Part shown: one piece after another, positions 1 to 64,000 of the stretch
Position numbering within the stretch: the stretch's first letter is position 1
Layout of the letters: each line of letters begins with the position of its first letter
Source of the DNA: Pseudomonadota bacterium
GTDB taxonomy: Bacteria; Pseudomonadota; Gammaproteobacteria; Burkholderiales; Rhodocyclaceae
DNA length: 64,000 bases
NCBI GenBank assembly: GCA_029776255.1
Contig: JAKOTN010000078.1
Coordinates: forward strand, 1,860 to 65,859
Reading direction: 5' to 3'
Translations under genes and position numbers: made by a program
The notes under the pieces: generated by a model
Told to the model about the DNA's origin: nothing
Seen by the model: the letters and a program-made list of their open reading frames with translations, nothing else
Database searches by the model: none

Positions 1-61
1 CCGCCATCCTGGCGGCCGCCGTCGCGACGTCTCCGTCCGTGAAAAACGAGAGCTGGGTCAT
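1..61 (-). CDS. possible 5' end of a CDS running off the window edge (MTQLSFFTDGDVATAAARMA...)
   Basis: ATG at 61 on the minus strand, frame open to position 1; too short to assign. Confidence 0.3.
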   Translation of the reverse strand, partial: MTQLSFFTDGDVATAAARMA

Positions 62-207
62 GGGTGGAACGATAGCGCGATGGCGCCCCGCGAGAACAGG
101 CCGGCACGCTGGTCCAGGAAAATGCGAAATTGGACGCCGGTCGGCCCCGTGACCCTGAATCCCGAACGCAATTGCATTGTCAACGCGTGTTCGGACGACA
201 CGCTTAT

Positions 208-849
208 TCAGCCGCTGGCCGCATGACTGAGGCGACAACTACCTTGACGCGCGCCGGCACCTTGCCGCGAACGAAAACATTCAGCAAAAACAACGGCCTC
301 TGGAAAGAAAGCGAGAAAATCTTGTTCGAAAGCCGGCGCATTGGCAAGTAATTCGCCGCCCGCCCCGGTCAAACCGTCCTCTCCGCGCAGACGAAACCGC
401 GCCATTTGGTCGAGAGCACGCACCACGGCCAAGGGATCGCGATAAGCGGTGAGCCAATTTTCACGACGCATCGCCGGCAGAATCGCAGCCAGTCGCTCGG
501 GCAAGCAGTGTCGCGCCAGCAAGGCGTAGACATCGGCGCTGAACACTTCAAGCGGGGTCGGCGAATAGCGGTGCCAGTGCTTGGCAAGAAAGTGATCGTA
601 AAACATGTCGATCATGATGCCACTGTAGCGACGACGTTCGACGCTGACCCGCCGTCGGCTACGGAGAAAAGCCGGATGTGTGTCGGCAAAGCTGTCGATT
701 CGCCGGTGCAAGCGGATACCACTCAACACCGTTTCGTTGCAACCGGTCGGCGGTGAAACCAACGGTCCTTTCACGAAATCGCCGAGCAGCCCACCCAGAC
801 GATAGTCGTTATCCGGCCCTGCGAGCAGGGCGTGCGCCAAGAAATTCAT
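208..849 (-). CDS. acpH: ACP phosphodiesterase (AcpH/DUF479 family)
   Basis: N-terminal MNFLAH, GxLLGDFVKG, LHRRIDSFAD and DMFYDHFLA motifs; start moved to ATG 849. Confidence 0.85.
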   Translation of the reverse strand: MNFLAHALLAGPDNDYRLGGLLGDFVKGPLVSPPTGCNETVLSGIRLHRRIDSFADTHPAFLRSRRRVSVERRRYSGIMIDMFYDHFLAKHWHRYSPTPLEVFSADVYALLARHCLPERLAAILPAMRRENWLTAYRDPLAVVRALDQMARFRLRGEDGLTGAGGELLANAPAFEQDFLAFFPEAVVFAECFRSRQGAGARQGSCRLSHAASG

Positions 850-885
850 TTTCGTTATCGGCAGGCGAAGGGGTGATGAAAACAA

Positions 886-1239
886 TCACTTCGGTTCATT
901 GAGGTCCCGCACGACATACCACTCACTACGGCGCTGGGTGGCGAGCCTCACTGTCAGCACCTTGTCGTCGAACAGCGCGAGATCGCCATCGCGACGGTTG
1001 TCGCCTGTGTCGCTGTATTCGAAGCGATAAACGCGCCGTAGACGCAAGCGACCTTCGTCATCGCGCTGAAGACGGAGCGACGTCAGCGCCACGGTATCGT
1101 CGAGCAGCATAAAATTTTCGGACTGGCAGGCGGCTCGAGCCGCCTCGATCGCTGCCGCGCGCGACTGAAAACTGACGTACCAGAACCAGCCAAGTGCCAA
1201 CAAACCCACCAGGCTGATTGCTTCCATCCACGGAATCAT
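886..1239 (-). CDS. DUF3301-family small membrane-anchored protein
   Basis: N-terminal TM helix then AARAAC...LLDDTVAL...YRFEYSDTGDNRRDG pattern. Confidence 0.7.
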   Translation of the reverse strand: MIPWMEAISLVGLLALGWFWYVSFQSRAAAIEAARAACQSENFMLLDDTVALTSLRLQRDDEGRLRLRRVYRFEYSDTGDNRRDGDLALFDDKVLTVRLATQRRSEWYVVRDLNEPK

Positions 1240-1485
1240 TGAAGGTCGCCGAAAAAAAGTCGAAGGGAGAAAAACACGATGGTGCGCGGCCAGCACCCGC
1301 CGTAAACGGATTCGCGCGAGTCATGGTAGCGAAAAAGCACGAGGATTGCCGGACGACTACGCGTCTTTGCCCCGGTTTGCTCACCACGGTGGCAAACAGC
1401 CCATCCATCCTGGCGCATGACATCGTACCAAGCGCCGCTGGAGCAGGCTACAATCCGCCACTCCTTACAGTCGTGCGAGCCTATC

Positions 1486-2007
1486 ATGCCCATTTTCGCC
1501 CTCGGCGCCCGCCGCCCACAGATCGATCCGCAAAGCTGGGTCGCCCCAAACGCCACGGTCATCGGCGATGTCCGTCTGGCAAAAAACGCCTCTATCTGGT
1601 GGAACGCCACCGTGCGCGGCGACAACGACCCGATCAGCATCGGCGAAAACAGCAACATCCAGGACGGCTGCGTTTTACATACCGACGAAGGCGTGCCGAT
1701 GTGCATTGGCCGGAATGTCACCGTCGGCCATCTGGTGATGCTGCATGGCTGCACGGTCGGTGACGGCTCGCTGATCGGCATCGGCTCGGTGATTCTGAAC
1801 CGCGCGGTCATTGGCAACGGCAGTATCGTCGGCGCCAACACATTGATCCCGGAAGGAAAAATCTTTCCCGACCACTCGCTGATCGTCGGCTCGCCCGGCA
1901 AGGCGATCCGCCAGCTCAGCGAAGAAGAGGTTGCCCGCCTGCTGCACAGCGCCGATCACTACGTCGCCAACTGGCAGCGTTATCTGCGCGAACTGACAAC
2001 ACCGTAA
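1486..2007 (+). CDS. gamma carbonic anhydrase-like hexapeptide-repeat protein (YrdA/CaiE/PaaY family)
   Basis: IGDV..ASIW.NA.VRGDNDPI.IG..SNIQDG.VLH, VTVGH.VMLHGC motifs. Confidence 0.85.
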   Translation: MPIFALGARRPQIDPQSWVAPNATVIGDVRLAKNASIWWNATVRGDNDPISIGENSNIQDGCVLHTDEGVPMCIGRNVTVGHLVMLHGCTVGDGSLIGIGSVILNRAVIGNGSIVGANTLIPEGKIFPDHSLIVGSPGKAIRQLSEEEVARLLHSADHYVANWQRYLRELTTP

Positions 2008-2117
2008 AGCGATTGTCGCGTCAGACAGATAGCAGGGCTGATGGTGGTCGGTCCGTGTTGACGGACAACGGACAAGAAACCGATCAATCAACCGCCGACG
2101 GCCACCTCGCGGCGTTG

Positions 2118-2822
2118 CTATTCGCCGAGGTAGGCGGCGCGGACTTTTGGGTCGGCCAGCAATTTGTTCGATTCGTCGGTGACGGTGATTTCGCCGCTTT
2201 CCATCACATAACCGCGCTGACTGACTTCCAGCGCCAACTTGGCATTTTGCTCGACGAGCAAAATGGTCATCCCGTCGGCGGCCACGGCGCGGATCACTTC
2301 GAAAATCTTCTGGACCATGATCGGCGCCAAGCCCATTGAAGGTTCGTCGAGCAGCATCAGCTTCGGACGACTCATCAACGCGCGGCCGATAGCCAGCATC
2401 TGCTGTTCGCCGCCGGAAAGTGTTCCCGCCAGTTGCTGCGCTCTTTCCTTGAGGCGTGGAAAGTGTCCGAGCACATGTTCGAGATCGCTTTCGACGGCGC
2501 TCTTGTCGTTGCGGCTATAGGCGCCCATGCGCAGATTCTCGATACAGGTCATGCGCGGAAAGACACCGCGACCTTCCGGCACCAGCGCAATGCCCTGTTC
2601 GACCAATCGGTGCGGCGGCAACGCGAGAATTTCGCTGCCACGGTAACGAACGCTGCCACCGGCAGGGTCGAGCAGTCGTGACAAGGCGCGCAAGGTACTG
2701 CTTTTACCCGCGCCATTGGCACCGATCAAGGCAACCATTTCGCCTTCGTTGACATGAAAGGTGATGCCGCGAACGGCCTGAATACCACCGTAGGAAACCC
2801 GCAATCCGTTAACTTCAAGCAT
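2118..2822 (-). CDS. livF: branched-chain amino acid ABC transporter ATP-binding protein
   Basis: Walker A GANGAGKS, signature LSGGEQQMLAIGRALM, last gene of the liv operon. Confidence 0.9.
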   Translation of the reverse strand: MLEVNGLRVSYGGIQAVRGITFHVNEGEMVALIGANGAGKSSTLRALSRLLDPAGGSVRYRGSEILALPPHRLVEQGIALVPEGRGVFPRMTCIENLRMGAYSRNDKSAVESDLEHVLGHFPRLKERAQQLAGTLSGGEQQMLAIGRALMSRPKLMLLDEPSMGLAPIMVQKIFEVIRAVAADGMTILLVEQNAKLALEVSQRGYVMESGEITVTDESNKLLADPKVRAAYLGE

Positions 2823-2838
2823 GATTCGTCCGTTCCCT

Positions 2839-3615
2839 TCAAGCCACCGAACCGCCGAGATACGCCTCGATAACACGGGGATCTTTCTGCACTGCCGCTG
2901 GCACGTCTTCGCAGATTTTCTCACCGTAGTCGAGCACCGCCACCCGCGTGCAGAGACCCATCACCAGCTTGACGTCGTGTTCGATCAGCAGCACGGTGAC
3001 ACCGTCGCGACAAATCCCCTCGACCAGCAGACGCAACGCTTCGGTTTCGGTACCGTTCATCCCCGCCGCGGGTTCGTCGAGCGCGAGCAGTTTCGGTTCG
3101 GTGGCCAAGGCGCGGGCAATTTCCAGACGGCGCTGATCGCCGTAGGAAAGGTGTTTGGCGTAGTCGTGCGCCCGCTCGTGAATGCCAACATAATGCAGCA
3201 GTTCTTCGGCGCGGCGGACGATGGCCACCTCCTCGGCACGAGTCGCCGGGTTGCGAAAGATGGCGCCAAAAACATTGGCGTTGGTACGCAAATGGCGACC
3301 AACCATCACGTTCTCGATCGCCGTCATGTTGCCGAACAGGCGAATGTTCTGAAACGTGCGGGCGATGCCAACGGCCGCCGCCTTGTGCGGCGCATCGGCG
3401 GCAAGCCGGTTACCGTCGAAAACGAAATATCCACCCTCGTTCTTGTACAGACCGGTCAGGCAGTTGAAGAACGTCGTTTTGCCGGCGCCGTTGGGACCGA
3501 TCAAGCCATAGATCTCGCCGCGACGAATGGTCAGCGAAACGTCATGCAGCGCCTTGACGCCACCAAAATGTTTGGCCACCTCGCAGGCGGCGAGCAGAAT
3601 CGGTTTCTCGCTCAT
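2839..3615 (-). CDS. livG: branched-chain amino acid ABC transporter ATP-binding protein
   Basis: GPNGAGKTT, ARTFQNIRLF, LSYGDQRRLEIARALA, C-terminal VIEAYLG. Confidence 0.9.
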   Translation of the reverse strand: MSEKPILLAACEVAKHFGGVKALHDVSLTIRRGEIYGLIGPNGAGKTTFFNCLTGLYKNEGGYFVFDGNRLAADAPHKAAAVGIARTFQNIRLFGNMTAIENVMVGRHLRTNANVFGAIFRNPATRAEEVAIVRRAEELLHYVGIHERAHDYAKHLSYGDQRRLEIARALATEPKLLALDEPAAGMNGTETEALRLLVEGICRDGVTVLLIEHDVKLVMGLCTRVAVLDYGEKICEDVPAAVQKDPRVIEAYLGGSVA

Positions 3616-3617
3616 TA

Positions 3618-4694
3618 TCAGTGGGTCCCCTCGCTAAGCTCGCGGCGTCGTTGCGACGAGGGCCACAAACCCGCCGGGCGGAAGCGCATCACCAGTACCA
3701 GAGCCAAGCCGAAAACCAGCATGCGCATGCTTTCCGGATCGACGACCGGGTGTCCGAAAACCATGCGCTGCAGCGGATCGATACCGTACCGCAACGCTTC
3801 CGGCAAGGCGGTCAGCAGAATCGCGCCAAGGATGACACCGGGGATGTGTCCCATGCCGCCAAGAACAACCATCGCCAAAATGGTGATCGACTCCATCAAA
3901 GAAAAGCTTTCCGGGCTGACGAAACCCTGCATCGCGGAAAAAACGCCGCCGGCGATACCACCAAATGACGCGCCCATGGCAAAAGCCAATAATTTGATAT
4001 TGCGGGTATTGATGCCGCACGCCTTGGCCGCCACCTCATCTTCGCGGATCGCTTGCCACGCGCGTCCGATACGGGAATCCTGCAGGCGGATATTGATGAA
4101 GATGACCAGAATCGCCAATGTCACAAGGAGGAAATAGTACTTGTGCGGTCCATTGATGCTCACGCCGAATACGGTGGAGGTTTGCGCAAAGGAAAAGTCG
4201 CCGATGCGGATCGGGTCGATCAAGGTAATCCCCTGCGCACCGTTGGTGATGTTGATTGGCGCGTTGAGGTTGTTCATGAATATACGAATGATCTCGCCGA
4301 AACCCAGGGTGACGATCGCCAGATAGTCTCCACGCAATTTCAGGGTCGGCGCTCCCAGAATGACGCCAAAAAAACAGGCCAATGCGGCGCCAAAGGGCAA
4401 TATCACCCAAAACGGAAGATGAATTCCGAAATGCGGCGAGGCCAGCAAGGCATAGGTATAAGCGCCGACAGCGTAGAAGGCAACGTAACCCAGGTCGAGC
4501 AGTCCGGCGTAACCGACAACGATGTTCAGGCCCAGCGCCAAGAAAATATAAAGGATGGCGAAGTTGGCGATACGCACCCACGCCTGCCCACCGAGAGCCG
4601 CAACGAAAGGTACGGCCACCAGAACGACGGCCACCAACAGCATGCCCAACCAATGCCGTTGCCAGGAAACGGTTTTTCCTACACGCCGGTTCAT
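3618..4694 (-). CDS. livM: branched-chain amino acid ABC transporter permease
   Basis: GLNIVVGYAGLLDLGYVAFYAVGAY, LKLRGDYLAIVTLGFGEIIRI, GRAWQAIREDE. Confidence 0.9.
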   Translation of the reverse strand: MNRRVGKTVSWQRHWLGMLLVAVVLVAVPFVAALGGQAWVRIANFAILYIFLALGLNIVVGYAGLLDLGYVAFYAVGAYTYALLASPHFGIHLPFWVILPFGAALACFFGVILGAPTLKLRGDYLAIVTLGFGEIIRIFMNNLNAPINITNGAQGITLIDPIRIGDFSFAQTSTVFGVSINGPHKYYFLLVTLAILVIFINIRLQDSRIGRAWQAIREDEVAAKACGINTRNIKLLAFAMGASFGGIAGGVFSAMQGFVSPESFSLMESITILAMVVLGGMGHIPGVILGAILLTALPEALRYGIDPLQRMVFGHPVVDPESMRMLVFGLALVLVMRFRPAGLWPSSQRRRELSEGTH

Positions 4695-5620
4695 GCCCGA
4701 TCTCCCGTACGCTCGCCAAACAGACCCGACGGGCGGAACATCAACACCACGATCAGGACGATGAACGCGAAGATATCCTGGTAGTGACTACCGAGAAAAT
4801 CGCCGGTCAGATCACCGATGTAACCCGCGCCAAGCGCCTCAATGACGCCGAGCAGAATACCGCCAGCCATCGCACCCGCCAGATTGCCGATACCCCCCAG
4901 AACCGCTGCGGTGAATGCCTTCAAGCCAAGCATGAAACCCATCTGGTAATGCGCGATTTCGTAATACGAACCAACCATGCAACCAGCGACCGCGCCCAGC
5001 GCCGAACCGATGACGAATGCCATGGCAATGACGCGATTGATATCGACACCCATCAGCGACGCGACATGCGGGTTTTGCGCGGTCGCCCGCATCGCCATGC
5101 CAATCTTGGTACGGTGCACCAGATAAATCAGACCGACCATCATCACCGCCGCCAACGAAACGATCGCCACCTGGACATTGGTAAAACTCGCACCACCGAT
5201 GTCATAGATTATTTTCTCGATCATCGGCGGAAAAGTGATGTAGTTCCTGCCCCAGATGATCATCGCCACATTCTGCAAAACAATGGACATCCCAATGGCG
5301 GTGATCAGCGGCGTCAATCTTGGCGCATGTCGCAACGGACGGTAAGCAACGCGTTCCAGCGCCCAACCGAGAACCATGCACACGATTACCGAAACAACCA
5401 GACCGATGCCGAGCACGATCAACAAAGGCATGCCGGAACCGGCAAGGGAAACGATGACCGTGAAGGCAACCATCGTGCCGATCATCACCACCTCGCCGTG
5501 CGCGAAATTGATCAGGCCGATAATTCCGTACACCATCGTATAACCCAAGGCGACCAGTGCGTAGACCGCACCCAAGGTTATACCGTTAATCAACTGCTGA
5601 AGGAGAGTATCCATGGTCAA
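4691..5620 (-). CDS. livH: branched-chain amino acid ABC transporter permease
   Basis: ALGYTMVYGIIGLINFAHGE, GLKAFTAAVLGGIG; 4-bp overlap with livM. Confidence 0.9.
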   Translation of the reverse strand: MTMDTLLQQLINGITLGAVYALVALGYTMVYGIIGLINFAHGEVVMIGTMVAFTVIVSLAGSGMPLLIVLGIGLVVSVIVCMVLGWALERVAYRPLRHAPRLTPLITAIGMSIVLQNVAMIIWGRNYITFPPMIEKIIYDIGGASFTNVQVAIVSLAAVMMVGLIYLVHRTKIGMAMRATAQNPHVASLMGVDINRVIAMAFVIGSALGAVAGCMVGSYYEIAHYQMGFMLGLKAFTAAVLGGIGNLAGAMAGGILLGVIEALGAGYIGDLTGDFLGSHYQDIFAFIVLIVVLMFRPSGLFGERTGDRA

Positions 5621-5781
5621 GCTTTCCGCAACAGGGTGCTCGCGGCGAAGCGAGTGTTCAAATGCAGGACACCAGAAATCGGGCCGCTGGGACGTTATTC
5701 CGGTTCATGCCGAGCAAATGCGGACGGAGGAAAAAGAACGAGGGGATGGTTTCTTCACCATCCCCTCGGTGTCGAAAGCCC

Positions 5782-7092
5782 TTATTTCTTGGCTTCCGGT
5801 GCGGGCGCCGCTGGAGCAGCAGGAGCGGCCGCCGGTGCGGGCGCGGCAGCAGGTGCCGGAGCCGCCGCAGGAGCGGGTGCCGCCGCCGGTGCGGCGGCGC
5901 CACCTTCGGACTTCAATGCAACCAGCTTGCCATCCTTGATTTCGAAGACGGTGATTGCGCCGTTCTTGATGTCGCCTTTCTCGTCGAACTCCACTTTTCC
6001 GGTGACGCCGTTATACGACGTCTTACCGACTTCTGCCAGATACTTGGCTGGATCGACAGAGTTGGCGCGTTTCATGGCGTCAATCAGAACCATCACCGCA
6101 TCGTAGCTGTAAGGCGAATAAATCTGAATCTGGCCGTACTTCTTGGTGAAATCTTCGACGAATTTTTGACCGTTAGGCAGCTTGTCGACCGGCAAACCGG
6201 CTTGTGAGCACACCACGCCTTCCGACGCGTCGCCAGCGAGCTTGATCAGCTCGGGCGAGCACCCACCGTCACCAGTGGTGAATTTGGCCTTGATCCCAAG
6301 CTCCTTCATTTGCTTGAGCATCGGCCCACCGATGGCATCCATGCCGCCAACGAAAATGGCATCGGGTTTCTTGGCTTTTATTTTGGTCAGGATGGCCTTG
6401 AAATCGGTGGCTTTGTCGTTGGTGAACTCACGCGCCACGACGGTCGCGCCAGCGGCCTTGGCCGCTTTTTCGAACTCGTCGGCCAGGCCCTGCCCATAGG
6501 CGGTGCGGTCATCGATGATCGCCACTTTCTTGGCGCCCAAATCCTTGACGGCGTAAGTGCCGATCACCGAACCTTGCTGGATGTCATTGGCCATCACGCG
6601 GAAGGTGGTGTTGAAGCCCTGCTGGGTGTATTTCGGATTGGTCGCCGAAGGCGAGATTTGCGGCAGACCGCCCTGATTGTAGATTGCCGAGGCGGGAATG
6701 GTGGTGCCCGAATTGAGGTGCCCGACAACGCCGGCCACCTTGGCATCAACCAGTTTTTGCGCAACGACCGTCGCCGTCTTCGGATCGGCCTGGTCGTCTT
6801 CACCCAGCAGTTCGAATTTGATGATCTTGCCGTCGATTTCGAGTTTCTTGGCGTTGGCGTCATCGACCGCCAAACGCGCACCGTTTTCGTTGTCCTTGCC
6901 CAAATGTGCAATCGGGCCGGTCAGCGGAGCGACGTGGCCAATCTTAACCACGAGTTCCGGCTTGGCGGCCGGTGCCGGAGCCGCCGCGGGAGCCGGAGCG
7001 GCAACCTTGGGTTCCTCCTTCTTGCCACAGCCAATCATCGCCACGGAAGCAGCCAGAACGACGAGCACACCAGGAATACGTACATGGTTCAT
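5782..7092 (-). CDS. livK: branched-chain amino acid ABC substrate-binding lipoprotein with Ala/Pro-rich extensions
   Basis: lipobox-like AMIGC (Cys22); EDDQADP, GHLNSG, QISPSATNP, DDRTAYGQGLADEF motifs. Confidence 0.85.
   Translation of the reverse strand: MNHVRIPGVLVVLAASVAMIGCGKKEEPKVAAPAPAAAPAPAAKPELVVKIGHVAPLTGPIAHLGKDNENGARLAVDDANAKKLEIDGKIIKFELLGEDDQADPKTATVVAQKLVDAKVAGVVGHLNSGTTIPASAIYNQGGLPQISPSATNPKYTQQGFNTTFRVMANDIQQGSVIGTYAVKDLGAKKVAIIDDRTAYGQGLADEFEKAAKAAGATVVAREFTNDKATDFKAILTKIKAKKPDAIFVGGMDAIGGPMLKQMKELGIKAKFTTGDGGCSPELIKLAGDASEGVVCSQAGLPVDKLPNGQKFVEDFTKKYGQIQIYSPYSYDAVMVLIDAMKRANSVDPAKYLAEVGKTSYNGVTGKVEFDEKGDIKNGAITVFEIKDGKLVALKSEGGAAAPAAAPAPAAAPAPAAAPAPAAAPAAPAAPAPEAKK
5797..5899 (-). 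repeat. degenerate 18-bp (APAAAP) coding tandem repeat at the LivK C-terminus
   Basis: translation AAAPAAAPAPAAAPAPAAAPAPAAAPAAPAAPAP with varied synonymous codons. Confidence 0.8.
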
Positions 7093-7220
7093 AGATTTGT
7101 TCTCCGATATTGGTTCATACGGGCATAACGAGCGGGCGATTGTCCAAGCACATCAGCAGCTTGTCAACATGCATATCAACGTTCCGTTTGCATATCGTTA
7201 TCAGTTTCGATCTTGAAACG

Positions 7221-7245
7221 GAAAACCGGCTCTGGGCCGGTTTTC
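7221..7245 (-). terminator. intrinsic terminator of the cytochrome c gene
   Basis: perfect 10-bp inverted repeat GAAAACCGGC/GCCGGTTTTC 15 bp past the stop. Confidence 0.7.
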
Positions 7246-7260
7246 TTGTTTTCGAAGCGA

Positions 7261-7566
7261 TCACTTCAAGCTGAGAATCCATTTAACCAGCTTGGTCGCT
7301 TCCTCTGGTTTGACAGTAGCGTTTGGCGGCATCGGAACCTCGCCCCAGGAACCCTTGCCACCCTTGAGCACCTTTTCGACCAGTTTGGCTTCATCCTTGG
7401 CGGTGTATTTCTTGGCCACATCCTTATAGGCCGGACCGACAATTTTTTTGTCGATGGCGTGGCACGCCAGGCAGCCCTTGGCCTTGGCAAGCGCCTCGTC
7501 GGCCTGTGCCGCGCCGGCGGACATGATGCCGGCGGTGGCCAGCAAGCACACGTAGATTGCTTTCAT
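7261..7566 (-). CDS. periplasmic monoheme cytochrome c551/c552 (class I, c8 type)
   Basis: signal peptide ending AQA, CLACH heme motif, MPPN distal Met ligand. Confidence 0.9.
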   Translation of the reverse strand: MKAIYVCLLATAGIMSAGAAQADEALAKAKGCLACHAIDKKIVGPAYKDVAKKYTAKDEAKLVEKVLKGGKGSWGEVPMPPNATVKPEEATKLVKWILSLK

Positions 7567-7759
7567 GTTTTTACTCCGTTCAGGTATGAGGATAAAACGG
7601 GATGATCTTATTTCAGTTTCGCCGGCTTGGAAAGCCTCTTGAGCCACGCCAACGGCACAACGAACCGCATGCGGGTAAACGCCCAGACGAGTAGTGGCGT
7701 TGACCTTATCCCGAAACCGTTTGCCGAACGAATCGCCCGCCCTCTCCCTGTTGCGGCGC

Positions 7760-9616
7760 CTATCGTTTTTTCAGTCTAGACAGGTCGCGAACGGCGCCGG
7801 TCGCCGCCGATGTCGCCATCAGCGCATAAGCCGACAACGCCTGCGAAACGATCCGCCGACGCGCCGCCGCCGGTCGCCATCCGGCCTCGCCCCGACTGTC
7901 CATCGCCGCGCGGCGTCCAGCCAGTTCGTCGTCGGTAACGGCCAGATGGATTCGCCGCCCTGGAATATCGATTTCGACTAGATCGCCCTCTTCCACCAGA
8001 CCGATGGCACCGCCGTCCGCCGCTTCCGGCGAGGCGTGCCCGATCGACAAGCCCGAGGTTCCGCCCGAAAACCGCCCATCGGTCAACAAAGCGCAGGACT
8101 TGCCCAAACCCTTCGATTTCAGATAGGAGGTCGGGTACAGCATTTCCTGCATGCCAGGTCCGCCGCGCGGTCCTTCGTAGCGAATCACCACCACATCGCC
8201 CGGGTTGATCCGGTCGCCGAGAATGGCTTGCACCGCCTCGTCCTGGCTTTCGAATACCCGTGCCCGGCCGCTGAAAACCCAGATGCTTTCATCCACCCCG
8301 GCGGTCTTGACAATGCAACCGTCGATGGCGATGTTGCCGTAGAGCACTGCCAGACCGCCGTCGAGCGAATAGGCGTTGGCGCGGTCGCGAATGCAGCCGT
8401 GCGTGCGGTCGAGATCCAGTTCCGGGTAGCGGCGACTTTGCGAGAAAGCGGTCTGCGTCGGAATACCACCCGGAGCGGCCTTGAAAAATTCGAACACTTC
8501 CGAATCGTGGGTACGCATCACGTCGTAGATATCGATGGCTTCGCCCAGTGTCTTGGTATGCACCGTCGGCACGTGACGATGAATCAGGCCACCGCGGTCC
8601 AGTTCGCCGAGAAGACCAAAAATGCCGCCAGCGCGGTGCACATCCTCGATATGGTAGTCGGGGGACGCCGGCGCGACCTTGGCCAGACAGGGCACTTTGC
8701 GCGAGATGCGGTCGATATCGGCCATCGTGAAATCCACGCCGGCTTCCTGCGCGGCCGCCAGAATATGCAGCACGGTGTTGGTCGACCCACCCATCGCCAC
8801 ATCGAGAGTCATGGCATTTTCGAACGCATCGAAGCTCGCGATGGCGCGCGGCAATACCGAGGCATCGTCCTGTCGATAGTAGCGCTGGCACAGGTCGACG
8901 ATCCGGGCGCCGGCCTTGCGGAAAAGTTCGCGGCGATCGGCGTGGGTGGCCAGCACGGTCCCGTTACCAGGAAGTGAAAACCCAAGCGCTTCGGTCAGAC
9001 AATTCATCGAGTTGGCGGTAAACATGCCGGAACATGAACCGCAAGTCGGGCAGGCCGAGCGCTCGAAGGAGTCGACTTCTTCATCGGAGCAACGGCTGTC
9101 ACCCCCCTTGACCATGGCGTCGACCAGATCGACGGCAACGGTTTTGCCTCCCCAGCGCACCTTGCCGGCTTCCATCGGCCCCCCGGAAACGAAAATCGTC
9201 GGAATATTGACCCTTAGGGTGGCCATCAACATCCCCGGCGTGATCTTGTCGCAATTCGAAATACAGACCATGGCGTCAGCGCAATGGGCATTCACCATGT
9301 ACTCCACCGAATCGGCGATCAGATCGCGCGAAGGCAGCGAATACAACATGCCGTCGTGCCCCATGGCAATGCCGTCGTCGATGGCGATGGTATTGAACTC
9401 CTTGGCGACGCCGCCGGCGGCCTCAATCTCGCGCGCGACGAGCTGACCGAGATCCTTGAGATGTACGTGACCGGGCACGAACTGGGTGAACGAGTTGACC
9501 ACGGCAATGATCGGCTTGCCGAAATCACCGTCGCTCATCCCGGTGGCACGCCACAAGGCGCGCGCGCCCGCCATGTTGCGGCCGTGGGTGGAAGTGCGGG
9601 ATCGGTAGTGGGGCAT
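7760..9616 (-). CDS. ilvD: dihydroxy-acid dehydratase
   Basis: [26 protein letters not shown] start, [39 protein letters not shown]. Confidence 0.95.
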
Positions 9617-9698
9617 GACGAATCTCCAATCGAAAACACGCCCAAGACTGGCGCGATATAATCCGAATTCTATCCGAAAGCCTTGGGGTGTTCGTGCC

Positions 9699-10496
9699 GT
9701 GTTGACCCATCCGCAGTTCAACCCCGTTGCCGTTTCGCTCGGCCCCTTGAGCGTGCACTGGTACGGTTTAATGTATCTGGTGGCTTTCATCCAGTTCTGG
9801 TGGCTGGGCCGACACCGTATCCTGCACCATCCGCAACTCACCGGCGATGGCTGGACGCTGCAACGGCTCGACGACCTCCTGTTCCATGGCGTCCTGGGTG
9901 TGATCCTCGGCGGTCGTCTGGGGCAAGTGCTGTTCTACGAACCCGCTTACTACCTCCAGCAGCCGCTTGAGATTCTCGCGGTCTGGCGAGGTGGCATGTC
10001 CTTTCACGGCGGGTTTCTTGGCGTACTGGTGGCCATGTGGCTTCATGCGCGCAAAACAGACACCAACTGGCTAGTAATCACCGACTTCATTGCTCCGCTG
10101 GTGCCACTGGGTCTCGCCGCCGGCCGTGTCGGCAATTTCATCAACGGCGAACTGTGGGGGCGCGTCGCCGACCCGTCCTTGCCATGGGCGATGATTTTTC
10201 CGCGCGTCGACGCGCTGCCGCGCCACCCGTCGCAAATCTACCAGGCGACGCTGGAAGGACTGTTACTGTTCGCGATACTGTGGCTTTATTCCAGTCGGCC
10301 GCGACCGCGGGCGGCGGTTTCTGGCGTATTCCTGATCGGTTATGGTGTTTTGCGCTGGATTGGCGAATATTTCAGATCGCCGGATGCGGGAATCTTCGGC
10401 TTTTCTTATACGATCAGCATGGGGCAGTGGCTTTCGCTGCCGATGATCCTGATTGGCGTGCTTTTTCTCGTGGTCGCGCATCGCCGGCATTCTTGA
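9699..10496 (+). CDS. lgt: prolipoprotein diacylglyceryl transferase
   Basis: [36 protein letters not shown]; GTG start inferred. Confidence 0.95.
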
Positions 10497-10531
10497 ACGG
10501 CGCACCGCCGCGATGAACAGGAGGATGAACC

Positions 10532-11917
10532 ATGGCTACGAACTTTGTTGCGCGCGGACTGCGCCGGATGCGGATACTACTCGCCGAAAGCGCCGGCCGA
10601 CGTAGTCTCGATGGCAAACAGCTGGAGCGGGTTCGCGATCTGTTGCTTGAATGCGCCGGCGGCGTGGGAGGCGAAGTCTCGACCAGACAGCGCGCGGGTA
10701 GACTGGCGGAAACCTATCTGCGCCTCGACGACGAAGGTCGTGCCGCGTTCCTGCGGGTCATCGCCACCGAGTTTGGGCCCGACCCGCAGGCGGTGGCCCG
10801 CGCGCACGCCGATTATCAGGCGGCGATCGGCAGCGAAACGCAGTGGGCCGCGGAAGCGACGTTGCGCAATGCCATGCGCTCGTCTCGCTTGCGTATCCTG
10901 ACGCAATTCAATGCCCTGCCGCAGGGCGTCAAGTTTCTCGTCGACCTGCGGGCCGACTTGTTGCGGTTTCTCGACCTCGATCCGGCGCTGCGCTCGCTTG
11001 ACCGCGAACTCGAATCCCGCCTTGGCGCCTGGTTCGATGTCGGCTTCCTGGAACTGCAACGCATTACCTGGGATTCGCCGGCGGCGCTGCTTGAGAGATT
11101 GATCGAATACGAGGCGGTGCATGAAATCCGCTCCTGGAGCGATTTGAAAAACCGCCTCGACTCCGATCGACGCTGCTACGCCTTTTTTCACCCCAGGATG
11201 CCGCTGGAACCCTTGATTTTCGTCGAAGTCGCGTTGACCGACCACTTGGCCGACAACGTTCAAACGCTGCTCGACGAACACGCGCCGGTCTTTGACACCG
11301 AGCGGGCAAGCACCGCCATCTTCTATTCGATCTCGAACACGCAGGCCGGACTACGCGGCGTCTCATTCGGTAACTTCCTGCTCAAACGGGTGGTAGACGA
11401 CTTGAAGCGCGACTACCCGCATCTGGTCAATTTCGCCACGCTCTCGCCGCTCCCCTCGTTCCGGCGCTGGGCGGAAAAAACTCCGGCCACCTGGGAACAG
11501 GCCTTCACCGCGGACGATCTACAACGCATCGCCCGCCACCTGCCACCGGATACCGCGCCGCTGGCCGGCGCCGGCGACCTCCCTCGGCTGCTCGCCGACG
11601 AGCGGTGGATGGAGAATCCCCGACTGGCCCGCGCCATGTCGCATGGATTGACCCGTCTGGCGGCGCGCTACCTGCTGCGTGCCAACCACGATGGACGCCC
11701 CCATGACCCGGTCGCCCGCTTCCATCTGGGCAACGGCGCGCGTATCGAACGTCTCAATTATCTGGCGGACACTTCGGCGCGCGGCAAGCAACAATCCTAC
11801 GGCCTGATGGTGAATTATCTGTACGACCCTGCTACCATCGACGGCAATGTCGAAGCTTTTTCGCGCGGAGGAGAAATTGCCGCCTCCGCCGCCTTGCGTC
11901 GTTCCGCACGCGATTGA
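10532..11917 (+). CDS. malonyl-CoA decarboxylase
   Basis: YEAVHEIRSW, FFHPRMP.EPLIFVEVAL, FYSISNTQ.GLRGVSFGNFLLK, FATLSP, DPVARFHLGNGA. Confidence 0.9.
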   Translation: MATNFVARGLRRMRILLAESAGRRSLDGKQLERVRDLLLECAGGVGGEVSTRQRAGRLAETYLRLDDEGRAAFLRVIATEFGPDPQAVARAHADYQAAIGSETQWAAEATLRNAMRSSRLRILTQFNALPQGVKFLVDLRADLLRFLDLDPALRSLDRELESRLGAWFDVGFLELQRITWDSPAALLERLIEYEAVHEIRSWSDLKNRLDSDRRCYAFFHPRMPLEPLIFVEVALTDHLADNVQTLLDEHAPVFDTERASTAIFYSISNTQAGLRGVSFGNFLLKRVVDDLKRDYPHLVNFATLSPLPSFRRWAEKTPATWEQAFTADDLQRIARHLPPDTAPLAGAGDLPRLLADERWMENPRLARAMSHGLTRLAARYLLRANHDGRPHDPVARFHLGNGARIERLNYLADTSARGKQQSYGLMVNYLYDPATIDGNVEAFSRGGEIAASAALRRSARD

Positions 11918-11972
11918 CGTCGCGCAACGACAAATTCCCCTAATCAAGTCCCAATAAAACAGGAAAACAAAG

Positions 11973-12446
11973 ATGAGCCAGCGTCCGTTCAAAGTCCTCG
12001 GTATCCAGCAAATCGCCATCGGCGGCCCGGATAAACTGAAATTGCGTCAACTATGGGTCGACATGCTCGGCCTGGAAATCACCGGCAACTTCGTCAGCGA
12101 ACGCGAGAACGTGGACGAAGACATCGTCGCAATGGGCAGCGGCCCCTTCAAGGTCGAAGTCGACTTGATGCAGCCGGTCGACCCGGAGAAGAAACCAGCG
12201 GTGCACGCCACACCGCTCAACCACGTCGGCCTGTGGATCGACGATCTGCCGAAAGCCGTCGAATGGCTGTCGGCAAACGGTGTGCGCTTCGCGCCCGGCG
12301 GAATTCGCAAGGGTGCCGCCGGTTTCGACATCACTTTTCTGCACCCCAAGGCCAACGCCGAATTCCCGATCGCCGGCGAGGGCGTGCTAATCGAATTGGT
12401 GCAGGCCCCCGCCGACGTCGTCGACGCTTTCGCCAAGCTCGGCTAA
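11973..12446 (+). CDS. VOC/glyoxalase-family protein (methylmalonyl-CoA epimerase-like)
   Basis: [31 protein letters not shown] metal-ligand pattern. Confidence 0.75.
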
Positions 12447-12532
12447 ACGCGCCGCCGCCCCTGGCGCCAAGGAACCTCGCCGACGTCGTCGGCAGGTTGC
12501 CTCATCCCAGGCGCGACATTCGGCCATCCACA

Positions 12533-12562
12533 AAGGCAACCGTGAAGGTTGCCTTCGTTTTT
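12533..12562 (+). terminator. intrinsic terminator
   Basis: AAGGCAACC-gtgaa-GGTTGCCTT followed by a T run. Confidence 0.75.
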
Positions 12563-12637
12563 TTGCGGCGCCCGCCACAACCCACGGCAGCATGGCCTCG
12601 AACAGCCTCTCGCCAGAAAACCACGCGTAACCAGATT

Positions 12638-12653
12638 TGTGAAATAGTTCACG
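12638..12653. promoter_or_regulatory. CRP-family-like palindrome
   Basis: TGTGA-aatagt-TCACG, one mismatch to TGTGA-N6-TCACA, in an AT-rich intergenic stretch. Confidence 0.4.
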
Positions 12654-13296
12654 AGCGCAACCATGCGCTTGCACATTTCGTGCGTCACAGGGTTCTTTTT
12701 TCTGAAAAAATGAACGATAATTGCCGCCCCGGTTGATTCCGGCGCAAAGAGAAAGAGAACCATGCTAACAATTCAAGATGGCATTGGATTGTTGGGCTTT
12801 GAAAAAAGAGATTTTGACCTTGGTTAATGTCATTCACGCCCTGCGGAGAACCGCCAACACACCGTCCATGATCGCAATGGCCCAATCCGACGAGGAAAAA
12901 GTCCAAACGCCAGAATCGACAGGTGCCCGGTTGCCGGCGATTGTCTTCACTGATTCGATCCGTTGAAGCAAGGTACTTTTACGATCCGAAATTTGCCAAC
13001 CAAAATCGCTTTTTTTTCGCCTGTCTGGCGAGTTTCGGCTTCGCTGTTGTCCGCCGACAATCATTACCAATGAACGAGGCCACCGAGGCTTCCGGGCATT
13101 TGCCGCGCCCTGAATCGTCTCATGCCGCGTTGTTGTGCATTCGTGCGGGGCACGGTAGCCATGTTGCCGTCCGCCACACGGTGTTGTTGCTGCACCGTCA
13201 CCGGCAATAAGGCGTCCGATAGCGTCGCCGCATCGAATCGCTGCCGTGACACATTTTCATCTCGTACCTGTTTTTGTTTATACCAAGGAGGCATCA

Positions 13297-14349
13297 ATGA
13301 GTGAAGTCAAGACCGCACAAGAGGAGGTCAGCGATCAAGCCAAGACCGAAAACGTCGCCGTTGAGAAGGCCGCAACGGTAGCCACCCCGGCGAGAACGCC
13401 GCGCAAGACGAGTTCGGTAAAAGCGGTGGGAAGCACCGGCGGAAACGCCGCTGCCGCGAAAAAGGCACCAGCGAAGACCAAGGCGGCCAAAGCCACCAAG
13501 GGAAAAGCGTCCGGCAAAAGCAGTGACGCAGGCAAGAACGGGCAGAACGACGGTGCCGCCAGCGTTCGCAAACAACCATTGAAAACCAAGTTTTACGAAG
13601 AACGTCTGGCCAAGCTCCAGATCGAACTCGTCAAATTGCAGGAATGGATCAAATTCAAGAAGCTGAAAGTCGTCGTTCTCTTCGAAGGACGCGACGCGGC
13701 CGGCAAGGGCGGAACGATCAAGCGCATCACCGAGAGTCTCAGCCCTCGCGTCACCCGTGTCGCCGCCCTGCCGGCACCGACTGACCGCGAACAAACGCAA
13801 TGGTATTTCCAGCGCTATGTCCAGCATCTTCCGGCCGGTGGCGAGATGGTGCTCTTCGACCGCAGTTGGTACAACCGCGCCGGCGTCGAGCGCGTCATGG
13901 GCTTCTGCTCCGACGAGGAATACCGTGAATTCCTGCGCACCTGCCCCGAATTCGAACGCATGCTCGTTCGTAGCGGGATCATCCTGATCAAGTACTGGTT
14001 CTCGGTGAGCAACGACGAGCAGGAGCGCCGCTTCCAGAAACGCATTTTCCGTCCTGAAAAACACTGGAAACTCAGCCCGATGGACCTCGAGTCGCGTGCG
14101 CGCTGGGTCGAATACTCCAAGGCCAAGGACGCGATGTTCGCCCATACCGACATCAAGCAAGCCCCATGGTACGTGGTCGATGGCGACGACAAGAAACGCG
14201 CGCGCCTCAACGTCATCACCCACCTGCTGAGCATGATCGACTACGAAGATCTGACGCCGGAACCCATCGTGTTGCCTCCGCGCCAGGACGAGCACGGTTA
14301 CGTGCGGCCGCCGATATCCGACCAGACCTTCATTCCCGAAGTCTATTGA
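13297..14349 (+). CDS. ppk2: polyphosphate kinase 2 (class I-like) with Ala/Lys-rich N-terminal extension
   Basis: FEGRDAAGKGG (Walker A), DRSWYNRAGVERVMGFC, WKLSPMD; RBS AAGGAGG before ATG 13297. Confidence 0.93.
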   Translation: MSEVKTAQEEVSDQAKTENVAVEKAATVATPARTPRKTSSVKAVGSTGGNAAAAKKAPAKTKAAKATKGKASGKSSDAGKNGQNDGAASVRKQPLKTKFYEERLAKLQIELVKLQEWIKFKKLKVVVLFEGRDAAGKGGTIKRITESLSPRVTRVAALPAPTDREQTQWYFQRYVQHLPAGGEMVLFDRSWYNRAGVERVMGFCSDEEYREFLRTCPEFERMLVRSGIILIKYWFSVSNDEQERRFQKRIFRPEKHWKLSPMDLESRARWVEYSKAKDAMFAHTDIKQAPWYVVDGDDKKRARLNVITHLLSMIDYEDLTPEPIVLPPRQDEHGYVRPPISDQTFIPEVY

Positions 14350-14436
14350 GTCGTAAAGCAGTCCGTCCAAGCGGTTTTTGCGACCTTTATCAAAACCGAC
14401 CGGTCGAAAACCGCGACCGCTTCGGCACCACGCCCC

Positions 14437-14465
14437 AAAAAAACCCCGCCTACGCGGGGTTTTTT
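14437..14465. terminator. bidirectional intrinsic terminator
   Basis: A7-CCCCGC-ctac-GCGGGG-T run between convergent genes. Confidence 0.85.
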
Positions 14466-14522
14466 AATCGTTAGTACCGTTCGCAGACGTGATGCTGGAC
14501 AATTCCGGCTCACATCCACGTC

Positions 14523-14969
14523 CTATTTGTAGTAACCGACGGCGCACACCTGATCGCCAACCTTGGTGACATAAGCAACCTTGGCGACCGGTTCGGCTTG
14601 TCCGGGACGCGGCCACATATAGGCGACCTCGGAAACCGCTCCGGCCTTCGCTTTGGCGTATACGTCCTCGCCAAGCGCCTTGCCGGCCTTATCCTTGAGA
14701 TCCTTCAGACTTTTGCCGACCAGAGTGGGATGCGCCGTGAAATTACCGTCCGGGCCACCGCAATAAGGATAGAGATCGCGATCCTTGAAGCCCCCCTCCC
14801 CCTTCGTAAACATATCCAGCGCCTTGGCCTTGTCGGCACCCACGGCCGCCACCGCCTTCTCAAGCATGGCTTTCGCCTCCGCTGACGTCCCGAACTCGGC
14901 CGCCGTGGCGGCACCACTGGCCGCACCGAGGAATGCAAACGCCGAAACCGTGACCAGTTGTCGTAGCAT
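14523..14969 (-). CDS. secreted stand-alone single-Cache-domain protein
   Basis: signal peptide ending ATA, then EAKAMLEKAVAAV...F.DRDLYPYC...AHPTLVGK...D..GK...YMWPRPG...K.AYV. Confidence 0.7.
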   Translation of the reverse strand: MLRQLVTVSAFAFLGAASGAATAAEFGTSAEAKAMLEKAVAAVGADKAKALDMFTKGEGGFKDRDLYPYCGGPDGNFTAHPTLVGKSLKDLKDKAGKALGEDVYAKAKAGAVSEVAYMWPRPGQAEPVAKVAYVTKVGDQVCAVGYYK

Positions 14970-15160
14970 CGAAAGTCTCCTTATGAATTTATTGGAAAAC
15001 GACAGCAAGCCGTGGGCCGGCGGCGAACAGCCGGCAATCAACCTGCGACGAAGAGGGTACCCGAAACAAATGATCGGTTGCATGAAAATGCAGGCGCGCG
15101 AACGCCGGACTCGCCACCTTGTTACAATGCTGGATTGACTTTCCGTTCAGGCTTGAAACC

Positions 15161-16336
15161 ATGAAACGCAACCGCTTCTCTTCCCGCAAGCGCATTTCCG
15201 CCGAAGCCACCGAATTGGGGCGTCTGGCCATCGGGCTTGCGGACTCCGGTAGCAAGCTCGAAGATTTCTTCTGGCAAGGACGCCTCGCGGAAATCGTCGA
15301 CAAAATCTTCCACGACGGTTCGGAAGACGATTTGACCGCCTCGCTGGACCGTCTTTTCGACACCCATCCGATGGCGCACGACGACCTCGCCGATATCATC
15401 GAAGCGCATGCGGAATCCTGCGTCATGCTCGACCACGACCGCGAATTCGATGTGCTGCTGTTTGCCGTGCCACTCTTGGCCTGGTCGCGCTTTTCCATCC
15501 CGGCCGCCACCATCCCGAAAAGCACCCTGCAAATGCTGAGAGTGCAACTTGGCGCGCATGTCTTCGCGAATGGCGCGCGACTGGCCTTGGCCGACTATCT
15601 TTACAGCCCGGATCAATTGCCGCACAGCTTCGTCGAAACCTGGCAACTGATGCGCCACTTGGGCAGCTGCGCGCTCGCCGGCAACGATCTTGAGATCGAC
15701 GCGTCGACCATGCCGGAAACCAATCGCTTTCTTTCCGACACCCGCTATCTGGTCGGCACGCTGGCGGTCACGCGCGGCCAGCCGCTGTTCCGCTGGAACG
15801 AAGCGGACAAAACCACCCGCGAGGCGGCTCTCAAGGAATGGGTGAAGCAAGGTGGACCGGCCTTTGAACCGCTGCTGACCGGTTGCGCCTATCAACCCCT
15901 GCTGGCCGACGCGTATCACTCCGCCTGCCGATCGGCGGACAGCGCCTCGCGGCCCTACTCGCTGAATGCCTCGGTGGCGTTCTTGCAGACCACGCTCGGA
16001 CAGCCGGCCGAAGAATTGCGCGCGATCGTCGGCGCCTTTCACGACAAACGCCTGGAGGAATATCGCATCGGCTTCGGGCCGCGCGATGGCGACGCCGTTT
16101 TCCACGGCGTGGTATGGCCTTTGCTGGGTGTCGAGGACGAAACCAACGATGTCGCCGGAGAAATCGAAACCGTGTTGCGCAAGGCGGGCCTGAAGGAAAT
16201 TGTGCTTCTCGATCAACAGTTTCCCTACGAGTTCTGCGACGACTGCGGCGCACCGCTATACCCGAACGCCGAAGGGGACGCCGTCCATGCCGAAATGCCG
16301 GAGCAGACCAACGCGCCGTCGCAAACGCTGCACTGA
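15161..16336 (+). CDS. DUF2863-family conserved protein
   Basis: SGSKLED.FW N-terminus and C-terminal EFCDDCGAPLYPN, typical of this betaproteobacterial family. Confidence 0.7.
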   Translation: MKRNRFSSRKRISAEATELGRLAIGLADSGSKLEDFFWQGRLAEIVDKIFHDGSEDDLTASLDRLFDTHPMAHDDLADIIEAHAESCVMLDHDREFDVLLFAVPLLAWSRFSIPAATIPKSTLQMLRVQLGAHVFANGARLALADYLYSPDQLPHSFVETWQLMRHLGSCALAGNDLEIDASTMPETNRFLSDTRYLVGTLAVTRGQPLFRWNEADKTTREAALKEWVKQGGPAFEPLLTGCAYQPLLADAYHSACRSADSASRPYSLNASVAFLQTTLGQPAEELRAIVGAFHDKRLEEYRIGFGPRDGDAVFHGVVWPLLGVEDETNDVAGEIETVLRKAGLKEIVLLDQQFPYEFCDDCGAPLYPNAEGDAVHAEMPEQTNAPSQTLH

Positions 16337-16356
16337 CCGCCACGCTCGCGACGACG

Positions 16357-17688
16357 ATGAACAATAGCGCGTTGTTGACCCGCAGCCTGGCCGCCGTCTG
16401 GCATCCCTGCACGCAAATGAAGCACCATGCGGCACCGGCCGACGCGCTGCCGATGATTCCCATCGCCCGTGGCCAAGGCGTCTGGCTTTACGACTTCGAC
16501 GGCCGGCGTTATCTGGACGGCATCAGTTCATGGTGGGTCAATCTGTTTGGTCACTGCAACCCGCGCATCAACGCGGCGCTGCGCGCGCAACTCGACGAAC
16601 TGGAGCATGTCATTCTCGCCGGCTGCACGCATCAGCCGGTGGTCGAACTTTCCGAGCGCTTGTCGGCGCTGACGGACGGCGCGCTCGGTCACTGCTTCTA
16701 CGCCTCCGACGGCGCGTCGGCGACCGAGATTGCCCTGAAAATGTCTTTCCACTTCTGGCGCAACCACGGACGGCCGGAAAAACAGGATTTCCTTTGTCTG
16801 TCCGGCAGTTATCACGGCGAAACCATCGGTGCGCTGGCGGTCACCGACGTAGCGATTTTCAAGGACGCCTACGCACCGCTGATCCGGCCAGCACACCTCG
16901 TGCCGACCCCGGATGCCCGTCTGGCCAAGGACGGCGAGGCGGCAATCGATGTCGCCCGGCGTGCCGCCGTCGCGCTCGAACGCCACCTGGAACAACACCA
17001 CCGCCACACGGCCGCGCTGATCGTCGAGCCGCTGGTGCAATGCGCCAGCGGCATGGCGATGTACGACCCGGAGTATCTGCGCCTGGCCCGTCGGCTGTGC
17101 GACCGTTACGACGTGCATCTGATCTGCGACGAAATCGCCGTCGGCTGTGGCCGTACCGGCACTTTTTTCGCACACCGGCAAGCCGCGATCCGACCGGATT
17201 TCCTATGCCTGTCGAAAGGCATTTCCGGCGGCTATCTGCCCTTGTCGATCGTGATGACCACCGACGAGGTTTACGCCGCGTTTTACGACGACGCCACCAG
17301 CCGCGGTTTTCTCCACTCGCACTCCTACACCGGCAATGCCCTGGCCTGCCGCGCCGCGCTGGCGACGCTGGACATCTTCGCCGATGACCAGATCATCGAA
17401 GCCAATCGACGGCTCGCCGAGCATCTGGCCAGCAGCCTTCAGCCGTTCGCCGCGCACCCGCGCGTCCGCCACCTGCGGCAGCGCGGCATGATTGCCGCTT
17501 TCGACGTCCTGAGCGACGACCCCGATTTCTCCCGCCGCTTCTATCGCGAGGCACTGGCGCGCGAAATCCTGCTACGGCCAATCGGCAACACGGTTTATTT
17601 CATGCCACCGTACGTGATCGGCAAGGACGAATGCGAGTGGCTGGTCGCCGGCGCCGCCGCCGCGCTCGACGCCGCGCTGCGCCAATGA
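16357..17688 (+). CDS. bioA: adenosylmethionine-8-amino-7-oxononanoate transaminase
   Basis: VWHPCTQM, SSWWVNLFGH, YHGET, DEIAVG.GRTG, LSKGISGGYLP. Confidence 0.93.
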   Translation: MNNSALLTRSLAAVWHPCTQMKHHAAPADALPMIPIARGQGVWLYDFDGRRYLDGISSWWVNLFGHCNPRINAALRAQLDELEHVILAGCTHQPVVELSERLSALTDGALGHCFYASDGASATEIALKMSFHFWRNHGRPEKQDFLCLSGSYHGETIGALAVTDVAIFKDAYAPLIRPAHLVPTPDARLAKDGEAAIDVARRAAVALERHLEQHHRHTAALIVEPLVQCASGMAMYDPEYLRLARRLCDRYDVHLICDEIAVGCGRTGTFFAHRQAAIRPDFLCLSKGISGGYLPLSIVMTTDEVYAAFYDDATSRGFLHSHSYTGNALACRAALATLDIFADDQIIEANRRLAEHLASSLQPFAAHPRVRHLRQRGMIAAFDVLSDDPDFSRRFYREALAREILLRPIGNTVYFMPPYVIGKDECEWLVAGAAAALDAALRQ

Positions 17689-18839
17689 TCTGGGACGAAC
17701 TGCAAGTCGCGCTGGATGCTCTCGAAGGCGATGGTCTGCGCCGCCAGCGCCGCACTCTGACCACGCCTTGCGGCCCCGCGGCCAGTGTCGACGGCCGGCC
17801 GCTGCTCAGTTTTTGCAGCAACGACTACCTCGGACTGGCCAATGACCCAGCGCTGATCGACGCCGCCTGCGCCGGCGCTCGCCAGTGGGGTGTGGGCAGC
17901 GGCGCCTCGCACTTGGTCAGCGGCCATCTCGCGCCGCACGCCGCGCTCGAACGGCAGATCGCTGAATTCACCGGCTTTCCGCGCGCCCTGCTCTTTTCCA
18001 CCGGTTACATGGCCAATCTGGGCATCGTGCCGACGCTGGTCGGACGCGGCGACGCCGTTTTCGCCGATCGACTGAACCACGCCTCGCTGATCGACGCCGT
18101 CCAACTCGCGCGGGCCGATAGTCACCGCTATCCGCACGGCGACCTGAGCGCGCTGGAGCGGCTGCTGAGCACCAGTACCGCCAAGCGCAAGCTGATCCTC
18201 AGCGATGCGGTGTTCAGCATGGATGGCGATCTGGCGCCATTGCCTGGACTATCGGCATTGGCCGAACGTTTCGATGCCTGGCTGGTGATCGACGATGCGC
18301 ACGGTTTCGGCGTCCTCGGCCGACATGGACGCGGCAGCCTGGAACACTTCGACCTGCCAAGAACGAAGCGCCTCGTGTACATGGGGACGCTCGGCAAGGC
18401 GGCCGGCGCGGCGGGCGCTTTTGTCGCTGGCGACGACACCGTCATCGACTGGCTGGAACAGCGCGCCCGCGCCTACATTTTCACCACCGCCGGCAGCCCG
18501 ATGATCGCCTGCGCGCTTGCGGCCAGTCTGCGGTTGATCGCCGAGGGCGACGCCCGCCGCCAGCGGTTATGGCAGCGCATCGCGCAACTGCGCGACGGGT
18601 TGGCCAGCACACGCTGGCGCTTGCTGCCGTCGGCGACGGCGATTCAACCGGTGATCGTCGGCGACAACCACGAAGCGGTGCGTATAGCGGACGCGCTTTA
18701 CGAGCGTGGCTTGTGGGTACCCGCGATTCGCCCGCCGACGGTACCCGCGGGAACCGCCCGCCTGCGCGTGTCGTTGAGCGCGGCGCACGATGAAACGCAG
18801 GTCGCGCAACTGGTCTACGCCTTGCGGGAACTGGCATGA
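17685..18839 (+). CDS. bioF: 8-amino-7-oxononanoate synthase
   Basis: FCSNDYLGLA, DRLNHASLID, DDAHGFGV, TLGKAAG, AIRPPTVP; ATGA overlap with bioA. Confidence 0.93.
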   Translation: MIWDELQVALDALEGDGLRRQRRTLTTPCGPAASVDGRPLLSFCSNDYLGLANDPALIDAACAGARQWGVGSGASHLVSGHLAPHAALERQIAEFTGFPRALLFSTGYMANLGIVPTLVGRGDAVFADRLNHASLIDAVQLARADSHRYPHGDLSALERLLSTSTAKRKLILSDAVFSMDGDLAPLPGLSALAERFDAWLVIDDAHGFGVLGRHGRGSLEHFDLPRTKRLVYMGTLGKAAGAAGAFVAGDDTVIDWLEQRARAYIFTTAGSPMIACALAASLRLIAEGDARRQRLWQRIAQLRDGLASTRWRLLPSATAIQPVIVGDNHEAVRIADALYERGLWVPAIRPPTVPAGTARLRVSLSAAHDETQVAQLVYALRELA

Positions 18840-19600
18840 CAGGTACTGCCGGCGACACCCGGACGCTGTATCTGCTGCACGGCTGGGGACTCGGACGCGC
18901 GGTATGGCAACCGCTGCACGATCCGCTGTCGCGGCACCTCCGCGTGATCGTTGGCGATTTGCCCGGCTACGATGAAGCGCCCGACGACGACACCGATTTC
19001 GTGGCCACGGCGCAAGCACTGGTCGACACTCTGCCGACCGGCGTCACCTTGTGCGGCTGGTCGCTTGGCGCCATGCTGGCGCTGCAAGCCGCCGCGCTCG
19101 CGCCTCGACGCGTCGCCAGACTGATTCTTTTTGGCGCCACGCCTTGTTTCGTGCAGCGCGCCGACTGGCTCCCGGCGCAACGTCCGGCCTTGGTCGACGA
19201 TTTCGCGGCCAGCGTCGCGAACGATCGCGAGCACACCTTGCGACGTTTCGTCGCCCTGCTCAATCAGGGCGACAAACAGGCGCGTCCGATTGGCCGCTCG
19301 CTCGTCGCCGGCCTGTCCGCCGCACCGCTGCCGGCCATCGCCTCGCTCCTGCGGGGACTCGACTGGTTGCGAGAGATCGATTTACGCCCCTTGCTGCCGA
19401 CCATCGCCGTGCCCACGCTGCTGATCCATGGCGAAAACGACGCGATCAACCCGCTCGCCGCCGCCCGCCACCTCCAGGCGACGATTCCCGACGCGCACCT
19501 GGCCACGATCGCCGACGCCGGCCATGCGCCTTTTCTTTCCGACCCCGAACGCTGCGTTCAATTGTTGATCGATTTTTGTGCTCCCGCCATTGCCCCTTAA
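18836..19600 (+). CDS. bioH: pimeloyl-ACP methyl ester carboxylesterase
   Basis: LHGWG, GWSLG nucleophile elbow, GHAPFLS; position in bio operon. Confidence 0.85.
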   Translation: MTGTAGDTRTLYLLHGWGLGRAVWQPLHDPLSRHLRVIVGDLPGYDEAPDDDTDFVATAQALVDTLPTGVTLCGWSLGAMLALQAAALAPRRVARLILFGATPCFVQRADWLPAQRPALVDDFAASVANDREHTLRRFVALLNQGDKQARPIGRSLVAGLSAAPLPAIASLLRGLDWLREIDLRPLLPTIAVPTLLIHGENDAINPLAAARHLQATIPDAHLATIADAGHAPFLSDPERCVQLLIDFCAPAIAP

Positions 19601-20351
19601 GCCGCGCATTCGCGAATCCTTTGATCGCGCCGCCAGATCTTACGACGCCGCCGCCATTTTGCAGCGGCGGGTCTGCGAAGATCTGCTTGCCGCCTGGACG
19701 CCCGACGCCCCACCCGATAGCATCCTAGACGCCGGTTGCGGCACTGGCCACGGCATCCGCCTGCTCCACCGACGCTGGCCGGACGCGCGTCTCACGGCGC
19801 TGGATTTCGCGCCGGCGATGCTTGAGCTGGCGCGCCAGAACCCCGCGCTCTGCGTGGCCGGCGACCTGGAAGCCTTGCCATGCCGCGCCGCCAGCTTCGC
19901 CGCCTGGATCTCCAGCCTGACCATCCAGTGGTGCGATACCGGGCAAGTTTTTCGTGAAGCCTGGCGCGTCCTGCGCCCCGGCGGATATCTGGCGACCAGC
20001 ACGCTCGGGCCCGACACCTTCCGCGAATTGCGCGCGGCGTTCGCCGGCATCGACAGTTATCGGCATACGCTCGCCTTCAGCGATCCCGCCGCCGTCGAAC
20101 AGGCACTGCGGAACGCCGGATTCACCGACATCGTCCTGCGACGGCGAAGTGTCCGCCTGCATTACCCGGATCTCAGAACCTTGTTGCATGCCGTCAAGGC
20201 AATCGGCGCCAACTCGGTCGGCGATGGCGCGCGCGCCGGCCTGTTCGGAAAACGCGCTTGGCAACAGGTGCAAGCCGCTTACGAAGGACACCGCACACCG
20301 GCGGGCCTACCCGCGCACTACGACGTTATTTTTGCTTACGCCAGAAAATGA
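19578..20351 (+). CDS. bioC: malonyl-ACP O-methyltransferase
   Basis: SFDRAA.SYD.AA.LQ, LDAGCGTG SAM motif, LHAVKAIGAN. Confidence 0.88.
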   Translation: MLPPLPLKPRIRESFDRAARSYDAAAILQRRVCEDLLAAWTPDAPPDSILDAGCGTGHGIRLLHRRWPDARLTALDFAPAMLELARQNPALCVAGDLEALPCRAASFAAWISSLTIQWCDTGQVFREAWRVLRPGGYLATSTLGPDTFRELRAAFAGIDSYRHTLAFSDPAAVEQALRNAGFTDIVLRRRSVRLHYPDLRTLLHAVKAIGANSVGDGARAGLFGKRAWQQVQAAYEGHRTPAGLPAHYDVIFAYARK

Positions 20352-21031
20352 CCACCCACCGCCACGCCTGGTTCATCACCGGCACCGACACGGAAATCGG
20401 AAAAACCTTTGTCGCCTGCGCGCTGCTGCACACGCTACGTCGCGCCGGCTTGCAGGCGTTGGCGATGAAACCGGTCGCCGCCGGTTTTGACGAGCACGGT
20501 CGTAACGACGATGTCGAGCGATTGCTCGCCGCCTCGTCGATCCAGGCGCCGCGCGCCTGGGTCAATCCCTACGGTTTTCAGCCGGCGATTGCGCCGCACA
20601 TCGCCGCCGCCGAAGCCGGCCAAGCCATTGAACTGCCGCCGATTCTGGACGCCTTCAATCGCTTGCAAGACATGGCCGAGGCGATACTCGTCGAGGGCGT
20701 CGGCGGCTTCTGCGTACCGCTCGGACCCACGACCGACACGGCCGACCTGGCGTCACTGCTGCAATTACCACTGATCATGGTCGTCGGCATGCGGCTGGGC
20801 TGCATCAACCATGCCGTGTTGACACGGCAGGCCATCGCGGCGCGCGGTCTACGGCTGGCGGGCTGGGTCGCCAACCGCATCGATCCTGCGATGTCACGGT
20901 TTTCCGAAAACCTGGCAACTCTCGAAACGCGCCTGCCGGCACCGCTGCTCGGCGTCGTCGCACACGGCGTCACACCGGAAGACGCGTCACGATGTCTGCA
21001 CTTACCGGTCGAGGCGTGTCGCAACACCTGA
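20348..21031 (+). CDS. bioD: dethiobiotin synthase
   Basis: FITGTDTEIGKT, MKPVAAG, VEGVGG, LGCINHA. Confidence 0.92.
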   Translation: MTTHRHAWFITGTDTEIGKTFVACALLHTLRRAGLQALAMKPVAAGFDEHGRNDDVERLLAASSIQAPRAWVNPYGFQPAIAPHIAAAEAGQAIELPPILDAFNRLQDMAEAILVEGVGGFCVPLGPTTDTADLASLLQLPLIMVVGMRLGCINHAVLTRQAIAARGLRLAGWVANRIDPAMSRFSENLATLETRLPAPLLGVVAHGVTPEDASRCLHLPVEACRNT

Positions 21032-21041
21032 AACCAGACGT

Positions 21042-21068
21042 AAAAAAACCCGACCGTCTCCGGTCGGG
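21042..21068 (-). terminator. intrinsic terminator of the thiolase gene
   Basis: CCCGACCG/CGGTCGGG 8-bp stem followed by T7 on the minus strand. Confidence 0.75.
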
Positions 21069-21096
21069 CTATCGGCGAAACCCGATCGGATGACGC

Positions 21097-22278
21097 TCAG
21101 ACGCGCTCGAAGATGACGGCGATACCCTGCCCGCCACCGATGCACATCGTTACCAGCGCATACTTGCCGGCAACGCGCTGAAGTTCGTAAATCGCCTTGG
21201 TGGCGATAAACGCGCCCGAGCAACCCACCGGGTGACCGAGGGCGATCGCGCCGCCGTTCGGGTTGGTTTTCACCGGGTCGAGGCCAAGGCCCCGGCTGAC
21301 GGTGATCGCTTGCGCGGCAAAAGCTTCGTTGGACTCGATGACATCCATTTGATCGAGGGTCAGACCAGCCTTTTTGAGCGCCGCCTTGGTGGCCGGGATC
21401 GGGCCTTCGCCCATCACGTCGTTGGGCACGCCGGCGACCGCGTAAGCCACCAGACGCGCAATCGGCTTCTGTCCCGCCTTGGCGGCCAGATCGGCGGCGG
21501 CCAGAACCATGAAGGCCGCGCCGTCGTTGATGCCCGAAGCGTTACCGGCGGTCACCGTGCCGTCCTTGGCGAACGCGGGCTTCATCTTGGCCAGCGTTTC
21601 CATCGTCGTGTTCGCCTTGACGTGTTCGTCGGTATCGAAAATGACATCGCCCTTGCGGGATTTCAACACGATCGGCACGATCTGCGACTTGAAGCGCCCC
21701 TCTGCAACGGCGATGCCGGCGCGGCGTTGCGATTCGACGGCGACGGCATCCTGCTCGTCACGGCTGATACCCCACTTGGTCGCCAGATTCTCGGCGGTCA
21801 CTCCCATGTGCCCAACACCGAACGGATCGGTCAGGGTGGCGACCATCATGTCGATCGACTTGGTATCGCCCATCCGCGCGCCGGAACGCATCGCCGGCAA
21901 CATGTAGGATCCTCGCGACATCACTTCGACGCCGCCACCGACACCATAATCGGCATCGCCGAGCATGATGTTCTGCGCGGTGGTCACGATGCCCTGCAAA
22001 CCCGACGCGCACAGACGGTTGACCGCCATGGCCACCGAATCCATCGACAAACCGGCCTGGATCGACGCCACGCGTGCGACATAGGCAAAACGCGAATCGG
22101 TCGGAATGCAGTTGCCGACGGTGACATAGGTGATTTGCTGCGGATCGACACCGGAACGGGCGATCGACTCCTTCATCACGGTGCCGGCCAGTTCATGGGG
22201 TTCCATGTTGGCAAGGGAACCACCGAAAGTGCCAATGGCTGAACGGGCTGCACTCAGTACAACGACTTCTCTGCTCAT
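21097..22278 (-). CDS. bktB: beta-ketothiolase (BktB-type acetyl-CoA C-acyltransferase)
   Basis: NRLCASGLQ, NEAFAAQ, GGAIALGHPVG, CIGGGQG; MSREVVVLSA start. Confidence 0.85.
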   Translation of the reverse strand: MSREVVVLSAARSAIGTFGGSLANMEPHELAGTVMKESIARSGVDPQQITYVTVGNCIPTDSRFAYVARVASIQAGLSMDSVAMAVNRLCASGLQGIVTTAQNIMLGDADYGVGGGVEVMSRGSYMLPAMRSGARMGDTKSIDMMVATLTDPFGVGHMGVTAENLATKWGISRDEQDAVAVESQRRAGIAVAEGRFKSQIVPIVLKSRKGDVIFDTDEHVKANTTMETLAKMKPAFAKDGTVTAGNASGINDGAAFMVLAAADLAAKAGQKPIARLVAYAVAGVPNDVMGEGPIPATKAALKKAGLTLDQMDVIESNEAFAAQAITVSRGLGLDPVKTNPNGGAIALGHPVGCSGAFIATKAIYELQRVAGKYALVTMCIGGGQGIAVIFERV

Positions 22279-22303
22279 GAAGAAACTCCTGAAATAAAAT
22301 CGA

Positions 22304-23221
22304 TCAATCGCCTACCAGATTGGCAAGCCCCAACAACAACAACCACAGCACCAGCGCACGCAAGACCAGACTGACAACACGTTCCATGCGGTCAACATCC
22401 GTTTCATCGCCGGTACCGATCTCCGTCCGATCGACACTTTCGCCAGAAGCGAACGCTGGTGTGTCCAGACGAACATCCAATGCGCCGGACGCACTTGCCA
22501 GGACAATCCCCAATTCATCGGGTGACCATTTGTCGGCTTGCGTGCGCCAGCAATAGACAGCATCCTCGAAATCGCCAACGATGGCGAAACCGGCGGCGGT
22601 AAGCCGCACAGGAAGCCAGTCAATGATAGCAAAGGTTTGTCTTGCGAAGCGTCCAAATTCGCCATGGCCGGCGTCGGCGCGCCGCCCCCAAGTCGACGCG
22701 AAACAGGCAGCGACCCGATACAACACCGCTCCATATGGACCCGGCAACAACAAAAACCAGAAGAATACGGCAAACAGACGGCGGTGCGAATCGTGTAACG
22801 CTTGCGCCATCGCTTGCCGCGCCACATCGGCTACGGTAAGCCCAACGGTGGAATATCCCCGCCATTCGGCAAGAATCCTGCGCGCTCGCGGCAGGTCTTC
22901 CATGCGCAGCGCCAACCGAATCTGCGTGTAAAAATGGCTGGATTGCCGGAAACCCATCGCCAGATAGAGCACCGCGACGTTCCATGACCACGCCAGAAAA
23001 GGGCTCAGGTAAGCCAGCAGCACGGTGACTCCACCGGTAAACAGCAACGTGCCGCCGATACCGACAGACCAGGCAATGATCCCGTGCCGCCGTTCGCCGG
23101 CGTTGAAGCGGCGTTCGAGAAAGGTAGCGAGCCGGACAAGCGGCGCATGTACCAGATAGCGTGGCGGCAGCGGTCGAAACTGCTCAAGCAGCAAGGCCGC
23201 AAGCAGGGAAAGAAAACTCAT
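22304..23221 (-). CDS. CobD/CbiB(AmpE)-like membrane protein
   Basis: hydrophobic; LFAVFFWFLLLPGP.GAVLYR, IDWLPVRLTAAGFAIVG.FEDA motifs. Confidence 0.7.
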   Translation of the reverse strand: MSFLSLLAALLLEQFRPLPPRYLVHAPLVRLATFLERRFNAGERRHGIIAWSVGIGGTLLFTGGVTVLLAYLSPFLAWSWNVAVLYLAMGFRQSSHFYTQIRLALRMEDLPRARRILAEWRGYSTVGLTVADVARQAMAQALHDSHRRLFAVFFWFLLLPGPYGAVLYRVAACFASTWGRRADAGHGEFGRFARQTFAIIDWLPVRLTAAGFAIVGDFEDAVYCWRTQADKWSPDELGIVLASASGALDVRLDTPAFASGESVDRTEIGTGDETDVDRMERVVSLVLRALVLWLLLLGLANLVGD

Positions 23222-23308
23222 TCGCGAATGTTGCCGTATCGCCGTTGCGCCCGCCTGCCGGCCCGCGCCGGATCGGCGTTCGAAGGAAGCGGCAAGGAGA
23301 CGTGGAGT

Positions 23309-23959
23309 CTAACGAAACGAGGCGTCGAGCCCGCGGTAAAGAGACATGATCATCCCCGCCGTCGCCCCCCAGATGTAGTACTCGCCGTAAGGTATCGCAT
23401 CGTAGTGGCGCAGTTTGCCGCGATAATGGAGCGAGTGGCGCCGATGATTGACGGGATTCAACAGAAACGACAGGGGTACCTCGAAGGCCTCGGCAACCTC
23501 GAAAGCATCCAGGTGCAACTCGAAAGGCGGCGTGACTTTCGCCACCACCGGGGTAACACGAAAACCCGTACCGGTGCGGTACTCCGGAAGATAGCCCAGA
23601 ATTTCAACATGTTCGGCGGCCAGACCAATTTCTTCGGCGGCCTCGCGCAAGGCGGTATGCGCCGGCGACGCATCCGTCGTCTCGCGACGCCCACCCGGAA
23701 AACTGATTTGCCCCGGGTGATCCTTGAGATGATCGGTACGCTGGGTAAGCAGCACCATTGGTCCCTCCCGGCGCGGAACAATCGGAAACAGCACCGCGGC
23801 GGGCAAGAGTTCTTCGTCACCGACACCGTCTTCGAGAACAAAGCATGCCCTCGACGGCTCTGGAAGGAGGATGGTGCGCAATTGTTCGATAGCCAACTCG
23901 CCATTGCCGACTCCCGACAGGGAATCAAGCACGACGTCAGTGGCTGGCGACATTCGCAT
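23309..23959 (-). CDS. Nudix hydrolase, CoA pyrophosphatase (NudL) family
   Basis: PAAVL.P, LLTQRT.HL..HPGQISFPGG, ALREAAEEIG Nudix box, IWGATAG. Confidence 0.88.
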   Translation of the reverse strand: MRMSPATDVVLDSLSGVGNGELAIEQLRTILLPEPSRACFVLEDGVGDEELLPAAVLFPIVPRREGPMVLLTQRTDHLKDHPGQISFPGGRRETTDASPAHTALREAAEEIGLAAEHVEILGYLPEYRTGTGFRVTPVVAKVTPPFELHLDAFEVAEAFEVPLSFLLNPVNHRRHSLHYRGKLRHYDAIPYGEYYIWGATAGMIMSLYRGLDASFR

Positions 23960-24200
23960 CCTCTTCTATCTCGGCGCGCACCGCCGCCAGCGCATCGCGC
24001 AGCGTCTCTTCCGGCAAGGCGTTGATCGAGGTGACCACCAAATCGGCGGACTCCAGCGCTTCGCGCGGCAATTGGCGGCTGTCCAGCGACGCGATCAACG
24101 CCGCGCTGGCGCCGACGACTTGCAAGAGCTTGTGTCGCTCGCCCATCAAAATCTCAAGCTCGCGGCCCAACATCGTTATTTTTTCACTGCGATGGCGCAT
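23937..24200 (-). CDS. small conserved hypothetical protein
   Basis: 87-aa helical ORF coupled between the protease and Nudix genes; start could be 24173. Confidence 0.55.
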   Translation of the reverse strand: MRHRSEKITMLGRELEILMGERHKLLQVVGASAALIASLDSRQLPREALESADLVVTSINALPEETLRDALAAVRAEIEEDANVASH

Positions 24201-24211
24201 TTCAGGCTCTC

Positions 24212-24847
24212 CTAATAACGTTTCTTGAGGGTCATGGTCTGACCGTCGCGTTGCATTTCCATACGGTTCAAAAAACTCATGCCCAGCAGGGCAATTGGCA
24301 TGTCCTGCTGATGCACCACGGCGTCGACGCCGTTCAAGACGATTTCGCCCACCCGAACGGTATCGAGCTTAACCCGAGAAACCGTCGCCTGACCGTTTGC
24401 GGTGTTGACCACCGCCGATTGCCCCTTGCCGGCATCGATACCGACTCGTCGCGCCTCGCTGGCACCGAGCGAAATCATCGTCGCGCCGGTATCGACCAGA
24501 AAACGGACCGTGGTACCGTTGATATTGCCCGTGGTCAGGAAATGGCCGTTGTTATCGGCGGTCAATACGGCCGTTGCACCCGCGGTGCTGGCGGATTGCG
24601 ACTTGACATATTGGCCGACGCGCAAGGTACGCTTCTTACCGTCCGCTTCAATGGTCGCCGTCTCGCCATCGACCGATAGAACCTTGACCCCTTGCTCACT
24701 TTTTCCGTCGACCGCCATGATCTTCGGAGCACCGCCATCGATGGTCAGCAAAGCCTTGCCAGGAAACACGCCGGCTAGACCCACGTCGACCGCCAAGGCG
24801 CCTGGACACGCGCAAAGCAATACCGGCAGTGTCAGCGTCAGTCCCAT
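24212..24847 (-). CDS. retropepsin-like (clan AA) aspartic protease, TIGR02281-like
   Basis: GHF...G.INGTTVRFLVDTGAT, TANG, ALLGMSFL; N-terminal signal/TM. Confidence 0.85.
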   Translation of the reverse strand: MGLTLTLPVLLCACPGALAVDVGLAGVFPGKALLTIDGGAPKIMAVDGKSEQGVKVLSVDGETATIEADGKKRTLRVGQYVKSQSASTAGATAVLTADNNGHFLTTGNINGTTVRFLVDTGATMISLGASEARRVGIDAGKGQSAVVNTANGQATVSRVKLDTVRVGEIVLNGVDAVVHQQDMPIALLGMSFLNRMEMQRDGQTMTLKKRY

Positions 24848-25204
24848 GGACAGACGACGCCATGCAGTGGCATCCCCTTCTCGAACGATCATCTTCCCTC
24901 CACTACAAACGCCGCAAACACCGGCATTAAACCATGGCAACCCCTTCCGCTGCTGGCATTTTGACATACCAAGCCCGCCGCAACCGGCGATCATGATGTT
25001 CCGGCAACAGGACAGGCGGCGAAATTCAGCCCACAACAAACGATCGTTGTCGGAGCACGGCGCTCATTCAGACTTCAAACGAGCGGCAACGGACAAACAC
25101 CACCAATGGAACCGTGCAAACCGCGTCACTCGCGCGGCACGGCGATCAAGGACGGGAACGCTTCGCGAATGAATGCCCTTGAAACCGGGCTTGCAACCAG
25201 CAAC

Positions 25205-25648
25205 TCAGCGATAGACGAGTACCGGGATCTTGGAATGAGTCAGCACTTTGTTCGTTTCGCTACCCAACAAAAGCGCCGAGAAACCGCGGCGACCATGCGA
25301 GGCCATGAAAATCAAGTCGCAACCGGCTTGTGTCGCGGCATCGATGATCGCCTGGTAGGGAATGTCGCTGGTCATGGCGAGTTTCCTTACCTCCACTTCC
25401 GCTTGCCGGCCAAGTTCGACCACGAAATCAAGCGTTTCTTGTGCCTGCTGCTCGGCGAGCGCAAGAAATTTCTCGGGCGTGGTCGGATCGATCAACGCCC
25501 CTTCGCCGTAATAGCTGATCGGATATTCCGGCTTGGCGACGAAAGCGGTGATGCGCGCGCCAGCCTCCCTGGCGAAGGAAACGGCTCGACGGGCTGTTTC
25601 CTTGGAGAGATCGGAACCATCGGTCGGAACCAGGATATGCTTGAACAT
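25205..25648 (-). CDS. universal stress protein (UspA family)
   Basis: MFKHILVPTDGS, DLIFMASHGRRG..ALLLGSET.KVL. Confidence 0.9.
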   Translation of the reverse strand: MFKHILVPTDGSDLSKETARRAVSFAREAGARITAFVAKPEYPISYYGEGALIDPTTPEKFLALAEQQAQETLDFVVELGRQAEVEVRKLAMTSDIPYQAIIDAATQAGCDLIFMASHGRRGFSALLLGSETNKVLTHSKIPVLVYR

Positions 25649-25704
25649 GACGTGTCCTCCACAGGCAAGTGGACCAACTATAGGCAGGAACATCGACGGC
25701 AATG

Positions 25705-25718
25705 TTGATCGAAGTCAA
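25705..25718. promoter_or_regulatory. FNR-type box, class II geometry for the usp promoter
   Basis: TTGAT-cgaa-GTCAA; minus-strand TATAGT at 25682-25677 puts the box centre about 41.5 bp from the predicted TSS. Confidence 0.7.
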
Positions 25719-25832
25719 ACCACCGCCAGCGGCGATCGTCGGGTTCGCTTCGGTCGCACCGCGCTTTCTCTCCACGGGCATTCCTTGCTATCCTTTCCAT
25801 CCCAACGCCATAACCCACGAGAAAACACCACC

Positions 25833-26294
25833 ATGCACGATAATATTGCTCACCTGCTGACCGACGATCACCGCGCATGCGATACGCTGCTGGTCGCCGT
25901 CGAACATGCCGTGGCGAAAGCTGACTGGCCCTTGGCCAAAAGCCAGTTCGCGGTTTTCCAGGCGGCGATGCTGACTCATTTTGATGTCGAAGAAACCATT
26001 CTCTTTCCACGTTTTGAACAAAAAACCGGGAGCGCCATGGGTCCCACGCAAGTCATGCGCGGCGAACACGGGCAAATGCGCCAGCTAATGAACGGAGCCG
26101 AATCGGCACTCGCCGCCGGCGACGCCGACGACCACGCCGGTCATGCCGAAACACTGTTGATCATGATGCAGCAACACAACGTCAAGGAAGAAAACGTGCT
26201 TTACCCGATGTGCGACCAACATTTGGCGGAACAGTTCGCCACGCTCTTGCCGATGTTGTCGGAACAGATCAACAACCGGCAGGGCGCCGCGTAA
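25833..26294 (+). CDS. hemerythrin-like (HHE cation-binding) protein
   Basis: DHRACD, HFDVEETILFP, EHGQMR, QHNVKEENVLYP. Confidence 0.88.
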   Translation: MHDNIAHLLTDDHRACDTLLVAVEHAVAKADWPLAKSQFAVFQAAMLTHFDVEETILFPRFEQKTGSAMGPTQVMRGEHGQMRQLMNGAESALAAGDADDHAGHAETLLIMMQQHNVKEENVLYPMCDQHLAEQFATLLPMLSEQINNRQGAA

Positions 26295-26527
26295 TGGCGG
26301 GTAACGCCGACATCGTCCTTGACGCCCGGGGTCTCGAACCGCCGGAGCCGCTGGTGCTGACCATGCAGGCTCTCGAACGGCTCGCGCCGACGGAAAAACT
26401 GCTGGTACTTTTGCCACGCGAACCGTATCCGCTTTACCGTGCGCTGGCACTCAACGGCTTTTCCTGGCAAACCGCCTTCCGTTCCGACGGCACGGTGGAA
26501 GTGCTGATCGGGCACGAAACCTCGTAA
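26294..26527 (+). CDS. DUF2249/TusA-like small protein
   Basis: LDARGLEPPEPL, PREPYPLY; TAATG coupling at both ends. Confidence 0.75.
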   Translation: MAGNADIVLDARGLEPPEPLVLTMQALERLAPTEKLLVLLPREPYPLYRALALNGFSWQTAFRSDGTVEVLIGHETS

Positions 26528-27825
26528 TGCAAGCGCTGCTGTCGTTCGATCAGGCACCGCCATTTTCAGCACCGATACGGTTTTTCCTCACCGCGCCGCT
26601 GTTCGCCATCCTCGCCGCCCTGCTTATCCTTTGGGAGGGTCCCGATCTTTTCGTCTCGCGCTGGACGGCGGCGACGCTGGCATTGACGCATCTGATCACC
26701 GTTGGCTTCATGTTGCAGGCCATGCTCGGGGCAATGATTCAGATTCTCCCCGTCGTCGCTGGCGCGAATATCGCGCGCCCCCGGTTCGTCGCTGCCGTGG
26801 TGCATCTGGCGATCGGCAGCGGTGCGCTGTGTCTGTCAGCCGGCTTTCTGGGTCATCCGCCGTTCTTCAACCTGGCCGCCTTGTGTCTCGGCGTCGGCAC
26901 GGCGTTGTTCGCCGCCGCCGCCGCTTGGGCTCTGTATTCCGTTCAATCGACGAACCCCACCATTCGCGGATTGAAACTGTCGCTCATCGGTTTGGCTGTC
27001 ACCGTCATGCTGGGTCTGCTGCTATCCATCGCGCTTGGCGAATCGCTGGCGTTGCCGCTGTTGCAATTGACCTCGATACACCTAGCCTGGGGTGTCGTCG
27101 CGTGGAGCATCGCGCTACTCGCCGCTGTCGCTCTGGTCGTGGTGCCGATGTTTCAATTGACTCCCGCTTATCCGGCGGATTTCGCACGCCGGTTTTGCTG
27201 GGCGGCGATCGTGTTACCTATTCTGTGGAGCCTGGTCGACCTGCTCGGCTGGCAGATCGCCTCGACCACCCTGGCGAGCGCCATGGCGCTGCTAACCGGC
27301 ACCTTTGCCCTGCAAACGCTGCGTTTGCAATCGCAAGGCACACGCGCCCGGTTCGATGCCAGCCAGCAACTTTGGCGCGTGGGAATGATTTGCCTGATCG
27401 CCGCGTGTGGGCTATGGCTGTTGGCGCGCTTCCTACCGATGCTCGGCGACCGTCGGGAATGGCCCTTGCTATGCGGCATTCTGGTTTTCGTCGGCGGCTT
27501 CATGTCGGTGATCGTCGGCATGTTTTACAAAATCGTTCCATTTCTGGTCTGGCTGCACCTCCAGAACCGCGGTGGCGGACGGATACTGGCGCCCAACATG
27601 AACAAGGTCATCGCCGGATGGCAGATCGAAAGGCAGATGCATGCGCATTTTCTTTCACTCGCGACATTGCTGACAGCGACATTGTTTCCCGGCTGGCTGG
27701 CATACCCGGCGGGATTGCTGCTCTTGCTCGCCAATACCTGGTTGTTGCGTAATCTGGTCGCCGCCATCGTGTTTTACCGGCGACATTGCGCGCAAATTGA
27801 CGCGACCATTTCCGCCTCGCCATGA
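26527..27825 (+). CDS. polytopic membrane protein with intramembrane His residues (NnrS-like, uncharacterised)
   Basis: about 12 hydrophobic segments, THLITVG, VHLAIG, IHLAWG, YKIVPFLVWLH; operonic with DUF2249. Confidence 0.6.
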   Translation: MQALLSFDQAPPFSAPIRFFLTAPLFAILAALLILWEGPDLFVSRWTAATLALTHLITVGFMLQAMLGAMIQILPVVAGANIARPRFVAAVVHLAIGSGALCLSAGFLGHPPFFNLAALCLGVGTALFAAAAAWALYSVQSTNPTIRGLKLSLIGLAVTVMLGLLLSIALGESLALPLLQLTSIHLAWGVVAWSIALLAAVALVVVPMFQLTPAYPADFARRFCWAAIVLPILWSLVDLLGWQIASTTLASAMALLTGTFALQTLRLQSQGTRARFDASQQLWRVGMICLIAACGLWLLARFLPMLGDRREWPLLCGILVFVGGFMSVIVGMFYKIVPFLVWLHLQNRGGGRILAPNMNKVIAGWQIERQMHAHFLSLATLLTATLFPGWLAYPAGLLLLLANTWLLRNLVAAIVFYRRHCAQIDATISASP

Positions 27826-28214
27826 CGTACCCGCTGCTGAAACACCTGCATGTGGGCTGTGCGATACTCACCAGTGTCGGCTTCTGCCTGCGCGGACTAT
27901 GGATGCTCACCGATTCGCCTCGGCGGCGGCACCCGGCGGTGAGAATATTGCCGCATATCGTCGATACCGTTCTGCTCGCCAGTGCTGTCGCGATGGCCCT
28001 GCTCAGCGGCCAATACCCATTGACCGCCGACTGGCTGACCGCCAAAGTGATCGCCTTGCTGCTCTACATCGGGTTGGGAACGATGGCCTTGAAACGGGGC
28101 CGCGACAAGACGCAACGCCTCGCTTTTTTCATTGGCGCCTTGTTGTGCCTGGCCTACATCGTTTCGGTGGCGTTGTCGCGCAGCGCGCTGGGCTTTCTCG
28201 CCTGGGCCGTCTGA
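27822..28214 (+). CDS. SirB2-family membrane protein
   Basis: LKHLHV, PHIVDTVLL.SA, WL..K...LLLYIGLG motifs. Confidence 0.8.
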   Translation: MTYPLLKHLHVGCAILTSVGFCLRGLWMLTDSPRRRHPAVRILPHIVDTVLLASAVAMALLSGQYPLTADWLTAKVIALLLYIGLGTMALKRGRDKTQRLAFFIGALLCLAYIVSVALSRSALGFLAWAV

Positions 28215-28235
28215 GCGACCACCGGCGATTCCGGA

Positions 28236-28994
28236 CTATCCGCGCTGGTGAGTCATCAACTTGCGCAGACCGGGGGTGTCAAGAATCCGCACTTTCCGCT
28301 GGTGCACGGCAAGCAATCCCTCTTCCTGAAAACGCGAGAAGGCCCGGCTCACGGTTTCCAGCTTGAGACCGAGATAGCTGCCGATTTCGTCGCGCGACAT
28401 TCGCAGGTTGAATTCCGCCGGCGAGTAACCGCGCGCCTTGAAACGCTGCGAGAGATTGAGCAGAAAGGCCGCCAGACGCTCCTCGGCGCGCATCGTCCCC
28501 AGCAGCATCATCACGCCATGGTCCCTGACGATCTCCCGACTCATCACCTTGTGAAAATGATGCTGAAGGGTATGGATTTCTCGTGACAATCCTTCGAGAT
28601 GGGAAAAGGGAATCGCGCAGACTTCGCTGTCTTCCAGTGCGATGGCGTTGCACGAATGCACTTCGTTGCTGATGCCGTCGAGCCCAAGCAGTTCGCCGGT
28701 CATCTGGAAACCCGTCACCTGATCGCGGCCGTCCTCGATCAGAACATCGGTCTTGAAGAATCCGCTGCGGATCGCATAGATCGACTCGAAACCCTGCCCC
28801 GAGCGATAGAGATACTCCCCGCGCTTGAGGCGCTTTCGCGTCGACACCAGTTCGTCGAGTCGCTTCAACTCATCGTCCTCAAGGCCGATGGGCAAGCAAA
28901 GTTCGCGCAAATTGCAGTTCGAACAGGCCGTTTTAATTGCGTCAAACGCCTGTCTCGCCGTAACGGCTGTGGGCGGCATGTGCATCCTTTTCAT
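28236..28994 (-). CDS. fnr: fumarate/nitrate reduction regulator (Fe-S Crp/Fnr family)
   Basis: CSNCNLRELC N-terminal Cys cluster, fourth Cys in EVCAIPF, HTH IGSYLGLKLETVSR. Confidence 0.93.
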   Translation of the reverse strand: MKRMHMPPTAVTARQAFDAIKTACSNCNLRELCLPIGLEDDELKRLDELVSTRKRLKRGEYLYRSGQGFESIYAIRSGFFKTDVLIEDGRDQVTGFQMTGELLGLDGISNEVHSCNAIALEDSEVCAIPFSHLEGLSREIHTLQHHFHKVMSREIVRDHGVMMLLGTMRAEERLAAFLLNLSQRFKARGYSPAEFNLRMSRDEIGSYLGLKLETVSRAFSRFQEEGLLAVHQRKVRILDTPGLRKLMTHQRG

Positions 28995-29005
28995 TGAACC
29001 CGCGT

Positions 29006-29019
29006 TTGATCCACGTCAA
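29006..29019. promoter_or_regulatory. FNR box between fnr and hemN
   Basis: TTGAT-ccac-GTCAA; GATAAT at 29042-29047 gives about -41.5 spacing for hemN; 12 bp from the fnr ATG. Confidence 0.8.
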
Positions 29020-29074
29020 CCTGCCGATTCCAGCACGGCCCGATAATCCCAATAACAATTCACAAAATGGACCA

Positions 29075-30472
29075 ATGGACGCTGGCGCCGGCAACCTCGT
29101 TTTCGATCCGCAAATCATTCGTCGCTTCGATATCAACGGCCCCCGCTACACGTCCTATCCGACCGCCGACCGCTTCGTCGAAGCCTTCGGCTCCGAAGCT
29201 TATCAACACTGGCTCGGCAAACGGAATATCGGCGCCATCAGTCGGCAACTGTCATTGTACTTCCACATTCCGTTCTGCAATACCATCTGCTATTACTGTG
29301 CGTGTAACAAGATCATCACCAAGGACCACGGTCGCTCGGCCAAATACCTGCGTTACCTGGCGCGCGAGCTGACGCTTCAGAGTAGTTACCTGGAAGGCGG
29401 CGACCGGGAAGTCGCGCAATTGCATTGGGGTGGCGGCACACCGACCTTTCTGTCGCACGACGAAATGCGCCAGTTGATGAAGGAAACGCGCAAGCATTTC
29501 CAACTCGTCGATGGTGGTGAATATTCGATCGAAGTCGACCCGCGCAAGGTTGACCGCCGCACGGTCGAGCTGCTCGCCGAGCTCGGTTTCAATCGCATGA
29601 GCGTCGGCGTGCAGGATTTCGACCGCCATGTCCAGCAAGCGGTCAACCGGGTGCAGAGCGAGGAAGAAACCAACGCCGTCATCGACGCGGCCCGCGCCTG
29701 CGGTTTCAAATCGGTCAGCGTCGACCTGATTTACGGTTTGCCGAAACAGACGCTGTCCGGTTTCGGCCGCACGCTCGACCGCGTTATCGAGACCAGCCCG
29801 GATCGCCTGTCGATTTACAACTACGCGCACCTGCCCAGCCTGTTCAAGCCGCAGCGCCGCATCCTGGAAGCGGACATGCCGTCCGCCGACGAACGGCTGC
29901 GGATTCTGGCCCTGGCGATCGACAAGATGACCGACGCCGGCTACACCTATATCGGCATGGATCATTTCGCGAAGCCCGACGACGAACTGGCGACGGCGCA
30001 ACGTCAAGGCCGTTTGCACCGCAACTTTCAAGGCTACTCGACGCACTCCGATTGCGATTTGCTGGCATTCGGGATTTCTTCGATCAGCAAGGTGGGACCG
30101 ACCTATAGCCAGAACGTCAAGACGCTCGACGACTATTACGATCTCCTCGACGCCGGCGTGTTACCGGTTTATCGCGGCATCGAACTGAACGCCGACGATC
30201 TCCTGCGGCGATCGATCATCCAGTCCTTGATGTGCCATTTCGAGTTATCGATCGAATCGATGGAAATCGCCCATTTGATCGATTTTCAAAAATATTTCGC
30301 CACTGAACTCGACGATCTGCGCCACATGGAAAAAGCCGATCTGGTCCGCGTCGACGACAAATGGATCACGGTGCAACCTCGCGGCCGGATGCTGGTCCGC
30401 GCCATCTCCATGGTTTTCGACCGCTACCTGCGCGCCGACCGGCAACGCACCCGCTACTCAAAAGTCATTTGA
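29075..30472 (+). CDS. hemN: oxygen-independent coproporphyrinogen III oxidase
   Basis: GPRYTSYPT, YFHIPFCNTICYYCAC radical-SAM motif, HWGGGTPT, RNFQGYST. Confidence 0.95.
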   Translation: MDAGAGNLVFDPQIIRRFDINGPRYTSYPTADRFVEAFGSEAYQHWLGKRNIGAISRQLSLYFHIPFCNTICYYCACNKIITKDHGRSAKYLRYLARELTLQSSYLEGGDREVAQLHWGGGTPTFLSHDEMRQLMKETRKHFQLVDGGEYSIEVDPRKVDRRTVELLAELGFNRMSVGVQDFDRHVQQAVNRVQSEEETNAVIDAARACGFKSVSVDLIYGLPKQTLSGFGRTLDRVIETSPDRLSIYNYAHLPSLFKPQRRILEADMPSADERLRILALAIDKMTDAGYTYIGMDHFAKPDDELATAQRQGRLHRNFQGYSTHSDCDLLAFGISSISKVGPTYSQNVKTLDDYYDLLDAGVLPVYRGIELNADDLLRRSIIQSLMCHFELSIESMEIAHLIDFQKYFATELDDLRHMEKADLVRVDDKWITVQPRGRMLVRAISMVFDRYLRADRQRTRYSKVI

Positions 30473-30551
30473 ATCGCGCGCGCAAGCGCCTACCGAACGC
30501 CGAGGAGTAAAATACCCGCTCCAACGTGTCCGGTACGCCCGTCCGCCGCCG

Positions 30552-31226
30552 ATGCCCGACTCCGGTTTTCTCGCGCTGTTCCTGATTGGCCTGCTTGGCG
30601 GCACGCACTGTGTCGGCATGTGCGGCGGCATCGTCGGAGCGCTCTCGATGGGCGCTCCCGCGCGCATCGGCTTGCACCTGGCCTACAACAGCGGACGTCT
30701 CCTCAGCTACGCCGCCGCCGGCGCGCTTGCCGGCGCGCTTGGTCAAGCCAGCATGACCCTGGACGGACAACTGCCGATCCGCATGCTGCTCTATCTGCTG
30801 GCGAACCTGATGCTGATCGCTCTTGGCCTGTATCTGATGGGAATCGGCGGCGCCCTGGCATTCACCGAGCGCCTCGGCCAATCGTTGTGGCGGCATCTGC
30901 AACCGCTGAGCCGGCGCTACCTACCCGCGCGCACCGCCGCGCGCGCCTTTCCGCTCGGCCTGTTGTGGGGCTGGCTCCCCTGCGGTCTGGTGTATAGCGC
31001 CCTGGCCACGGCGCTGACCAGCGGCTCGGCGTTGCGCGGCGGCGGTCTGATGCTGGCTTTCGGCGCCGGCACCCTGCCCAACCTGCTGCTGGCCGGCGTG
31101 CTGGCGACACGTTTGCAGGCGTACACGCGATGGCCGATCGTTCGGCGGTTTTCCGGCCTGTTGATTCTCGGCTTTGGCGTCTGGGGACTGTGCGGGCTGG
31201 CAGGACTGATTTCACGGCTCGGATGA
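30552..31226 (+). CDS. sulfite exporter TauE/SafE-like (DsbD_2) membrane protein, cbb3/copper-associated
   Basis: [28 protein letters not shown] motifs. Confidence 0.8.
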
Positions 31227-33469
31227 ACATGCCGGACGAAGCAAGCAACCCACTCCAGCGTATCGAACTGGCAATCGAAGGAATGACGTGCGCGTCCTGT
31301 TCGACACGGATCGAAAAACAGCTCAACCGCCTGCCGAGCGTCGAGGCGGCGGTCAACCTGGCCAGCGAACGAGCAAGCATCCGCTACACGCCCGGGCTGG
31401 TCGACCCGGCGCAACTGCTCGCCGCCATCGAGCGTGCCGGTTTTCGCGGACGCCTGGTCGATGATCGTTGGCAAGCCGACGAGAAAGCCCGCAAGCGAGC
31501 CGCATGGCAAGCCGACGTGCGCCGCTTCTGGATCGCCGCCGCCTTGACGCTGCCGCTGGCGGCGCAGATGCCGTTCATGTTCGACCTCGAGGCGTCCTCA
31601 CACCACGACCTGTTGCCACGCTGGTTGCAACTTGTTTTGGCGACACCGGTGCAGTTCTGGATCGGCTGGCGCTTTTACGACGGCGCCTGGAAAGCCTTGC
31701 GCGGCGGCGGCGCCAACATGGACGTGCTGGTCGCGCTCGGCACGACCATGGCATACGCCTTCAGCCTGATCGTCACCCTCGCCGGCGCGCGCGAACTGCA
31801 CGTTTACTTCGAGGCTTCCGCCTCCATCGTCACTCTCGTATTGCTCGGCAAACTGCTCGAAACCCGCGCCAAGACCCGCACCACCGAGGCAATCGAGGCG
31901 CTGGCGCGCTTGCGGCCGAAAACCGCGCGCGTCGAACGCGACGGCCAACTGATCGAACTCGACGCCGCGCTGCTGATTCCCGGCGACGTGTTCATTGTCC
32001 GCCCCGGCGAGAACCTGCCGGTGGACGGCGAGGTGATCGATGGCGCGTCCGCCGTCGACGAAGCGATGCTGACCGGCGAAAGCATGCCGGTGGCCAAACA
32101 CGCCGGCGACCGCGTCTTCGCCGCCACCGCCAACGGCGAAGGGGCTTTGCGCTGCCGCGCCACCGGCGTCGGCGAACACACCCTGCTGGCCGGCATCATC
32201 CGCCTGGTGGCGGAGGCGCAGGGTTCCAAGGCGCCGGTGCAACGACTGGCCGACCGCCTCTCGGCGATTTTTGTCCCGGTGGTCTGCGTGATCGCGCTGC
32301 TCACGTTCGCGGCCTGGTGGACCTGGAGTGGCGTTTTCAGTACCGCGCTGATCAACGCCGTCGCCGTTCTGGTCATCGCCTGTCCGTGTGCGCTCGGTCT
32401 GGCGACGCCGACGGCAATCATGGTCGCCACCGGCCGGGGCGCCTCCGCCGGCATTCTGGTCAAAAACGCCGCCGCCCTCGAACGGGCGGAAAAAATTGGC
32501 GTTCTGGCACTCGACAAGACCGGTACCTTGACACGCGGCGAACCGGCGCTCACCGATATCCTGCCGCTGACGCTGACGGCGGATGACGCGCTGGCCCTGG
32601 CGGCGGGGCTGGAACGGTCGTCCGAACACCCACTGGCACGCGCCATTTTGCAACGCGCGCAGGATGCCGGCGTCTCCTGGCCGTCGATCGAGCAGTTTCA
32701 GGCGCTTCCCGGCAGGGGCGTGGAAGGTCGGCTGGATGGCCGGGTTCTCCGTTTGACCGCACCGGACGCTTTCAACGGCACCGGCTTGCCGGAAGCCGAC
32801 ATCGCCGACCTGCGGCGCGCCGGCAAAACGGTCATGGTACTCAGCGAATGCCAAGCAATGGCCTCGGACACTTCAAACACTTCGAACACCGGGAAAGACC
32901 TCGCCCTGGCGGTGCTGGCGGTTGCCGACCCCCTGCGCCCGACCTCGCCGCTCGCCATCGCCCGCCTCAAGGCACTGGGCATCCGCGTCGTCATGCTGAC
33001 CGGCGATCACGCCGCCACCGCCGCCGCGATCGCCGCACAAGCGGGAATCGACGATTTCCGCGCCGGGGTGTTGCCCGGCGACAAGGCCTTGGCGGTGAAC
33101 GCCCTGAAAAACGGCGATACGGTGGTGGCGATGGTCGGCGACGGCATCAACGATGCGCCGGCCCTGGCGGCGGCCGACGTCAGTTTCGCCATCGGCGCCG
33201 GTTCCGACGCGGCCATCGAGGTCGCCGACGTCACGCTGGTCCGTGGCGACCTCAACGGAATCGCCGACGCCATTCTGCTTTCGCGTGCGACCTTGCGGAA
33301 AATCAGGCAGAATCTGTTTTGTGCTTTCATCTACAACGTGCTCGGAATCCCCCTTGCTGCCATGGGGATGCTCAGTCCGGTGATCGCTGGTGCGGCAATG
33401 GCGATGAGTTCGGTCTCCGTGGTATCGAACTCACTGTTGCTCAAACGCTGGCGCGCGGGACAATACTGA
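31223..33469 (+). CDS. copA: Cu(I)-translocating P1B-type ATPase
   Basis: GMTCASC metal-binding domain, [26 protein letters not shown] and MAMSS TM motifs. Confidence 0.92.
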
Positions 33470-33504
33470 GCCGCCGACGCCGAATATCGCTACGGGGACC
33501 TACC

Positions 33505-33711
33505 ATGGAGAAAATCGTTATCGGCGTCGCCGGCATGAGTTGTCAAGGCTGCGTCAAGAGTGTGACCGCGGTTTTGGCGGCCTTGCCAGGTGTCGAGCAG
33601 GTCGAGGTCAGCCTGGCCACCGCAACGGCCGAGATCAGCCATGACCCGGCCCGGAGCAGCGTCGCCGACTTCCGGCAAGCCATCGAGGACGCTGGTTTCG
33701 ATGCCAACTGA
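33505..33711 (+). CDS. copZ: copper chaperone (HMA domain)
   Basis: GMSCQGC, AIEDAGFD; 68 aa. Confidence 0.88.
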   Translation: MEKIVIGVAGMSCQGCVKSVTAVLAALPGVEQVEVSLATATAEISHDPARSSVADFRQAIEDAGFDAN

Positions 33712-33779
33712 AACGCGACGCCGGCGGCGCCCGACCGCAACGGCGTTCTTGTTCCCCACGCACGATTTGACTCGAGAAT

Positions 33780-34892
33780 ATGGCCGGAAAAAAATTAAAA
33801 CCCTCTGACGACGGCGATCCCGAAATCGCCGCCAGCCCCCCTCTCCGGCTGACGCAGTTGTCGCACGGCGGCGGTTGCGGCTGCAAGATCGCGCCGCGCA
33901 TGCTGGAGCAGATTCTGACCAAATCCACGCCTGGACTGATTCCCCGGCAACTGCTGGTCGGCGTCGAGACCAGCGACGATGCCGCCGTCTATCAGTTGAA
34001 CGCCAACCAGGCCGTGGTGGCGACCACCGACTTCTTCATGCCCATCGTCGACGACCCCTACGACTTCGGCTGCATCGCGGCGACCAACGCCCTCTCCGAC
34101 GTCTACGCCATGGGCGGGTTCCCGCTCTTCGCCCTGGCGATCGTCGGCATGCCGGTCAATACCCTGCCGCTGGAAACGATCAAGCGCATTCTCGAAGGCG
34201 GCGAAGCGACCTGCGCCAAGGCCGGCATTCCGATCGCCGGCGGGCACACCATCGATTCGATCGAGCCGATCTACGGCCTGGTGGTCATCGGCATGGTGCA
34301 TCCGGAAAATCTCACGCGCAATATCGGCGCCCGCCCCGGCGACAAGCTCATTCTCGGCAAGAGCCTCGGCGTCGGCATTCACAGCGCCGCGCTCCGAAAA
34401 GGTCTCTTGTCGGCAAGCGGCTACGCGACGATGCTCGCCTCGACGACGCAATTGAACACCCCCGGACGCTCCCTGGGCTGTTTTGCCGGTGTGCATGCGA
34501 TGACCGATGTCACCGGCTTCGGCCTGCTCGGACACCTCAGCGAAATCTGCAAGGCGTCGGAGGTGGCGGCAACGATCGATTATTCGGCGCTGCCGCTATT
34601 GCCAAACACCCTCGACTATGCGGAAAAAGGCTGCATCACCGGCGCCTCGGAGCGCAACTGGGACAGTTACGGCCACACCACGGTCCTGCCGAAGAAGGCG
34701 TTCGGCGATCTCGAGCGCGCGCTGATCACCGACCCGCAGACCAGCGGCGGGCTGCTCATCGCCTGCGCGCCAGAGGTGGTCACCGAAGTGCTGGCGATTT
34801 TCCTGCAGGATGGCTTTCATCGGGCGACCGTCATCGGCGAAATCACCGAAGGCAAGCCGCGGGTCACGGTCGTTAGAAGCAAGGACCCCTAA
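33780..34892 (+). CDS. selD: selenide, water dikinase (Cys form)
   Basis: HGGGCGCKIAP, SDDAAVY, TTDFFMPIVDDP, AATNALSDVYAMGG, DPQTSGGLL. Confidence 0.92.
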   Translation: MAGKKLKPSDDGDPEIAASPPLRLTQLSHGGGCGCKIAPRMLEQILTKSTPGLIPRQLLVGVETSDDAAVYQLNANQAVVATTDFFMPIVDDPYDFGCIAATNALSDVYAMGGFPLFALAIVGMPVNTLPLETIKRILEGGEATCAKAGIPIAGGHTIDSIEPIYGLVVIGMVHPENLTRNIGARPGDKLILGKSLGVGIHSAALRKGLLSASGYATMLASTTQLNTPGRSLGCFAGVHAMTDVTGFGLLGHLSEICKASEVAATIDYSALPLLPNTLDYAEKGCITGASERNWDSYGHTTVLPKKAFGDLERALITDPQTSGGLLIACAPEVVTEVLAIFLQDGFHRATVIGEITEGKPRVTVVRSKDP

Positions 34893-34921
34893 CCGCCCAT
34901 CGGCGGCGCCCGTCGCCGAAC

Positions 34922-36166
34922 TCAGTCGAGAATATGCGAGACCAGCCCATCGGCCAGTTTCGGTTCGAACCACGTCGACTTTGGCGGCATCACCTGGCCG
35001 CTGTCGGCGACCGCCATCAGTTCGGCCATCGGCGTGGGATGCATGGCGAAGGCAACGGCCATCTCGCCACTGTCGACCCGCCGTTCGAGTTCACTCAACC
35101 CGCGCATGCCGCCGACGAAATCGATGCGCGTATCGCGCCGAAGATCGGTAATTCCCAGAACGGGTTCAAGGATTTGTTCGGCCAGCGCCGACACGTCGAG
35201 CCGGCGCACCGGATCGGCGGTAACGACGCGACCGGGCCTGATTTCCAGGCGATACCAGCAACCGGCAAGATACATGCCGCACACACCGATTCGCTCGGGC
35301 CTCACCGCCTGGGCCGCCGCGCTGACGACATAGCGTTCGCCGACCGCCGCCAGGAACGCATCGACACTCAAACCGTTGAGATCGCGGACAACGCGGTTGT
35401 AATCCATGATCAACATTTGCGACGCGGGGAAAATCACCGCGAGAAAGAACTCGGCGCTTGTCGGCGCGCCGCCCGGAACGCGTCTTTGCGCCGCCACGCG
35501 CGAGGCGGCCGCCGAGCGATGATGGCCATCGGCGATATAGAGACCGGGCATCGCGCAAAAAACGGCGTCGATGCGCGCGATCGATGCCGGGTCATCGACG
35601 ACCCACACCGTGTGGCGGATGCCGTTATCGGCCAGCACATCGGCCACCGGCGCGCCGGCGGCGGCTTGCGCCAAGATCTCGTCGGCGTGGCGACTGTCCG
35701 GGTGCGCCAGCAACACCGGGCCGGTTTGCGCGTTCAAGGCCTCGATCTGACGGACGCGATCGTCTTCCTTGTCCGGCCGCGTGAACTCATGTTTGCGAAT
35801 GCGGTTGGCGTCGTAGGCGGCGACGGAGGCGGCGGCCACCAGACCGGTCTGCACATGCGCGCCCATCGTCAGCCGATAAACGTAATAGCAGGGCCGGGAA
35901 TCGCGGCACAGCACGCCATCGGCGATCAGACGCCGGAAATTCTCGGCCGACCGGGCGTAAACCTCGGGCGCGTGGTGATCCACTTCCGGCGGCAGGTCGA
36001 CTTCCGCCTTGGACACATGCAGAAAGGACAGCGGTTTGCCGACGACAGCCTGTCGCGCCTCGTCGCTCGAAAGCACATCGTAAGGCGGCGCGGCAACCGC
36101 CGCCGCATCGGCACTGCGCGGCCGCAGGCCGCTGAAGGGACGAACAAGGGGATGATCGAAAGACAA
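34922..36166 (-). CDS. DUF1015-family protein
   Basis: VRPF.GLRP, APPYDV, IRKHEFTRPDKE.DR, YIADGHHRSAAA, MPPKSTWFEPKL; TTG start with AGGAG RBS. Confidence 0.85.
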   Translation of the reverse strand: MSFDHPLVRPFSGLRPRSADAAAVAAPPYDVLSSDEARQAVVGKPLSFLHVSKAEVDLPPEVDHHAPEVYARSAENFRRLIADGVLCRDSRPCYYVYRLTMGAHVQTGLVAAASVAAYDANRIRKHEFTRPDKEDDRVRQIEALNAQTGPVLLAHPDSRHADEILAQAAAGAPVADVLADNGIRHTVWVVDDPASIARIDAVFCAMPGLYIADGHHRSAAASRVAAQRRVPGGAPTSAEFFLAVIFPASQMLIMDYNRVVRDLNGLSVDAFLAAVGERYVVSAAAQAVRPERIGVCGMYLAGCWYRLEIRPGRVVTADPVRRLDVSALAEQILEPVLGITDLRRDTRIDFVGGMRGLSELERRVDSGEMAVAFAMHPTPMAELMAVADSGQVMPPKSTWFEPKLADGLVSHILD

Positions 36167-36381
36167 GAGATTCTCCTGTAGGAGCGTTTTCCCAAAATAG
36201 CGAACGCGAACGGCATCGCCATGGAACGACCGCCGTCGGCGATGACCAGCCACACACGGCGCGAAGCGACCCGGCTACCAGGAACACGTGCCCCGCACGG
36301 CGGATCGCCATTATAGTGCGGCCCCGATCTCGCCGACAGCGGCACGGCAACGGGTTAAGACGCGGCCGGGCACCGGCGCGT

Positions 36382-37005
36382 TCAGTCGGAACTCAAGCGC
36401 TGCAACAGGCTGGCGAGCGTCGTTTCATCGAAACGCCCGAGTCGACTACCCGCCAGCCGCCCATCGCGACCGATGACCAGCGTATAAGGCAATCCCTTGA
36501 TCTGGATGCCGCTCTGTTGCCCCAAACCGAGGTCGGCCACCAGCAAGGGATAGCTGACCGGCGTTTTCTCGACAAAAGCGCGCATGTTCCGCGGCTCGTC
36601 GATACCGATGCCGACGAACTGAACGCCGGCCGCCGCGAACCGTTGCTGCAACCGCGAAAAAGCGGGCATTTCCTCGACGCACGGCTTGCACCAGCTCGCC
36701 CAGTAATTGACCACCAGCACCCGGCCGCGCCATTGCGCCACCGCTTGCGGTTGCCCATCGAGATCGGGCAGTCGCAGACCCAGCACCGCGTCGACCGCGG
36801 CCTGCGCCTGTGCAGCCGGCGGTTCCATCAACACGGCGGAAGAAAGGTCGGATGACACGCGCGCCTGATCCAGCAGGCGGAACCCCTGCCAGACAAGGAG
36901 CGCCATGGATACCACGCCAACGGCGATCGTCAGCCCAAAAACACGCTTCCGGTTTCGCGCGGACGCTTGCGCCGGCGGTGTTCTTGGCGGCGGCGGCGAC
37001 GTCAT
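36382..37005 (-). CDS. TlpA-family thiol-disulfide oxidoreductase
   Basis: N-terminal TM, VVNYWASWCKPC, GLPYTLVI; ATG overlaps the upstream stop. Confidence 0.85.
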   Translation of the reverse strand: MTSPPPPRTPPAQASARNRKRVFGLTIAVGVVSMALLVWQGFRLLDQARVSSDLSSAVLMEPPAAQAQAAVDAVLGLRLPDLDGQPQAVAQWRGRVLVVNYWASWCKPCVEEMPAFSRLQQRFAAAGVQFVGIGIDEPRNMRAFVEKTPVSYPLLVADLGLGQQSGIQIKGLPYTLVIGRDGRLAGSRLGRFDETTLASLLQRLSSD

Positions 37006-38336
37006 CCCGCGCCTCGCCGCGACATCGCCTTCAAGCAGACGACAACAAACATCAGCCCGCCGACGACGGCAATCAAGCCCCCCAGGCCCATCATGCCCAT
37101 GCCGATTTTCTGCGGCAAGGTGATCAGCATCTGTTCGGCGCCGGCCACCTTGCGCTGCACGCCGTAACCGCCCGACCAGGCCAGTCCGAGCACGTGAATC
37201 AATTGGCCGGCACCGTAAACATAAGGCTGCCAGACGGCCATTCTCCCCGTCGCCTCGCCGAAGCCCAGCGCCGGCAACAACAAGTAGGCCAACCCCATGA
37301 ACGCCAGCGTCACGCCGACTGTCGAGCCGTGGTAATGCGCCGGAATCACGACATTGACGCCCTGAATCAGATACCCCAGCACACCGCCAAGAACGAACAG
37401 GCTGAACGAGGCGACGAAGGCCGATTTGGCGGGATTCGGCGCCAGATCGCGCACACTCCACAGCATCCACGCGCCAAACACCAGCAACGGCCCCATGTAG
37501 GGATGGCCCCAGATCATCAGCTTGGCGAACGCCTCCATGTGCGGCAAGGAGCCAACTGGCAACAGCAGGTAGATCGCCGGAATCGCCGGCAGCGGCAAGG
37601 CCGCGACCAGAAACATGGCCGACAGCGCGCGCGGCGACAACGCCGCCCGGCTCCCCAGATACTCCGCAATCCACAGCCAGGCGACGACCATTAGTAGCGC
37701 ATGCTGAAACTGCAAGGCATGACCTCCGCCCCAGAACAGCACCTCGAAATAGATCGTTCCGTCGACCACCGGCACTTGCGCCCACGACCAGGCAAAGGCG
37801 ACCAGCGCCAGCAACGCCGCCAGCGCACCGAGATAGGCACCAAGGCGCAGCGGTTCGGCGAACAGGCCTCGCGGCCAGGCGGTCAGCAACGCGCGCAGCA
37901 CCGCCAGCGCCATTCCCGAGGCAAACATCACGATGGCCACGAAAAACAACGGTTGCCGAAGCACCGGGATGTAATTGTTGAGCACCGGCTCGGCGCCCGG
38001 GAAAAATGGCGAAACGGCGAGCAGCAGCGTTCCCAGCGCGGCGAGCGCGAAACCGCTCCAACCCAAGCCCGCGCAGCCGGCCCGACCGACGGCTGACCAG
38101 ATCGTCGCCGCGAAGGCCATGAACCACACCGCCACCGAAAGATCGACATGCACCACCAGCGCCGCGCGGAACAAGTCCTTGAGGGGAAAGACATCCTGGA
38201 TGCCCGGCGTGCGCGACAACACCAGCAGCACCGCCAGCACACCGGAACCGATCAAGGCCGCCACGCCCAGCCATAGCCAGGCCCGGGCCAAGCGGATCGG
38301 CGCTCCGGGAGAAATAGTCGCCATTTGCCGTGTCAC
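37002..38336 (-). CDS. heme-copper oxidase subunit I-like membrane protein with a non-canonical active site
   Basis: about 12 TM, VHVD (TM2 His), FWGGGH (TM6), AHYHG (TM10), GYGVQRK loop. Confidence 0.6.
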   Translation of the reverse strand: MTRQMATISPGAPIRLARAWLWLGVAALIGSGVLAVLLVLSRTPGIQDVFPLKDLFRAALVVHVDLSVAVWFMAFAATIWSAVGRAGCAGLGWSGFALAALGTLLLAVSPFFPGAEPVLNNYIPVLRQPLFFVAIVMFASGMALAVLRALLTAWPRGLFAEPLRLGAYLGALAALLALVAFAWSWAQVPVVDGTIYFEVLFWGGGHALQFQHALLMVVAWLWIAEYLGSRAALSPRALSAMFLVAALPLPAIPAIYLLLPVGSLPHMEAFAKLMIWGHPYMGPLLVFGAWMLWSVRDLAPNPAKSAFVASFSLFVLGGVLGYLIQGVNVVIPAHYHGSTVGVTLAFMGLAYLLLPALGFGEATGRMAVWQPYVYGAGQLIHVLGLAWSGGYGVQRKVAGAEQMLITLPQKIGMGMMGLGGLIAVVGGLMFVVVCLKAMSRRGAG

Positions 38337-38455
38337 GGGTTTCTTTCGGAGAAATCAAACCGCCGAGTATACGGCACCCGAGCGCGCCTGTTCGGAACGT
38401 CGTCGCCACGGCGGCGTGACGCCCGCCAAACACCCGCCGACAATTCCAGAGCGGT

Positions 38456-39481
38456 TCAACCGTTTTCTTGAGCCACGCTCACCCGTACCCGCGTGTCCGT
38501 CTCTTCGAACGCAAAACGCACCGGGAGAAATGCCTCGATGACCTGGCAATTGGTTCGGAGATGCGAAGACAACACCTGCGTCGTGAAGCTCCCCTGCCCG
38601 CTCAGCGCCATCGGCAACAGCAACTGATCGGACAGATATTCGCCAATCGGCGCGCCGCTGTCGCGGAACAGACGCGCCGCGCGAGCGGCGCTGTCGGCCA
38701 CCCTTTCCGCCGGCACGCCGCGTTCGCCGCGGACGGAAAACACTTCCGTCACTTCCGGATAGTCCAGCACCACCAGCAGCACATTGCCCGGTCCCTCGTT
38801 GCTCGGCAGCACGCGCAATTCCTCGTCCAGCACGCCAAGCTGGCTGGCGGCCCGCTGCATCTCGCGCCGGGCCACTTCAGCCGGCACACCGGCCACCACC
38901 CCGATCGCGCCCTGACGACGCAGATCGCCTCGCGTATTCAGGTGCAAGGACCGCCAGGACGCGACCGGCGCCGTCGACGCCAGCATCTCGCCGCCGCCCG
39001 CCGGGTAAAAACCGTGACGCAGCAACCGGATATCCAGCGTCACGCCCATGCGCCGGATCAGCGGCTGCCAGCTACGAATCAGGAAATCCGCCGGCGGCGC
39101 CGCCGGGTTATGCGTGCCGCCGCTGATCCGCAACGTGCTCGGACCATCGGCGAACCACAATGCCGGCAACACTGTCTGCAACACCAACGTGCAACTGCCG
39201 GCCGAACCGATGGCATGACGATAATCGCCCCCGCGCACCGGCCCCGGCTTGAAACACAAGCCTTGCGATCCGGTCGTGGCGCCATCCACCTCGGCCCCGC
39301 ACACCGCCGCCGCGGCCTGCACCGCGGTCAAATGCTGGCGCAGCAGCCCCGGCTTCCTGCGCCCGGCGCGAATGCGCTCGATGACGAAAGGAATGCCGGT
39401 AATCATCGACAGGCTCAAGGCCGTCCGCAAAATCTGGCCCCCGCCCTCACCGCGGGAGCCGTCCAGTTCTATCCAATCCAT
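38456..39481 (-). CDS. rtcA: RNA 3'-terminal phosphate cyclase
   Basis: LDGSRGEGGGQILRTALSLS, GLLRQHLTAV, GGTHNP.APP, HGFYPAGGGE, EYLSDQLLLP. Confidence 0.93.
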   Translation of the reverse strand: MDWIELDGSRGEGGGQILRTALSLSMITGIPFVIERIRAGRRKPGLLRQHLTAVQAAAAVCGAEVDGATTGSQGLCFKPGPVRGGDYRHAIGSAGSCTLVLQTVLPALWFADGPSTLRISGGTHNPAAPPADFLIRSWQPLIRRMGVTLDIRLLRHGFYPAGGGEMLASTAPVASWRSLHLNTRGDLRRQGAIGVVAGVPAEVARREMQRAASQLGVLDEELRVLPSNEGPGNVLLVVLDYPEVTEVFSVRGERGVPAERVADSAARAARLFRDSGAPIGEYLSDQLLLPMALSGQGSFTTQVLSSHLRTNCQVIEAFLPVRFAFEETDTRVRVSVAQENG

Positions 39482-39498
39482 CTTGTTTTTCTCGTTGT

Positions 39499-40323
39499 TC
39501 ACTTCATTTCCGGCGACACCGCCAGCACCGTGCGCATCAGAAACGCATCCAGTTCGGCGGCGTCGCCTTCCGGCCTTTTGTAATCGGCATCGACAACGGC
39601 TCTCGCCAGTTCGCTTTCGATAAAGGAGTGGATACGCGGCCAGCGCGGGCTGTATCCGGCCTCGTCGGCGCGCATCTTGATTGCCAGCAGGGCGTTGATT
39701 TCGTCGAGCAGCGCCGCGTCCGTCACCAGATGCCCAGCCAGATCGGCGAAGCGCATCGGCGGCTGGCCGAGGCCGCGTTCGATCCACTGCGCCGCGAGCA
39801 GCGGACGCAGCACGTAGAGGTACTTTTTCAGGCGCACGCTGTCGCCCTGCAAGTAGCCGCGAAAGTTGCGATGCGCCATCGCCAGGTAGTGATAGCGCCC
39901 GCGCCTCGGCGAAAACCACTGCGTCGCCAAGGTCCGAATTTCGGTGCTCAACGCCTCGTATTGCCGATAAATGACCGGCGAATCGAGCCATTCGAGCAGC
40001 ACCGGATTGGCCCGCCGCAACAGACGCAGCGCCTTGCGCAACTCCCAGCCACCGACATCCAGTTCGTCGCTGATCGGCAGTTCGATCACGTCGCGCTTCG
40101 GCTCCACGGCGAGATACCAGGGCAGGCGATGGACATAGAGAAAACGCACGTCGTAGTCGCTGTCCGGCGACGCAAAGCCCCAGCCCCGACTGCCGGACTC
40201 GCAGGCGTAAAGCACCGTCACGTCATGCGCCGCCTCGATGTCGGCGAGCGCCTGCATGACGCGCTGGCGGATCGCCGGGTCGATGAGGTGGACGCTCAGT
40301 ACTTTTTGTTTTTCGGTTTCCAT
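39499..40323 (-). CDS. RNA-repair-associated pol-beta-fold nucleotidyltransferase (RlaP/YcgL type)
   Basis: ACESGSRGWGFASPDSDYDVRF, WELRKALRLL...NP.LLEWL.SP, VRLKKYLYVLRP. Confidence 0.82.
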   Translation of the reverse strand: METEKQKVLSVHLIDPAIRQRVMQALADIEAAHDVTVLYACESGSRGWGFASPDSDYDVRFLYVHRLPWYLAVEPKRDVIELPISDELDVGGWELRKALRLLRRANPVLLEWLDSPVIYRQYEALSTEIRTLATQWFSPRRGRYHYLAMAHRNFRGYLQGDSVRLKKYLYVLRPLLAAQWIERGLGQPPMRFADLAGHLVTDAALLDEINALLAIKMRADEAGYSPRWPRIHSFIESELARAVVDADYKRPEGDAAELDAFLMRTVLAVSPEMK

Positions 40324-40336
40324 GATGTTGTCTAAC

Positions 40337-40442
40337 GAAGCTGTAGAAAAAATAGTTTTCCGTAAGCTGATTGTTCGTAACTCATTGAATAATAGATATA
40401 TACATTGGCACAAATGACCGTTTTGGGGTTTTCTACAGCTTC
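40337..40442. mobile_element. 106-bp MITE-like element
   Basis: 14-bp perfect TIRs GAAGCTGTAGAAAA (40337-40350, 40429-40442), AAC duplicated at 40334-40336 and 40443-40445, 37/106 GC by hand count. Confidence 0.75.
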
Positions 40443-40529
40443 AACGTTGTAGATAAGAGGATCTGCGCGGAGCTTTATCGAGCATCGCCCAGCGACCGAA
40501 GGGAGCGGCCTTGACCACGATCGTTAGAC
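40443..40529 (-). mobile_element. integron attC recombination site (R' core interrupted by the MITE)
   Basis: minus strand GTCTAAC (R'') - GGTCAAGG (L'') ... TCTTATC (L') - TACAAC - GTT|AGAC (R'); the barstar stop TAA lies inside R''. Confidence 0.75.
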
Positions 40530-40812
40530 ATACGCGACCTTTGACGCGAATTGTGGATACATTTTTGCCATATCGGTTAAGCACTTATTCATAAGCATTG
40601 CCTCCCCCTGGAAGGCGTAACTCAAACCCAGCCCAGCCTTTGAATTGAAGTATTTCTGGCATCGCAACCAGCACCGTGATTGCGTCCCAAAAAGCGTTCC
40701 AGTTGCAGCCGTACCAGCCTGGAAAATCAAGTTTTTCCATTAGTAAGTGGTGCAATTCAACGGGGGTTTGAACAGCGGATAAATCAATGATGACGCATGC
40801 GCTGCGAGCCAT
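40524..40812 (-). pseudogene. barstar-family (RNase inhibitor-like) cassette gene with a +1 frameshift
   Basis: IIDLS.V....LH..L...LDFPGWYGCNWNAFWDAIT; the C-terminus GEAMLMNKCLTDMAKMYPQFASKVAYV continues in another frame after a G5 run. Confidence 0.75.
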
Positions 40813-41064
40813 ATGAATGTCTAACAGTTCCGTCTTGCCCGAACGTAGGGCCTCCAAAGCCTCGAACCCGGTCAACAATTCAGCCGTACTTTGAGGTTGA
40901 TGCAGGCTGACTCCGGTTTTTTGCTCAACCAGATCAATGATTTCCTCGCGATCGACTCCAAGCTTATTCGCAACATGAAGGGCGCAGGAGCGTGCATGAG
41001 ATGCCCGATGTTTCAAAGGTAAGGATTCATCCTTGACCCGGTTACTGTTTGAACTGAATGACAT
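40585..41064 (-). CDS. AT-rich ORF of unknown function (84 codons) read in frame into the barstar gene
   Basis: ATG 3 nt after the rtcB stop, with AAGGA upstream; no recognisable motif in the first 84 aa. Confidence 0.45.
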   Translation of the reverse strand: MSFSSNSNRVKDESLPLKHRASHARSCALHVANKLGVDREEIIDLVEQKTGVSLHQPQSTAELLTGFEALEALRSGKTELLDIHMARSACVIIDLSAVQTPVELHHLLMEKLDFPGWYGCNWNAFWDAITVLVAMPEILQFKGWAGFELRLPGGGNAYE

Positions 41065-41067
41065 TTC

Positions 41068-42285
41068 CTATCCTTTCACACAAACCACCTGCCGCAACGT
41101 ATGCACCACTTCCACCAGATCGCGCTGGGCGTGCATCACGGCGTCGATGTCCTTGTAGGCCATCGGGATTTCGTCGATCACCTTGCTGTCCTTGCGGCAT
41201 TCGACGTGGGCGGTGGCCTTGATTTGATCGTCCACGGTGAAGCGGCGGCGGGCTTCGTTGCGGCTCATGGCACGGCCGGCACCGTGGCTGCACGAGCAGA
41301 AGGCGTCCTCGTTGCCAAGGCCGCGCACGATGTAGCTGCGGGCGCCCATCGACCCCGGAATGATCCCGAGTTCGCCCTTCTTCGCCGACACCGCCCCCTT
41401 GCGGGTGACCAGTACCTCGGCCCCGAAATGGGTTTCGTGCTGCACGTAGTTGTGGTGGCAGTTCACCGCCTCGGCGTCGGCCGTGAACGGCTTGGCGACG
41501 ATCTGGCGGGCGGCGGCGATCACGTTCGCCATCATCACGTCGCGATTACGGCGAGCGTAGTCCTGCGCCCAACCCACGGCTTCCACGTAATCGGCGAAGT
41601 GCGCGGAGCCTTCCTCGAAATAGGCCAGATCCTTGTCCGGCAGGTTGGCGATGTGCTGGCGCATGTCGGCCTGAGCCAGTTCGATGAAATGGCTACCAAT
41701 GGCGTTTCCCACCCCGCGCGAACCGGAATGCAGCATGAACCAGACCTGATCGGCCTCGTCCAGGCACACTTCGATGAAGTGGTTGCCGGTTCCCAGCGTT
41801 CCAAGATGCTTGTAATTGTTTGTATTTATCAGGCGCGGGTACTTCTCCGTGATGCGCGCGAAGCCCGGCGACAGCACAGACCACATGGCGTCGACGGCGT
41901 CCGGCGGGTTTTCCCAGGAACCCTTATCGCGGCGACCGCGGGTCATCGTTCGCCCGTGCGGCACCGCCACCTCGATGGCCGAACGCAGACCGTGCAGATT
42001 GTCCGGCAGATCGCCGGCGGTCAGCGTGGTGCGCGCCGCCATCATCCCGCAACCGATATCGACGCCGACCGCCGCCGGGATGATCGCGCCCTGCGTCGGG
42101 ATCACGCTGCCGATGGTCGAGCCTTTACCGAGATGCACGTCCGGCATCACCGCCAGGTGGCGGAAGATGAACGGCATTCGGGCCGTGTTCATCAGCTGTT
42201 TGCGGGCGTCGTCCTCGACCGGCACGCCTTCGGTCCACAGCTTGATCGGCTTGCCGTCGGTCACGTCTTGTACTTGATACGTCAT
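41068..42285 (-). CDS. rtcB: RNA-splicing ligase RtcB
   Basis: AVMPDVHLGKG.TIGSV, VGVDIGCG, GTLGTGNHFIE, HSGSRG, HHNY, IPGSMG, SHGAGR, DEIPMAYK. Confidence 0.96.
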   Translation of the reverse strand: MTYQVQDVTDGKPIKLWTEGVPVEDDARKQLMNTARMPFIFRHLAVMPDVHLGKGSTIGSVIPTQGAIIPAAVGVDIGCGMMAARTTLTAGDLPDNLHGLRSAIEVAVPHGRTMTRGRRDKGSWENPPDAVDAMWSVLSPGFARITEKYPRLINTNNYKHLGTLGTGNHFIEVCLDEADQVWFMLHSGSRGVGNAIGSHFIELAQADMRQHIANLPDKDLAYFEEGSAHFADYVEAVGWAQDYARRNRDVMMANVIAAARQIVAKPFTADAEAVNCHHNYVQHETHFGAEVLVTRKGAVSAKKGELGIIPGSMGARSYIVRGLGNEDAFCSCSHGAGRAMSRNEARRRFTVDDQIKATAHVECRKDSKVIDEIPMAYKDIDAVMHAQRDLVEVVHTLRQVVCVKG

Positions 42286-42350
42286 TTTTCTTTCCTTTCC
42301 GCCCGAAGCACGATGGTAGCGGCTTCAGGCACCCTTCCATTACATTGCAT

Positions 42351-42562
42351 TGGTGGACACGGCGGGACTCGAACCCGCGGTAAGCCGCCACCGGGCATTA
42401 CTCCGATGTGCGGAGAAGCTTTAAACGCGCATCATCCCAAGAACCTTACGCAGACCCCGGGACTGCATCTTCAAATACCGCTCTCCACTAAAGCTTTCGG
42501 TTTTACCCTTCACCGGTCTCGTCACTCGTTTACCGGCCGCTCGCCGTTTCGCGTTCGTGCCC
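42351..42562 (-). ncRNA. 212-nt tRNA(Ala)/tmRNA-like RNA
   Basis: 5' GGGCACG pairs with 3' CGTGTCC (G3.U70), A73, CCA; T-arm GCGGG-TTCGAGT-CCCGC. Confidence 0.6.
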
Positions 42563-42623
42563 TTGTTCTTTCCCAAGCCGGAATCCCACGGTCAACCGGA
42601 AATTTCGACCAAATTTGAAATGG

Positions 42624-43760
42624 CTACTTCGCCAACGTCACCAGCCCGTTCAGCACCTGATCGAGTCCCCCGAAAACCGAGATCCGGTCGATACGTTCGG
42701 CCACCCGTTCCAGGGTTTCGAGTTCTTTCAAGCGCAAGGCGGTCGGGTTGTCTTCCATGACCTTGGCGGTGTTGAGCAGCGAACGGGTCGCCGCCGTTTC
42801 CTCGCGGCGACGGATCACGTTGGCTTCGGCGGCCTTACCCGCTTCCACCACTTGCGCCAGAATGGCTTTCATCTCACCCGGCAGCACGATGTCCTTGACG
42901 CCGACACCACCGATTTCCAGGCCGAAACCGGCCAGTTTCTTGGCGACATGGTCGCTTACCACCTCGTCGATCAACTGCTTGTTTTCCAGCAGTTCGTCGA
43001 GGTTGCGCGTGCCCACCGCCGCCCGCAGGCCAAATTGCAGCTCGCGATAGAGGTGTTCGGCCGGTTTGGCCAGCTTGTCGAAGGCGGTGCTCACGTCGTC
43101 GAAACGCCAGGTGGCGGCGAGGTTGAGGCGCAGCCCCACCTTGTCGCGGGTTAGGATTTCCTGCCCGCTCACTTCCATGCTCTGCCAACGCATATCCACC
43201 AATTCCAGATGCAGATCGCGATTGAAGCGCCAGTAGGCGCTCACGCCCGGCGACAGCAACGGTTGTTGCACGCCATCGATGCGCAGCAGGCCGACATGCG
43301 CCGCCGGTACCTGCACGACGAACACTCCGTTCAACCCCGACACCGGACGACCACGCAGCGACGGCTGCAACAGGCGTTTCACCATCTCCGCCGGCAACGC
43401 GGCGCCGTCTCGCAGATCGATTTTTTCGAGCCGCTGCGCCAGCAAGCCGCGCCAGTAGAAACACCGGGCCGCCGGCGGCAACACTTCGACCAGCACATCG
43501 TTTTCATAGCGCAACCCGACCTCGTCCTCGCTCAACTCCATGCCAACGAAATGGCGTTCGGCTTCGGCCGGATCGTTCTGGCGCAAGTAATCGACGAGGT
43601 CGGTATCGAGCATCGGCGTATCGGTGCGCCACACGGTCAGCGACAGTTCGTTGAACGGGTCGAACAGGAGGTGGCGACCCGGATTGAGGAGGCGCTGGAA
43701 ATCGCCGTTGCGCAGCAAGGCCGCACGCTCGTTTTTCTTCACGATGAAACGCTTCAACAT
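42624..43760 (-). CDS. SPFH/band-7 (slipin) family protein
   Basis: EVSGQEILTRDKV.LRLN, LQFGLRAAVG.R.LDELL, GVKDIVLPGEMK, RRREETAATRSLLNTAK...NP. Confidence 0.85.
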   Translation of the reverse strand: MLKRFIVKKNERAALLRNGDFQRLLNPGRHLLFDPFNELSLTVWRTDTPMLDTDLVDYLRQNDPAEAERHFVGMELSEDEVGLRYENDVLVEVLPPAARCFYWRGLLAQRLEKIDLRDGAALPAEMVKRLLQPSLRGRPVSGLNGVFVVQVPAAHVGLLRIDGVQQPLLSPGVSAYWRFNRDLHLELVDMRWQSMEVSGQEILTRDKVGLRLNLAATWRFDDVSTAFDKLAKPAEHLYRELQFGLRAAVGTRNLDELLENKQLIDEVVSDHVAKKLAGFGLEIGGVGVKDIVLPGEMKAILAQVVEAGKAAEANVIRRREETAATRSLLNTAKVMEDNPTALRLKELETLERVAERIDRISVFGGLDQVLNGLVTLAK

Positions 43761-44046
43761 TTTTCTTCTCCCTATTCTCAAGCGTCATGGTCAAACTTCG
43801 TCGGCGAATTCTGCCGGCTCGCGCCGGTCCGGCGGATGCCCCGGTCGGCTCTGACGGGGAAGCTTCCATGCCCGACATCCGGCGTCGCGCAAATCCGCGA
43901 CAGCCTGTCGTGGTTGCGCGGCATCGGCCGTCAGGCAGCGGACGCCCTGCCGCCGAAGCGGACCCGGGCACCGGGCCGAACCGGCGGCGGGTGCTTGCGC
44001 CTTCCGCAGCCGGCGGGTACTGCAATATCACTGTCGTGAAAGGACA

Positions 44047-44120
44047 GTCTTGGAGCGGGATTCGAACCCGCGACAGACCGTTTACAAGACGGTTGCTCTA
44101 TCCGACTGAGCTATCCAGTG
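44047..44120 (-). tRNA. tRNA-Thr(TGT)-like element with degenerate acceptor stem (pseudo-tRNA or tRNA mimic)
   Basis: TAGCTCAGTCGGATAGAGC D-arm, ACCGT-CTTGTAA-ACGGT anticodon arm, GCGGG-TTCGAAT-CCCGC T-arm; only 4 of 7 acceptor pairs, no CCA. Confidence 0.7.
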
Positions 44121-44121
44121 A

Positions 44122-44165
44122 TGGGGTGTTCGGGAATCGAACCCGAGCGCGCCACCAGGCGCCCC
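44122..44165 (-). ncRNA. miniature tRNA-like element (acceptor plus T-arm, no anticodon arm)
   Basis: GGGGCGC...TCGGG-TTCGATT-CCCGA-ACACCCC-A. Confidence 0.5.
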
Positions 44166-44290
44166 ACTATCGCTCTCTCGCGACGGCGGCATACGGCGGA
44201 ATGACCGGATTTTTCCAGATTCCACCGCACCGGCAGGATTCAAACCCCTAACCCGTCGGCCAGACCGCAAGTCGGCGATGTTTTCTTCTA

Positions 44291-44306
44291 AGCGAAAGCC
44301 GTGCCA
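44291..44306 (-). promoter_or_regulatory. sigma54 (-24/-12) promoter of the rtc operon
   Basis: TGGCACG-gctt-TCGCT on the minus strand, divergent from rtcR, with an AT-rich tract upstream. Confidence 0.8.
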
Positions 44307-44482
44307 GGAATTCGAAATAAATATAATGCACTGTATTAAGTGTATTTTTTAATTTTCCCGCGCGCCGGCCATGGAAATAGTGGATTAATTGATATACGTT
44401 TTTATATTTCTGGATAACGCGGAGGCACTGCAACCATGACTCGACCTTTTGTCCGCCAGCGATCGCTGACCCGGGGCGCATC

Positions 44483-46132
44483 ATGAAGAAAACCGTTGTC
44501 ATCGGTTTTCTCGGCACTCAACTGGATTACACCGGCAAAGGCAGCCAGCGCTGGGAAAAGTGGCGCCCGACGGTCGCCCTGTGCCAGCAGGATGACCTGA
44601 TCGTGCACCGTCTGGAAGTGATTCACGACGCGCGCAGCCGTGGACTGGCCGAACGCGTCGGCAACGACATCGCCCAAATCTCGCCGGAAACCGACTTCAA
44701 GCGCGTGGAACTGGAATTGCGCGATCCATGGGATTTCGAAGAGGTGTATACCGCCCTGCACGACCTCGCCCGCGCCTACCCATTCGATACGGAAAACGAG
44801 GATTACCTCATCCACATCACCACCGGCACCCACGTGGCGCAGATTTGCTGGTTTCTGCTCGCCGAGGCGCGTTACCTGCCGGCACGTCTGTTGCAAACCT
44901 CGCCGCCGCGCAAGACGGAGGTCGCCGACAGCGTCGGCCGCTACGAAATCATCGACCTCGACCTGTCGCGTTACGACCGTATCGCCCAGCGTTTCGCCCG
45001 CGAACGCGACGACGGCCTGTCTTTTCTCAAATCCGGCATCGCCACGCGCAACCCGGCATTCAACCGGATGATCGAGCAGATCGAGCGGGTTGCCGGTCGT
45101 TCGCGCGCGCCGATGCTGCTGGTCGGCCCGACCGGCGCCGGAAAGTCTTTCCTGGCTCGCCGCGTTTTTGAATTGAAACGCCAGCGCCAACAACTGAAAG
45201 GGCGTTTCATCGAAGTGAACTGCGCCACTCTGCGTGGCGATTCGGCGATGTCCACACTCTTCGGACACAGCAAGGGCGCGTTCACCGGTGCGCAACAGGA
45301 CCGGCCGGGACTGTTGCGGTCCGCCGACGGCGGTCTGCTCTTTCTGGATGAAATCGGCGAGCTCGGTCTCGACGAACAGGCGATGTTACTAAAAGCCATT
45401 GAAGAGAAACGATTTTTCCCCTTCGGTAGCGATCTCGAGGCACGCAGCGACTTCCAGTTGATCGCCGGAACGCATCGCGACCTGCGGCAACGGATGCGGC
45501 AAGGAAAATTCCGGGAAGACCTCTACGCGCGGATCAACCTGTGGACTTTCGATTTGCCCGGCCTCGCCGCCCGCCCGGAGGATATCGAACCCAACCTCGA
45601 TTACGAACTGGAGCGTTTTGCCGCGCAAAGCGGCCAGCAGGTGCGCTTCAACATCGAGGCCAAGCGCCGTTATCTGGCTTTCGCGACCTCGGCGGCGGCT
45701 CGCTGGCACGGGAATTTCCGCGAACTCGGCGCGTCCCTCACCCGCCTGGCCACGCTGGCCCCCGCCGGGCGTATCACCGAAGCCGATGTTGCCGACGAAA
45801 TCGCCCGTCTCACCACTGCCTGGAGCGACGAACCGAATACCGACGACGCTTGCGCCCGGCTGCTCGCCGGGGACGCGGATAAACTCGATCTCTTCGACCG
45901 CTGCCAGCTCAACACCGTCATCGCCGTCTGCCGTACCAGCCATAGTCTGTCGGAAGCCGGGCGTCGCCTGTTCGCCGTCTCCCGCGCCGAGAAAAGACAA
46001 AGCAACGACGCGGACCGACTACGCAAATACCTGGCGCGCTTTGCTCTCGGATTTGAAATGCTGCGTGACGAGATTATCCAAACAAAACAGCGCTCGGAAA
46101 GGCCAGCGCGCGAGCACTCCGAAATCGCGTGA
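44483..46132 (+). CDS. rtcR: sigma54 enhancer-binding regulator RtcR (CARF + AAA+ + HTH)
   Basis: TVVIGFLG..LD...RWEKWRPTV, DPWDFEEVY, HITTGTHVAQIC, GPTGAGKS, GAFTGA, NDADRLRKYLARF. Confidence 0.93.
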   Translation: MKKTVVIGFLGTQLDYTGKGSQRWEKWRPTVALCQQDDLIVHRLEVIHDARSRGLAERVGNDIAQISPETDFKRVELELRDPWDFEEVYTALHDLARAYPFDTENEDYLIHITTGTHVAQICWFLLAEARYLPARLLQTSPPRKTEVADSVGRYEIIDLDLSRYDRIAQRFARERDDGLSFLKSGIATRNPAFNRMIEQIERVAGRSRAPMLLVGPTGAGKSFLARRVFELKRQRQQLKGRFIEVNCATLRGDSAMSTLFGHSKGAFTGAQQDRPGLLRSADGGLLFLDEIGELGLDEQAMLLKAIEEKRFFPFGSDLEARSDFQLIAGTHRDLRQRMRQGKFREDLYARINLWTFDLPGLAARPEDIEPNLDYELERFAAQSGQQVRFNIEAKRRYLAFATSAAARWHGNFRELGASLTRLATLAPAGRITEADVADEIARLTTAWSDEPNTDDACARLLAGDADKLDLFDRCQLNTVIAVCRTSHSLSEAGRRLFAVSRAEKRQSNDADRLRKYLARFALGFEMLRDEIIQTKQRSERPAREHSEIA

Positions 46133-46223
46133 CCACCACAACCGAGCCTACCGCGGCCCCGCCATGGAGATCCTCCGCAGCCGATCCTCCTCCCCGGCAC
46201 CGACAGCCGGAAAATTTCCAGAC

Positions 46224-48120
<1,897 letters not shown>

Positions 48121-48259
48121 GCGATAAGCCCGCCATCCGCCACGCCGCATCGGCTGGCGGACGATCGGGTTCGCGACAGGGAAGCCCTTGGCCTGGCCGA
48201 AAGCATCCTGTCGTCGTATCGTCACATTCCGCGGCCCCCCTATGAAAACGGAGAAAAAC

Positions 48260-48565
48260 ATGAAATTGAGTCACCTGATCCTCGTGGCGGCCACTGGCAT
48301 CCTGGCCAACGGTATCGCTCACGCCGACGAGGCCCTGGCCAAGGCGAAGAATTGCCTGGCGTGCCATGCCGTCGACAAGAAAGTGGTCGGCCCGTCCTAC
48401 AAGGATGTCGCCAAGAAATACACCGCCAAGGACGAGGCCGCCTTGGCCGAAAAAATCGTCAAGGGCAGCAAGGGCGTCTGGGGTCCAGTGCCGATGCCGC
48501 CAAACGCGTCGGTCACCCCGGAAGAGGCGGGAAAGCTCGCCAAATGGATTCTCGGCCAGAAATGA
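48260..48565 (+). CDS. cytochrome c551 (NirM-like electron donor)
   Basis: signal peptide, CLACH, PMPPN; immediately downstream of nirS. Confidence 0.88.
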   Translation: MKLSHLILVAATGILANGIAHADEALAKAKNCLACHAVDKKVVGPSYKDVAKKYTAKDEAALAEKIVKGSKGVWGPVPMPPNASVTPEEAGKLAKWILGQK

Positions 48566-48596
48566 ACTCACGCGCAAACGCGCGCGAGCAGGCATG

Positions 48597-48622
48597 AAAC
48601 CGGCTACTTGCCGGTTTTTTTT
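48597..48622 (+). terminator. intrinsic terminator of nirS-c551
   Basis: AAACCGGC-tactt-GCCGGTTT followed by a T run. Confidence 0.75.
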
Positions 48623-48652
48623 CGCAAAAAATCCGCCTCGGCGTTGCGTTGA

Positions 48653-49555
48653 TTACGGCCGACTGACCAGTAAAACACCCGCCAGCACCAGAATCACGCC
48701 AGCCAACTGCGCCAGCGACATCGCTTCGCCGAGCAGCCACCAGCCAAAGAATATGGTCAACACCGGCCCCAGCGTGCCGATCAGCACCGCTTTCGCCGAA
48801 CCGATGCGACGAATGGCCGCCGATTGCATGAATACCGGCAGCACTGTTGAGAAAATCGCCATTGCCGCACCGAGGACGTAGATCGGCAGCGGTTGAATCA
48901 AGGCCGCAAGCGGCTGTGTCGCAAAGAAATGCGCCTGTGTCGCCGCCGTGGATACCAGCATCGCCAGCGCCGTGAAGCGTGCCCCGCCCAGCCGCTGGAT
49001 TGCCGGTCCGCTGCCCGCCAGATACAAGGCATAGGAGAGCGAAGAGCCAAAGACCAGAGCCACGCCAAGCAACACCTTGTCGGTGTCGCCGGACACGCGC
49101 AGGTCGTGTGCGAAGGCCAGGGCGATCCCGGCATAAGAAAGCAGCAAGGCGCCGATTTCCCGCCGCGACAGCGTCTTGCCCATGAACAACACGCCAATCA
49201 GTACCGTCAAGGTCGGATACGTGAACAGAATCAAGCGCTCCAGGCCGGCGGAAATGTACTGGAGACCGAGGAAATCGAGGATGCTGGCGCCGTAGTAGCC
49301 GAGCAGGCCAAGAACCGCCAGCATCGTCCAATCGCGCCCACGCAAGGGAGGCGCCGAGCGGCTGGCGGCAAAACCGATCCACAGGAAGGCCGGTAGCGAA
49401 AACACCATCCGTAGCGACAACAGTGTTACCGCATCCACCGCCGCCGCCGCCGCGTACGCGAGCTTGACGAAAATCGCCTTGAACGAAAACCCCAACGCGG
49501 CCAGCACCGCCAAGGCGATGCCCAAACGCTCCTCACTCCAATCGTTCCATGGCAT
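48653..49555 (-). CDS. DMT/EamA-family transporter
   Basis: 10 TM, two EamA halves, GFSFKAIFVKLAY, GPVLTIFFGWWLLGE. Confidence 0.85.
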   Translation of the reverse strand: MPWNDWSEERLGIALAVLAALGFSFKAIFVKLAYAAAAAVDAVTLLSLRMVFSLPAFLWIGFAASRSAPPLRGRDWTMLAVLGLLGYYGASILDFLGLQYISAGLERLILFTYPTLTVLIGVLFMGKTLSRREIGALLLSYAGIALAFAHDLRVSGDTDKVLLGVALVFGSSLSYALYLAGSGPAIQRLGGARFTALAMLVSTAATQAHFFATQPLAALIQPLPIYVLGAAMAIFSTVLPVFMQSAAIRRIGSAKAVLIGTLGPVLTIFFGWWLLGEAMSLAQLAGVILVLAGVLLVSRP

Positions 49556-49653
49556 GGCTGTTTCCTAAATTGGTCAATACCGAATGATGAAGCGCAAAAA
49601 ACCGCGCAACAATTGGTATATTGGCAAATAACCGTTCGTTCTGGACGAAAGCA

Positions 49654-50544
49654 ATGAATTACGACCTGACCGACCTCCGCCTGTATATCGCTGTCGCCGA
49701 GGAACGAAACCTGACCCGCGGCGCCGAGCGGACACATCTGGCGCCCTCCTCCGCCAGCCATCGCCTACGCCTGCTCGAGGACCACATCGGCACCCGCTTG
49801 CTGGAACGGCAGGCGCGCGGCGTCGTTCCAACGCGTGCCGGCGAGGTCCTGCTGCGCCACGCCCGAAACGTTTTCGCCCAACTCGAACAAATGCACGCCG
49901 ATCTGGCGCCTTTCGCCGCCGGCGTGCGCGGCCACGTCACCCTCTGGGCCAACACCCACGCCACCCACAGTTTTCTGCCGGACGATCTGGCCCGTTTTCT
50001 GCGCGCGCATCCGCAAGTCAGCGTCACCCTGGCCGAGCACACCAGCCCGGAAATCGTTGTTGCCGTGGCGCGAGGCGAGGTGGACGTCGGCGTGGTCGCG
50101 GAACGCGTCGAGGGCGCCGAGGTGGAAATGATTCCCTATCGCGCCGACCGCCTGGTCCTGATCACGCCGGCCGCGCATCCCTTGGCGGTTCGCGCCGGCG
50201 TGCGCTTGGCCGAGGTGCTCGACCAGCCTTTCGTCATGCTGCACGCCGGCTCGGCGATTCACACCTTCACCATGAACGCCGCCGCCGCACTCGGCGGACA
50301 CATCAACGTCCGGATTCAGGTCAGGAGTTTCGAAGCGGTCTGCCGCATGGTCGGCGCCGGCGTCGGCATCGGACTGGTACCGCGCAGCGCCGTACCCAAC
50401 GGCGGCCTGCACGAACCGCCAACCATCGTCGAACTGCGCGAAAGCTGGGCGCGGCGCGACTTACAGGTCTGCGTGCGCAAGCGCGGTGGGTTGTCGGGTT
50501 TTGCCGCGGCGCTGGTCGACAGCCTGGCGCCGCCGGCTGGCTAA
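49654..50544 (+). CDS. LysR-family transcriptional regulator
   Basis: DLRLYIAVAEERNLTRGA..HL.PSSAS HTH; divergent from the DMT gene. Confidence 0.9.
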   Translation: MNYDLTDLRLYIAVAEERNLTRGAERTHLAPSSASHRLRLLEDHIGTRLLERQARGVVPTRAGEVLLRHARNVFAQLEQMHADLAPFAAGVRGHVTLWANTHATHSFLPDDLARFLRAHPQVSVTLAEHTSPEIVVAVARGEVDVGVVAERVEGAEVEMIPYRADRLVLITPAAHPLAVRAGVRLAEVLDQPFVMLHAGSAIHTFTMNAAAALGGHINVRIQVRSFEAVCRMVGAGVGIGLVPRSAVPNGGLHEPPTIVELRESWARRDLQVCVRKRGGLSGFAAALVDSLAPPAG

Positions 50545-50783
50545 ATATGGATTCCGCGGGTCCACATCGGCGCTGGGCGTTCGGCGGCGCCTTGCCACCC
50601 TCGATCCGCGCGGGAACCGCTTCGACCGCCACCCACGACCAACCAATTCCACAATCCGGCTTAAAAAGAAAAATTCCGAAAACCCTCGTATCGACCCACC
50701 GGCGAACCATAATGAAATCAACCGGGCCACCCCTGCCCGGTCATGCCGGAATCGCACATTAATTGTTTTTAGAGCAGAGGCTT

Positions 50784-52103
50784 ATGCTTTACGATGCGCC
50801 GATCGACCACGACCCTCGCCGTCACTACACCTCCGCCTGCGAGGAAAAGGAGGCGATCAACGTACTGATCGTCGATGACAGCCTGACTATTCGTTCCGAA
50901 TTGCGCAAGCACCTCGTCCGGCTGGAAAAAGTCACGGTTCTCGAAACCAGCACCTTGGCGGAAACCCGCGCGCTGCTCGACGGGCAACACCATTCCCTGT
51001 TCTGCGCCATTCTTGACCTGACCCTGGCCGACGCCAGCCGAGGCGAGATTGTCGATCTGGTACGCAGCCACGGCGTGCCGGTCATCGTCCTCACCGCCTC
51101 GATGAACCCAGAGATCCGCCGCGCGGTGCTCGAAACCCGTGTCATCGACTACATGTTCAAGAATGGCAAGAACGCCATCAAGGACGTGGCGTATCTGGTC
51201 GAGCAATTACGGCAGAACCAGACGATGAAGGTGATGATCGTCGATGATTCCATCACTTTCCGACAGCACCTCGCCGGCATGCTCGCCCAATACCGCTACC
51301 CTATTCTCCTTGCCACCAACGGTCGCGAGGCGTTGACGCTGCTCGAACAGCACCCGGACACCGCGCTGGTGCTGACCGACTACCACATGCCGGAAATGGA
51401 CGGTCTGGGGCTGGTACGCGGTATCCGGCGACGTTACCGCCGCGAGGAACTGGCGATCATCGCCCTCTCGCAAGCGCATGAAAAGGAACTCTCGGCAACC
51501 ATGCTCAAGGCCGGCGCCAACGATTTCCTGAACAAAGACTTCCAGGCCGAGGAACTGTATTGCCGCTTGGTTCAAAACACCAATATGGTGCATTTCGTCC
51601 GGCAACTGCGCGATCTGATCAATCTCGACTACCTCACGCGCCTGTACAACCGCCGCTACCTTTTTCAGGTCGCCAACCTGCTGCATGCCGAAGCCTCCGC
51701 CAGACCCGGCGTACTGGCGCTGGCGATGGTCGACGCCGATTATTTCAAGCGGATCAACGACAGCTTCGGTCACAGTGCCGGCGACGAAGCGCTCAAACAT
51801 ATCGCCACGCTGCTTCGACGCACCTTTCAACACACCGACATCATCGCCCGGTATGGCGGTGAAGAATTCGTCTGTGTCGTCACGGCGGACCGGCCGGAAG
51901 ACGCCTGGCATCGCTTCGACAAATTGCGCGAGGACATCGCGACCACCCCCTTGTCTTTCGAAGGCGCAACCATCCGGATGACGGTCAGCATCGGCCTGAC
52001 CACCGTTCTCGGCAACTCGCTCACCGAAATGATCGCGTGTGCCGACCGCGCGGTCTATCGCGCCAAGGCCGAAGGGCGAAACCGCGTGGTGCTCGAACCG
52101 TAA
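50784..52103 (+). CDS. REC-REC-GGDEF diguanylate cyclase
   Basis: two receiver domains (VLIVDD...ILDL; VMIVDD...LTDYHMP), DADYFKRINDSFGH, RYGGEEF. Confidence 0.88.
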   Translation: MLYDAPIDHDPRRHYTSACEEKEAINVLIVDDSLTIRSELRKHLVRLEKVTVLETSTLAETRALLDGQHHSLFCAILDLTLADASRGEIVDLVRSHGVPVIVLTASMNPEIRRAVLETRVIDYMFKNGKNAIKDVAYLVEQLRQNQTMKVMIVDDSITFRQHLAGMLAQYRYPILLATNGREALTLLEQHPDTALVLTDYHMPEMDGLGLVRGIRRRYRREELAIIALSQAHEKELSATMLKAGANDFLNKDFQAEELYCRLVQNTNMVHFVRQLRDLINLDYLTRLYNRRYLFQVANLLHAEASARPGVLALAMVDADYFKRINDSFGHSAGDEALKHIATLLRRTFQHTDIIARYGGEEFVCVVTADRPEDAWHRFDKLREDIATTPLSFEGATIRMTVSIGLTTVLGNSLTEMIACADRAVYRAKAEGRNRVVLEP

Positions 52104-52509
52104 ACGCGTTGCGATACGCGAAAGATCGCACCGAGGTCAGTCGCCCCCTTTCACCTCTCGCGGTCATCGCGCCGTCAACAAGCCACCGGGCTGGGTGCGT
52201 CATGCCGTGCCGGCGGCACCGCCTGAGAACCGCATCACGCATAAGCATGTCCTATCGATTGACTTCAGCACTGAAGTCTGTTAACGCAACGACTCGGGAC
52301 CGTCCATGAAAGACGGCTGGCGGAACACCCGTCGACCGCGTCATTGCGGCCACAAGTGCCAAAAATCACTGATCCATAATGGAAATAGAGAGATCATGCC
52401 CTCTCGGAAACCGGCAACCCCGCCCGCCTTTTCCATCGACGAAACAAGGCGCACAATAGCCAAGGCTTTGTCGGTCATGCTTTGATCTTCACGTCGCCAT
52501 ATTGAAAAC

Positions 52510-54342
52510 ATGAATCCTGAAGAGATTGACAAAAACCTGGTTTACGCTAAGAGCGCCATCGGTGAAGACGCCATCCTGAATAGGACACAGATCGCGCAGA
52601 GAAACCTGCGCATGGTGTTGATCCTGGTGGATGGAAATGCCACCGTCGCCGAATTGTGCGCCAAGACCGGCGATCCGCAGCGGACACGCGTCGCGCTTGC
52701 CCAGCTCGAGCGGGAAGGCTTCATCGAGCCCCGCATCGACAACAATTCCGTGTGGCCGTTGAAGAGACTGGCTCGCCGTGACACCCCTCCCAGGGAAGTA
52801 TCGGCGTTTTCAACCTATGGCACCGACGGAAGCAACCCGCCCGCGCCAATGAAAGCCACTCCGCCACCGATTGTCCCCTTTCCGGGAATGGCTAACGACG
52901 ATCTTTCAAGTTTTTCAAGACCGCGGGCGACGGCGTCGCAACGACGCGTCATCCGGGATCGGCACGCCGATCACCCCGATTCGTTTAGCACGGTCTTTGT
53001 TCCAAAAAACGAAGCCGAACGGGTCGGCGGGGTCAACCGCGGACCCACGAACATTTTCGGCCAGCCGGACACGCGCACCGGGCCGCGACAGCGGCACGAT
53101 GGCAACGGTCCGGGGAAAAGATGGCTGAAGATCGCCATCATGGGCATCGGGCTGCTCGGCGCCCTGCTGGTGTTGCTGGTGCTGTTTTTTCCCTACACGC
53201 GCTATCTGCCGAACATGGAGCGCGCCATCGAACAGGTCACCGGGCGTTCCACCCGAATTGAAAACATGCGCGTCGCTTTTTATCCGAAACCGGCGTTGCG
53301 GCTGACTAACGTCCAACTCGGTAAGGACGCCGGTGGAAGCGACATCCGTATCGGCGAGCTTCGACTGCAACCGACCATCGGCAGCCTGCTGTCGTACCGT
53401 GTGGCGATTCGCGAGATCGAACTCAGTCGCTGGACGGTTTCGGCGGAGGCCCTCGCCAGTCTGGCCAGCATTCTCGAATCGGAATCGCGAGGCAGCAAGC
53501 GACTGGAGATAAAGGAAATCGCTTTCGACCAGACCGAAATCGCCTTCGGTGGTCTTTCCCTACCCAACCTGCGCGGACAGGCCACGCTAGCGCCGACCGG
53601 GCTTCTGCAAGCGGTGTCGCTCAGCTCGCCGGACCGCAAATTCCATTTCGACGCCGCGCCGGATTCAGCCGGCTTGGCATTTCAAGTTCATGCGCTCGCC
53701 TGGCGGGCCACTGAAAATTCGCCCTATTTATTCGACTCGATCAGCCTGAAAGGGCATCTTGACAGACAAAATCTGGCGATAGAAAACATGGAATTCCGGA
53801 TTTTCGACGGCGTGGTCACTGGCAATGCACTGCTGAACGAGGCGCCGCTGGCGAAAGCGACGGGTGAAATTTCGTTCAACCGCATCGATATCGGCAGATT
53901 TTGCGAAGCGGTGGGTATTGGGCGGCCGTTTCAGGGCGACGCCAAGGGCAAATTGCGATTCTCGGCCAATCCCCTGAACGGCTCGCTGTCGCTGTCCGAT
54001 CTGAGAGCCGAAGGCGGATTCACGCTCAGTCGCGGCAGTCTGACGGTGATCGATCTTCCCGAGGCGATTCGCCGGGCCTCGGCGACACCGCGAGTCCTCG
54101 GCGGCGGCACCCGTTTCGACCAGCTGACCGGTGTCTTCAACTTCACGCCGACGAACTCGCGCTTCACGCAACTGGCGTTGTCCGCCGGACTGTTGCAAGC
54201 CACCGGCCAGCTGGACATCAGCCGGAACCAGCAACTGCGAGGCGCGATGTCGGTGACGATGGGGCGAACCACGAGCGGGCCGGTAGACATCGGTATCAGC
54301 GGTCCGCTGTCCTCGCCAAGCGTGCAAGCCATCGGCCACTAG
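52510..54342 (+). CDS. AsmA-like protein with an N-terminal helix-turn-helix-like cytoplasmic region
   Basis: LVDGNATVAEL...LAQLEREGFIE N-terminus, P/R-rich linker, one TM, beta-rich C-terminus (GTRFDQLTG, ATGQLDI). Confidence 0.55.
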   Translation: MNPEEIDKNLVYAKSAIGEDAILNRTQIAQRNLRMVLILVDGNATVAELCAKTGDPQRTRVALAQLEREGFIEPRIDNNSVWPLKRLARRDTPPREVSAFSTYGTDGSNPPAPMKATPPPIVPFPGMANDDLSSFSRPRATASQRRVIRDRHADHPDSFSTVFVPKNEAERVGGVNRGPTNIFGQPDTRTGPRQRHDGNGPGKRWLKIAIMGIGLLGALLVLLVLFFPYTRYLPNMERAIEQVTGRSTRIENMRVAFYPKPALRLTNVQLGKDAGGSDIRIGELRLQPTIGSLLSYRVAIREIELSRWTVSAEALASLASILESESRGSKRLEIKEIAFDQTEIAFGGLSLPNLRGQATLAPTGLLQAVSLSSPDRKFHFDAAPDSAGLAFQVHALAWRATENSPYLFDSISLKGHLDRQNLAIENMEFRIFDGVVTGNALLNEAPLAKATGEISFNRIDIGRFCEAVGIGRPFQGDAKGKLRFSANPLNGSLSLSDLRAEGGFTLSRGSLTVIDLPEAIRRASATPRVLGGGTRFDQLTGVFNFTPTNSRFTQLALSAGLLQATGQLDISRNQQLRGAMSVTMGRTTSGPVDIGISGPLSSPSVQAIGH

Positions 54343-54370
54343 ACGGCCCCCCGGCCGCTACCGCCAATGA

Positions 54371-54394
54371 AAACGCCGGCTCACGCCGGCGTTT
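54371..54394. terminator. hairpin between convergent genes
   Basis: AAACGCCGGC-tcac-GCCGGCGTTT 10-bp stem. Confidence 0.6.
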
Positions 54395-54424
54395 CCCGTT
54401 TCGTTCGACCAGACGAACAAATCG

Positions 54425-55627
54425 TTACAGAACGGCGGCGATGGCCTCGGCAACGTAATCGACATTGCGGTTGTTGAGCGCCGCCAAGCAAATGCGGCCG
54501 GTACTCACCGCGTAGATGCCGAACTCGTCGCGCATCCGGTCCACCTGCGCGGCGCTCAACCCGGTATAGGAAAACATGCCGCGCTGCCGGGTGACGAAGG
54601 AAAAATCCTGACGCGCGCCCTTGCCTTGCAGCTTTTCCACCAGACCGACGCGCATCGCGCGGATGCGCTGACGCATCTCGGCGAGTTCACTCTCCCACAT
54701 CTGCCGCAATTCCGGGCTGGCCAGCACCGCCGCCACCACCGCGCCGCCGTGGGTCGGCGGATTCGAATAATTGGTCCTGACCACGCGTTTGATTTGCGAC
54801 AACACCCGTGCCGATTCATCGCGACTGGCGGTCACCACGGTCAACGCACCGACACGCTCGCCATAAAGCGAGAACGATTTCGAGAACGAGCTGGCCACCA
54901 GAAACTGCAGACCGGAGGCGGCGAACAACTCGACGGCCAGCGAATCCTCGCCGATGCCGTCGGCGAAACCCTGGTAGGCGATATCGATGAACGCCACCAG
55001 ACCACGCTCGACGAAGACATCGATCAACTGACGCCACTGCGCGGCTTCCAGGTCGGCGCCGGTCGGATTATGGCAGCAGGCGTGCAGGACGACGATGGCG
55101 CCGGCTGGCAGGGTAGTCAAGTGGGCTTTCATCGCCGCGAAATCGACACCGCGCGTCGCGGGGTCGTAGTAAGGATAGGTGCTGACCGGAAAGCCGGCGA
55201 ATTCAAACAGCGCGCGGTGATTTTCCCAACTCGGATCGCTGAGGAAAACGGTCGCCTCGGGCAACAGACGCCGCAGGTAATCGGCGCCGACCTTCAACGC
55301 GCCAGTGCCGCCGAGCGCCTCGAAAGTGACCGCCCGCCCTTCGTCCAGCACGCTAGACCGCTCACCGAACAACAGTTTCTGCACCGACTGATTGTAGCCG
55401 GCAAACCCCTCGATCGGCTGATAACCCCGCGGCGGCATGGCTTCCAGTCGCGCCTTCTCGGCCTGTTTGACGGCCGCCAGCAAGGGCACCTTGCCGTTGT
55501 CGTCCAGATACACGCCAACGCCGAGATTAACTCTCGTCGAACGCGGATCGGCGTTGAAGCTTTCGGTCAGTCCGAGGATTGGATCGCGTGGAGCCATTTC
55601 CACGGCAGCGAAGATGGAAGCGGTCAT
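54425..55627 (-). CDS. aromatic/aspartate aminotransferase (AspC/TyrB family)
   Basis: APRDPILGL, VNLGVGVY, GGTGAL, HACCHNPTG, SFSKSFSLYGERVG. Confidence 0.92.
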   Translation of the reverse strand: MTASIFAAVEMAPRDPILGLTESFNADPRSTRVNLGVGVYLDDNGKVPLLAAVKQAEKARLEAMPPRGYQPIEGFAGYNQSVQKLLFGERSSVLDEGRAVTFEALGGTGALKVGADYLRRLLPEATVFLSDPSWENHRALFEFAGFPVSTYPYYDPATRGVDFAAMKAHLTTLPAGAIVVLHACCHNPTGADLEAAQWRQLIDVFVERGLVAFIDIAYQGFADGIGEDSLAVELFAASGLQFLVASSFSKSFSLYGERVGALTVVTASRDESARVLSQIKRVVRTNYSNPPTHGGAVVAAVLASPELRQMWESELAEMRQRIRAMRVGLVEKLQGKGARQDFSFVTRQRGMFSYTGLSAAQVDRMRDEFGIYAVSTGRICLAALNNRNVDYVAEAIAAVL

Positions 55628-55781
55628 GGGTGAGTCCTAAATGAGTCAGTGGGCAAATACATTCGATACCGGCCGCCGGCCCACGCCCGGCGGCAACGAA
55701 AACAACGGTTTATGTCGACGAGAGAGTGGTCGATGGCCGCGCGCGACGACGACCGGCGTTGAAACGACGTAGAATTCTAGC

Positions 55782-57842
55782 ATGACCGCTCACGCGAACT
55801 CCGCCAACCCGCCGCCCTTCGTGACCTTCGAAGGCAGCCCGTTTCGCCTCCATCAGCCTTTTTTGCCCGCCGGCGACCAGCCGGAAGCGATCGACAAATT
55901 GGTGCGTGGTCTGCGCGACGGGCTATCCTTTCAGACCCTGCTCGGAGTCACTGGTTCGGGCAAAACCTACACCATGGCCAACGTCATCGCCCGCACCGGC
56001 CGGCCGGCGCTGGTGCTGGCGCCGAACAAGACCCTGGCGGCGCAGCTCTACGCCGAGTTTCGCGAATTTTTTCCCGACAACGCCGTCGAGTATTTCGTCT
56101 CGTACTACGACTACTACCAGCCGGAAGCCTATGTGCCGGCACGCGATTTGTTCATCGAGAAAGACTCGGCGATCAACGAGCACATCGAGCAGATGCGCCT
56201 GTCGGCCACCAAGAGCCTGCTCGAACGCCGCGACTGCGTGATCGTCGCCACCGTGTCGTGCATTTACGGCATCGGCGACCGCGACGAATACCATCAGATG
56301 ATCCTCACCATGCGCGTCGGCGACCGCCTCGGCCAGCGCGAGGTGATCAAGCGTCTGGTCGAAATGCAGTACGAGCGCAACGAGACCGATTTTCATCGCG
56401 GCACTTTTCGTGTGCGCGGCGACGTCATCGACGTTTTTCCCGCCGAACACGCCGAACAGGCGGTGCGCATCGGGTTGTTCGACGATGAAATCGAGAGCCT
56501 GCAACTGTTCGACCCGCTGACCGGCCATTTGCAAAGCAAACTGCTGCGCTTCACCGTTTTTCCTTCGTCGCATTACGTCACGCCACGGGCGACGGTGTTG
56601 CGGGCCATCGAGGCGATCAAGCGGGAGATGACCGCGCGCATCGCCGCCTTCAACGCCGAAGGGCGTCTGGTCGAGGCGCAGCGTATCGAGCAACGCACCC
56701 GCTTCGATCTCGAAATGCTCGACCAGCTCGGTTTCTGCAAGGGCATCGAAAACTACTCCCGGCACCTGTCCGGCCGGCAGCCCGGCCAGCCGCCGCCAAC
56801 CTTGATCGACTACCTGGCGACCGACGCGCTGATGTTCATCGATGAATCGCACGTCGCCGTGCCGCAGGTTGGCGGCATGTACAAGGGCGACCGCTCGCGC
56901 AAGGAAAATCTGGTCAATTACGGCTTCCGCCTGCCGTCGGCGCTCGATAACCGGCCGCTGCGCTTCGAGGAATTCGAGGCGCTGCTGCGACAGACGATCT
57001 TTGTCTCGGCAACGCCGTCGGAGTACGAGGAGACCCATCAAGGCCAAGTCGTCGAGCAGGTGGTGCGGCCGACCGGATTGATCGACCCGACGCTGATCGT
57101 CCGCCCGGCATCGTCGCAGGTGGACGACCTGCTTTCCGAGATTCGCTTGCGCGTCGACCGTGGCGAACGCGTGCTGGTGACCACCCTGACCAAGCGCATG
57201 GCGGAAGATCTCACCGACTACCTTGGCGAAAACGCGGTGCGGGTGCGCTACCTGCATTCGGACATCGACACCGTCGAGCGTGTCGAAATCATCCGCGACC
57301 TGCGTCTCGGCGCTTTCGACGTGCTGGTGGGCATCAACCTGCTGCGCGAAGGTCTGGATATTCCCGAAGTCTCGCTGGTGGCGATTCTCGATGCCGACAA
57401 GGAAGGCTTCCTGCGCTCGGAGCGTTCGCTGATCCAGACCATCGGCCGCGCCGCCCGCCATCTGAACGGCACCGCCATCCTCTACGCCGACCGGATCACC
57501 GGTTCGATGCGGCGCGCCATCGCCGAAACCGAGCGCCGCCGGCAGAAACAGATCGCCTTTAACGACGCCAACGGCATCACCCCAAAAGGTGTCAGCAAGC
57601 GCATTACCGATATCATCGACGGCGTCCATCACGTTGACAGCGGGCAGAGCGAACGCAAGGCCGCGCAGCAACAAGCCAGCTATCTGGCGATGACCGAAAA
57701 GCAGCTTTCCCGCGAAATCAAGCGCCTGGAAAAGGAAATGCTCGACCACGCCAGGAATCTCGAATTCGAAAAAGCCGCCGCCGCGCGCGACGAACTGTTC
57801 CTGCTCCGCAAGCAGGTTTTCGGCGTCGACAACGCCGAATAA
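55782..57842 (+). CDS. uvrB: excinuclease ABC subunit B
   Basis: [12 protein letters not shown]-like [38 protein letters not shown]-terminal UVR domain. Confidence 0.97.
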
Positions 57843-57972
57843 CGCGCCCGCCGCCGCACGGGGCCACGCGTGTCCGCGCACGCCGTCACGAGCCTTACAA
57901 TGCGGCCATCCGCCGAACGAAATGATGTATTTTTTCGGCACCGCGACAGGAAATACCCCCCCCGGGAAGGCA

Positions 57973-58386
57973 ATGAACACCAATAAATCCACCGACTTTT
58001 TCAGCAAGCCGCCAAAAACCGCGGCGACGGGTCCGCTCGGCAAAATTCTGGCCGTCGTTGGCGGCGCCGCCTTGATGGCGATTGGTTTGATGTTTTCGTT
58101 GGTCGCGCTTGCCGTGCTGCTGGTCGCCGGCGCGCTGATCGTCGCCTATTTTTATTGGCAATCCCGCCACCTGCGCCGACACCTGCAACAACAGATGGCC
58201 GACCGGATGCCCCGGCCGCCCGGGAGGAACGACGACGCCAACGCCGCCGCCAACGACGACGTGATCGAAGGCGAGGTCATCCGCGAAACCGACGACCATT
58301 CCCGGCCGACGGCGACCGTCCATCGATTGAACGTCGTGCCGTCACGCGACTCGAACCGGCACGACTCGACCGGCGATGGCGAATGA
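57973..58386 (+). CDS. small hypothetical membrane protein
   Basis: two hydrophobic segments and a DVIEGEV tail; GGAAGG RBS. Confidence 0.55.
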   Translation: MNTNKSTDFFSKPPKTAATGPLGKILAVVGGAALMAIGLMFSLVALAVLLVAGALIVAYFYWQSRHLRRHLQQQMADRMPRPPGRNDDANAAANDDVIEGEVIRETDDHSRPTATVHRLNVVPSRDSNRHDSTGDGE

Positions 58387-58491
58387 GCGTGCCCGCGCGC
58401 GTACCGCCGCGAATACGCCCCGCTGCCGTGGTTGCGCTTGTGCAATCGCCGGCAAGAACCACTCTTCCTCCCACTTCCCGACCGATCTGAA

Positions 58492-59706
58492 ATGAAAATC
58501 GCCCGCCTCGCCCTTTCCCTTTGCCTACCCTTTTGCCTGTTCGCCGCCGCGCCGAGCGGCGCCGCCGACGCGCATTTCGACGCCTGCCTGTCGTCCTTGC
58601 GCGCCGACGCGGCCGCGAAGGGCGTCTCCAACGCCGCATTCGACCGCCTGACGCGCGGCCTGACGCCGGACATGAGCGTCATCGAATTTCTCGATTACCA
58701 ACCGGAGTTCCGCACCCCAATCTGGGATTACCTCGCCAGCCTGGTGGATGACGAACGCGTCGCCGACGGCCAGGCCCTGCGGGAAAAATGGGCCGCGTCC
58801 CTCGCCGCCGCCGCCGACCGCTACCAGGTCGACCCAGCGACGGTGATCGCCATCTGGGGTGTCGAGAGCAACTACGGACGCAATTTCGGTAAGCGGCCCT
58901 TGCTCACTTCGTTGGGCACCCTGTCGTGTTTCGGGCGACGGCAGGCGTATTTTCGCGGCGAGTTCCTGAGCACCCTGAAAATTCTCGATGCCGGCGATAT
59001 CGCTCCCGAGCGTCTGGTCGGCTCCTGGGCCGGCGCCTTCGGCCACACGCAGTTCATGCCCTCCACCTTCCTGCGTCTGGCCGTCGACGGCGACGGCGAC
59101 GGCAAGCGCGACCTGATGGACAGCGTTCCAGACGCGCTGGCCTCGACCGCCAACTTCCTGCGCAAGGCCGGCTGGCGCAAGGGCGAGCCCTGGGGTTACG
59201 AGGTATCGCTGCCGGCCGGTTTCGACAGCAGCGGCGCCGGTCGCCGCAACAAGCAGCCGCTGTCGCAGTGGGCGGCGCGCGGCGTCCGGCGCGCCGACGG
59301 GCAAGCGCTGGCCGCTTCGAACGCCGCCGCCGGCCTGCTGCTGCCGGCCGGCCCGAAAGGCCCGGCTTTCCTGGTGTTCACCAATTTCGACGCGATCTAC
59401 GGCTACAACGCCGCCGAAAGCTATGCGCTGGCCATCGCCCTGCTCGCCGACCGGTTGCAAGGCGGCAAGGCGCTGGTCACGCCGTGGCCGACCGACGACC
59501 CTGGATTATCGCGGCAGGAGCGCCGCGAAGTGCAGACGCTGCTCGCCGCCCGAGGCTACCCGATCGGCGAAATCGACGGCATGATCGGCAGCAACTCGCG
59601 GCAAGCCATCGAAGCCGAGCAAAAACGACTTGGGATGCCGGTGAACGGCCGCCCCGGCCAGAAATTGCTGGCGGCCCTGCGTTCGGCGGCGCCGGCCGGC
59701 AAGTAG
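58492..59706 (+). CDS. lytic murein transglycosylase (MltB/Slt35 type) with peptidoglycan-binding domain
   Basis: YQPEF, AIWGVESNYG, GSWAGAFGHTQFMPS, DALASTANFL, YN.AESYALA. Confidence 0.9.
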   Translation: MKIARLALSLCLPFCLFAAAPSGAADAHFDACLSSLRADAAAKGVSNAAFDRLTRGLTPDMSVIEFLDYQPEFRTPIWDYLASLVDDERVADGQALREKWAASLAAAADRYQVDPATVIAIWGVESNYGRNFGKRPLLTSLGTLSCFGRRQAYFRGEFLSTLKILDAGDIAPERLVGSWAGAFGHTQFMPSTFLRLAVDGDGDGKRDLMDSVPDALASTANFLRKAGWRKGEPWGYEVSLPAGFDSSGAGRRNKQPLSQWAARGVRRADGQALAASNAAAGLLLPAGPKGPAFLVFTNFDAIYGYNAAESYALAIALLADRLQGGKALVTPWPTDDPGLSRQERREVQTLLAARGYPIGEIDGMIGSNSRQAIEAEQKRLGMPVNGRPGQKLLAALRSAAPAGK

Positions 59707-59761
59707 ACACCATGGCAAACCCGCCGCCGCTGGCGAGTCAGGCTCACCGACGCCCGAGGCG

Positions 59762-60420
<659 letters not shown>

Positions 60421-60424
<4 letters not shown>

Positions 60425-62937
60425 ACACCCTGGCGTGGTGGCTGATCCGCGCGCAATTCCGCACCCGCCGCGTCGCGACCTCGTTATCGATGCTGGCCAT
60501 CGCGCTCGGCGTGGCGCTCGGCTACGCCATCCACCTGATCAACGCCGCCGCCCTGGCCGATTTCTCACGGGCGATGAACAGCGTGCAGGGCGAGCCCGAC
60601 GCGGTGATCGTCGGGCGCGACAGCGCCGGCAGCGTGCCGCTGACCGTCGTCGAGGCCATCGCCCGCGACCCGGCGGTGCAGTCGGTCGTGCCGGTGATCG
60701 ACACCCGGGTGCGCCTTGCCGGCGCGCCGGCGCCGCTCCGGCTGATCGGCCTCGACGTGTTCAGCGCCGCGACGATGATGCCCAAGCTGATGCCGCGACA
60801 AGACGCGACGGCGACCGACGCGCCGATCTTCGCCGGCGGCGTTTTCGCCTCGCCGGCGGTGTTGCGTCAATTGAACGCCGCCATCGGCGATACGGTCACG
60901 CTGCAACGCGGCGACCGGCAGTGGACCACCCGCCTCGCCGGCGACCTGCCGGCCCTGGGGCCCGACGAACGGCTGCTGGTGGCCGATATCGCCTGGGTGC
61001 AAGCGCATTTCGGACCCGACGATGCCGTCGGCGAAGCACGCGTGCGGCTCACCCCCGACACCGATCCCGCGGCGTGGCGCGACGAACTGGCGCGCCGGCT
61101 GCCGCCCGGTCTGCTGCTTCGCGCCGCCGACGACGAAAACGCGCGCGTCTCGAATCTTTCGCTTGCCTACCGGGTGAACCTCAATGTCCTGGCCCTGGTC
61201 GCCTTGCTGACTGGCGCTTTCCTGGTTTTCGCCACCCAACTCACCGCCGTCGCGCAGCGCTCGACACAGTTCGCCCTGCTCGGCGTGCTGGGGTTGTCGC
61301 CACGCCGACGCCTGCTGCAAGTCCTGCTCGAAGGACTGGCCATCGGCGTGCCCGGCGCGCTGCTCGGTCTGGCGCTCGGCTACGCCCTGGCGCTGGCGTT
61401 CACCCGGCTGCTCGGCGGCGATCTCGGCGGCGGTTTTTTCTCGACCGGCACGACGACCCTCGTGCCCGCGCCCTTGCCGGCGCTGGGTTTTCTGGCCCTC
61501 GGCGCGCTGGCCAGTCTGGCCGGCGCCGTTTACCCGGCTTACCTGAACCGTCGGCAAGCGCTGGCGCACGCCTTGCACGCCGGTTTCGCCCAGACGCCGC
61601 GCGCGCGGCCGGCGCGCCCGCTGGTGCCGGCGCTGCGTCTGCTGGCCCTGGCGCTGCTCGCCGGCGGGTTGAGCCGGCTGCCGGCGTGGTCCGGCCTGCC
61701 GCTGGCCGGCTACGCGGCCATCGCGGTGCTGCTGGTCATCGGCATCGCCGCCGCGCCATGGCTGACCCGGTGGATTTTCGGTCTCTGCGCCGGCCTGCCC
61801 CTGCCGGCCACGCAACGCATCGCGTTGCAGAATGTCGCCCAGGCGCCCCTGATGGCACAGGTCGCCGCCGGCGGACTGATCGTCAGCTTCGCGCTGACGG
61901 CGAGCATGGTGATCATGGTCGGCAGCTTCCGCGTCGCCGTCGACCGCTGGCTCGACGACGTATTGCCGGCACCGCTCTACCTGCGCAGCAAGGCCACGCC
62001 GCTGCCGGAGGACTTGCTGGCCGCGCTGGCGCGCCCCGACACCCCTTTCGCCCGCGTCGAGGGCATGGCGCACGCCACGCTGACACTGGACCCGCGACGA
62101 CCGAACGTCACCCTGATCGTGCGCGAACTCGATCGGCTAGACCCGGCGGCGCGGCTCCCGTTCACCGGCCCGCTGTCGGTACCGCCGGACGAGACCCTGC
62201 CCGTGGTCTGGATCAGCGAACCCTTGCGGGAAATCTACGGCATCGCTCCCGGCCAGACGCTGCGCCTGCCCTTGCTTGGCGGCAGCGTCGAGGTTTTCGT
62301 CGGCGGCGTCTGGCGCGACTATTCCCGCCAGTTTGGCGCCGTGACGATCGGCGCCGACGACTATCGGCGCCTCGGTGGCCGCTTCCAGGCCAACGATCTG
62401 GCGCTGTGGCCGCGACCAGGACAAAACGCCGCCGCCGAGACCTGGCTGGCGCCCTACGCTCGGCGCGACGGTCTGGAAGTGGCGGAAACCGCCGAAATCC
62501 GTCAGTTGAGCCTGGCGATCTTCGACAAGAGCTTCGCCGTGACCTACGCGCTGGAAGCGGCGGCGATGCTGATCGGCCTGTTCGGACTGGCGGTGACCCT
62601 GGCCGCCGGCGTCTGGCTGCGCGCGCGCGAGTTGGCGACGCTGGGCGCGCTCGGCTTCAACCGGCGCATGCTCGGCCGCGCGGTGACGCTCGAAGGCGCG
62701 CTGATCGCCATCATCGGCCTGCTGATCGGCCTGGCCTGCGGCGTCGCCATCGGCGCCGTGCTGACGCACGTGGTCAATCCGCAAGCGTTTCACTGGCGGA
62801 TGCCGCTGCACATCCCCTGGCCGACCGTTCTCGGCGCCGCCGCGCTGACGCTCGCCGCCGCCATCGCCGCCAGTCACGCCGCCGCCCGCCAGGCCACCCG
62901 TCTGCCGTTGGCGCAAGTGCTGGCCGGCAGCCAGTAG
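60421..62937 (+). CDS. FtsX/MacB-like ABC permease (two FtsX domains)
   Basis: two TM bundles with periplasmic loops, RARELATLGALG, VNPQAFHW. Confidence 0.82.
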
Positions 62938-62942
62938 CGACC

Positions 62943-64000
62943 ATGCGCCGCCGCGACTTCCTGGCCACGCCGCTGCTGCTGCCGACGCTGCTCGCCGCCG
63001 AGGAGAGCGTCGCCTATCCGCCGGTGACACCCGGTCGCCGACTCCGCTTCCCGCGCGATCACGGCGCGCACCCGGATTTCCGCACCGAGTGGTGGTACGT
63101 CACCGGCGCACTCGACGCGCCGCAAGCCGACATCGGCTTTCAACTGACTTTTTTCCGCCGCCGCACGGGCTTTGCCGAAACGTTGCGCTCGCCGCTGGCC
63201 GCGCGTCAAATCCTTTTCGCGCACGCCGCCCTGACCCTGCCGGGCGACCGCCTGCGACACACCGAGCGCGTGGCGCGCGCCAATCTCGGCGCCAGTTTTT
63301 CCAGCACCGACTGCGACGTGGCCATCGGCGCATGGCGGCTGTGGCGCGAAATGCGCGGCCCTCGGGAAATATTGCGGCTGCGAATGCAAAGCGCGTCATT
63401 CTCCTACGATTTCACGCTGACGCCGTCGCAACCACCGATGCTGCAAGGCGACGACGGTTATTCGCGCAAGGGCGCCGCGCCGGAACTCGCCAGCTACTAC
63501 GTCAGTTGGCCGCGGTTGCGGGTCGACGGCCTGCTGCTGCGCGACGGTCGCCGGCAGGCGGTCGCCGGCCAGGCATGGTTCGATCACGAGTGGTCCACCG
63601 CCATTCTCGGCGACCGGGCGGTCGGTTGGGACTGGCTTGGCATCAACCTCACCGATGGCGGCGCGCTGATGGTCTTTCGCCTGCGCGACGCGCAAGGCGC
63701 CACGCTGTACGCGCACGCGGCCTGGCGCGACGCCACCGGTCGCCGACGCCGTTTCGACAGCGCCGAGATCCGCTTCACGCCCTTGCGCCGCTGGGCCTCA
63801 CCGCGCAGTGGCGCCAGCTACCCGCTGGAACTCGAAATCCACCTCGCCGACCTGACGGTACGCACGCGCCCGGTGATCGACGATCAGGAACTCGTCACCA
63901 GCCGCCCCGCCCCGGTGGTTTATTGGGAAGGGCTGGTCAAACTATCCGGCGGTCTCGAGGGTCGCGGCTATCTGGAATTGACCGGTTACGCCGACACGCT
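62943..64000 (+). CDS. AttH/CrtC-like lipocalin-fold secreted protein (partial, runs off the window)
   Basis: own translation: MRRRDFL (Tat-like), FPRDHGAHPDFRTEWWYVTG, WFDHEWS, GWDW, YWEG, GYLELTGY; no stop before 64000. Confidence 0.82.
   Translation, partial: MRRRDFLATPLLLPTLLAAEESVAYPPVTPGRRLRFPRDHGAHPDFRTEWWYVTGALDAPQADIGFQLTFFRRRTGFAETLRSPLAARQILFAHAALTLPGDRLRHTERVARANLGASFSSTDCDVAIGAWRLWREMRGPREILRLRMQSASFSYDFTLTPSQPPMLQGDDGYSRKGAAPELASYYVSWPRLRVDGLLLRDGRRQAVAGQAWFDHEWSTAILGDRAVGWDWLGINLTDGGALMVFRLRDAQGATLYAHAAWRDATGRRRRFDSAEIRFTPLRRWASPRSGASYPLELEIHLADLTVRTRPVIDDQELVTSRPAPVVYWEGLVKLSGGLEGRGYLELTGYADT

Follow-up and report, generated by a model that had tools for sequence, protein, structure and literature searches.

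A conserved multi-module leader RNA linked to the SPFH gene of an RtcR/sigma54-controlled Rtc RNA-repair operon

The rtc locus of this Rhodocyclaceae genome raises the question of what several tRNA-like RNAs do in an RNA-repair operon that carries an SPFH gene and lacks Ro60. The original prediction described a membrane-scaffolded RNA-repair and ribosome-rescue module in which RNAs take the role that proteins play in other rtc loci. We analyzed the locus within its window (the whole stretch of 64,000 nucleotides), searching for protein domains with Pfam and for RNAs with Rfam and ARAGORN in a genome that is 100% complete (Table 1). The locus is an Rtc RNA-repair operon under RtcR/sigma54 control, in its Band-7/SPFH variant. 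From a sigma54-type promoter on the minus strand it runs through a leader, the SPFH gene, a 212-nt CCA-ending RNA (R1), RtcB, a barstar-like ORF, RlaP and RtcA, and the gene of the sigma54-dependent activator RtcR is divergent from them. The predicted layout of one strand behind a sigma54 promoter, divergent from rtcR, is confirmed by the Pfam gene order and strands and by the promoter read from the sequence.

Table 1 Features of the Rtc locus, with positions in the window
Feature	Position	Strand	Evidence
rtcR	44483..46132	+	Pfam RtcR/CARF N-terminal domain 292.6 bits, Sigma54_activat 168.9 bits
sigma54-type promoter, TGGCAC-N5-TCGC (-24 GG, -12 GC)	44306-44291	-	read from sequence
M1	44166..44285	-	covariance model R2, 90.8 bits
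M2, acceptor/T-arm minihelix	44119..44165	-	acceptor pairing, comparison with relatives
M3, b7a-tRNA	44051..44118	-	Rfam tRNA 54.4 bits (44117-44051); ARAGORN 'tRNA-Thr(tgt)' (44120-44047)
M4, small hairpin CUGUC-N7-GACAG	44031..44047	-	helix 11 of the tested structure
M5, long irregular rod of nested helices	43812..44023	-	helices 12-19 of the tested structure
SPFH/Band-7, 378 aa	43760-42624	-	Pfam Band_7 97.4 bits
R1, 212 nt	42562-42351	-	Rfam tmRNA 26.9 bits, under gathering score 47
RtcB, 3'-phosphate RNA ligase	42285-41068	-	Pfam RtcB 432.6 bits
genome-specific insertion between rtcB and rlaP	40324..41064	-	about 735 nt
barstar-like ORF, 159 aa	41064-40585	-	Pfam Barstar 41.6 bits (cut-off 23.4), residues 90-152
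RlaP, Pol-beta-family nucleotidyltransferase	40323-39499	-	Pfam RlaP 316.2 bits
RtcA, RNA 3'-phosphate cyclase	about 39502-38456	-	Pfam RTC 254.6 bits, RTC_insert 44.4 bits

A regular expression for the promoter (TGGCA[CT]-N5-T[TC]GC) locates it 452-556 nt ahead of the SPFH ATG in almost every listed relative with rtcR, and in the window the predicted transcription start, near 44282, falls on the 5' edge of M1. In the promoter and terminator scan, terminator-like sites did not exceed the shuffled-sequence level; the promoter-to-rtcB interval contains a single one, within the SPFH coding sequence, which is compatible with a predicted single transcript. RlaP likely starts at ATG 40323, and RtcA at GTG 39502 or ATG 39481. 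The claim of several tRNA mimics in a locus with neither Ro60 nor PrfH is borne out, as the mimics are real by Rfam and ARAGORN and no TROVE/Ro60 domain is present in the complete genome. The absence of PrfH holds for the locus and not for the genome, where a PrfH gene (283 bits) adjoins a second RtcB on contig C143. A true tmRNA is also encoded elsewhere in the genome (178.7 bits).

Between promoter and SPFH lies a non-coding leader of about 520 nt, in which a structured RNA of about 480 nt starts directly after the promoter and stops some 50 nt short of the SPFH start codon. The whole leader is one structured RNA made of five modules, M1 to M5. Its structure, 108 pairs in 19 helices, was tested on 62 diverse non-redundant leaders against controls in which the 3' partners were slid. 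Cells were paired at 88.9% versus 33-48% in the slid controls, 82 of the 108 pairs showed changes on both sides, and the covariation score was 0.365, a value reached by 0/500 shuffles, versus 0.06-0.10 in the slid controls. No Rfam family besides tRNA matched any of 10 diverse leaders. The conservation of the leader RNAs is strong, by covariation in these 62 leaders and by the M1 model in 77 loci; the most conserved RNA of the locus is formed by the parts that do not resemble tRNA, M1 and M5, which had been overlooked in the original prediction.

M1 folds into two covarying hairpins and a closing 3-bp helix, with the invariant motifs GGC..AC.GG, CCGGUGC and AUGCCGC and compensatory changes in 14 of 19 pairs. 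The R2 model matches exactly once, in the same orientation and ahead of SPFH, both in the window and in 76/80 related loci, and the 4/80 without a match lie on contigs that break off less than 320 nt upstream. With the window included, all 77 loci that extend far enough upstream have M1. M5 is closed by GCCGGC/GCCGGC, and its long-range helices (A3 alignment columns 428-433/731-736 and 514-522/709-717) are 88-90% paired, with almost all pairs covarying, while the M4 hairpin has 96% of cells paired and compensatory changes in 3 of 4 pairs. By its sequence M2 looks like a tRNA end. In 45 of 48 copies from relatives its acceptor keeps at least 6 of 7 pairs, with stem sequences that differ widely among species, and in most species its NCCA directly abuts M3 (CCA at most 6 nt from the M3 start in 39/59); the window's own M2 is degenerate, with 5/7 acceptor pairs and an AUCA tail in place of NCCA. 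M3, whose P. aeruginosa counterpart is annotated as PA4581.1 (PMC13637947), has an acceptor stem of 4-6 bp. The window's copy retains complete D, anticodon and T arms, forms just 4 acceptor pairs and lacks a CCA. Because its triplet varies freely between species, giving many different "anticodons" among orthologues, and because a 4-6-nt loop replaces the anticodon loop in 19/59 copies, M3, judged from its sequences, does not decode. Both tRNA-like modules have been lost in four Pseudomonas loci (L068, L075, L079, L084) that keep M1, SPFH, RtcB and RlaP, indicating that tRNA mimicry is dispensable in some lineages.

In Rhodocyclaceae, other Burkholderiales and Pseudomonas alike, the leader accompanies the SPFH gene. 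The two stay together where no adjacent RtcB was found (L046, L047, L050, L052) and also in loci where no RtcR was found, and in the Burkholderiales loci L058, L060, L080, L083 and L088 they lie downstream of tRNA gene arrays. The linkage of the leader is thus to SPFH, and not to RtcB or RtcR. Taken together, the operon type, the conserved structured leader and its linkage to SPFH are highly probable.

The SPFH protein has a beta domain at its N terminus, a core resembling stomatin and a long helix. Its AlphaFold2 model (mean pLDDT 75.4) has human stomatin as best Foldseek PDB match (9z7u, E 2.7e-11) and also aligns with the major vault protein, over 431 columns and at a low TM-score of 0.38. 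No hydrophobic or membrane segment was detected in it, the maximum 19-residue Kyte-Doolittle mean being 1.40, so the proposed membrane scaffold finds no support; the protein is predicted to be soluble and stomatin-like. The RNase inhibitor that had been counted as a component of the system does not belong to it either. The barstar likeness is confined to the C-terminal half of the ORF, which sits in the genome-specific insertion; this insertion is absent from the closest relative (L009), where the rlaP ATG lies a few bases past the rtcB stop, and the rtcB-rlaP gap measured by tblastn is only 20-75 nt in most relatives having both genes. A barstar match was found in 0/80 related loci. The barstar-like gene was inserted later and stands outside the conserved system.

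What the RNAs do can be proposed as follows. The tRNA-like modules may be excised by tRNA-maturation enzymes, a cut by RNase P at the 5' end of M3 leaving M2 with an NCCA-3'OH end; the M3 acceptor being only 4-6 bp, recognition by RNase P is an assumption. R1 would be matured in the same way. The stable RNA or RNAs so released may then bind a soluble, ring- or cage-forming SPFH protein, forming a ribonucleoprotein equivalent to Ro60 with its Y RNA, which would present or hold broken tRNA or rRNA while RtcA cyclizes ends, RlaP adds 3' nucleotides and RtcB seals. RlaP adds one or two nucleotides at RNA 3' ends (bioRxiv 10.64898/2025.12.29.696909). We give this whole explanation, an SPFH-Rtc operon with a structured leader and these maturation, ribonucleoprotein and repair steps, a probability of about 0.55.

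Alternatively, the leader could be a cis-acting 5' UTR that senses a signal (damaged or uncharged tRNA, RNA ends, an RNase) and adjusts how stable the SPFH-rtcB mRNA is or how it is translated, the tRNA-like units of the leader being processing or stability signals only. The RNA indeed always lies between promoter and SPFH start codon, M5 ends 30-90 nt before the ribosome-binding site, no terminator-like sites separate the modules, and M1 stays where the tRNA-like ones are lost. However, the closing helix of M5 excludes the ribosome-binding site, the spacer to that site varies in length and sequence, and about 480 nt with 19 helices is far above the size of known riboswitch leaders; the encoded NCCA on M2 in most species suggests a free tRNA-like 3' end, and some Burkholderiales leaders follow a tRNA gene array and not a regulated promoter; we consider this reading unlikely. 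Still less probable are tRNA-like modules acting as ribotoxin baits, which would amplify induction or soak up toxin. Such baits would fit an anticodon loop that changes faster than any other part of M3, a molecule otherwise almost invariant, as expected in an arms race, and the barstar, TIR and PD-T4-6-like kinase genes that adjoin such modules. They fit poorly with the short-loop copies of M3, in which the target of an anticodon nuclease would be gone, with synthesis only once RtcR is already active, with the four Pseudomonas loci devoid of any tRNA-like module, and with M1 and M5, the most conserved parts, not being tRNA-like.

The proposed ribosome rescue rests on R1. The acceptor stem of this RNA is a perfect 7-bp helix that in the window includes G3:U70; there are also a canonical T arm, an encoded CCA behind discriminator A and a structured insert of about 150 nt, and L024 carries a CCA minihelix of about 50 nt at the same site. 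Some mitochondrial tmRNAs consist of the tRNA-like domain only, and on their model R1 could be a working rescue RNA, charged with Ala via G3:U70 and entering stalled ribosomes without tagging, in place of the PrfH that is absent from the locus. We consider this reading very improbable. ARAGORN did not report R1, position 3:70 is G:C in 5/9 distinct homologues, and no tag reading frame is conserved, relatives keeping nucleotides while the open frame shifts; no pseudoknots were identified, and the counterpart of the SmpB-binding tmRNA D-loop analogue is largely missing from the model alignment. Covariation is weak (5/67 pairs), and the internal fold rests on those five. The R1 model matches only L009, L013-L018, L050, G021 from the family sample and three near-identical metagenome contigs. 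R1 is confined to a narrow Azonexus/Dechloromonas/Azovibrio group and one divergent Zoogloeaceae MAG copy; most SPFH-rtcB loci have no R1, and the genome already possesses its true tmRNA and PrfH-RtcB2 pair. R1 as a tmRNA was rejected for its sub-threshold score, the lack of a tag frame and the non-conserved G3:U70. From its sequence and distribution, R1 is a lineage-specific addition, an extra tRNA-like RNA before the ligase gene.

The preferred reading, an SPFH ribonucleoprotein serving RNA repair, can be set against known systems. The vault particle contains vault RNA, the TROVE protein TEP1 and the major vault protein, whose shoulder is SPFH-like; here too a soluble SPFH-fold protein would be paired with a dedicated small RNA, a resemblance at the level of fold only (TM-score 0.38) that is drawn from a predicted model. 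As in the PrfH-RtcB pair, RtcB would be coupled to a factor acting at the ribosome or on tRNA, but this operon is without PrfH and the PrfH-RtcB2 pair is separate, on another contig. R1 shares with tmRNA (RF00023, including the jakobid mitochondrial ones) the acceptor with G3:U70 (window), the T arm, the ACCA end and a large insert that separates the 5' acceptor strand from the T arm, and differs by its score below threshold, its lack of a tag frame and of identified pseudoknots, and its variable 3:70 pair. The Salmonella rsr-yrlBA-rtcBA operon is also under RtcR/sigma54 control, with a tRNA-like ncRNA encoded between rtcB and the gene of a scaffold-type protein, but unlike its Ro60 (Rsr)-YrlA/YrlB system there is no TROVE protein in this genome. 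The YrlA model reaches 20.8 and 19.2 bits versus a gathering score of 69, and YrlA has a permuted tRNA-like domain with a Ro-binding stem, unlike the linear tRNA-like units of this locus; there is no Ro60 elsewhere in the genome and the RNAs do not match YrlA, in agreement with the original prediction.

A Band-7/SPFH-associated RtcB RNA-repair system was reportedly predicted by Burroughs and Aravind in 2016, and it is the closest relative of the present one: SPFH adjoins rtcB in the company of RlaP and RtcA, a tRNA-like gene immediately precedes SPFH, there is no Ro60, and P. aeruginosa has the same locus (PA4581.1-PA4585). As quoted in bioRxiv 10.1101/312249, Burroughs and Aravind (2016) regarded Band-7/SPFH with b7a-tRNA as interchangeable with Ro60 and YrlA. 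The idea that RNAs take the role of proteins gives way to this earlier proposal of SPFH plus tRNA-like RNA versus Ro60 plus Y RNA (bioRxiv 10.1101/312249): a protein and RNA pair replaces another such pair, so RNAs do not replace proteins. Within the literature consulted, the b7a-tRNA is described as one tRNA-sized RNA, whereas here the RNA has about 480 nt and five modules, M1 and M5 vary least, M2 usually forms a second minihelix with a CCA end, and a clade-specific 212-nt R1 is added. As far as this literature and Rfam 15 extend, the multi-module leader, M2 and the distribution of R1 go beyond them; the SPFH-type operon with its b7a-tRNA was known, and what appears to be new is that this b7a-tRNA is one piece of a much larger folded RNA.

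The skeleton of this locus is that of a known, computationally predicted system, because it is covered by the Band-7 system with a b7a-tRNA of Burroughs and Aravind (2016), as summarised in the discussion of bioRxiv 10.1101/312249, by the annotation of Pseudomonas aeruginosa and by the literature on RlaP and RtcR. In P. aeruginosa the same tRNA-like element is annotated as PA4581.1 "tRNA-Arg4"; it is without CCA and has rtcR on one side and PA4582-PA4585 on the other (PMC13637947). The SPFH gene is PA14_60630 (PaFlo8) (PMC13086221). RNA 3' ends gain one or two nucleotides from RlaP (bioRxiv 10.64898/2025.12.29.696909). RtcR, for its part, binds tRNA 5' halves with a 2',3'-cyclic phosphate end.

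Pfam searches upheld the gene assignments of the original prediction across the locus. The features of an RtcR/sigma54-regulated rtcBA operon are present (a divergent activator, a predicted -24/-12 promoter, RtcB and RtcA on one strand), together with those of the Band-7/SPFH type (an SPFH gene 5' of rtcB, a non-decoding tRNA-like gene, RlaP in the operon). In a protein-guided scan the SPFH protein had at least 490 relatives, from which 80 loci of Rhodocyclaceae, other Burkholderiales and Pseudomonas were kept; most share the order SPFH then rtcB, and sequence comparison finds the same sigma54-type motif in relatives. About 520 nt of non-coding sequence, hereafter the leader, separate the promoter element from the SPFH start codon, and the one terminator-like site given by a terminator scan between promoter and rtcB lies within the SPFH coding sequence.

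Coordinates of the operon genes, promoter element and leader modules in the window, and of genes next to SPFH in four related loci (L046, L047, L050, L052)
Feature	Coordinates	Strand	Evidence or description
rtcR	44483-46132	+	Pfam RtcR/CARF N-terminal 292.6 bits, Sigma54_activat AAA+ 168.9 bits
Sigma54-type element TGGCAC-N5-TCGC (-24/-12)	44306-44291	-	sequence match only
M1	44285-44166	-	two hairpins, 3-bp closing helix; invariant GGC..AC.GG, CCGGUGC, AUGCCGC
M2	44165-44119	-	acceptor/T-arm minihelix
M3	44118-44051	-	b7a-tRNA
M4	44047-44031	-	hairpin
M5	44023-43812	-	long rod, nested helices, closing GCCGGC/GCCGGC
SPFH/Band-7	43760-42624	-	Pfam Band_7 97.4 bits
RtcB ligase	42285-41068	-	Pfam RtcB 432.6 bits
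ORF, C-terminal half barstar-like	41064-40585	-	Pfam Barstar
RlaP nucleotidyltransferase	40323-39499	-	Pfam RlaP 316.2 bits
RtcA cyclase	about 39502-38456	-	Pfam RTC 254.6 bits, RTC_insert
Ser/Thr kinase	L047:9042-10532		PD-T4-6 anti-phage family match, 325.9 bits; 3' of SPFH
Similar Pkinase-domain protein	L052:8186-9655		Pfam only; 3' of SPFH
TIR-methyltransferase protein	L046:5911-7239		3' of SPFH
1085-aa HEAT-repeat protein	L050:3048-6305		3' of SPFH; locus also has the tRNA-like RNA R1

The barstar-type RNase inhibitor, listed as an operon member in the original prediction, is not a conserved one. It lies in an insertion of about 735 nt that separates the stop of rtcB from the ATG of rlaP (window 40324-41064, minus strand) and that is unique to this genome and missing from relatives, and no tblastn match to barstar was obtained in the 80 related loci; in the closest relative (L009) the rlaP ATG follows the rtcB stop by a few bases. 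The barstar frame seems broken at a G run near 40600, with a second frame (40524-40730) continuing the protein; a genuine frameshift or a mistake in the assembly could explain this.

The leader is a conserved, structured RNA linked to the SPFH gene. Side-by-side reading of the upstream regions finds conservation far beyond the tRNA-like gene. Among 62 aligned non-redundant leaders, block-wise RNAalifold prediction gave a structure of 108 pairs in 19 helices, with standard pairs in 88.9% of cells, as against 33-48% when the partners were slid by 1-3 columns. Compensatory changes affect 82 of the 108 pairs (45-54 in the slid controls), and the covariation score of 0.365 (0.06-0.10 when slid) was attained by none of 500 shuffles. 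In the first module, M1, 14 of 19 pairs covary, and its covariance model has exactly one match per locus, on the SPFH strand and some 400-520 nt ahead of the SPFH start. This holds for the window and for 76 of the 80 loci, the other four being on contigs that end less than 320 nt upstream. M1 may also have an outer stem, spotted by eye and considered on the MAFFT alignment, which competes with local hairpins. A pairing enclosing M3 and M4 was rejected, as sequence reading found it not conserved in L013 and other loci. A pattern scan for M1 in viral contigs gave 117 chance matches, and the covariance model confirmed none of the 80 viral loci that the scan returned. Apart from tRNA, no Rfam 15 family matched ten diverse leaders.

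The tRNA-like part of the leader is made of two modules. At the M3 site, Rfam (54.4 bits) and ARAGORN agree on one tRNA-like gene (44120-44047), and in most of the 80 loci ARAGORN places such a gene upstream of SPFH, at a distance of 260-350 nt. The anticodons called include CAT, AAG, AAT, GAT, TAT, GAC, GGT, ACG, TGT, CTC and TTT, and not every loop is standard. In a closer count, 34 of 59 copies have a 7-nt loop with many different triplets, and 19 have one of only 4-6 nt, for example GAAA, GCAA, UUCG or CUUCGG. The acceptor stem has 4 bp in the window and 4-6 pairs across the copies, without CCA. With so short an acceptor stem, no CCA and an anticodon that varies, a real tRNA-Thr or other canonical tRNA is ruled out, and since the triplets vary and 19 of the 59 loops have 4-6 nt, M3 is a tRNA-shaped body that does not decode.

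Just upstream, the 7 nt 3' of the M2 T arm pair at six or more of seven positions with an upstream 7-mer, usually 12-26 nt from the T arm, in 45 of the 48 leaders counted. These stems differ widely between species (GAGTGGC/GCCACTC, GGGCAAT/ATTGCCC, CGTGAGG/CTTCACG) and in most are followed by a discriminator and CCA abutting the first base of M3; of 59 copies, 39 have a CCA no more than 6 nt from where M3 starts. The M2 of the window is degenerate (5/7 pairs, AUCA), and the M2 position holds a full cloverleaf in several Pseudomonas species. A YrlA-like permuted fold, with the T arm from M2 and the D arm from M3, was discarded, as a covarying acceptor stem is already present within M2, and a T arm within M3. 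Four loci from Pseudomonas aegrilactucae, donghuensis, rubra and brassicae (L068, L075, L079 and L084) contain neither tRNA-like module, with no T loop and no D arm, and retain M1 (70-79 bits), SPFH, RtcB and RlaP. Because these loci keep M1 without the tRNA-like modules, M1, and M5 by its pairing statistics, form the constant core of the leader, and the tRNA-like units are variable additions.

A further tRNA-like RNA, R1, lies in the SPFH-rtcB interval. It extends from GGGCACG to CGUGUCC-ACCA, with G3:U70, a canonical T arm and an insert of about 150 nt, and had been listed in the original prediction as a tmRNA-like RNA of a repair and ribosome-rescue module. That it is a true tmRNA was rejected on several counts. 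A permissive Rfam scan gives the tmRNA model 26.9 bits at 42562-42351, under the gathering score of 47, and ARAGORN reports no tmRNA in the window. G3:U70 is not conserved, the third acceptor pair being G:U in the window and G:C in five of nine distinct homologues. No conserved tag frame is present in R1: L013 and L014 keep the nucleotides in another frame than the window and L009, and the R1 of L050 has no stop in the open frame of the window. A model built on eight copies and run on the loci and on 150 genomes sampled from the family matches only L009, L013-L018, the divergent L050 (142.6 bits) and one further sampled genome, and a metagenome pattern scan for diverse homologues found only three near-identical copies. 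The sequences are about 93% identical, so that covariation is seen in only 5 of 67 pairs.

At the place of R1, the locus L024 (7560-7612) has an acceptor/T-arm minihelix of about 50 nt, UGGACA...GGGCGGGUUCGAGUCCCGCC-A-UGUCCA-CCA. Since the tag frame is unconserved, the third pair varies and this minihelix occupies the same place, the best description of R1 is a minihelix that ends in CCA and carries a large insert; it is akin in kind to M2 and is no tmRNA. The L024 minihelix, a miniature of the R1 of the window, overlaps the 3' end of a zinc-finger ORF just before rtcB. Small basic treble-clef zinc-finger ORFs of this kind (PF13451, 40.2 bits; 120-165 aa) occur in the SPFH-rtcB interval of many loci (L013:1797-2222, L019:7178-7630, L024:7171-7617, L063:7172-7570 and many others), where they replace or accompany R1, and are absent from the window. 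In addition, a 9-bp hairpin, GCCUGAAGC...GCUUCGGGC, lies at 42286-42350 (minus strand), 3' of the CCA of R1 and ahead of the rtcB ribosome-binding site. Once R1 is excised, this hairpin might shield the downstream mRNA at its 5' end.

The SPFH protein had been taken as a membrane scaffold, which its sequence and model do not support: it has no N-terminal membrane anchor or other hydrophobic segment (maximum mean Kyte-Doolittle hydropathy over 19 residues, 1.40), and its N-terminus (residues 1-135) is a confidently modelled beta-rich domain without a Pfam match. The AlphaFold2 model (mean pLDDT 75.4) is confident for this domain, the SPFH core and a long helix. The top Foldseek ranks are human stomatin, prohibitin, erlin and HflK/C, and rabbit major vault protein aligns over 431 columns (E 3.1e-09, TM 0.38). 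The model would fit a soluble ring or cage.

Leader and SPFH also occur together where rtcR or an adjacent RtcB is missing. In L058, L060, L080, L083 and L088 they are found without rtcR, directly 3' of arrays of up to 9-10 ordinary-looking tRNA genes, so that these repair genes stand beside a tRNA gene cluster. The array-adjacent pairs lie at about 3700-4900 in their loci, are also seen in L047, L054 and L072, and come from Roseateles, Pelomonas, Caldimonas, Ramlibacter and Brachymonas. In L046, L047, L050 and L052 no RtcB adjoins leader and SPFH. Because the two persist without rtcR or adjacent RtcB, the leader RNA appears, from gene neighborhoods, to be the partner of SPFH rather than of RtcB or RtcR.

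The best explanation of these data is an Rtc operon of the Band-7 type in which a multi-domain RNA of about 480 nt serves as RNA cofactor. This RNA would probably be matured by tRNA-processing enzymes; as the NCCA of M2 directly abuts M3 in most species, M2 would be set free with a tRNA-like NCCA-3'OH if RNase P cut at the 5' end of M3. A soluble SPFH oligomer would probably bind the leader RNA, in analogy to Ro60 with Y RNA. The data show conservation, structure and linkage, from which we infer leader processing, SPFH binding and a role in repair. Lying between promoter and start codon, the leader could alternatively be cis-regulatory; it stays with SPFH in loci devoid of rtcR. The tRNA-like modules could also serve as bait for ribotoxins; the four Pseudomonas loci have leaders without them. 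A true rescue RNA would be in keeping with the acceptor stem and T arm of R1, and the shifting open frame and changing third pair speak against it. The fuller version of the RNA-cofactor reading, to which we give a low probability of roughly 0.15, is that the leader is a new class of large non-coding RNA (about 480 nt, 19 helices) that provides the RNA subunit for a cage of soluble SPFH resembling a vault. Its minihelices with CCA ends (M2, and in this clade R1) would undergo maturation as tRNAs do, be aminoacylated or lengthened by RlaP, and work at damaged ribosomes or on tRNAs. Such an RNA-based rescue-and-repair particle would occur widely among Beta- and Gammaproteobacteria, with P. aeruginosa among its hosts.

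Bacterial RNAs that are large and highly structured and have no assigned function are seldom met with, and more than once they have opened the way to new biochemistry. The present one appears tied to a soluble SPFH partner and to Rtc RNA repair, with a known regulator, RtcR, and it is also found in a laboratory model, P. aeruginosa, whose annotation lists the central piece as an unusual tRNA-Arg (PA4581.1). The Band-7 question may accordingly shift from a stray tRNA-like gene to an RNA-protein particle of 0.5 kb.

With respect to known rescue and repair systems, the absence of Ro60 predicted for the locus holds genome-wide: no TROVE domain (PF05731) was matched in this 100%-complete assembly, whereas control genomes were matched. 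The RNAs also stand outside the YrlA family (RF02553), their scores of 20.8 and 19.2 bits being far under the gathering score of 69. The claimed absence of PrfH is true only of the locus, because on another contig of the genome, C143 (L101:248-2115), PrfH (283 bits, above the NCBIfam cut-off) comes immediately after a second RtcB (232.9 bits); this adjacency gives the genome a separate PrfH-RtcB rescue pair besides the SPFH-type operon. A canonical tmRNA (178.7 bits) likewise lies outside the contig that holds the window. In contrast to the YrlA/Ro60 system, the genome of the window is without the Ro60 partner, and unlike the membrane-anchored scaffolds of the stomatin, HflKC and flotillin type, SPFH here has neither a transmembrane nor a hairpin anchor. 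The tRNA mimicry is modular, with zero to three units per locus, some CCA-ended, and this modularity constrains models of how Ro60/Y-RNA-type and SPFH-type cofactors aid RtcB.

Follow-up and report, generated by a model that had tools for sequence, protein, structure and literature searches.

The DNA analysed here, referred to as the window, is a stretch of 64,000 nucleotides whose minus strand carries an Rtc operon neighbourhood. Domain searches place an SPFH gene first, then RtcB, RlaP and RtcA. The rtcB gene (41068-42285, minus strand; 405 aa; Pfam RtcB PF01139, E 2.7e-129) is the final conserved host gene ahead of an insert, beyond which lie the RlaP domain (39499-40323, minus strand; 274 aa; PF10127, E 1.6e-94) and rtcA, the downstream operon member (38456-39481, minus strand; Pfam RTC and RTC_insert). 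The rtcR gene, whose RtcR domains were confirmed by domain search, is divergent from the operon (44483-46132, plus strand). A sigma-54 promoter-like sequence, TGGCACGGCTTTCGCT (44291-44306, minus strand), lies upstream of the operon and diverges from rtcR; it reads TGGCAC-N5-TTCGC and has one mismatch to the search pattern. The 90% cluster of RtcB is named Azonexus/Azovibrio, family Rhodocyclaceae.

DNA homology with relatives reaches the rtcB stop codon and goes no further, and the GC content between rtcB and RlaP is 0.38-0.52, compared with 0.62-0.68 in the flanks. No match to promoter or terminator consensus sequences was found in the insert region, no Rfam family was found in the insert, and the RNA fold of the insert is ordinary (z -1.5). 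Given the lack of terminator-like sites in the insert, its co-transcription with rtcBA is plausible, and the cassette described below would then be transcribed passively along with the sigma-54/RtcR operon.

A solitary integron cassette and its attC

On the minus strand the insert begins within ...GAACTGTTAGACATTCATATGGCTCGC..., where GTTAGAC (40825-40819) is followed by six nucleotides (ATTCAT) and an ATG at 40812. Further along this strand lie GTCTAAC (40529-40523), which contains a TAA (40526-40524), then GGTCAAGG (40516-40509), TCTTATC (40458-40452), the spacer TACAAC and a GTT at 40445-40443. The initial annotation had listed this series of motifs as the core, gene start and attC of an integron cassette, and every one of them is where it was described. 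GTCTAAC complements GTTAGAC both at the cassette 5' end and in a second copy at 40336-40330, perfectly over 9-11 nt, and TGTCTAACGA and TCGTTAGACA form a perfect inverted pair of 10 nt; R'' (RYYYAAC) and R' (GTTRRRY) are complementary in this way in integron cassettes. The sequence GTTAGACA occurs three times on the two strands of the window, always at the cassette locus; this exceeds chance, the expectation for the window being 0.44. The second GTTAGAC (40330-40336, minus strand) consists of a duplicated G and TTAGAC(AACATC), which appears to be native host linker and precedes the RlaP ATG. As it stands in the window, R' reads GTTGAAG, since a 106-nt element comes after the GTT; deletion of the element together with one GTT restores GTTAGAC.

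The extent of the mobile unit is defined by its homologues. The nearest barstar homologues, P0002 and P0003 (78% and 75% identical, respectively, in the database search), are 95-96 aa long and are located in metagenomic cassette arrays. Loci L030/L031 contain three successive cassettes with attCs that score 47-58 bits in a covariance model (CM). At L042/L043 the attC upstream of the barstar cassette scores 47 bits, and in L043 the cassette follows a clear attC and starts at ...AAACG|TTAGGCATTCATATGGCTCGCAAC. The DNA alignment of the window with L030/L031 (A1) starts exactly at G|TTAG and stops at CAAC(G/A)G|TT, which is 40445|40444 in the window; identity is ~90% in the ORF and homology continues through the attC. 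These limits at G|TT define a mobile unit of 380 nt, from TTAGACAT to CAACG (40445-40824, minus strand), whose boundaries fall at the G|TT of the 7-bp core sites (GTTRRRY) and whose end is CAACG|TT. Its GC content is 0.47-0.52, compared with 0.62-0.68 in the flanks. The same barstar-plus-attC unit, which the initial annotation had proposed to look for in true integron arrays, is present in both pairs of loci.

The attC (40443-40531, minus strand; profile match) comprises R'' GTCTAAC, L'' GGTCAAGG, L' TCTTATC and the G|TT at 40445|40444, and it is related to attCs that lie beside a bona fide integrase. A true integron integrase (TIGR02249, 494 bits, cut-off 265) is encoded elsewhere in the host genome, on contig C127, where a low-GC cassette array comes after IntI. 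This genome has at least 14 attCs that belong to a single family, and many contain ...GGACGCTGCGCGATAAAGCCGCGCAG...ACGTTRG. An nhmmer profile of seven resident attCs, from which the window site was left out, matched the window site with E 1.3e-7 genome-wide and matched nothing else on its contig. When reconstructed, the window attC is identical at 67/87 positions (77%) to the resident C71b and at 67/89 to the L030 attC. The 69.7-kb contig carries this single attC match and no integron integrase, in agreement with the earlier statement that the window lacks one.

Structural comparison gives a weaker match. The CM was built from 17 attCs (13 resident and four from array loci) and has 23 pairs; its structure is supported by covariation, with 84.6% of cells paired, 12 double-change pairs and no equal among 500 shuffles. 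Scores are 47-85 bits for the sites used in training and 22-31 bits for sites new to the model. In its present form the window attC gave no match under the default filters and, once these were switched off, a non-significant 10.3 bits (E 0.33 in 6 kb); no other attC in the window was found by the CM. The weak score is explained by the bottom-strand fold, in which the L box is changed and the inner stem carries substitutions. The fold energy is -12.2 kcal/mol for the reconstructed site and -8.1 kcal/mol with the element in place. Eight of 11 resident attCs fold at -16 to -25 kcal/mol; C88b, C139 and L030_c2, at -11 to -13 kcal/mol, are as weak as the window site. In the minimum-energy fold of the reconstructed attC the R box forms and the L box does not. 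The L box is GATAAGAGG in the window, as against the GGTAAGG/CCTT-GACC formed by the L030 homologue, and TCTTATC (L') pairs poorly with L''. Of the R''-L''...L'-R' layout claimed earlier, the R box pairs once the 106-nt element is taken out, the L'/L'' pairing is poor, and R' is split by the element. We regard the site as an attC by descent that is structurally degraded and interrupted.

The locus is a solitary integron cassette with an attC, promoterless and co-oriented with the operon, at a non-integron GTT site.

The broken barstar gene and the split host gene

The cassette gene belongs to the barstar family. Its first frame (40585-40812, minus strand) matches Barstar PF01337 with 41.6 bits (cut-off 23.4) over profile positions 3-67 of 96, and with 46.6 bits when read through the stop. 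This frame ends after 75 codons at a premature TAA (40587-40585), and an intact full-length frame of about 90-100 aa was not found. The frame breaks after residue 68, at CAGGGGGAGG (40601-40610, minus strand), which has one base more than its array homologue in A1: the window reads CCAGGGGGAGG at 40610-40601 and the homologue CC-TGGGGAGG, a +1 frameshift. The final 27 codons, EAMLMNKCLTDMAKMYPQFASKVAYV (40524-40604, minus strand), lie in the other frame (ORF 40730-40524), where alignment to P0002 places them, and end at the stop inside R''. Joined by an X, the two frames give a protein that is 81% identical to P0002 along its entire length. These last 27 residues are kept in all 95-98-aa homologues. 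The initial annotation was right in the family of the gene and in the presence of a TAA inside GTCTAAC, and wrong in taking the frame as whole: that stop is not reached from the ATG at 40812.

The window has a 99.8% identical counterpart in a second assembly, L041 (NCBI metagenome GCA_054403495.1), whose frameshift and 106-nt element are identical to those of the window; L041 possibly comes from the same population, and the frameshift rests on these two assemblies. The window has Val at the Gly position of the conserved AITGL, where all homologues and L041 have Gly. The ATG at 40812 lacks a Shine-Dalgarno sequence, and no in-frame stop codon lies upstream of it. Read from an ATG at 41064, the frame stays open and yields a 159-aa ORF in which the leading 84 residues do not belong to barstar. 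Judged from these features, the inhibitor function of the barstar has probably been lost.

The 84 residues are the native 5' part of a host gene. This part, N84 (40826-41064, minus strand), now runs in frame into the cassette. Its homologues are proteins of 87-102 aa with the invariant motif RASHARSCALHVANKL, and N84-type proteins in Roseateles and others are stand-alone and occur in unrelated contexts. The AlphaFold model of N84 is all-helical (pLDDT 87), and no match was found in Pfam, NCBIfam, PDB sequences or PDB folds. A search with the joined window flanks retrieved P0076, a natural 358-aa N84::RlaP fusion with 17 members on six contigs. The locus of P0076, L068, has the order SPFH - zf_Tbcl - RtcB - N84::RlaP - RtcA. 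In the window the RlaP domain is severed from N84, and its ATG at 40323 is not preceded by a Shine-Dalgarno sequence. The 243 nt between rtcB and GTTAGAC were also considered as a second cassette or a degenerate attC, given GGTCAAGG and a GCGAATAAGC-like motif common to both; this was rejected, as the stretch encodes the conserved N84, which has homologues and is native in L068.

L068 is an exact empty site. It aligns with the window flanks colinearly over the junction and without a gap, reading GTCGAATGAGACG before the ATG. The left flank of the window ends in ...GGGCAAGACGGAACTG, and the right flank, (G)TTAGACAACATCATGGAAACC, runs gapless on the L068 sequence ...GGGTAAAGCCCAACTGTCGAATGAGACGATGGAAACC. 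When joined, the window flanks form a 358-aa ORF, equal in length to P0076. This colinearity sets the insert at exactly 489 nt (40824-40336), made up of the 380-nt cassette and 109 nt (TT, the 106-nt element and G). The insertion target is CTG|TT, where L068 has CTGTCG and its ORF is uninterrupted, and it agrees with the published 5'-GWT-3' attG consensus (bioRxiv 10.1101/2022.09.11.507474); the cassette thus sits at a 5'-GWT-3' site that is empty in relatives. The promoterless layout and the capture at a secondary site, both proposed in the initial annotation, are upheld, and the orthologous operon that lacks the insert is colinear across the junction.

The host linker of the window at the junction is CTGTTAGACAACATC. 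The host side of the right junction (TTAGACA) appears to be native linker, which would make the target itself core-like, GTTAGAC, where the linker of L068 is GTCGAAT; we infer this from the equal ORF lengths rather than from direct observation. In other relatives rtcB is followed directly by rtcA, or by RlaP. In the closest GTDB representative, rtcB precedes an unrelated ORF of low GC content and an RlaP with an internal deletion. A search of 39 other genomes in the genus did not recover the rtcB-barstar-RlaP arrangement.

A recurrent 106-nt element in attC

The element that splits the attC R' core (40337-40442, minus strand) is bounded by perfect 14-nt terminal inverted repeats, GAAGCTGTAGAAAA (inverted repeat I1), with GTT on each side. 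Scans with the exact termini recovered at least six further copies of 97-105 nt, three from Elusimicrobia MAGs and three from JGI metagenomes. The element is thus present in at least seven copies of 97-106 nt with identical 14-15-nt termini, in Betaproteobacteria, Elusimicrobia and metagenomes. All seven copies are flanked by ...(A/G)CGTT on the left and GTTNNNN on the right, and the right-hand 7-mers fit GTTRRRY in six of them, the exception being L045 (GTTCGAC). In at least six of the seven a recognisable attC with R'' upstream is present and the element lies at its 3' GTT; for the L044 copy, no R'' could be located nearby. One copy lies in a first attC, beside an intI-like gene. The interior motif TCAAYRAGTTAC is common to four copies, in one orientation relative to the attC, and the flanks beyond the repeats differ with each attC.

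No further copy of the element is present in its own genome, and it was not found in the 39 genomes of the genus. The 15-mer terminus gave single matches only, near the control rate, in 400 Pseudomonadota genomes, and viral contigs yielded nothing relevant.

The element has the terminal repeats, flanking direct repeat, several copies and non-coding interior of a MITE, and no autonomous partner with the same termini and a transposase was seen among the matches listed. The GTT repeat around it would also result from an integrase-type insertion. A minor rival is that the element is an ORF-less mini-cassette moved by IntI; against this, it has no R''/R' pair (on the bottom strand it has AAC beside both ends), and attC sites do not have invariant termini. 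Two other origins were rejected. The 106 nt are not a native host spacer that gives N84 a TAG stop: L068 is colinear without them, and the element recurs in at least six other copies, of which at least five lie in recognisable attCs. Nor did the element enter the host first and the cassette second, the recurrent target of the element being attC.

Elements that target attC are known. They insert near the attC 5' end, on the antisense strand (PMC3001079), and in IS1111 members the subterminal repeats measure 11-13 bp, with extensions of 7 and 3 bp, and a transposase and a seekRNA are encoded (PMC11187229). Like IS1111-attC elements and group IIC-attC introns, the present element recurs in integron attCs. 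Those elements lie near the attC 5' end, whereas this one is at the 3' GTT crossover point and is flanked by GTT. IS1111 members are coding and carry subterminal repeats, whereas the element is ~100 nt long and non-coding with terminal 14-15-nt repeats; it has neither the subterminal repeats with 7/3-bp extensions nor the 5'-end position of IS1111-attC elements.

We read the element as an attC-specific miniature transposable element, although it may instead be an integrase-moved unit or have been co-inserted with the cassette. Tentatively, and at rather less than even odds, it would represent an undescribed family of ~100-nt non-autonomous elements with termini GAAGCTGTAGAAAA(A) that insert at the crossover G|TT of the attC 3' end, apparently in one orientation, in distant phyla. 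If so, IS1111-attC elements and group IIC-attC introns would be joined by a third class that targets attC, and this class would be the first directed at the crossover. Its splitting of the R' core would freeze cassettes in place, or else it would travel with the cassette as a composite attC.

Route of entry and fate of the insertion

Integrases put cassettes at 5'-GWT-3' genomic sites, which gives rise to isolated SALINs, with host-promoter expression and gene disruption as possible results (bioRxiv 10.1101/2022.09.11.507474; IntegronFinder 2.0, PMC9024848). We interpret the locus, with a probability of roughly 0.8, as a SALIN, made up of a barstar-family gene and a resident-family attC, that was inserted by integrase into a host fusion gene and is now decaying. 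IntI most likely inserted the cassette through recombination of attC with a genomic site, the G|TT in the linker of the host gene; its catalysis is suggested because the G|TT junctions are exact and a matching integron is present in the genome. The insertion split the host gene between rtcB and rtcA, the 358-aa fusion of N84 and the RlaP nucleotidyltransferase, so that N84 continues in frame into cassette sequence while the ATG left to RlaP lacks a ribosome-binding site. The cassette is decaying, with the +1 frameshift and loss of the last 27 residues, the Gly to Val change, and the mutated L box and inner stem. The 106-nt element at the attC R' GTT probably locks the cassette in place, so that the capacity for excision has probably been lost. 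A single event, rather than two, may have brought in both cassette and element. At present the insertion is most likely neutral to harmful and in decay.

The initial annotation had gone further and proposed that the cell repairs RNA and inhibits the attacking RNase from one transcript. Such an adaptive capture would require that a functional RNase inhibitor, either barstar by itself or an N84-barstar fusion, be controlled by RtcR and sigma-54. The cassette is indeed co-oriented with the operon and free of terminator-like sites, a sigma-54-like promoter lies upstream, the helix-2 motif WDAIT is kept in the window, and the cassette is in frame with N84 and could be translated from the N84 start and its ribosome-binding site. 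However, the frameshift, seen in two assemblies, removes 27 conserved residues, the conserved Gly is changed to Val, the ATG at 40812 has no Shine-Dalgarno sequence, the attC is degraded, and the N84::RlaP fusion of the orthologue is destroyed. The arrangement is absent from the 39 other genomes of the genus searched, and an intact barnase (PF00545) and barstar pair, whose barstar is of a different, longer subfamily, is present elsewhere in the genome on contig C133. Coupling of repair and inhibition is improbable on these grounds, and the proposal is not sustained.

Marginally less probable still is an arrival without integrase. The insert would then be an array fragment (the cassette with the TTAGACA of the next one) brought in by illegitimate or homology-assisted recombination, or part of a horizontally acquired N84-RlaP module. 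The right flank GTTAGACA is identical to the cassette's own R', as expected of an array fragment that includes the start of the next cassette; at a random GTT target this identity is a coincidence of about 1 in 1000, unless the integrase favours core-like sites. A mosaic origin is also suggested by N84, which has a lower GC content and is more diverged from L029 (56-84% DNA identity) than is RlaP (92-98%). Against this, both junctions fall exactly at G|TT, and the joined flanks give exactly 358 aa, as in the orthologue, with zero extra bases. The exact length of the joined ORF indicates that TTAGACAACATC is host linker and not imported DNA. That barstar is an ancestral member of the rtc operon, with attC-like features by chance or convergence, has its operon position and nothing else in its favour and is very improbable: relatives have rtcB followed by rtcA, RlaP or N84::RlaP and no barstar, the empty site in L068 refutes this reading, and the gene and attC are homologous in DNA to array cassettes, the attC matching the resident family (E 1.3e-7).

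Integrase-driven insertion, the preferred reading, places the locus among SALIN and attG insertions. It shares with them a single cassette with one attC, remoteness from intI and from other attCs, a GTT site, an orientation that allows transcription from a host promoter, and disruption of a host gene. It differs in having arisen naturally, with an exact empty site in an orthologue and a complete integron of the same family in the genome, and also in its target, which resembles a full core site (GTTAGAC), its degraded cassette and its interrupted attC. With barstar (PF01337) and orphan immunity cassettes it has in common a family match above the cut-off and, with the frames joined, 81% identity to intact 95-aa homologues; the broken frame, the replaced Gly and the lack of an adjacent RNase gene set it apart. 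Like fused or domesticated cassettes (PMC4670013), it has an ORF that continues in frame from the one upstream and an attC whose function is being lost, but the upstream partner here is a host gene and the fusion product is cut by the frameshift.

The reading of the locus as a cassette at a secondary site is correct, while an adaptive coupling is unsupported, and the locus is not evidence for a link between RNA repair and RNase inhibition. It provides a clean natural example of the integrase-driven entry of cassettes into ordinary genomic GTT sites that was earlier shown in the laboratory, in which the donor family is represented by a resident integron, arrays contain the same cassette and an orthologous operon shows the exact empty site. 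It also illustrates the usual fate of such insertions, in which a host fusion gene is cut and the cassette then decays. The N84::RlaP fusion ties an uncharacterised family of small helical proteins to the Rtc pathway. The 106-nt element is possibly a new kind of attC-targeting element; located at the crossover point of attC and recurrent in distant phyla, it could affect cassette mobility.

Short inverted-repeat elements at attC sites

The 106-nt inverted-repeat element at window 40337–40442, which splits the R' core of the barstar cassette attC, belongs to a family of seven copies of 97–106 nt whose terminal repeats of 14–15 nt, GAAGCTGTAGAAAA(A), are invariant. The other copies are located at L044 4427–4531, L045 6264–6362, L046 4785–4889, L047 322–420, L048 122–218 and L049 3448–3544, and the hosts comprise Betaproteobacteria, Elusimicrobia MAGs and metagenomes. 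At least six of the seven, with GTT on both sides, are positioned where an integron attC that can be recognised has its 3' GTT. Known attC-targeting elements, in contrast, insert at the attC 5' end (PMC3001079).

At L043 1140–1400, the attC of the cassette encoding P0003, an array homologue of the cassette barstar, diverges from its family after GCCGCTCCC and continues into ∼250 nt of AT-rich sequence, which could represent a further case of an insertion within an attC. In the window's own genome, the contigs concerned with attC sites of one family are C127, C71, C88, C139, C61, C121, C60 and C159; besides C127, which carries the integrase, at least six large contigs have such sites at their ends. 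This distribution points to either several clusters of attC sites (CALINs) or an array in fragments. At C133:94660–95366, the same genome has an intact gene pair for barnase (PF00545, 81 bits) and a long-form barstar (PF01337, 82 bits); the pair is unrelated to the cassette barstar copy.

The N84 domain and its fusion to RlaP

N84 is an uncharacterised helical domain of ∼80 residues with an invariant RASHARSCALHVANKL and an AlphaFold pLDDT of 87; no relatives were found in Pfam, NCBIfam or PDB. It occurs as a stand-alone protein in many Betaproteobacteria and is fused to the RlaP N-terminus in the Rtc operon lineage of the window (N84, 40826–41064; RlaP, 39499–40323) and of the orthologous empty-site operon L068 (fusion P0076, 4001–5077). 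In the Logan contig L029 (1–1048), RlaP is 92–98% identical to that of the window but N84 only 56–84%; the upstream gene differs and RlaP carries a 2-nt deletion. Judged from this contig, the N84-RlaP module looks mosaic.

Surroundings of rtcB

The rtc leader and the region upstream of rtcB contain tRNA-like and tmRNA-like elements (window 42351–42562 and 44047–44165); ARAGORN calls a tRNA-Thr(UGU) at 44047–44120, and the Rfam tmRNA matches are sub-threshold.

The interval between rtcB and rtcA in the closest GTDB representative (L018, G004:C105, about 490–1500, minus strand) contains no attC. An unrelated low-GC ORF of ∼290 codons begins 3 nt past the rtcB stop, and a frameshifted, internally deleted RlaP remnant is also present. 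The rtcB-rtcA junction is a hotspot of change.

Follow-up and report, generated by a model that had tools for sequence, protein, structure and literature searches.

The window analysed here, a bacterial DNA stretch of 64,000 nucleotides, contains an RNA-repair operon in which the attC site of an integron gene cassette is interrupted by a short segment with inverted ends. What is this segment, and how did it come to lie inside an attC? On the minus strand, the order is a Band7 gene, rtcB, a 159-aa ORF (41064-40585), the attC with its inserted segment, RlaP and rtcA; rtcR is divergent.

We began from the anatomy of the segment. It occupies 40337-40442 on the minus strand, is 106 bp long with a GC content of 34.9%, and its end GAAGCTGTAGAAAACCCC faces the attC body. 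An inverted-repeat search identified two terminal arms, given here on the plus strand: GAAGCTGTAGAAAA at 40337-40350 on the RlaP-proximal side and TTTTCTACAGCTTC at 40429-40442 on the attC-proximal side. The arms are 14 nt each, are 100% complementary and lie 78 nt apart. In the window, the 14-mer is present only at these two sites; the expected number of occurrences, with up to two mismatches, is 0.10. The element is flanked by AAC at 40334-40336 and at 40443-40445, which is GTT on the cassette strand. Read on the minus strand, the first copy of this target-site duplication (40443-40445) is joined to the attC body and the second copy (40334-40336) is followed by AGAC, the rest of the R′ core. 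An earlier sequence-only reading of this DNA had described a 106-bp element of 35% GC with perfect 14-bp terminal repeats, AAC on both sides and the motif TATTAT in an AT-rich interior on the minus strand; our recalculation gave the same values, and the motif is present. The same reading had allowed for a 4-bp duplication, AACG. The 4-bp reading is not supported, because only GTT is duplicated at insertion sites where the preceding base is not C (for example, loci L135 and L141). Elements of the lineage described below always begin with G and end with C, and the ambiguity arises because C precedes GTT in 72 of 77 targets. Within the 106 bp there is no ORF that reaches 50 aa, and the element is therefore too small to encode a transposase. 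The element and its location are identical in 11 contigs from independent assemblies. Thus, an assembly artefact is ruled out.

The interrupted site extends from 40330 to 40529 on the minus strand. Its R″ core is GTCTAAC (40529-40523), and its R′ core consists of GTT (40445-40443 or 40336-40334) and AGAC (40333-40330). Accordingly, the minus strand reads GTCTAAC, the attC body, CTACAAC-GTT, the element, and then GTT-AGAC-AACATC-ATG, where ATG is the start of RlaP. When the element and one AAC are removed, the minus strand becomes ...CTACAACGTTAGACAACATCATG: the rejoined CTACAAC-GTTAGAC restores GTTAGAC, the exact complement of R″, as had been predicted. In the rejoined site, R″ (RYYYAAC) and R′ (GTTRRRY) are inversely complementary and paired in the fold, in which TGTCTAACG pairs with CGTTAGACA. 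Outside the element, the site can be aligned over its full extent with a family of attC repeats that occurs at many loci in genomes of the same genus (16 attCs of related genomes); the closest copy, in G027, reads ...CCTACAACGTTAGAG and is uninterrupted. An nhmmer profile of this family matches the window attC (C130:42300-42384 in the host assembly) and detects at least 14 sites, spread over 10 contigs, in the host genome. Three of the matches (C127:7019, 7943 and 9398) adjoin an integron-integrase gene (C127:5289-6227), which is intact (TIGR02249, 494 bits). Judged from its sequence and predicted fold, the split site is a genuine attC, and both the rejoined site and the attC alignment bear out the proposal that the insertion lies precisely in the GTT of the R′ core. 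The further expectation was that empty sites read GTTAGAC; in related empty attCs, the corresponding sequence is GTTAGAG or GTTAGGC. No empty allele of the same locus was found, since all 11 contigs with the fusion ORF also have the insertion; the relatives at L163 and L166 are without the whole cassette.

The host genome has further attCs of this family. C127:5289-9637 carries the intact integron integrase and at least three attCs up to the end of the contig; other attCs lie at the ends of contigs, and sites are also found on C71, C88, C139, C159, C60 and C61. The picture suggests a chromosomal integron, the cassette array of which has been broken up in the assembly. None of these attCs has the element. 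Judging by the names of cluster mates, the host may be an Azonexus-like member of the Rhodocyclales.

Because attC sites do have variable central regions, we considered whether the segment could be a native variable part of this attC, or simply a chance inverted repeat. This explanation is scarcely credible. The element is located in the R′ core and not in the central loop, and the 16 related attCs and a homologous Barstar cassette are without it. Moreover, the 14-mer pair is far past chance, and the same ends recur in more than 100 other contigs.

What is the cassette that carries this attC? The cassette (TTAGAC...G) spans 40445-40824 on the minus strand and consists of the 5′ sequence TTAGACATTCAT, a Barstar-family ORF (40585-40812, minus strand, Pfam PF01337), which is truncated by a frameshift, and the attC. 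Upstream, at 40826-41064 (minus strand), lies what was originally the N-terminal extension of RlaP; it aligns with residues 1-80 of the 367-aa RlaP P0091, also with P0004/L163, and is now fused in frame to the cassette ORF. The 159-aa ORF is therefore chimeric: residues 1-80 form a conserved small domain and residues 85-159 belong to the Barstar family. In close relatives, the small domain is the N-terminal extension of a 367-aa RlaP (P0091, L166; also P0004, L163). The RlaP core of 274 aa (39499-40323, minus strand, Pfam PF10127, 316 bits) has been cut off from its N-terminal extension by the cassette; its start is now an internal ATG (40323), situated 13 nt past the second GTT copy. The upstream gene of the operon is rtcB (41068-42285, minus strand, Pfam PF01139, 432 bits). 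The upstream junction is G|TTAGAC at 40825|40824, and GTTAGAC (40825-40819) lies 6 nt ahead of the Barstar ATG (40812). When the flanks of the cassette are joined, the frame is open into RlaP. Furthermore, a homologous 95-aa Barstar cassette with an intact attC is present in a metagenomic cassette array (L164). The in-frame flanks, the junction and this homologue together indicate integration of the cassette at a secondary site, located in the RlaP linker. With its Barstar ORF and attC, with G|TTAGAC on both sides, with its interruption of a chromosomal gene and with its distance from the integron integrase, which is on a different contig, it is an instance of the known secondary-site cassettes and lone attCs outside integrons. 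These likenesses concern the target of the element and not the element itself.

The Barstar ORF has a +1 frameshift in the G-run at 40604-40608, which is GGGGG here and GGGG in L164. The frameshift costs about 24 residues; Barstar homologues end with ...KVxYA, and the other frame continues to a TAA inside R″. The 159-aa product is found on at least 22 contigs, which excludes an assembly error as the cause of the frameshift. Cassette, frameshift and inserted element form one allele that is identical in 11 contigs from independent assemblies, and is thus real and fixed in the lineage.

The slot just after rtcB varies among relatives. For example, an unrelated low-GC ORF of 298 aa follows rtcB at L004 (G004:C105, 597-1493), where only a remnant of RlaP is present, and a HEAT-like gene of 470 aa follows rtcB at L166 (1074-2486). 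In G076, rtcB and RlaP are about 45 bp apart.

We then asked which mobile element the inserted segment derives from. Related ends occur after the GTT of attCs in three other genomes (G043, G027 and G074). In G074, an autonomous element of 1780 bp with the ends GAGGCTGTAGAAAA and GACGCTGTAGAAAA and GTT/GTT flanks lies within an attC. It encodes a transposase of 510 aa with DUF772 and DDE_Tnp_1_6 domains (PF05598 and PF13751), which scores 275.1 bits against the NF033551 IS1182 model (cut-off 270). This narrow margin fits a divergent subgroup of the IS1182 family. A flank-neutral pattern, GANGCTGTAGAAAAACCC, was scanned over 185,579 species genomes, and at least 120 contigs were hit, which come from many Beta- and Gammaproteobacteria and from a few other phyla. 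Among at least 129 ends, the outer flanking triplet is GTT in 79, AAC in 40 and a different one in 10; thus 119 of the 129 listed ends have GTT or AAC, a flank expected by chance in about 3%. The GTT/GTT duplication is present in 48 of 51 paired ends among the matches listed. These 48 comprise 22 elements of 1.74-1.97 kb, with which one element of 2.9 kb was counted, and 26 short elements, mostly of 100-223 bp. The 22 long elements carry transposase genes of 503-543 aa, some of which are broken. A Pseudoalteromonas element, whose transposase is 42% identical to that of G074, also lies in the GTT of an attC with GTT duplicated.

The targets of these elements have a common sequence. The logo shows C at −14, TT at −11 and −10 and A-rich positions −9 and −8; GTT itself is preceded by C (−1) in 72 of 77 cases and followed by A (+3) in 38 of 39 and by G (+4). 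These positions correspond to the L′ box, the spacer and the R′ core of an attC, and the window site agrees with the logo at every informative position. Two further comparisons gave enrichment with considerable noise: a complement of R″ with at most one mismatch was found at 20 of 42 target sites and in 17% of controls (a noisy 7-mer test), and GTT was paired with an upstream AAC in the minimum-free-energy fold at 19 of 41 sites and in 37 of 204 controls (also noisy). Because these tests are enriched but noisy, the attC identity of the targets rests on the logo and on the direct alignments. The earlier suggestion of a non-autonomous IS derivative aimed at attC cores is thus supported: the window element shares its ends, its duplication and its target with the IS1182-type elements, and nearly all other copies among the matches listed lie in the GTT core of an attC.

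The orientation of the transposase gene relative to the attC was also compared. In the full-length copies (loci L037-L156), 13 genes are sense and nine are antisense. The N-terminal motif MARYKxIDTxPRF is present in all nine antisense copies, and all 13 sense copies have other N-termini. Orientation therefore looks fixed within subgroups, with two classes and not one, as classes of sequence that carry no claim of monophyly, the backbone of the transposase tree being without resolution. Multi-copy arrays are present in genomes other than the host; for example, L042 and L053 each have three to four copies.

The insertion point is also the crossover triplet of the integron integrase. For this reason, the 109-bp unit from GTT to GTT might be regarded as an ORF-less integron cassette, in which the apparent duplication would be two integrase crossover points, since G|TT delimits every cassette. 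GTT together with the element end gives GTTGAAG, which is near the R′ consensus GTTRRRY, and an intact IntI is encoded in the genome. However, the unit has no attC of its own: 40337-40442 shows no arrangement of R″, L″ and L′ and has simple terminal inverted repeats only, and its ends are those of elements that encode a DDE transposase. In addition, tandem elements with a common GTT (L045 and L076) fit re-targeting by a transposase. We regard the ORF-less cassette as very unlikely. The tandem elements are an observation in their own right: at L045 817-1254 and L076 1-242, two elements stand back to back with one common GTT (for example, ...TTCTACAGCCTC GTT GAAGCTGTAGAAAAACCC...). Because they share GTT, the duplicated triplet beside a resident element is still a target. 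This arrangement suggests that one attC flank is sufficient for recognition.

Taken together, we consider it highly probable that the window element is a MITE of an IS1182-family DDE lineage specific for the GTT of attC, and that it was inserted in trans into a Barstar cassette at a secondary site. It has inverted repeats matching at 14 of 14 positions and AAC on both sides, and autonomous elements with the same ends exist, namely the 1780-bp IS of G074 and 22 further full-length copies; as for multiple copies per genome, a usual feature of MITEs, it is a single copy in its own genome. A search of that genome for a second copy found none, and the 24 matches to the ends with at most two mismatches are about the calculated chance number. 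Nor was a cognate transposase found in the host genome, where only a 30%-identical IS1182 fragment, on C25, was detected. The check that had been proposed, for an autonomous partner and other copies in the host genome, thus turned up neither; partners are found in other genomes only. Among 100 relatives searched for copies, only a 74%-identical partial match in G043 was detected. The single close relative is this 107-bp element of G043, with 68% identity over the full length and the same orientation, and a metagenome scan for the 106-bp subtype returned the G043 locus alone. Between its ends, the only sequence that the MITE resembles is that of the G043 element; its membership in the lineage is given by the 14-bp ends, the duplication and the target. 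Because the host genome contains neither a partner nor a second copy, the MITE is here an immobile relic.

In G043:C5, a second element end (…TTTTTCTACAGCGTC GTTAGAG) is located at the start of the contig (L035/L002, 1-100), about 650 bp upstream of the 107-bp MITE (728-834). Two neighbouring attCs have therefore been struck. The contig probably breaks inside a repeated IS.

What does the insertion do to the cassette and to the operon? What it certainly changes is the structure: the attC body now runs into GTTGAAG and is cut off from the AGAC half of R′, which is 109 nt distant. In single-strand folds of both strands, a three-way junction is predicted in which R″ is paired with the displaced R′ and the arms of the MITE form a side hairpin; overall, these folds are no better than those of shuffled sequences (z about −1). 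GTT and the end of the element would also recreate a GTTGARG pseudo-core, and on a reading that we think rather doubtful the integrase might then still mobilize cassettes, whether or not the passenger goes along. A cassette that stands alone at a secondary site, without an upstream attC or attI partner, would already be poorly excisable. Because this cassette has no upstream partner site, the idea that the MITE locks it in place is largely moot, and such locking would add little.

The MITE might instead have been retained for the sake of the operon, either as an outward promoter for RlaP-rtcA or as a hairpin in the RNA, by which read-through from rtcB would be modulated. In favour of such a role, the element is rich in AT, the RlaP start is 13 nt downstream and all 11 independent contigs have it unchanged; moreover, outward promoters have been documented in group IIC-attC introns (PMC3001079). 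Nevertheless, we consider a role in the operon unlikely. An RtcR-independent promoter for RlaP-rtcA had been suggested for the AT-rich interior, but a consensus scan of 40100-41200 detected no sigma-70-like site, and a separate scan detected no −35/−10 pair with at least 8 of 12 matching positions. In 40100-41200 there is also no intrinsic-terminator-like site, and the element has no Rfam match. Furthermore, the flanking 195 nt are as invariant as the MITE (0-1 mismatch over 301 nt). Because the flanks are invariant, the identity of the MITE among contigs reflects a young clonal allele and not selection on the MITE.

Returning to the MITE inserted in trans, we propose the following course of events. 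The transposase of the lineage would recognize the 3′ end of attC, namely the L′ box, the spacer and C-GTT-AG, and a staggered 3-bp cut by this DDE enzyme at the GTT of the R′ core would give the duplicated GTT. At the locus described here, the host integron integrase may initially have set the Barstar cassette at G|TTAGAC, in the linker of an N-extended RlaP between rtcB and rtcA. Subsequently, a transposase acting in trans, which was later lost or was never resident, would have put the MITE into the attC of the cassette, and the Barstar gene would then have gained its frameshift. In this scheme, the present state is an immobile MITE relic that is fixed in the lineage.

How does this lineage compare with known elements? 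The partners pass the NCBI IS1182 model, have DUF772 and DDE domains, are about 1.8 kb long and possess short terminal inverted repeats, as in the IS1182 family; the transposase of G074 is at most 28% identical to named IS1182 elements on plasmids such as ISPmo1. Within this family, palindromes are said to be the target of some members, and the staphylococcal IS1272/TnSha1 enters DNA that can form hairpins (PMC4923244). IS1272/TnSha1 does not select a primary sequence; its insertion removes part of the hairpin and leaves the target without a duplication (PMC4923244). In contrast, insertion by the present lineage is directed to a defined triplet in a single class of site, with the register fixed, and gives a clean 3-bp duplication. 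The IS1111-attC group of the IS110/IS1111 family (ISPa21, ISPst6 and ISKpn4) homes to one end of attC (Tetu & Holmes 2008 and Post & Hall 2009, as cited in PMC11187229 and PMC12444791). Its DEDD transposase is guided by a seekRNA, and its repeats are subterminal and not terminal (PMC11187229), whereas our lineage has a DDE transposase, terminal repeats, a 3-bp duplication and abundant MITE derivatives. Membership of the IS1111-attC group was rejected, because the partners encode DDE transposases of the IS1182 type and have terminal repeats. Group IIC-attC introns are attC-specific retroelements with a ribozyme and a reverse transcriptase (PMC3001079). Unlike these introns, the window element has neither an ORF nor an Rfam match.

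Our search of the full-text literature brought to light no account of an attC-targeting IS1182-type element or MITE. The elements compared here form a widespread IS1182-type lineage with near-exclusive insertion into attC GTT, and we found no publication that describes it. A bolder reading joins these points: the lineage would be an undescribed, deep and widespread third kind of attC-specific element, whose insertion leaves the site alive so that the transposon rides the traffic of cassettes. We offer this joint reading only tentatively and think it rather doubtful as a whole.

The cassette arrays of integrons are a major route of gene exchange, including the exchange of antibiotic resistance genes. 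In the literature that we searched, the parasites described as specific for attC are of two kinds: the IS1111-attC elements and the group IIC-attC introns. A conventional DDE lineage that strikes the crossover triplet, with many MITEs in Beta- and Gammaproteobacteria, would shape the mobility of cassettes and the stability of arrays. Furthermore, it would provide a natural example of a DDE enzyme that selects its target by structure or sequence, and it would be a source of systematic mis-annotation of attC sites. The instance in the window is itself an inert relic; what makes it of interest is the lineage to which it belongs and the place where it was found: an element of this kind can reach a lone cassette outside an integron, in an RNA-repair operon, and persist there as a fixed relic after loss of the transposase.

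Follow-up and report, generated by a model that had tools for sequence, protein, structure and literature searches.

RNA-repair operons encoding the ligase RtcB and the cyclase RtcA are widespread, with SPFH proteins, RlaP, Y RNAs and tRNA mimics as their accessory parts. Burroughs and Aravind, writing in Nucleic Acids Research in 2016, reportedly associated in their abstract the SPFH/Band-7 family with "a novel tRNA-like molecule" and with a new nucleotidyltransferase that is now called RlaP. Wang et al. (bioRxiv 10.1101/312249) present the b7a-tRNA (band 7-associated tRNA), with reference to Burroughs and Aravind (Nucleic Acids Res 2016;44:8525), as a predicted non-coding RNA that is strongly tRNA-like and adjoins Band-7 and RtcB, and according to this 2018 preprint it had yet to be validated experimentally; Rfam 15 contains no family for it. 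Another tRNA-like RNA of such operons is YrlA (RF02553), a Y RNA encoded in rsr-yrlBA-rtcBA operons (Chen et al. 2014, PMC4201824). In Pseudomonas aeruginosa PAO1, a gene annotated as "tRNA-Arg4" (PA4581.1) lies between rtcR and the rtc cluster, has no CCA and was detected by qRT-PCR, where it reached about half of the canonical tRNA level (PMC13637947), and it is among the genes with the highest expression increase in a late cystic-fibrosis isolate (PMC8743555). We compare with these systems a tRNA-like element found in a Rhodocyclaceae contig, in a stretch of 64,000 nucleotides that was analysed as a whole and is called the window below.

The tRNA-like element and the leader that carries it

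In the 64-kb window, ARAGORN reports a single tRNA-like gene, tRNA-Thr(tgt), on the minus strand at 44047-44120, and the tRNA family RF00005 is the sole Rfam family that reaches its gathering score there (54.4 bits, E 6e-9, the gathering score being 29). The Rfam match spans model positions 4-67 of 71, so that the outer acceptor pairs of the element are left unmatched. The element, a b7a-type tRNA mimic referred to as module B, scores 113.9 bits with a covariance model built from its relatives (R1, described below) and is further supported by covariation in two independent sets of loci; it is far beyond chance. On the minus strand its letters read CACTGGA-TA-GCTC-AGTCGGATA-GAGC-A-ACCGT-CTTGTAA-ACGGT-CTGTC-GCGGG-TTCGAAT-CCCGC-TCCAAGA-C, composed of the acceptor 5' strand (44120-44114), the D arm (44111-44095), the anticodon arm (44093-44077, with its loop at 44088-44082 and TGT at 44086-44084), the variable loop (44076-44072), the T arm (44071-44055) and the acceptor 3' strand (44054-44048). 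Direct reading bears out the initial annotation of this element, in that the D stem (GCTC/GAGC), the anticodon stem (ACCGT/ACGGT, loop CTTGTAA) and the T stem (GCGGG/CCCGC) are fully paired, and in that the acceptor strands CACTGGA and TCCAAGA form four of seven pairs, the inner TGGA/TCCA, with pairs 1-3 being C.A, A.G and C.A. The acceptor is followed by C and then TGTCC, and CCA is not encoded.

Module B sits, as had likewise been proposed, in the RtcR/sigma54 leader of an rtc operon. A sigma54-type promoter, TGGCAC-GGCTT-TCGCT (-24/-12), can be read from the minus strand at 44291..44306 and would place the transcription start near 44280, and thus module B about 160-230 nt into a leader of about 520 nt. 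Some 50 related loci likewise have the motif TGGCAC-N5-TCGC[AT], separated by about 165 nt from the first T-loop, which lies downstream and belongs to module A (see below). A simple consensus scan of 43700-44500 found neither a sigma70-like promoter nor a terminator-like site. The first gene of the operon, encoding an SPFH/Band-7 protein (slipin; 42624..43760, Pfam Band_7, E 1e-27), starts 286 nt downstream of module B on the same strand, and the minus strand further carries the RNA ligase gene rtcB (41068..42285, Pfam RtcB, E 3e-129) and genes for a barstar-domain protein (41064-40585, Pfam Barstar), the nucleotidyltransferase RlaP (40413-39499, Pfam RlaP) and the cyclase RtcA (39991-38456, Pfam RTC and RTC_insert). 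The divergent rtcR gene, encoding a sigma54 activator with a CARF domain, is on the plus strand at 44483..46132 (Pfam RtcR, E 1e-87, and Sigma54_activat). The best matches of the SPFH protein come from the Azonexus/Dechloromonas area of the Rhodocyclales, and its AlphaFold2 model, computed from an 18-sequence alignment, had a pLDDT of 50, too poor for spotting an RNA-binding surface. The sigma54 promoter of the window, together with a homolog discussed below, suggests that module B is co-transcribed with the SPFH-rtcB genes.

The leader is conserved over about 500 nt and holds a 5' domain, modules A and B, a hairpin termed hairpin C and a long 3' domain. The 5' domain (44167..44280, minus) consists of a closing helix, a long irregular hairpin and a small TCGC/GCGA hairpin, and RNAalifold applied to 20 leaders predicts its helices 7-11/119-123 and 56-104 with compensatory changes. 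The 3' domain (43813..44023, minus), delimited by alignment A4 and RNAalifold, bears a conserved GCAGTACCCGCCGG box and is drawn together by a long-range helix between GCCGGC at 44014-44009 and GCCGGC at 43818-43813, which encloses a GCAA-loop hairpin and a long variable stem; among the same 20 leaders it corresponds to alignment columns 307-517 (44014-43813 in the window) and shows many compensatory pairs. The T arm of module A, the cloverleaf of module B with a 4-bp acceptor and hairpin C are also recovered by this prediction. In the Rfam search of the window, none of the leader beyond module B, the 3' domain included, matches a family.

Conservation of the fold and variability of the anticodon loop

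The occurrence of module B was surveyed in 80 reference-genome loci, fetched via an alignment of SPFH orthologs (63-94% identity) and covering Rhodocyclales, Burkholderiales, Neisseriales-like taxa and Pseudomonas, and in a second, independent set of 80 metagenome loci, likewise obtained through SPFH orthologs in this identity range. The covariance model R1, built from the 65-sequence alignment A2, matches 73 of the 80 genome loci at 71-121 bits, with the element located about 250-350 nt upstream of the SPFH start, and gives strong matches in 71 of the 80 metagenome loci, whereas bona fide tRNAs in the same genome loci score 62 bits or less. Seven genome loci are without a strong match: L009 and L035 have too little upstream sequence, the former retaining a partial, 5'-cut match, L034 (Chitinimonas) and L036 (Paraburkholderia) match weakly, and L051, L056 and L060 (Pseudomonas) do not match. 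The leader of the last five may be diverged or reduced. A sigma54 box is present in all five, and in the three Pseudomonas loci it lies nearer the SPFH gene, about 450 nt upstream. ARAGORN gives a tRNA-like call at the equivalent place in most of the 80 genome loci, and the "anticodons" that it reports at the module B position all differ, ranging over Met, Ile, Val, Thr, Asn, Lys, Glu, Arg and Leu, besides many unreadable loops. In the rtcR-SPFH spacer of a P. aeruginosa genome (GCA_034577295.1, locus L081:2656-2729), the element scores 95.5 bits with R1 and is called tRNA-Arg(ACG) by ARAGORN; by position and published description it fits PA4581.1, which on this evidence is a member of the mimic family. 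The initial annotation had allowed for an element that is not transcribed; the P. aeruginosa homolog is transcribed, since PA4581.1 belongs to the family and was detected by qRT-PCR.

In alignment A2, taken over the cloverleaf and hairpin C, 89.7% of the cells are paired, as against 76.5% in shuffles, none of 500 of which reaches the observed value, and about 35-45% with slid partners. The D stem GCUC/GAGC is invariant and the T stem almost invariant, and compensatory changes are found at each of the five pairs of the anticodon stem. Pairing in the acceptor falls off towards its outer end: 62-63 of 65 sequences retain pairs 4-7, 43 of 64 retain pair 3 and 28 of 64 pair 2, and pair 1 forms in 12 of 65. 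The metagenome set repeats this pairing pattern. The comparison of arms with acceptor across rtc loci, suggested with the initial annotation, thus yields arms that are kept and outer acceptor pairs that are mostly unpaired. A direct parse of 66 loci gives acceptors of 4-7 pairs, with all seven in only 7 loci, all of them Burkholderia, and no N-CCA after module B (0/66). From this pattern it follows that the broken acceptor without CCA is a family character, not local decay. It had been argued from the window that random decay would hardly spare three arms and strike only the acceptor, the opposing case being homologs with a full acceptor stem and CCA; the element turns out to be conserved and covarying at a fixed leader position across relatives, most of which share the short acceptor and none of which has the CCA.

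The call of a tRNA by both ARAGORN and Rfam would agree with an ordinary tRNA-Thr(UGU) gene, either intact or recently decayed, or with the remnant of an integration site. However, only four of seven acceptor pairs form and CCA is not encoded, positions 1-72 and 2-71 are C.A and A.G where the identity set of Escherichia coli ThrRS needs G1-C72 and C2-G71, the orthologs carry other anticodons or none, and a conserved, covarying element at a fixed place in an mRNA leader is unlike a remnant. We consider this explanation extremely improbable as a whole, and conservation and covariation rule out a decayed tRNA or att remnant.

The module B loop has seven nucleotides in 25 of the 66 parsed loci and is a tetraloop in 23 (GAAA, GCAA, UUCG, GCGA and others), the rest having 3, 5 or more nucleotides. 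Among the 24 seven-nucleotide loops that close a 5-bp stem, C32 is found in all, U33 in 20 and A38 in 21, with a varying triplet that is most commonly CAU (11 of 24), and orthologous elements at the same position carry CAT, AAT, AAG, GGT, ACG, tetraloops and more. The UGU triplet occurs only in the window and in one close metagenome relative, L087, which has the same loop CUUGUAA; the window loop is two substitutions away from CUCAUAA. These loop statistics make Thr(UGU) a lineage quirk, and the Thr(UGU) identity and the "intact anticodon arm", put forward initially as features of the element, are not family-wide, a tetraloop or other non-anticodon loop being present in more than half of the members. 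Since the stem covaries and the triplet varies, selection acts on the stem, not on a codon-reading triplet. Module B is under purifying selection on its shape, not on its anticodon. The retention of C32, mostly U33 and A38 in the seven-nucleotide loops nevertheless implies that some lineages, that of the window included, may still use an anticodon-like loop.

These loops bear directly on the possibility that the mimic acts as a decoy, substrate or signal, in which anticodon nucleases would cut its loop, so that the toxin is soaked up or fragments with cyclic phosphates arise for religation by RtcB or for sensing by the CARF domain of RtcR. [quoted passage not shown] On the other hand, more than half of the family, having tetraloops or 3- to 5-nt loops, is unable to mimic an anticodon, so that serving anticodon nucleases as substrate or decoy is unlikely to be its general role; moreover, the mimic is still found where rtcR or the sigma54 promoter is lacking (see below), and the analogue YrlA of Salmonella is uncut by the SOS-induced nuclease. 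Diversifying selection on the 3-nt triplet cannot be told from drift, since only a handful of the fetched loci have an SPFH protein 86-93% identical to that of the window and even these close relatives are already too diverged for such a comparison. A decoy or RtcR-ligand role is possible for lineages with anticodon-like loops, including that of the window, but it cannot be the general function of the family, and as an account of module B we judge it improbable. What stands of the non-chargeable decoy originally proposed is a selected, non-chargeable-looking mimic; the anticodon-nuclease decoy is unsupported family-wide, given the variable loops.

Module A, hairpin C and further elements of the leader

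Upstream of module B lies a mini tRNA-like unit, module A (44119..44165, minus), recognised from the T-loop pair and from acceptor-stem statistics. In the window it has acceptor-like strands GGGGCGC (44165-44159) and ACACCCC (44129-44123), a 12-nt linker and the T arm TCGGG-TTCGATT-CCCGA (44146-44130, minus), followed by A-TCA, in place of which N-CCA is found in many relatives. Nearly every locus has a second T-loop, located 70-76 nt upstream of that of module B, the T-loop pair being present in 68 loci, and the acceptor-like stem of module A is perfect (7/7) in 21 of 57 loci, as against 4.6% with shuffled 3' strands. Across loci the linker has 12-30 nt, and the T arm is followed by nine bases before U8 of module B. 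Within these nine junction bases, CCA occurs in 43 of 66 loci, typically as N-CCA-YUGGA, its CA being positions 1-2 of the module B acceptor strand; in Burkholderia, positions 1-2 pair, the module B acceptor counts seven pairs and CCA is absent. In the loci of Pseudomonas species other than P. aeruginosa (L043-L077), module A forms a complete second tRNA-like unit, with a tetraloop as its cap. Rfam gives weak tmRNA and mascRNA-like matches to module A.

A further mini tRNA-like unit was observed on the minus strand at 42351-42562, between the SPFH gene and rtcB, with the T arm GCGGGTTCGAGTCCCGC followed by CGTGTCC-A-CCA. Of the 80 genome loci, just four (L004, L006, L011 and L014) share this insert, and the unit is an optional extra module outside the family core.

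Hairpin C (44030..44048, minus), formed by ACTGTC (44048-44043) and GACAGT (44035-44030) around CTTTCAC, directly abuts the acceptor 3' strand and is supported by covariation and RNAalifold, with both sides changing at five of five pairs (CUGUC/GACAG, CUGCC/GGCAG, UUGGC/GCCAA, AGCCC/GGCUU) and about 83% of the cells paired. A role of hairpin C as an intrinsic terminator is unsupported by the consensus scan, and a U-tract is inconsistent among relatives. From the window, it had been proposed that ATCACTG (44122-44116) pairs with CAGTGAT (44033-44027) to close the tRNA body in a larger stem, in competition with the ACTGTC/GACAGT hairpin. Both pairs of segments are indeed found there and compete for the same CAGT, and it is the hairpin that covaries across the family. 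The closing stem fared less well: among 20 Rhodocyclales-type leaders it is paired in 67% of the cells as against 66.5% in shuffles, with 209 of 500 shuffles equalling it, and only its CUG/CAG part is conserved, the CAG belonging to hairpin C. Moreover, it would unzip two of the four conserved acceptor pairs and disrupt hairpin C, both of which are covarying helices. Lacking covariation and absent from the RNAalifold prediction for the 20 leaders, the closing stem is rejected as a family feature.

In a separate observation, the junction N-CCA (here A-UCA, 44119-44122) is complementary to UGG-N (here UGA-U, 44027-44030) just after hairpin C, as it is in L001, L002, L004, L006, L007, L010, L082, L083, L085 and L100. 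The outer 4 bp of this pairing form in about 11 of the 17 nearest Azonexus/Dechloromonas-like relatives, with C-G, U-A, A-U and U.G variants at one position. It is possibly a clade-specific feature, without statistical weight, and recalls T-box leaders that read the NCCA end of a tRNA.

The arrangement of the two modules could also be explained by a purely cis-acting role, the modules serving as entry sites for RNase P, RNase Z or RNase E at which the leader is cut to leave a stable 5' end of the SPFH-rtcB mRNA, with nothing acting in trans. In line with such a role, the modules lie within the leader and have no promoter or terminator of their own in the consensus scan, and module A, with its 7-bp acceptor and the CCA at the module B junction in 43/66 loci, resembles part of a tandem tRNA precursor. 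The invariant D stem and nearly invariant T stem across beta- and gamma-proteobacteria, however, go beyond what a processing signal would require, YrlA, a trans-acting RNP RNA, has these D and T arm sequences as well, and PA4581.1 accumulates in P. aeruginosa to about half the canonical tRNA level (PMC13637947). We therefore regard an exclusively cis-acting function as unlikely. Rather doubtful is also a processed multi-module leader, from which module A would be freed with a genome-encoded N-CCA 3' end by a cut at the 5' edge of module B, leaving module B as the protein-bound mimic. In a leader of this kind, the near-identical D and T arms of module B and YrlA could mean that the Ro60/Y-RNA and SPFH/b7a branches of RtcB operons show one elbow to a shared reader, RtcB or the CARF domain of RtcR, and such a reader, if real, would bring two classes of RNA cofactor together in a single mechanism.

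Genomic partners, proposed role and relation to known systems

Of 81 loci, 55 have a divergent rtcR gene upstream and 70 encode RtcB downstream of the SPFH gene. Sixteen Burkholderiales loci (Comamonadaceae-like) have no rtcR within 2.5 kb upstream and no sigma54 box and yet keep modules A and B, with RtcB downstream of SPFH in 13 of the 16. The persistence of the modules where rtcR and the sigma54 box are absent indicates that their constant partners are the SPFH and RtcB genes, not RtcR, and it weakens the earlier idea that the mimic supplies the RtcR ligand.

Most of the 16 rtcR-less loci have an array of ordinary tRNA genes upstream, with about 9-12 genes in the largest. In Roseateles sp. 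NT4 (L040:213-2000), for example, an array of about 9-12 ordinary-looking genes is located 0.8-2 kb upstream of the modules, SPFH and rtcB on the same strand, after which come a small ORF with a SEC-C motif, tRNA-Gln and an ORF for an HNH endonuclease. The same type of array is seen in L063, L066, L067, L075, L078, L033, L029 and L054, all of which, like L040, are without rtcR and the sigma54 box. Such a combination of a tRNA array with repair genes looks like a spare-tRNA plus RNA-repair island.

On balance, we think it quite likely that module B is a non-decoding mimic, co-transcribed within the leader of about 500 nt, that serves as an RNA partner of the SPFH/RtcB machinery. In the predicted mechanism, the leader, starting here at the presumed RtcR-dependent sigma54 promoter, would carry module B ahead of the genes for SPFH/Band-7, RtcB, RlaP and RtcA, and the transcribed module would retain the elbow of a tRNA, made up of the D and T arms, together with a stem of anticodon type and an acceptor helix of reduced length. 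Recognition may then proceed via the L-shape and the invariant D and T stems, in the way that tRNA-handling proteins recognise their targets. By analogy with YrlA and Ro60/Rsr, module B might act as a scaffold, cofactor or gate for the SPFH protein and RtcB. It may be released by tRNA-processing enzymes, module A often ending in N-CCA exactly where module B begins. The comparative data narrow what to test: selection on the mimic concerns its shape, its companions are the SPFH and RtcB genes rather than RtcR, and a second mini tRNA-like module, often ending in N-CCA, accompanies it. PA4581.1, currently mis-annotated as tRNA-Arg, offers an experimentally tractable member of the family. As long as such elements lack an RNA family model of their own, annotation pipelines will go on naming them tRNAs with arbitrary anticodons.

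Comparison with the described systems places the window element next to the b7a-tRNA. Like the latter, as far as it is characterised in the preprint, the element has a tRNA-like cloverleaf, adjoins a Band-7/SPFH gene and lies beside RtcB in an RtcB-centred repair operon that also holds RlaP. By this secondary description and by genomic context, it is a further b7a-tRNA and nothing new in kind. PA4581.1 resembles it in lying between rtcR and the SPFH gene and in lacking CCA, and differs in its loop, ACG (Arg) instead of UGU, and in an acceptor helix of 6 pairs. PA4581.1 is probably not a decoding tRNA, and other public "tRNA" annotations between rtcR and SPFH genes are likely to be mislabelled in the same way across genomes. 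With a genuine tRNA-Thr(UGU), module B shares the cloverleaf, canonical D and T loops, U8, G18G19, C48 and the 7-nt loop CUUGUAA, but it is unlike such a tRNA in having four acceptor pairs, no CCA, no promoter of its own and an unconserved anticodon, and in lying within an mRNA leader.

The comparison with YrlA is closer in sequence than in architecture. YrlA is likewise a non-decoding tRNA mimic in an RtcR-controlled RtcB operon, and the consensus of its D arm (UAGCUCA..GGUAGAGC) and T arm (GCGGGUUCGA.UCCCGC) is nearly identical to that of module B. Membership of module B in the YrlA family was considered and rejected, the RF02553 score being 20.8 bits against a gathering score of 69, and no TROVE/Ro60 (rsr) gene was found by Pfam in the window operon (SPFH, RtcB, barstar, RlaP, RtcA). 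In clear contrast to module B, which has the normal D-AC-T order, YrlA is circularly permuted, its T arm coming first and its D arm last with the acceptor stem-loop between them, carries a Ro60-binding end stem and adjoins rsr. The weak YrlA match itself covers 44095-44147 on the minus strand, that is, the T arm of module A, a 16-nt junction and the D arm of module B, in the permuted T-to-D order of YrlA, and hints that YrlA-type Y RNAs may have arisen from the junction of tandem tRNA-like modules.
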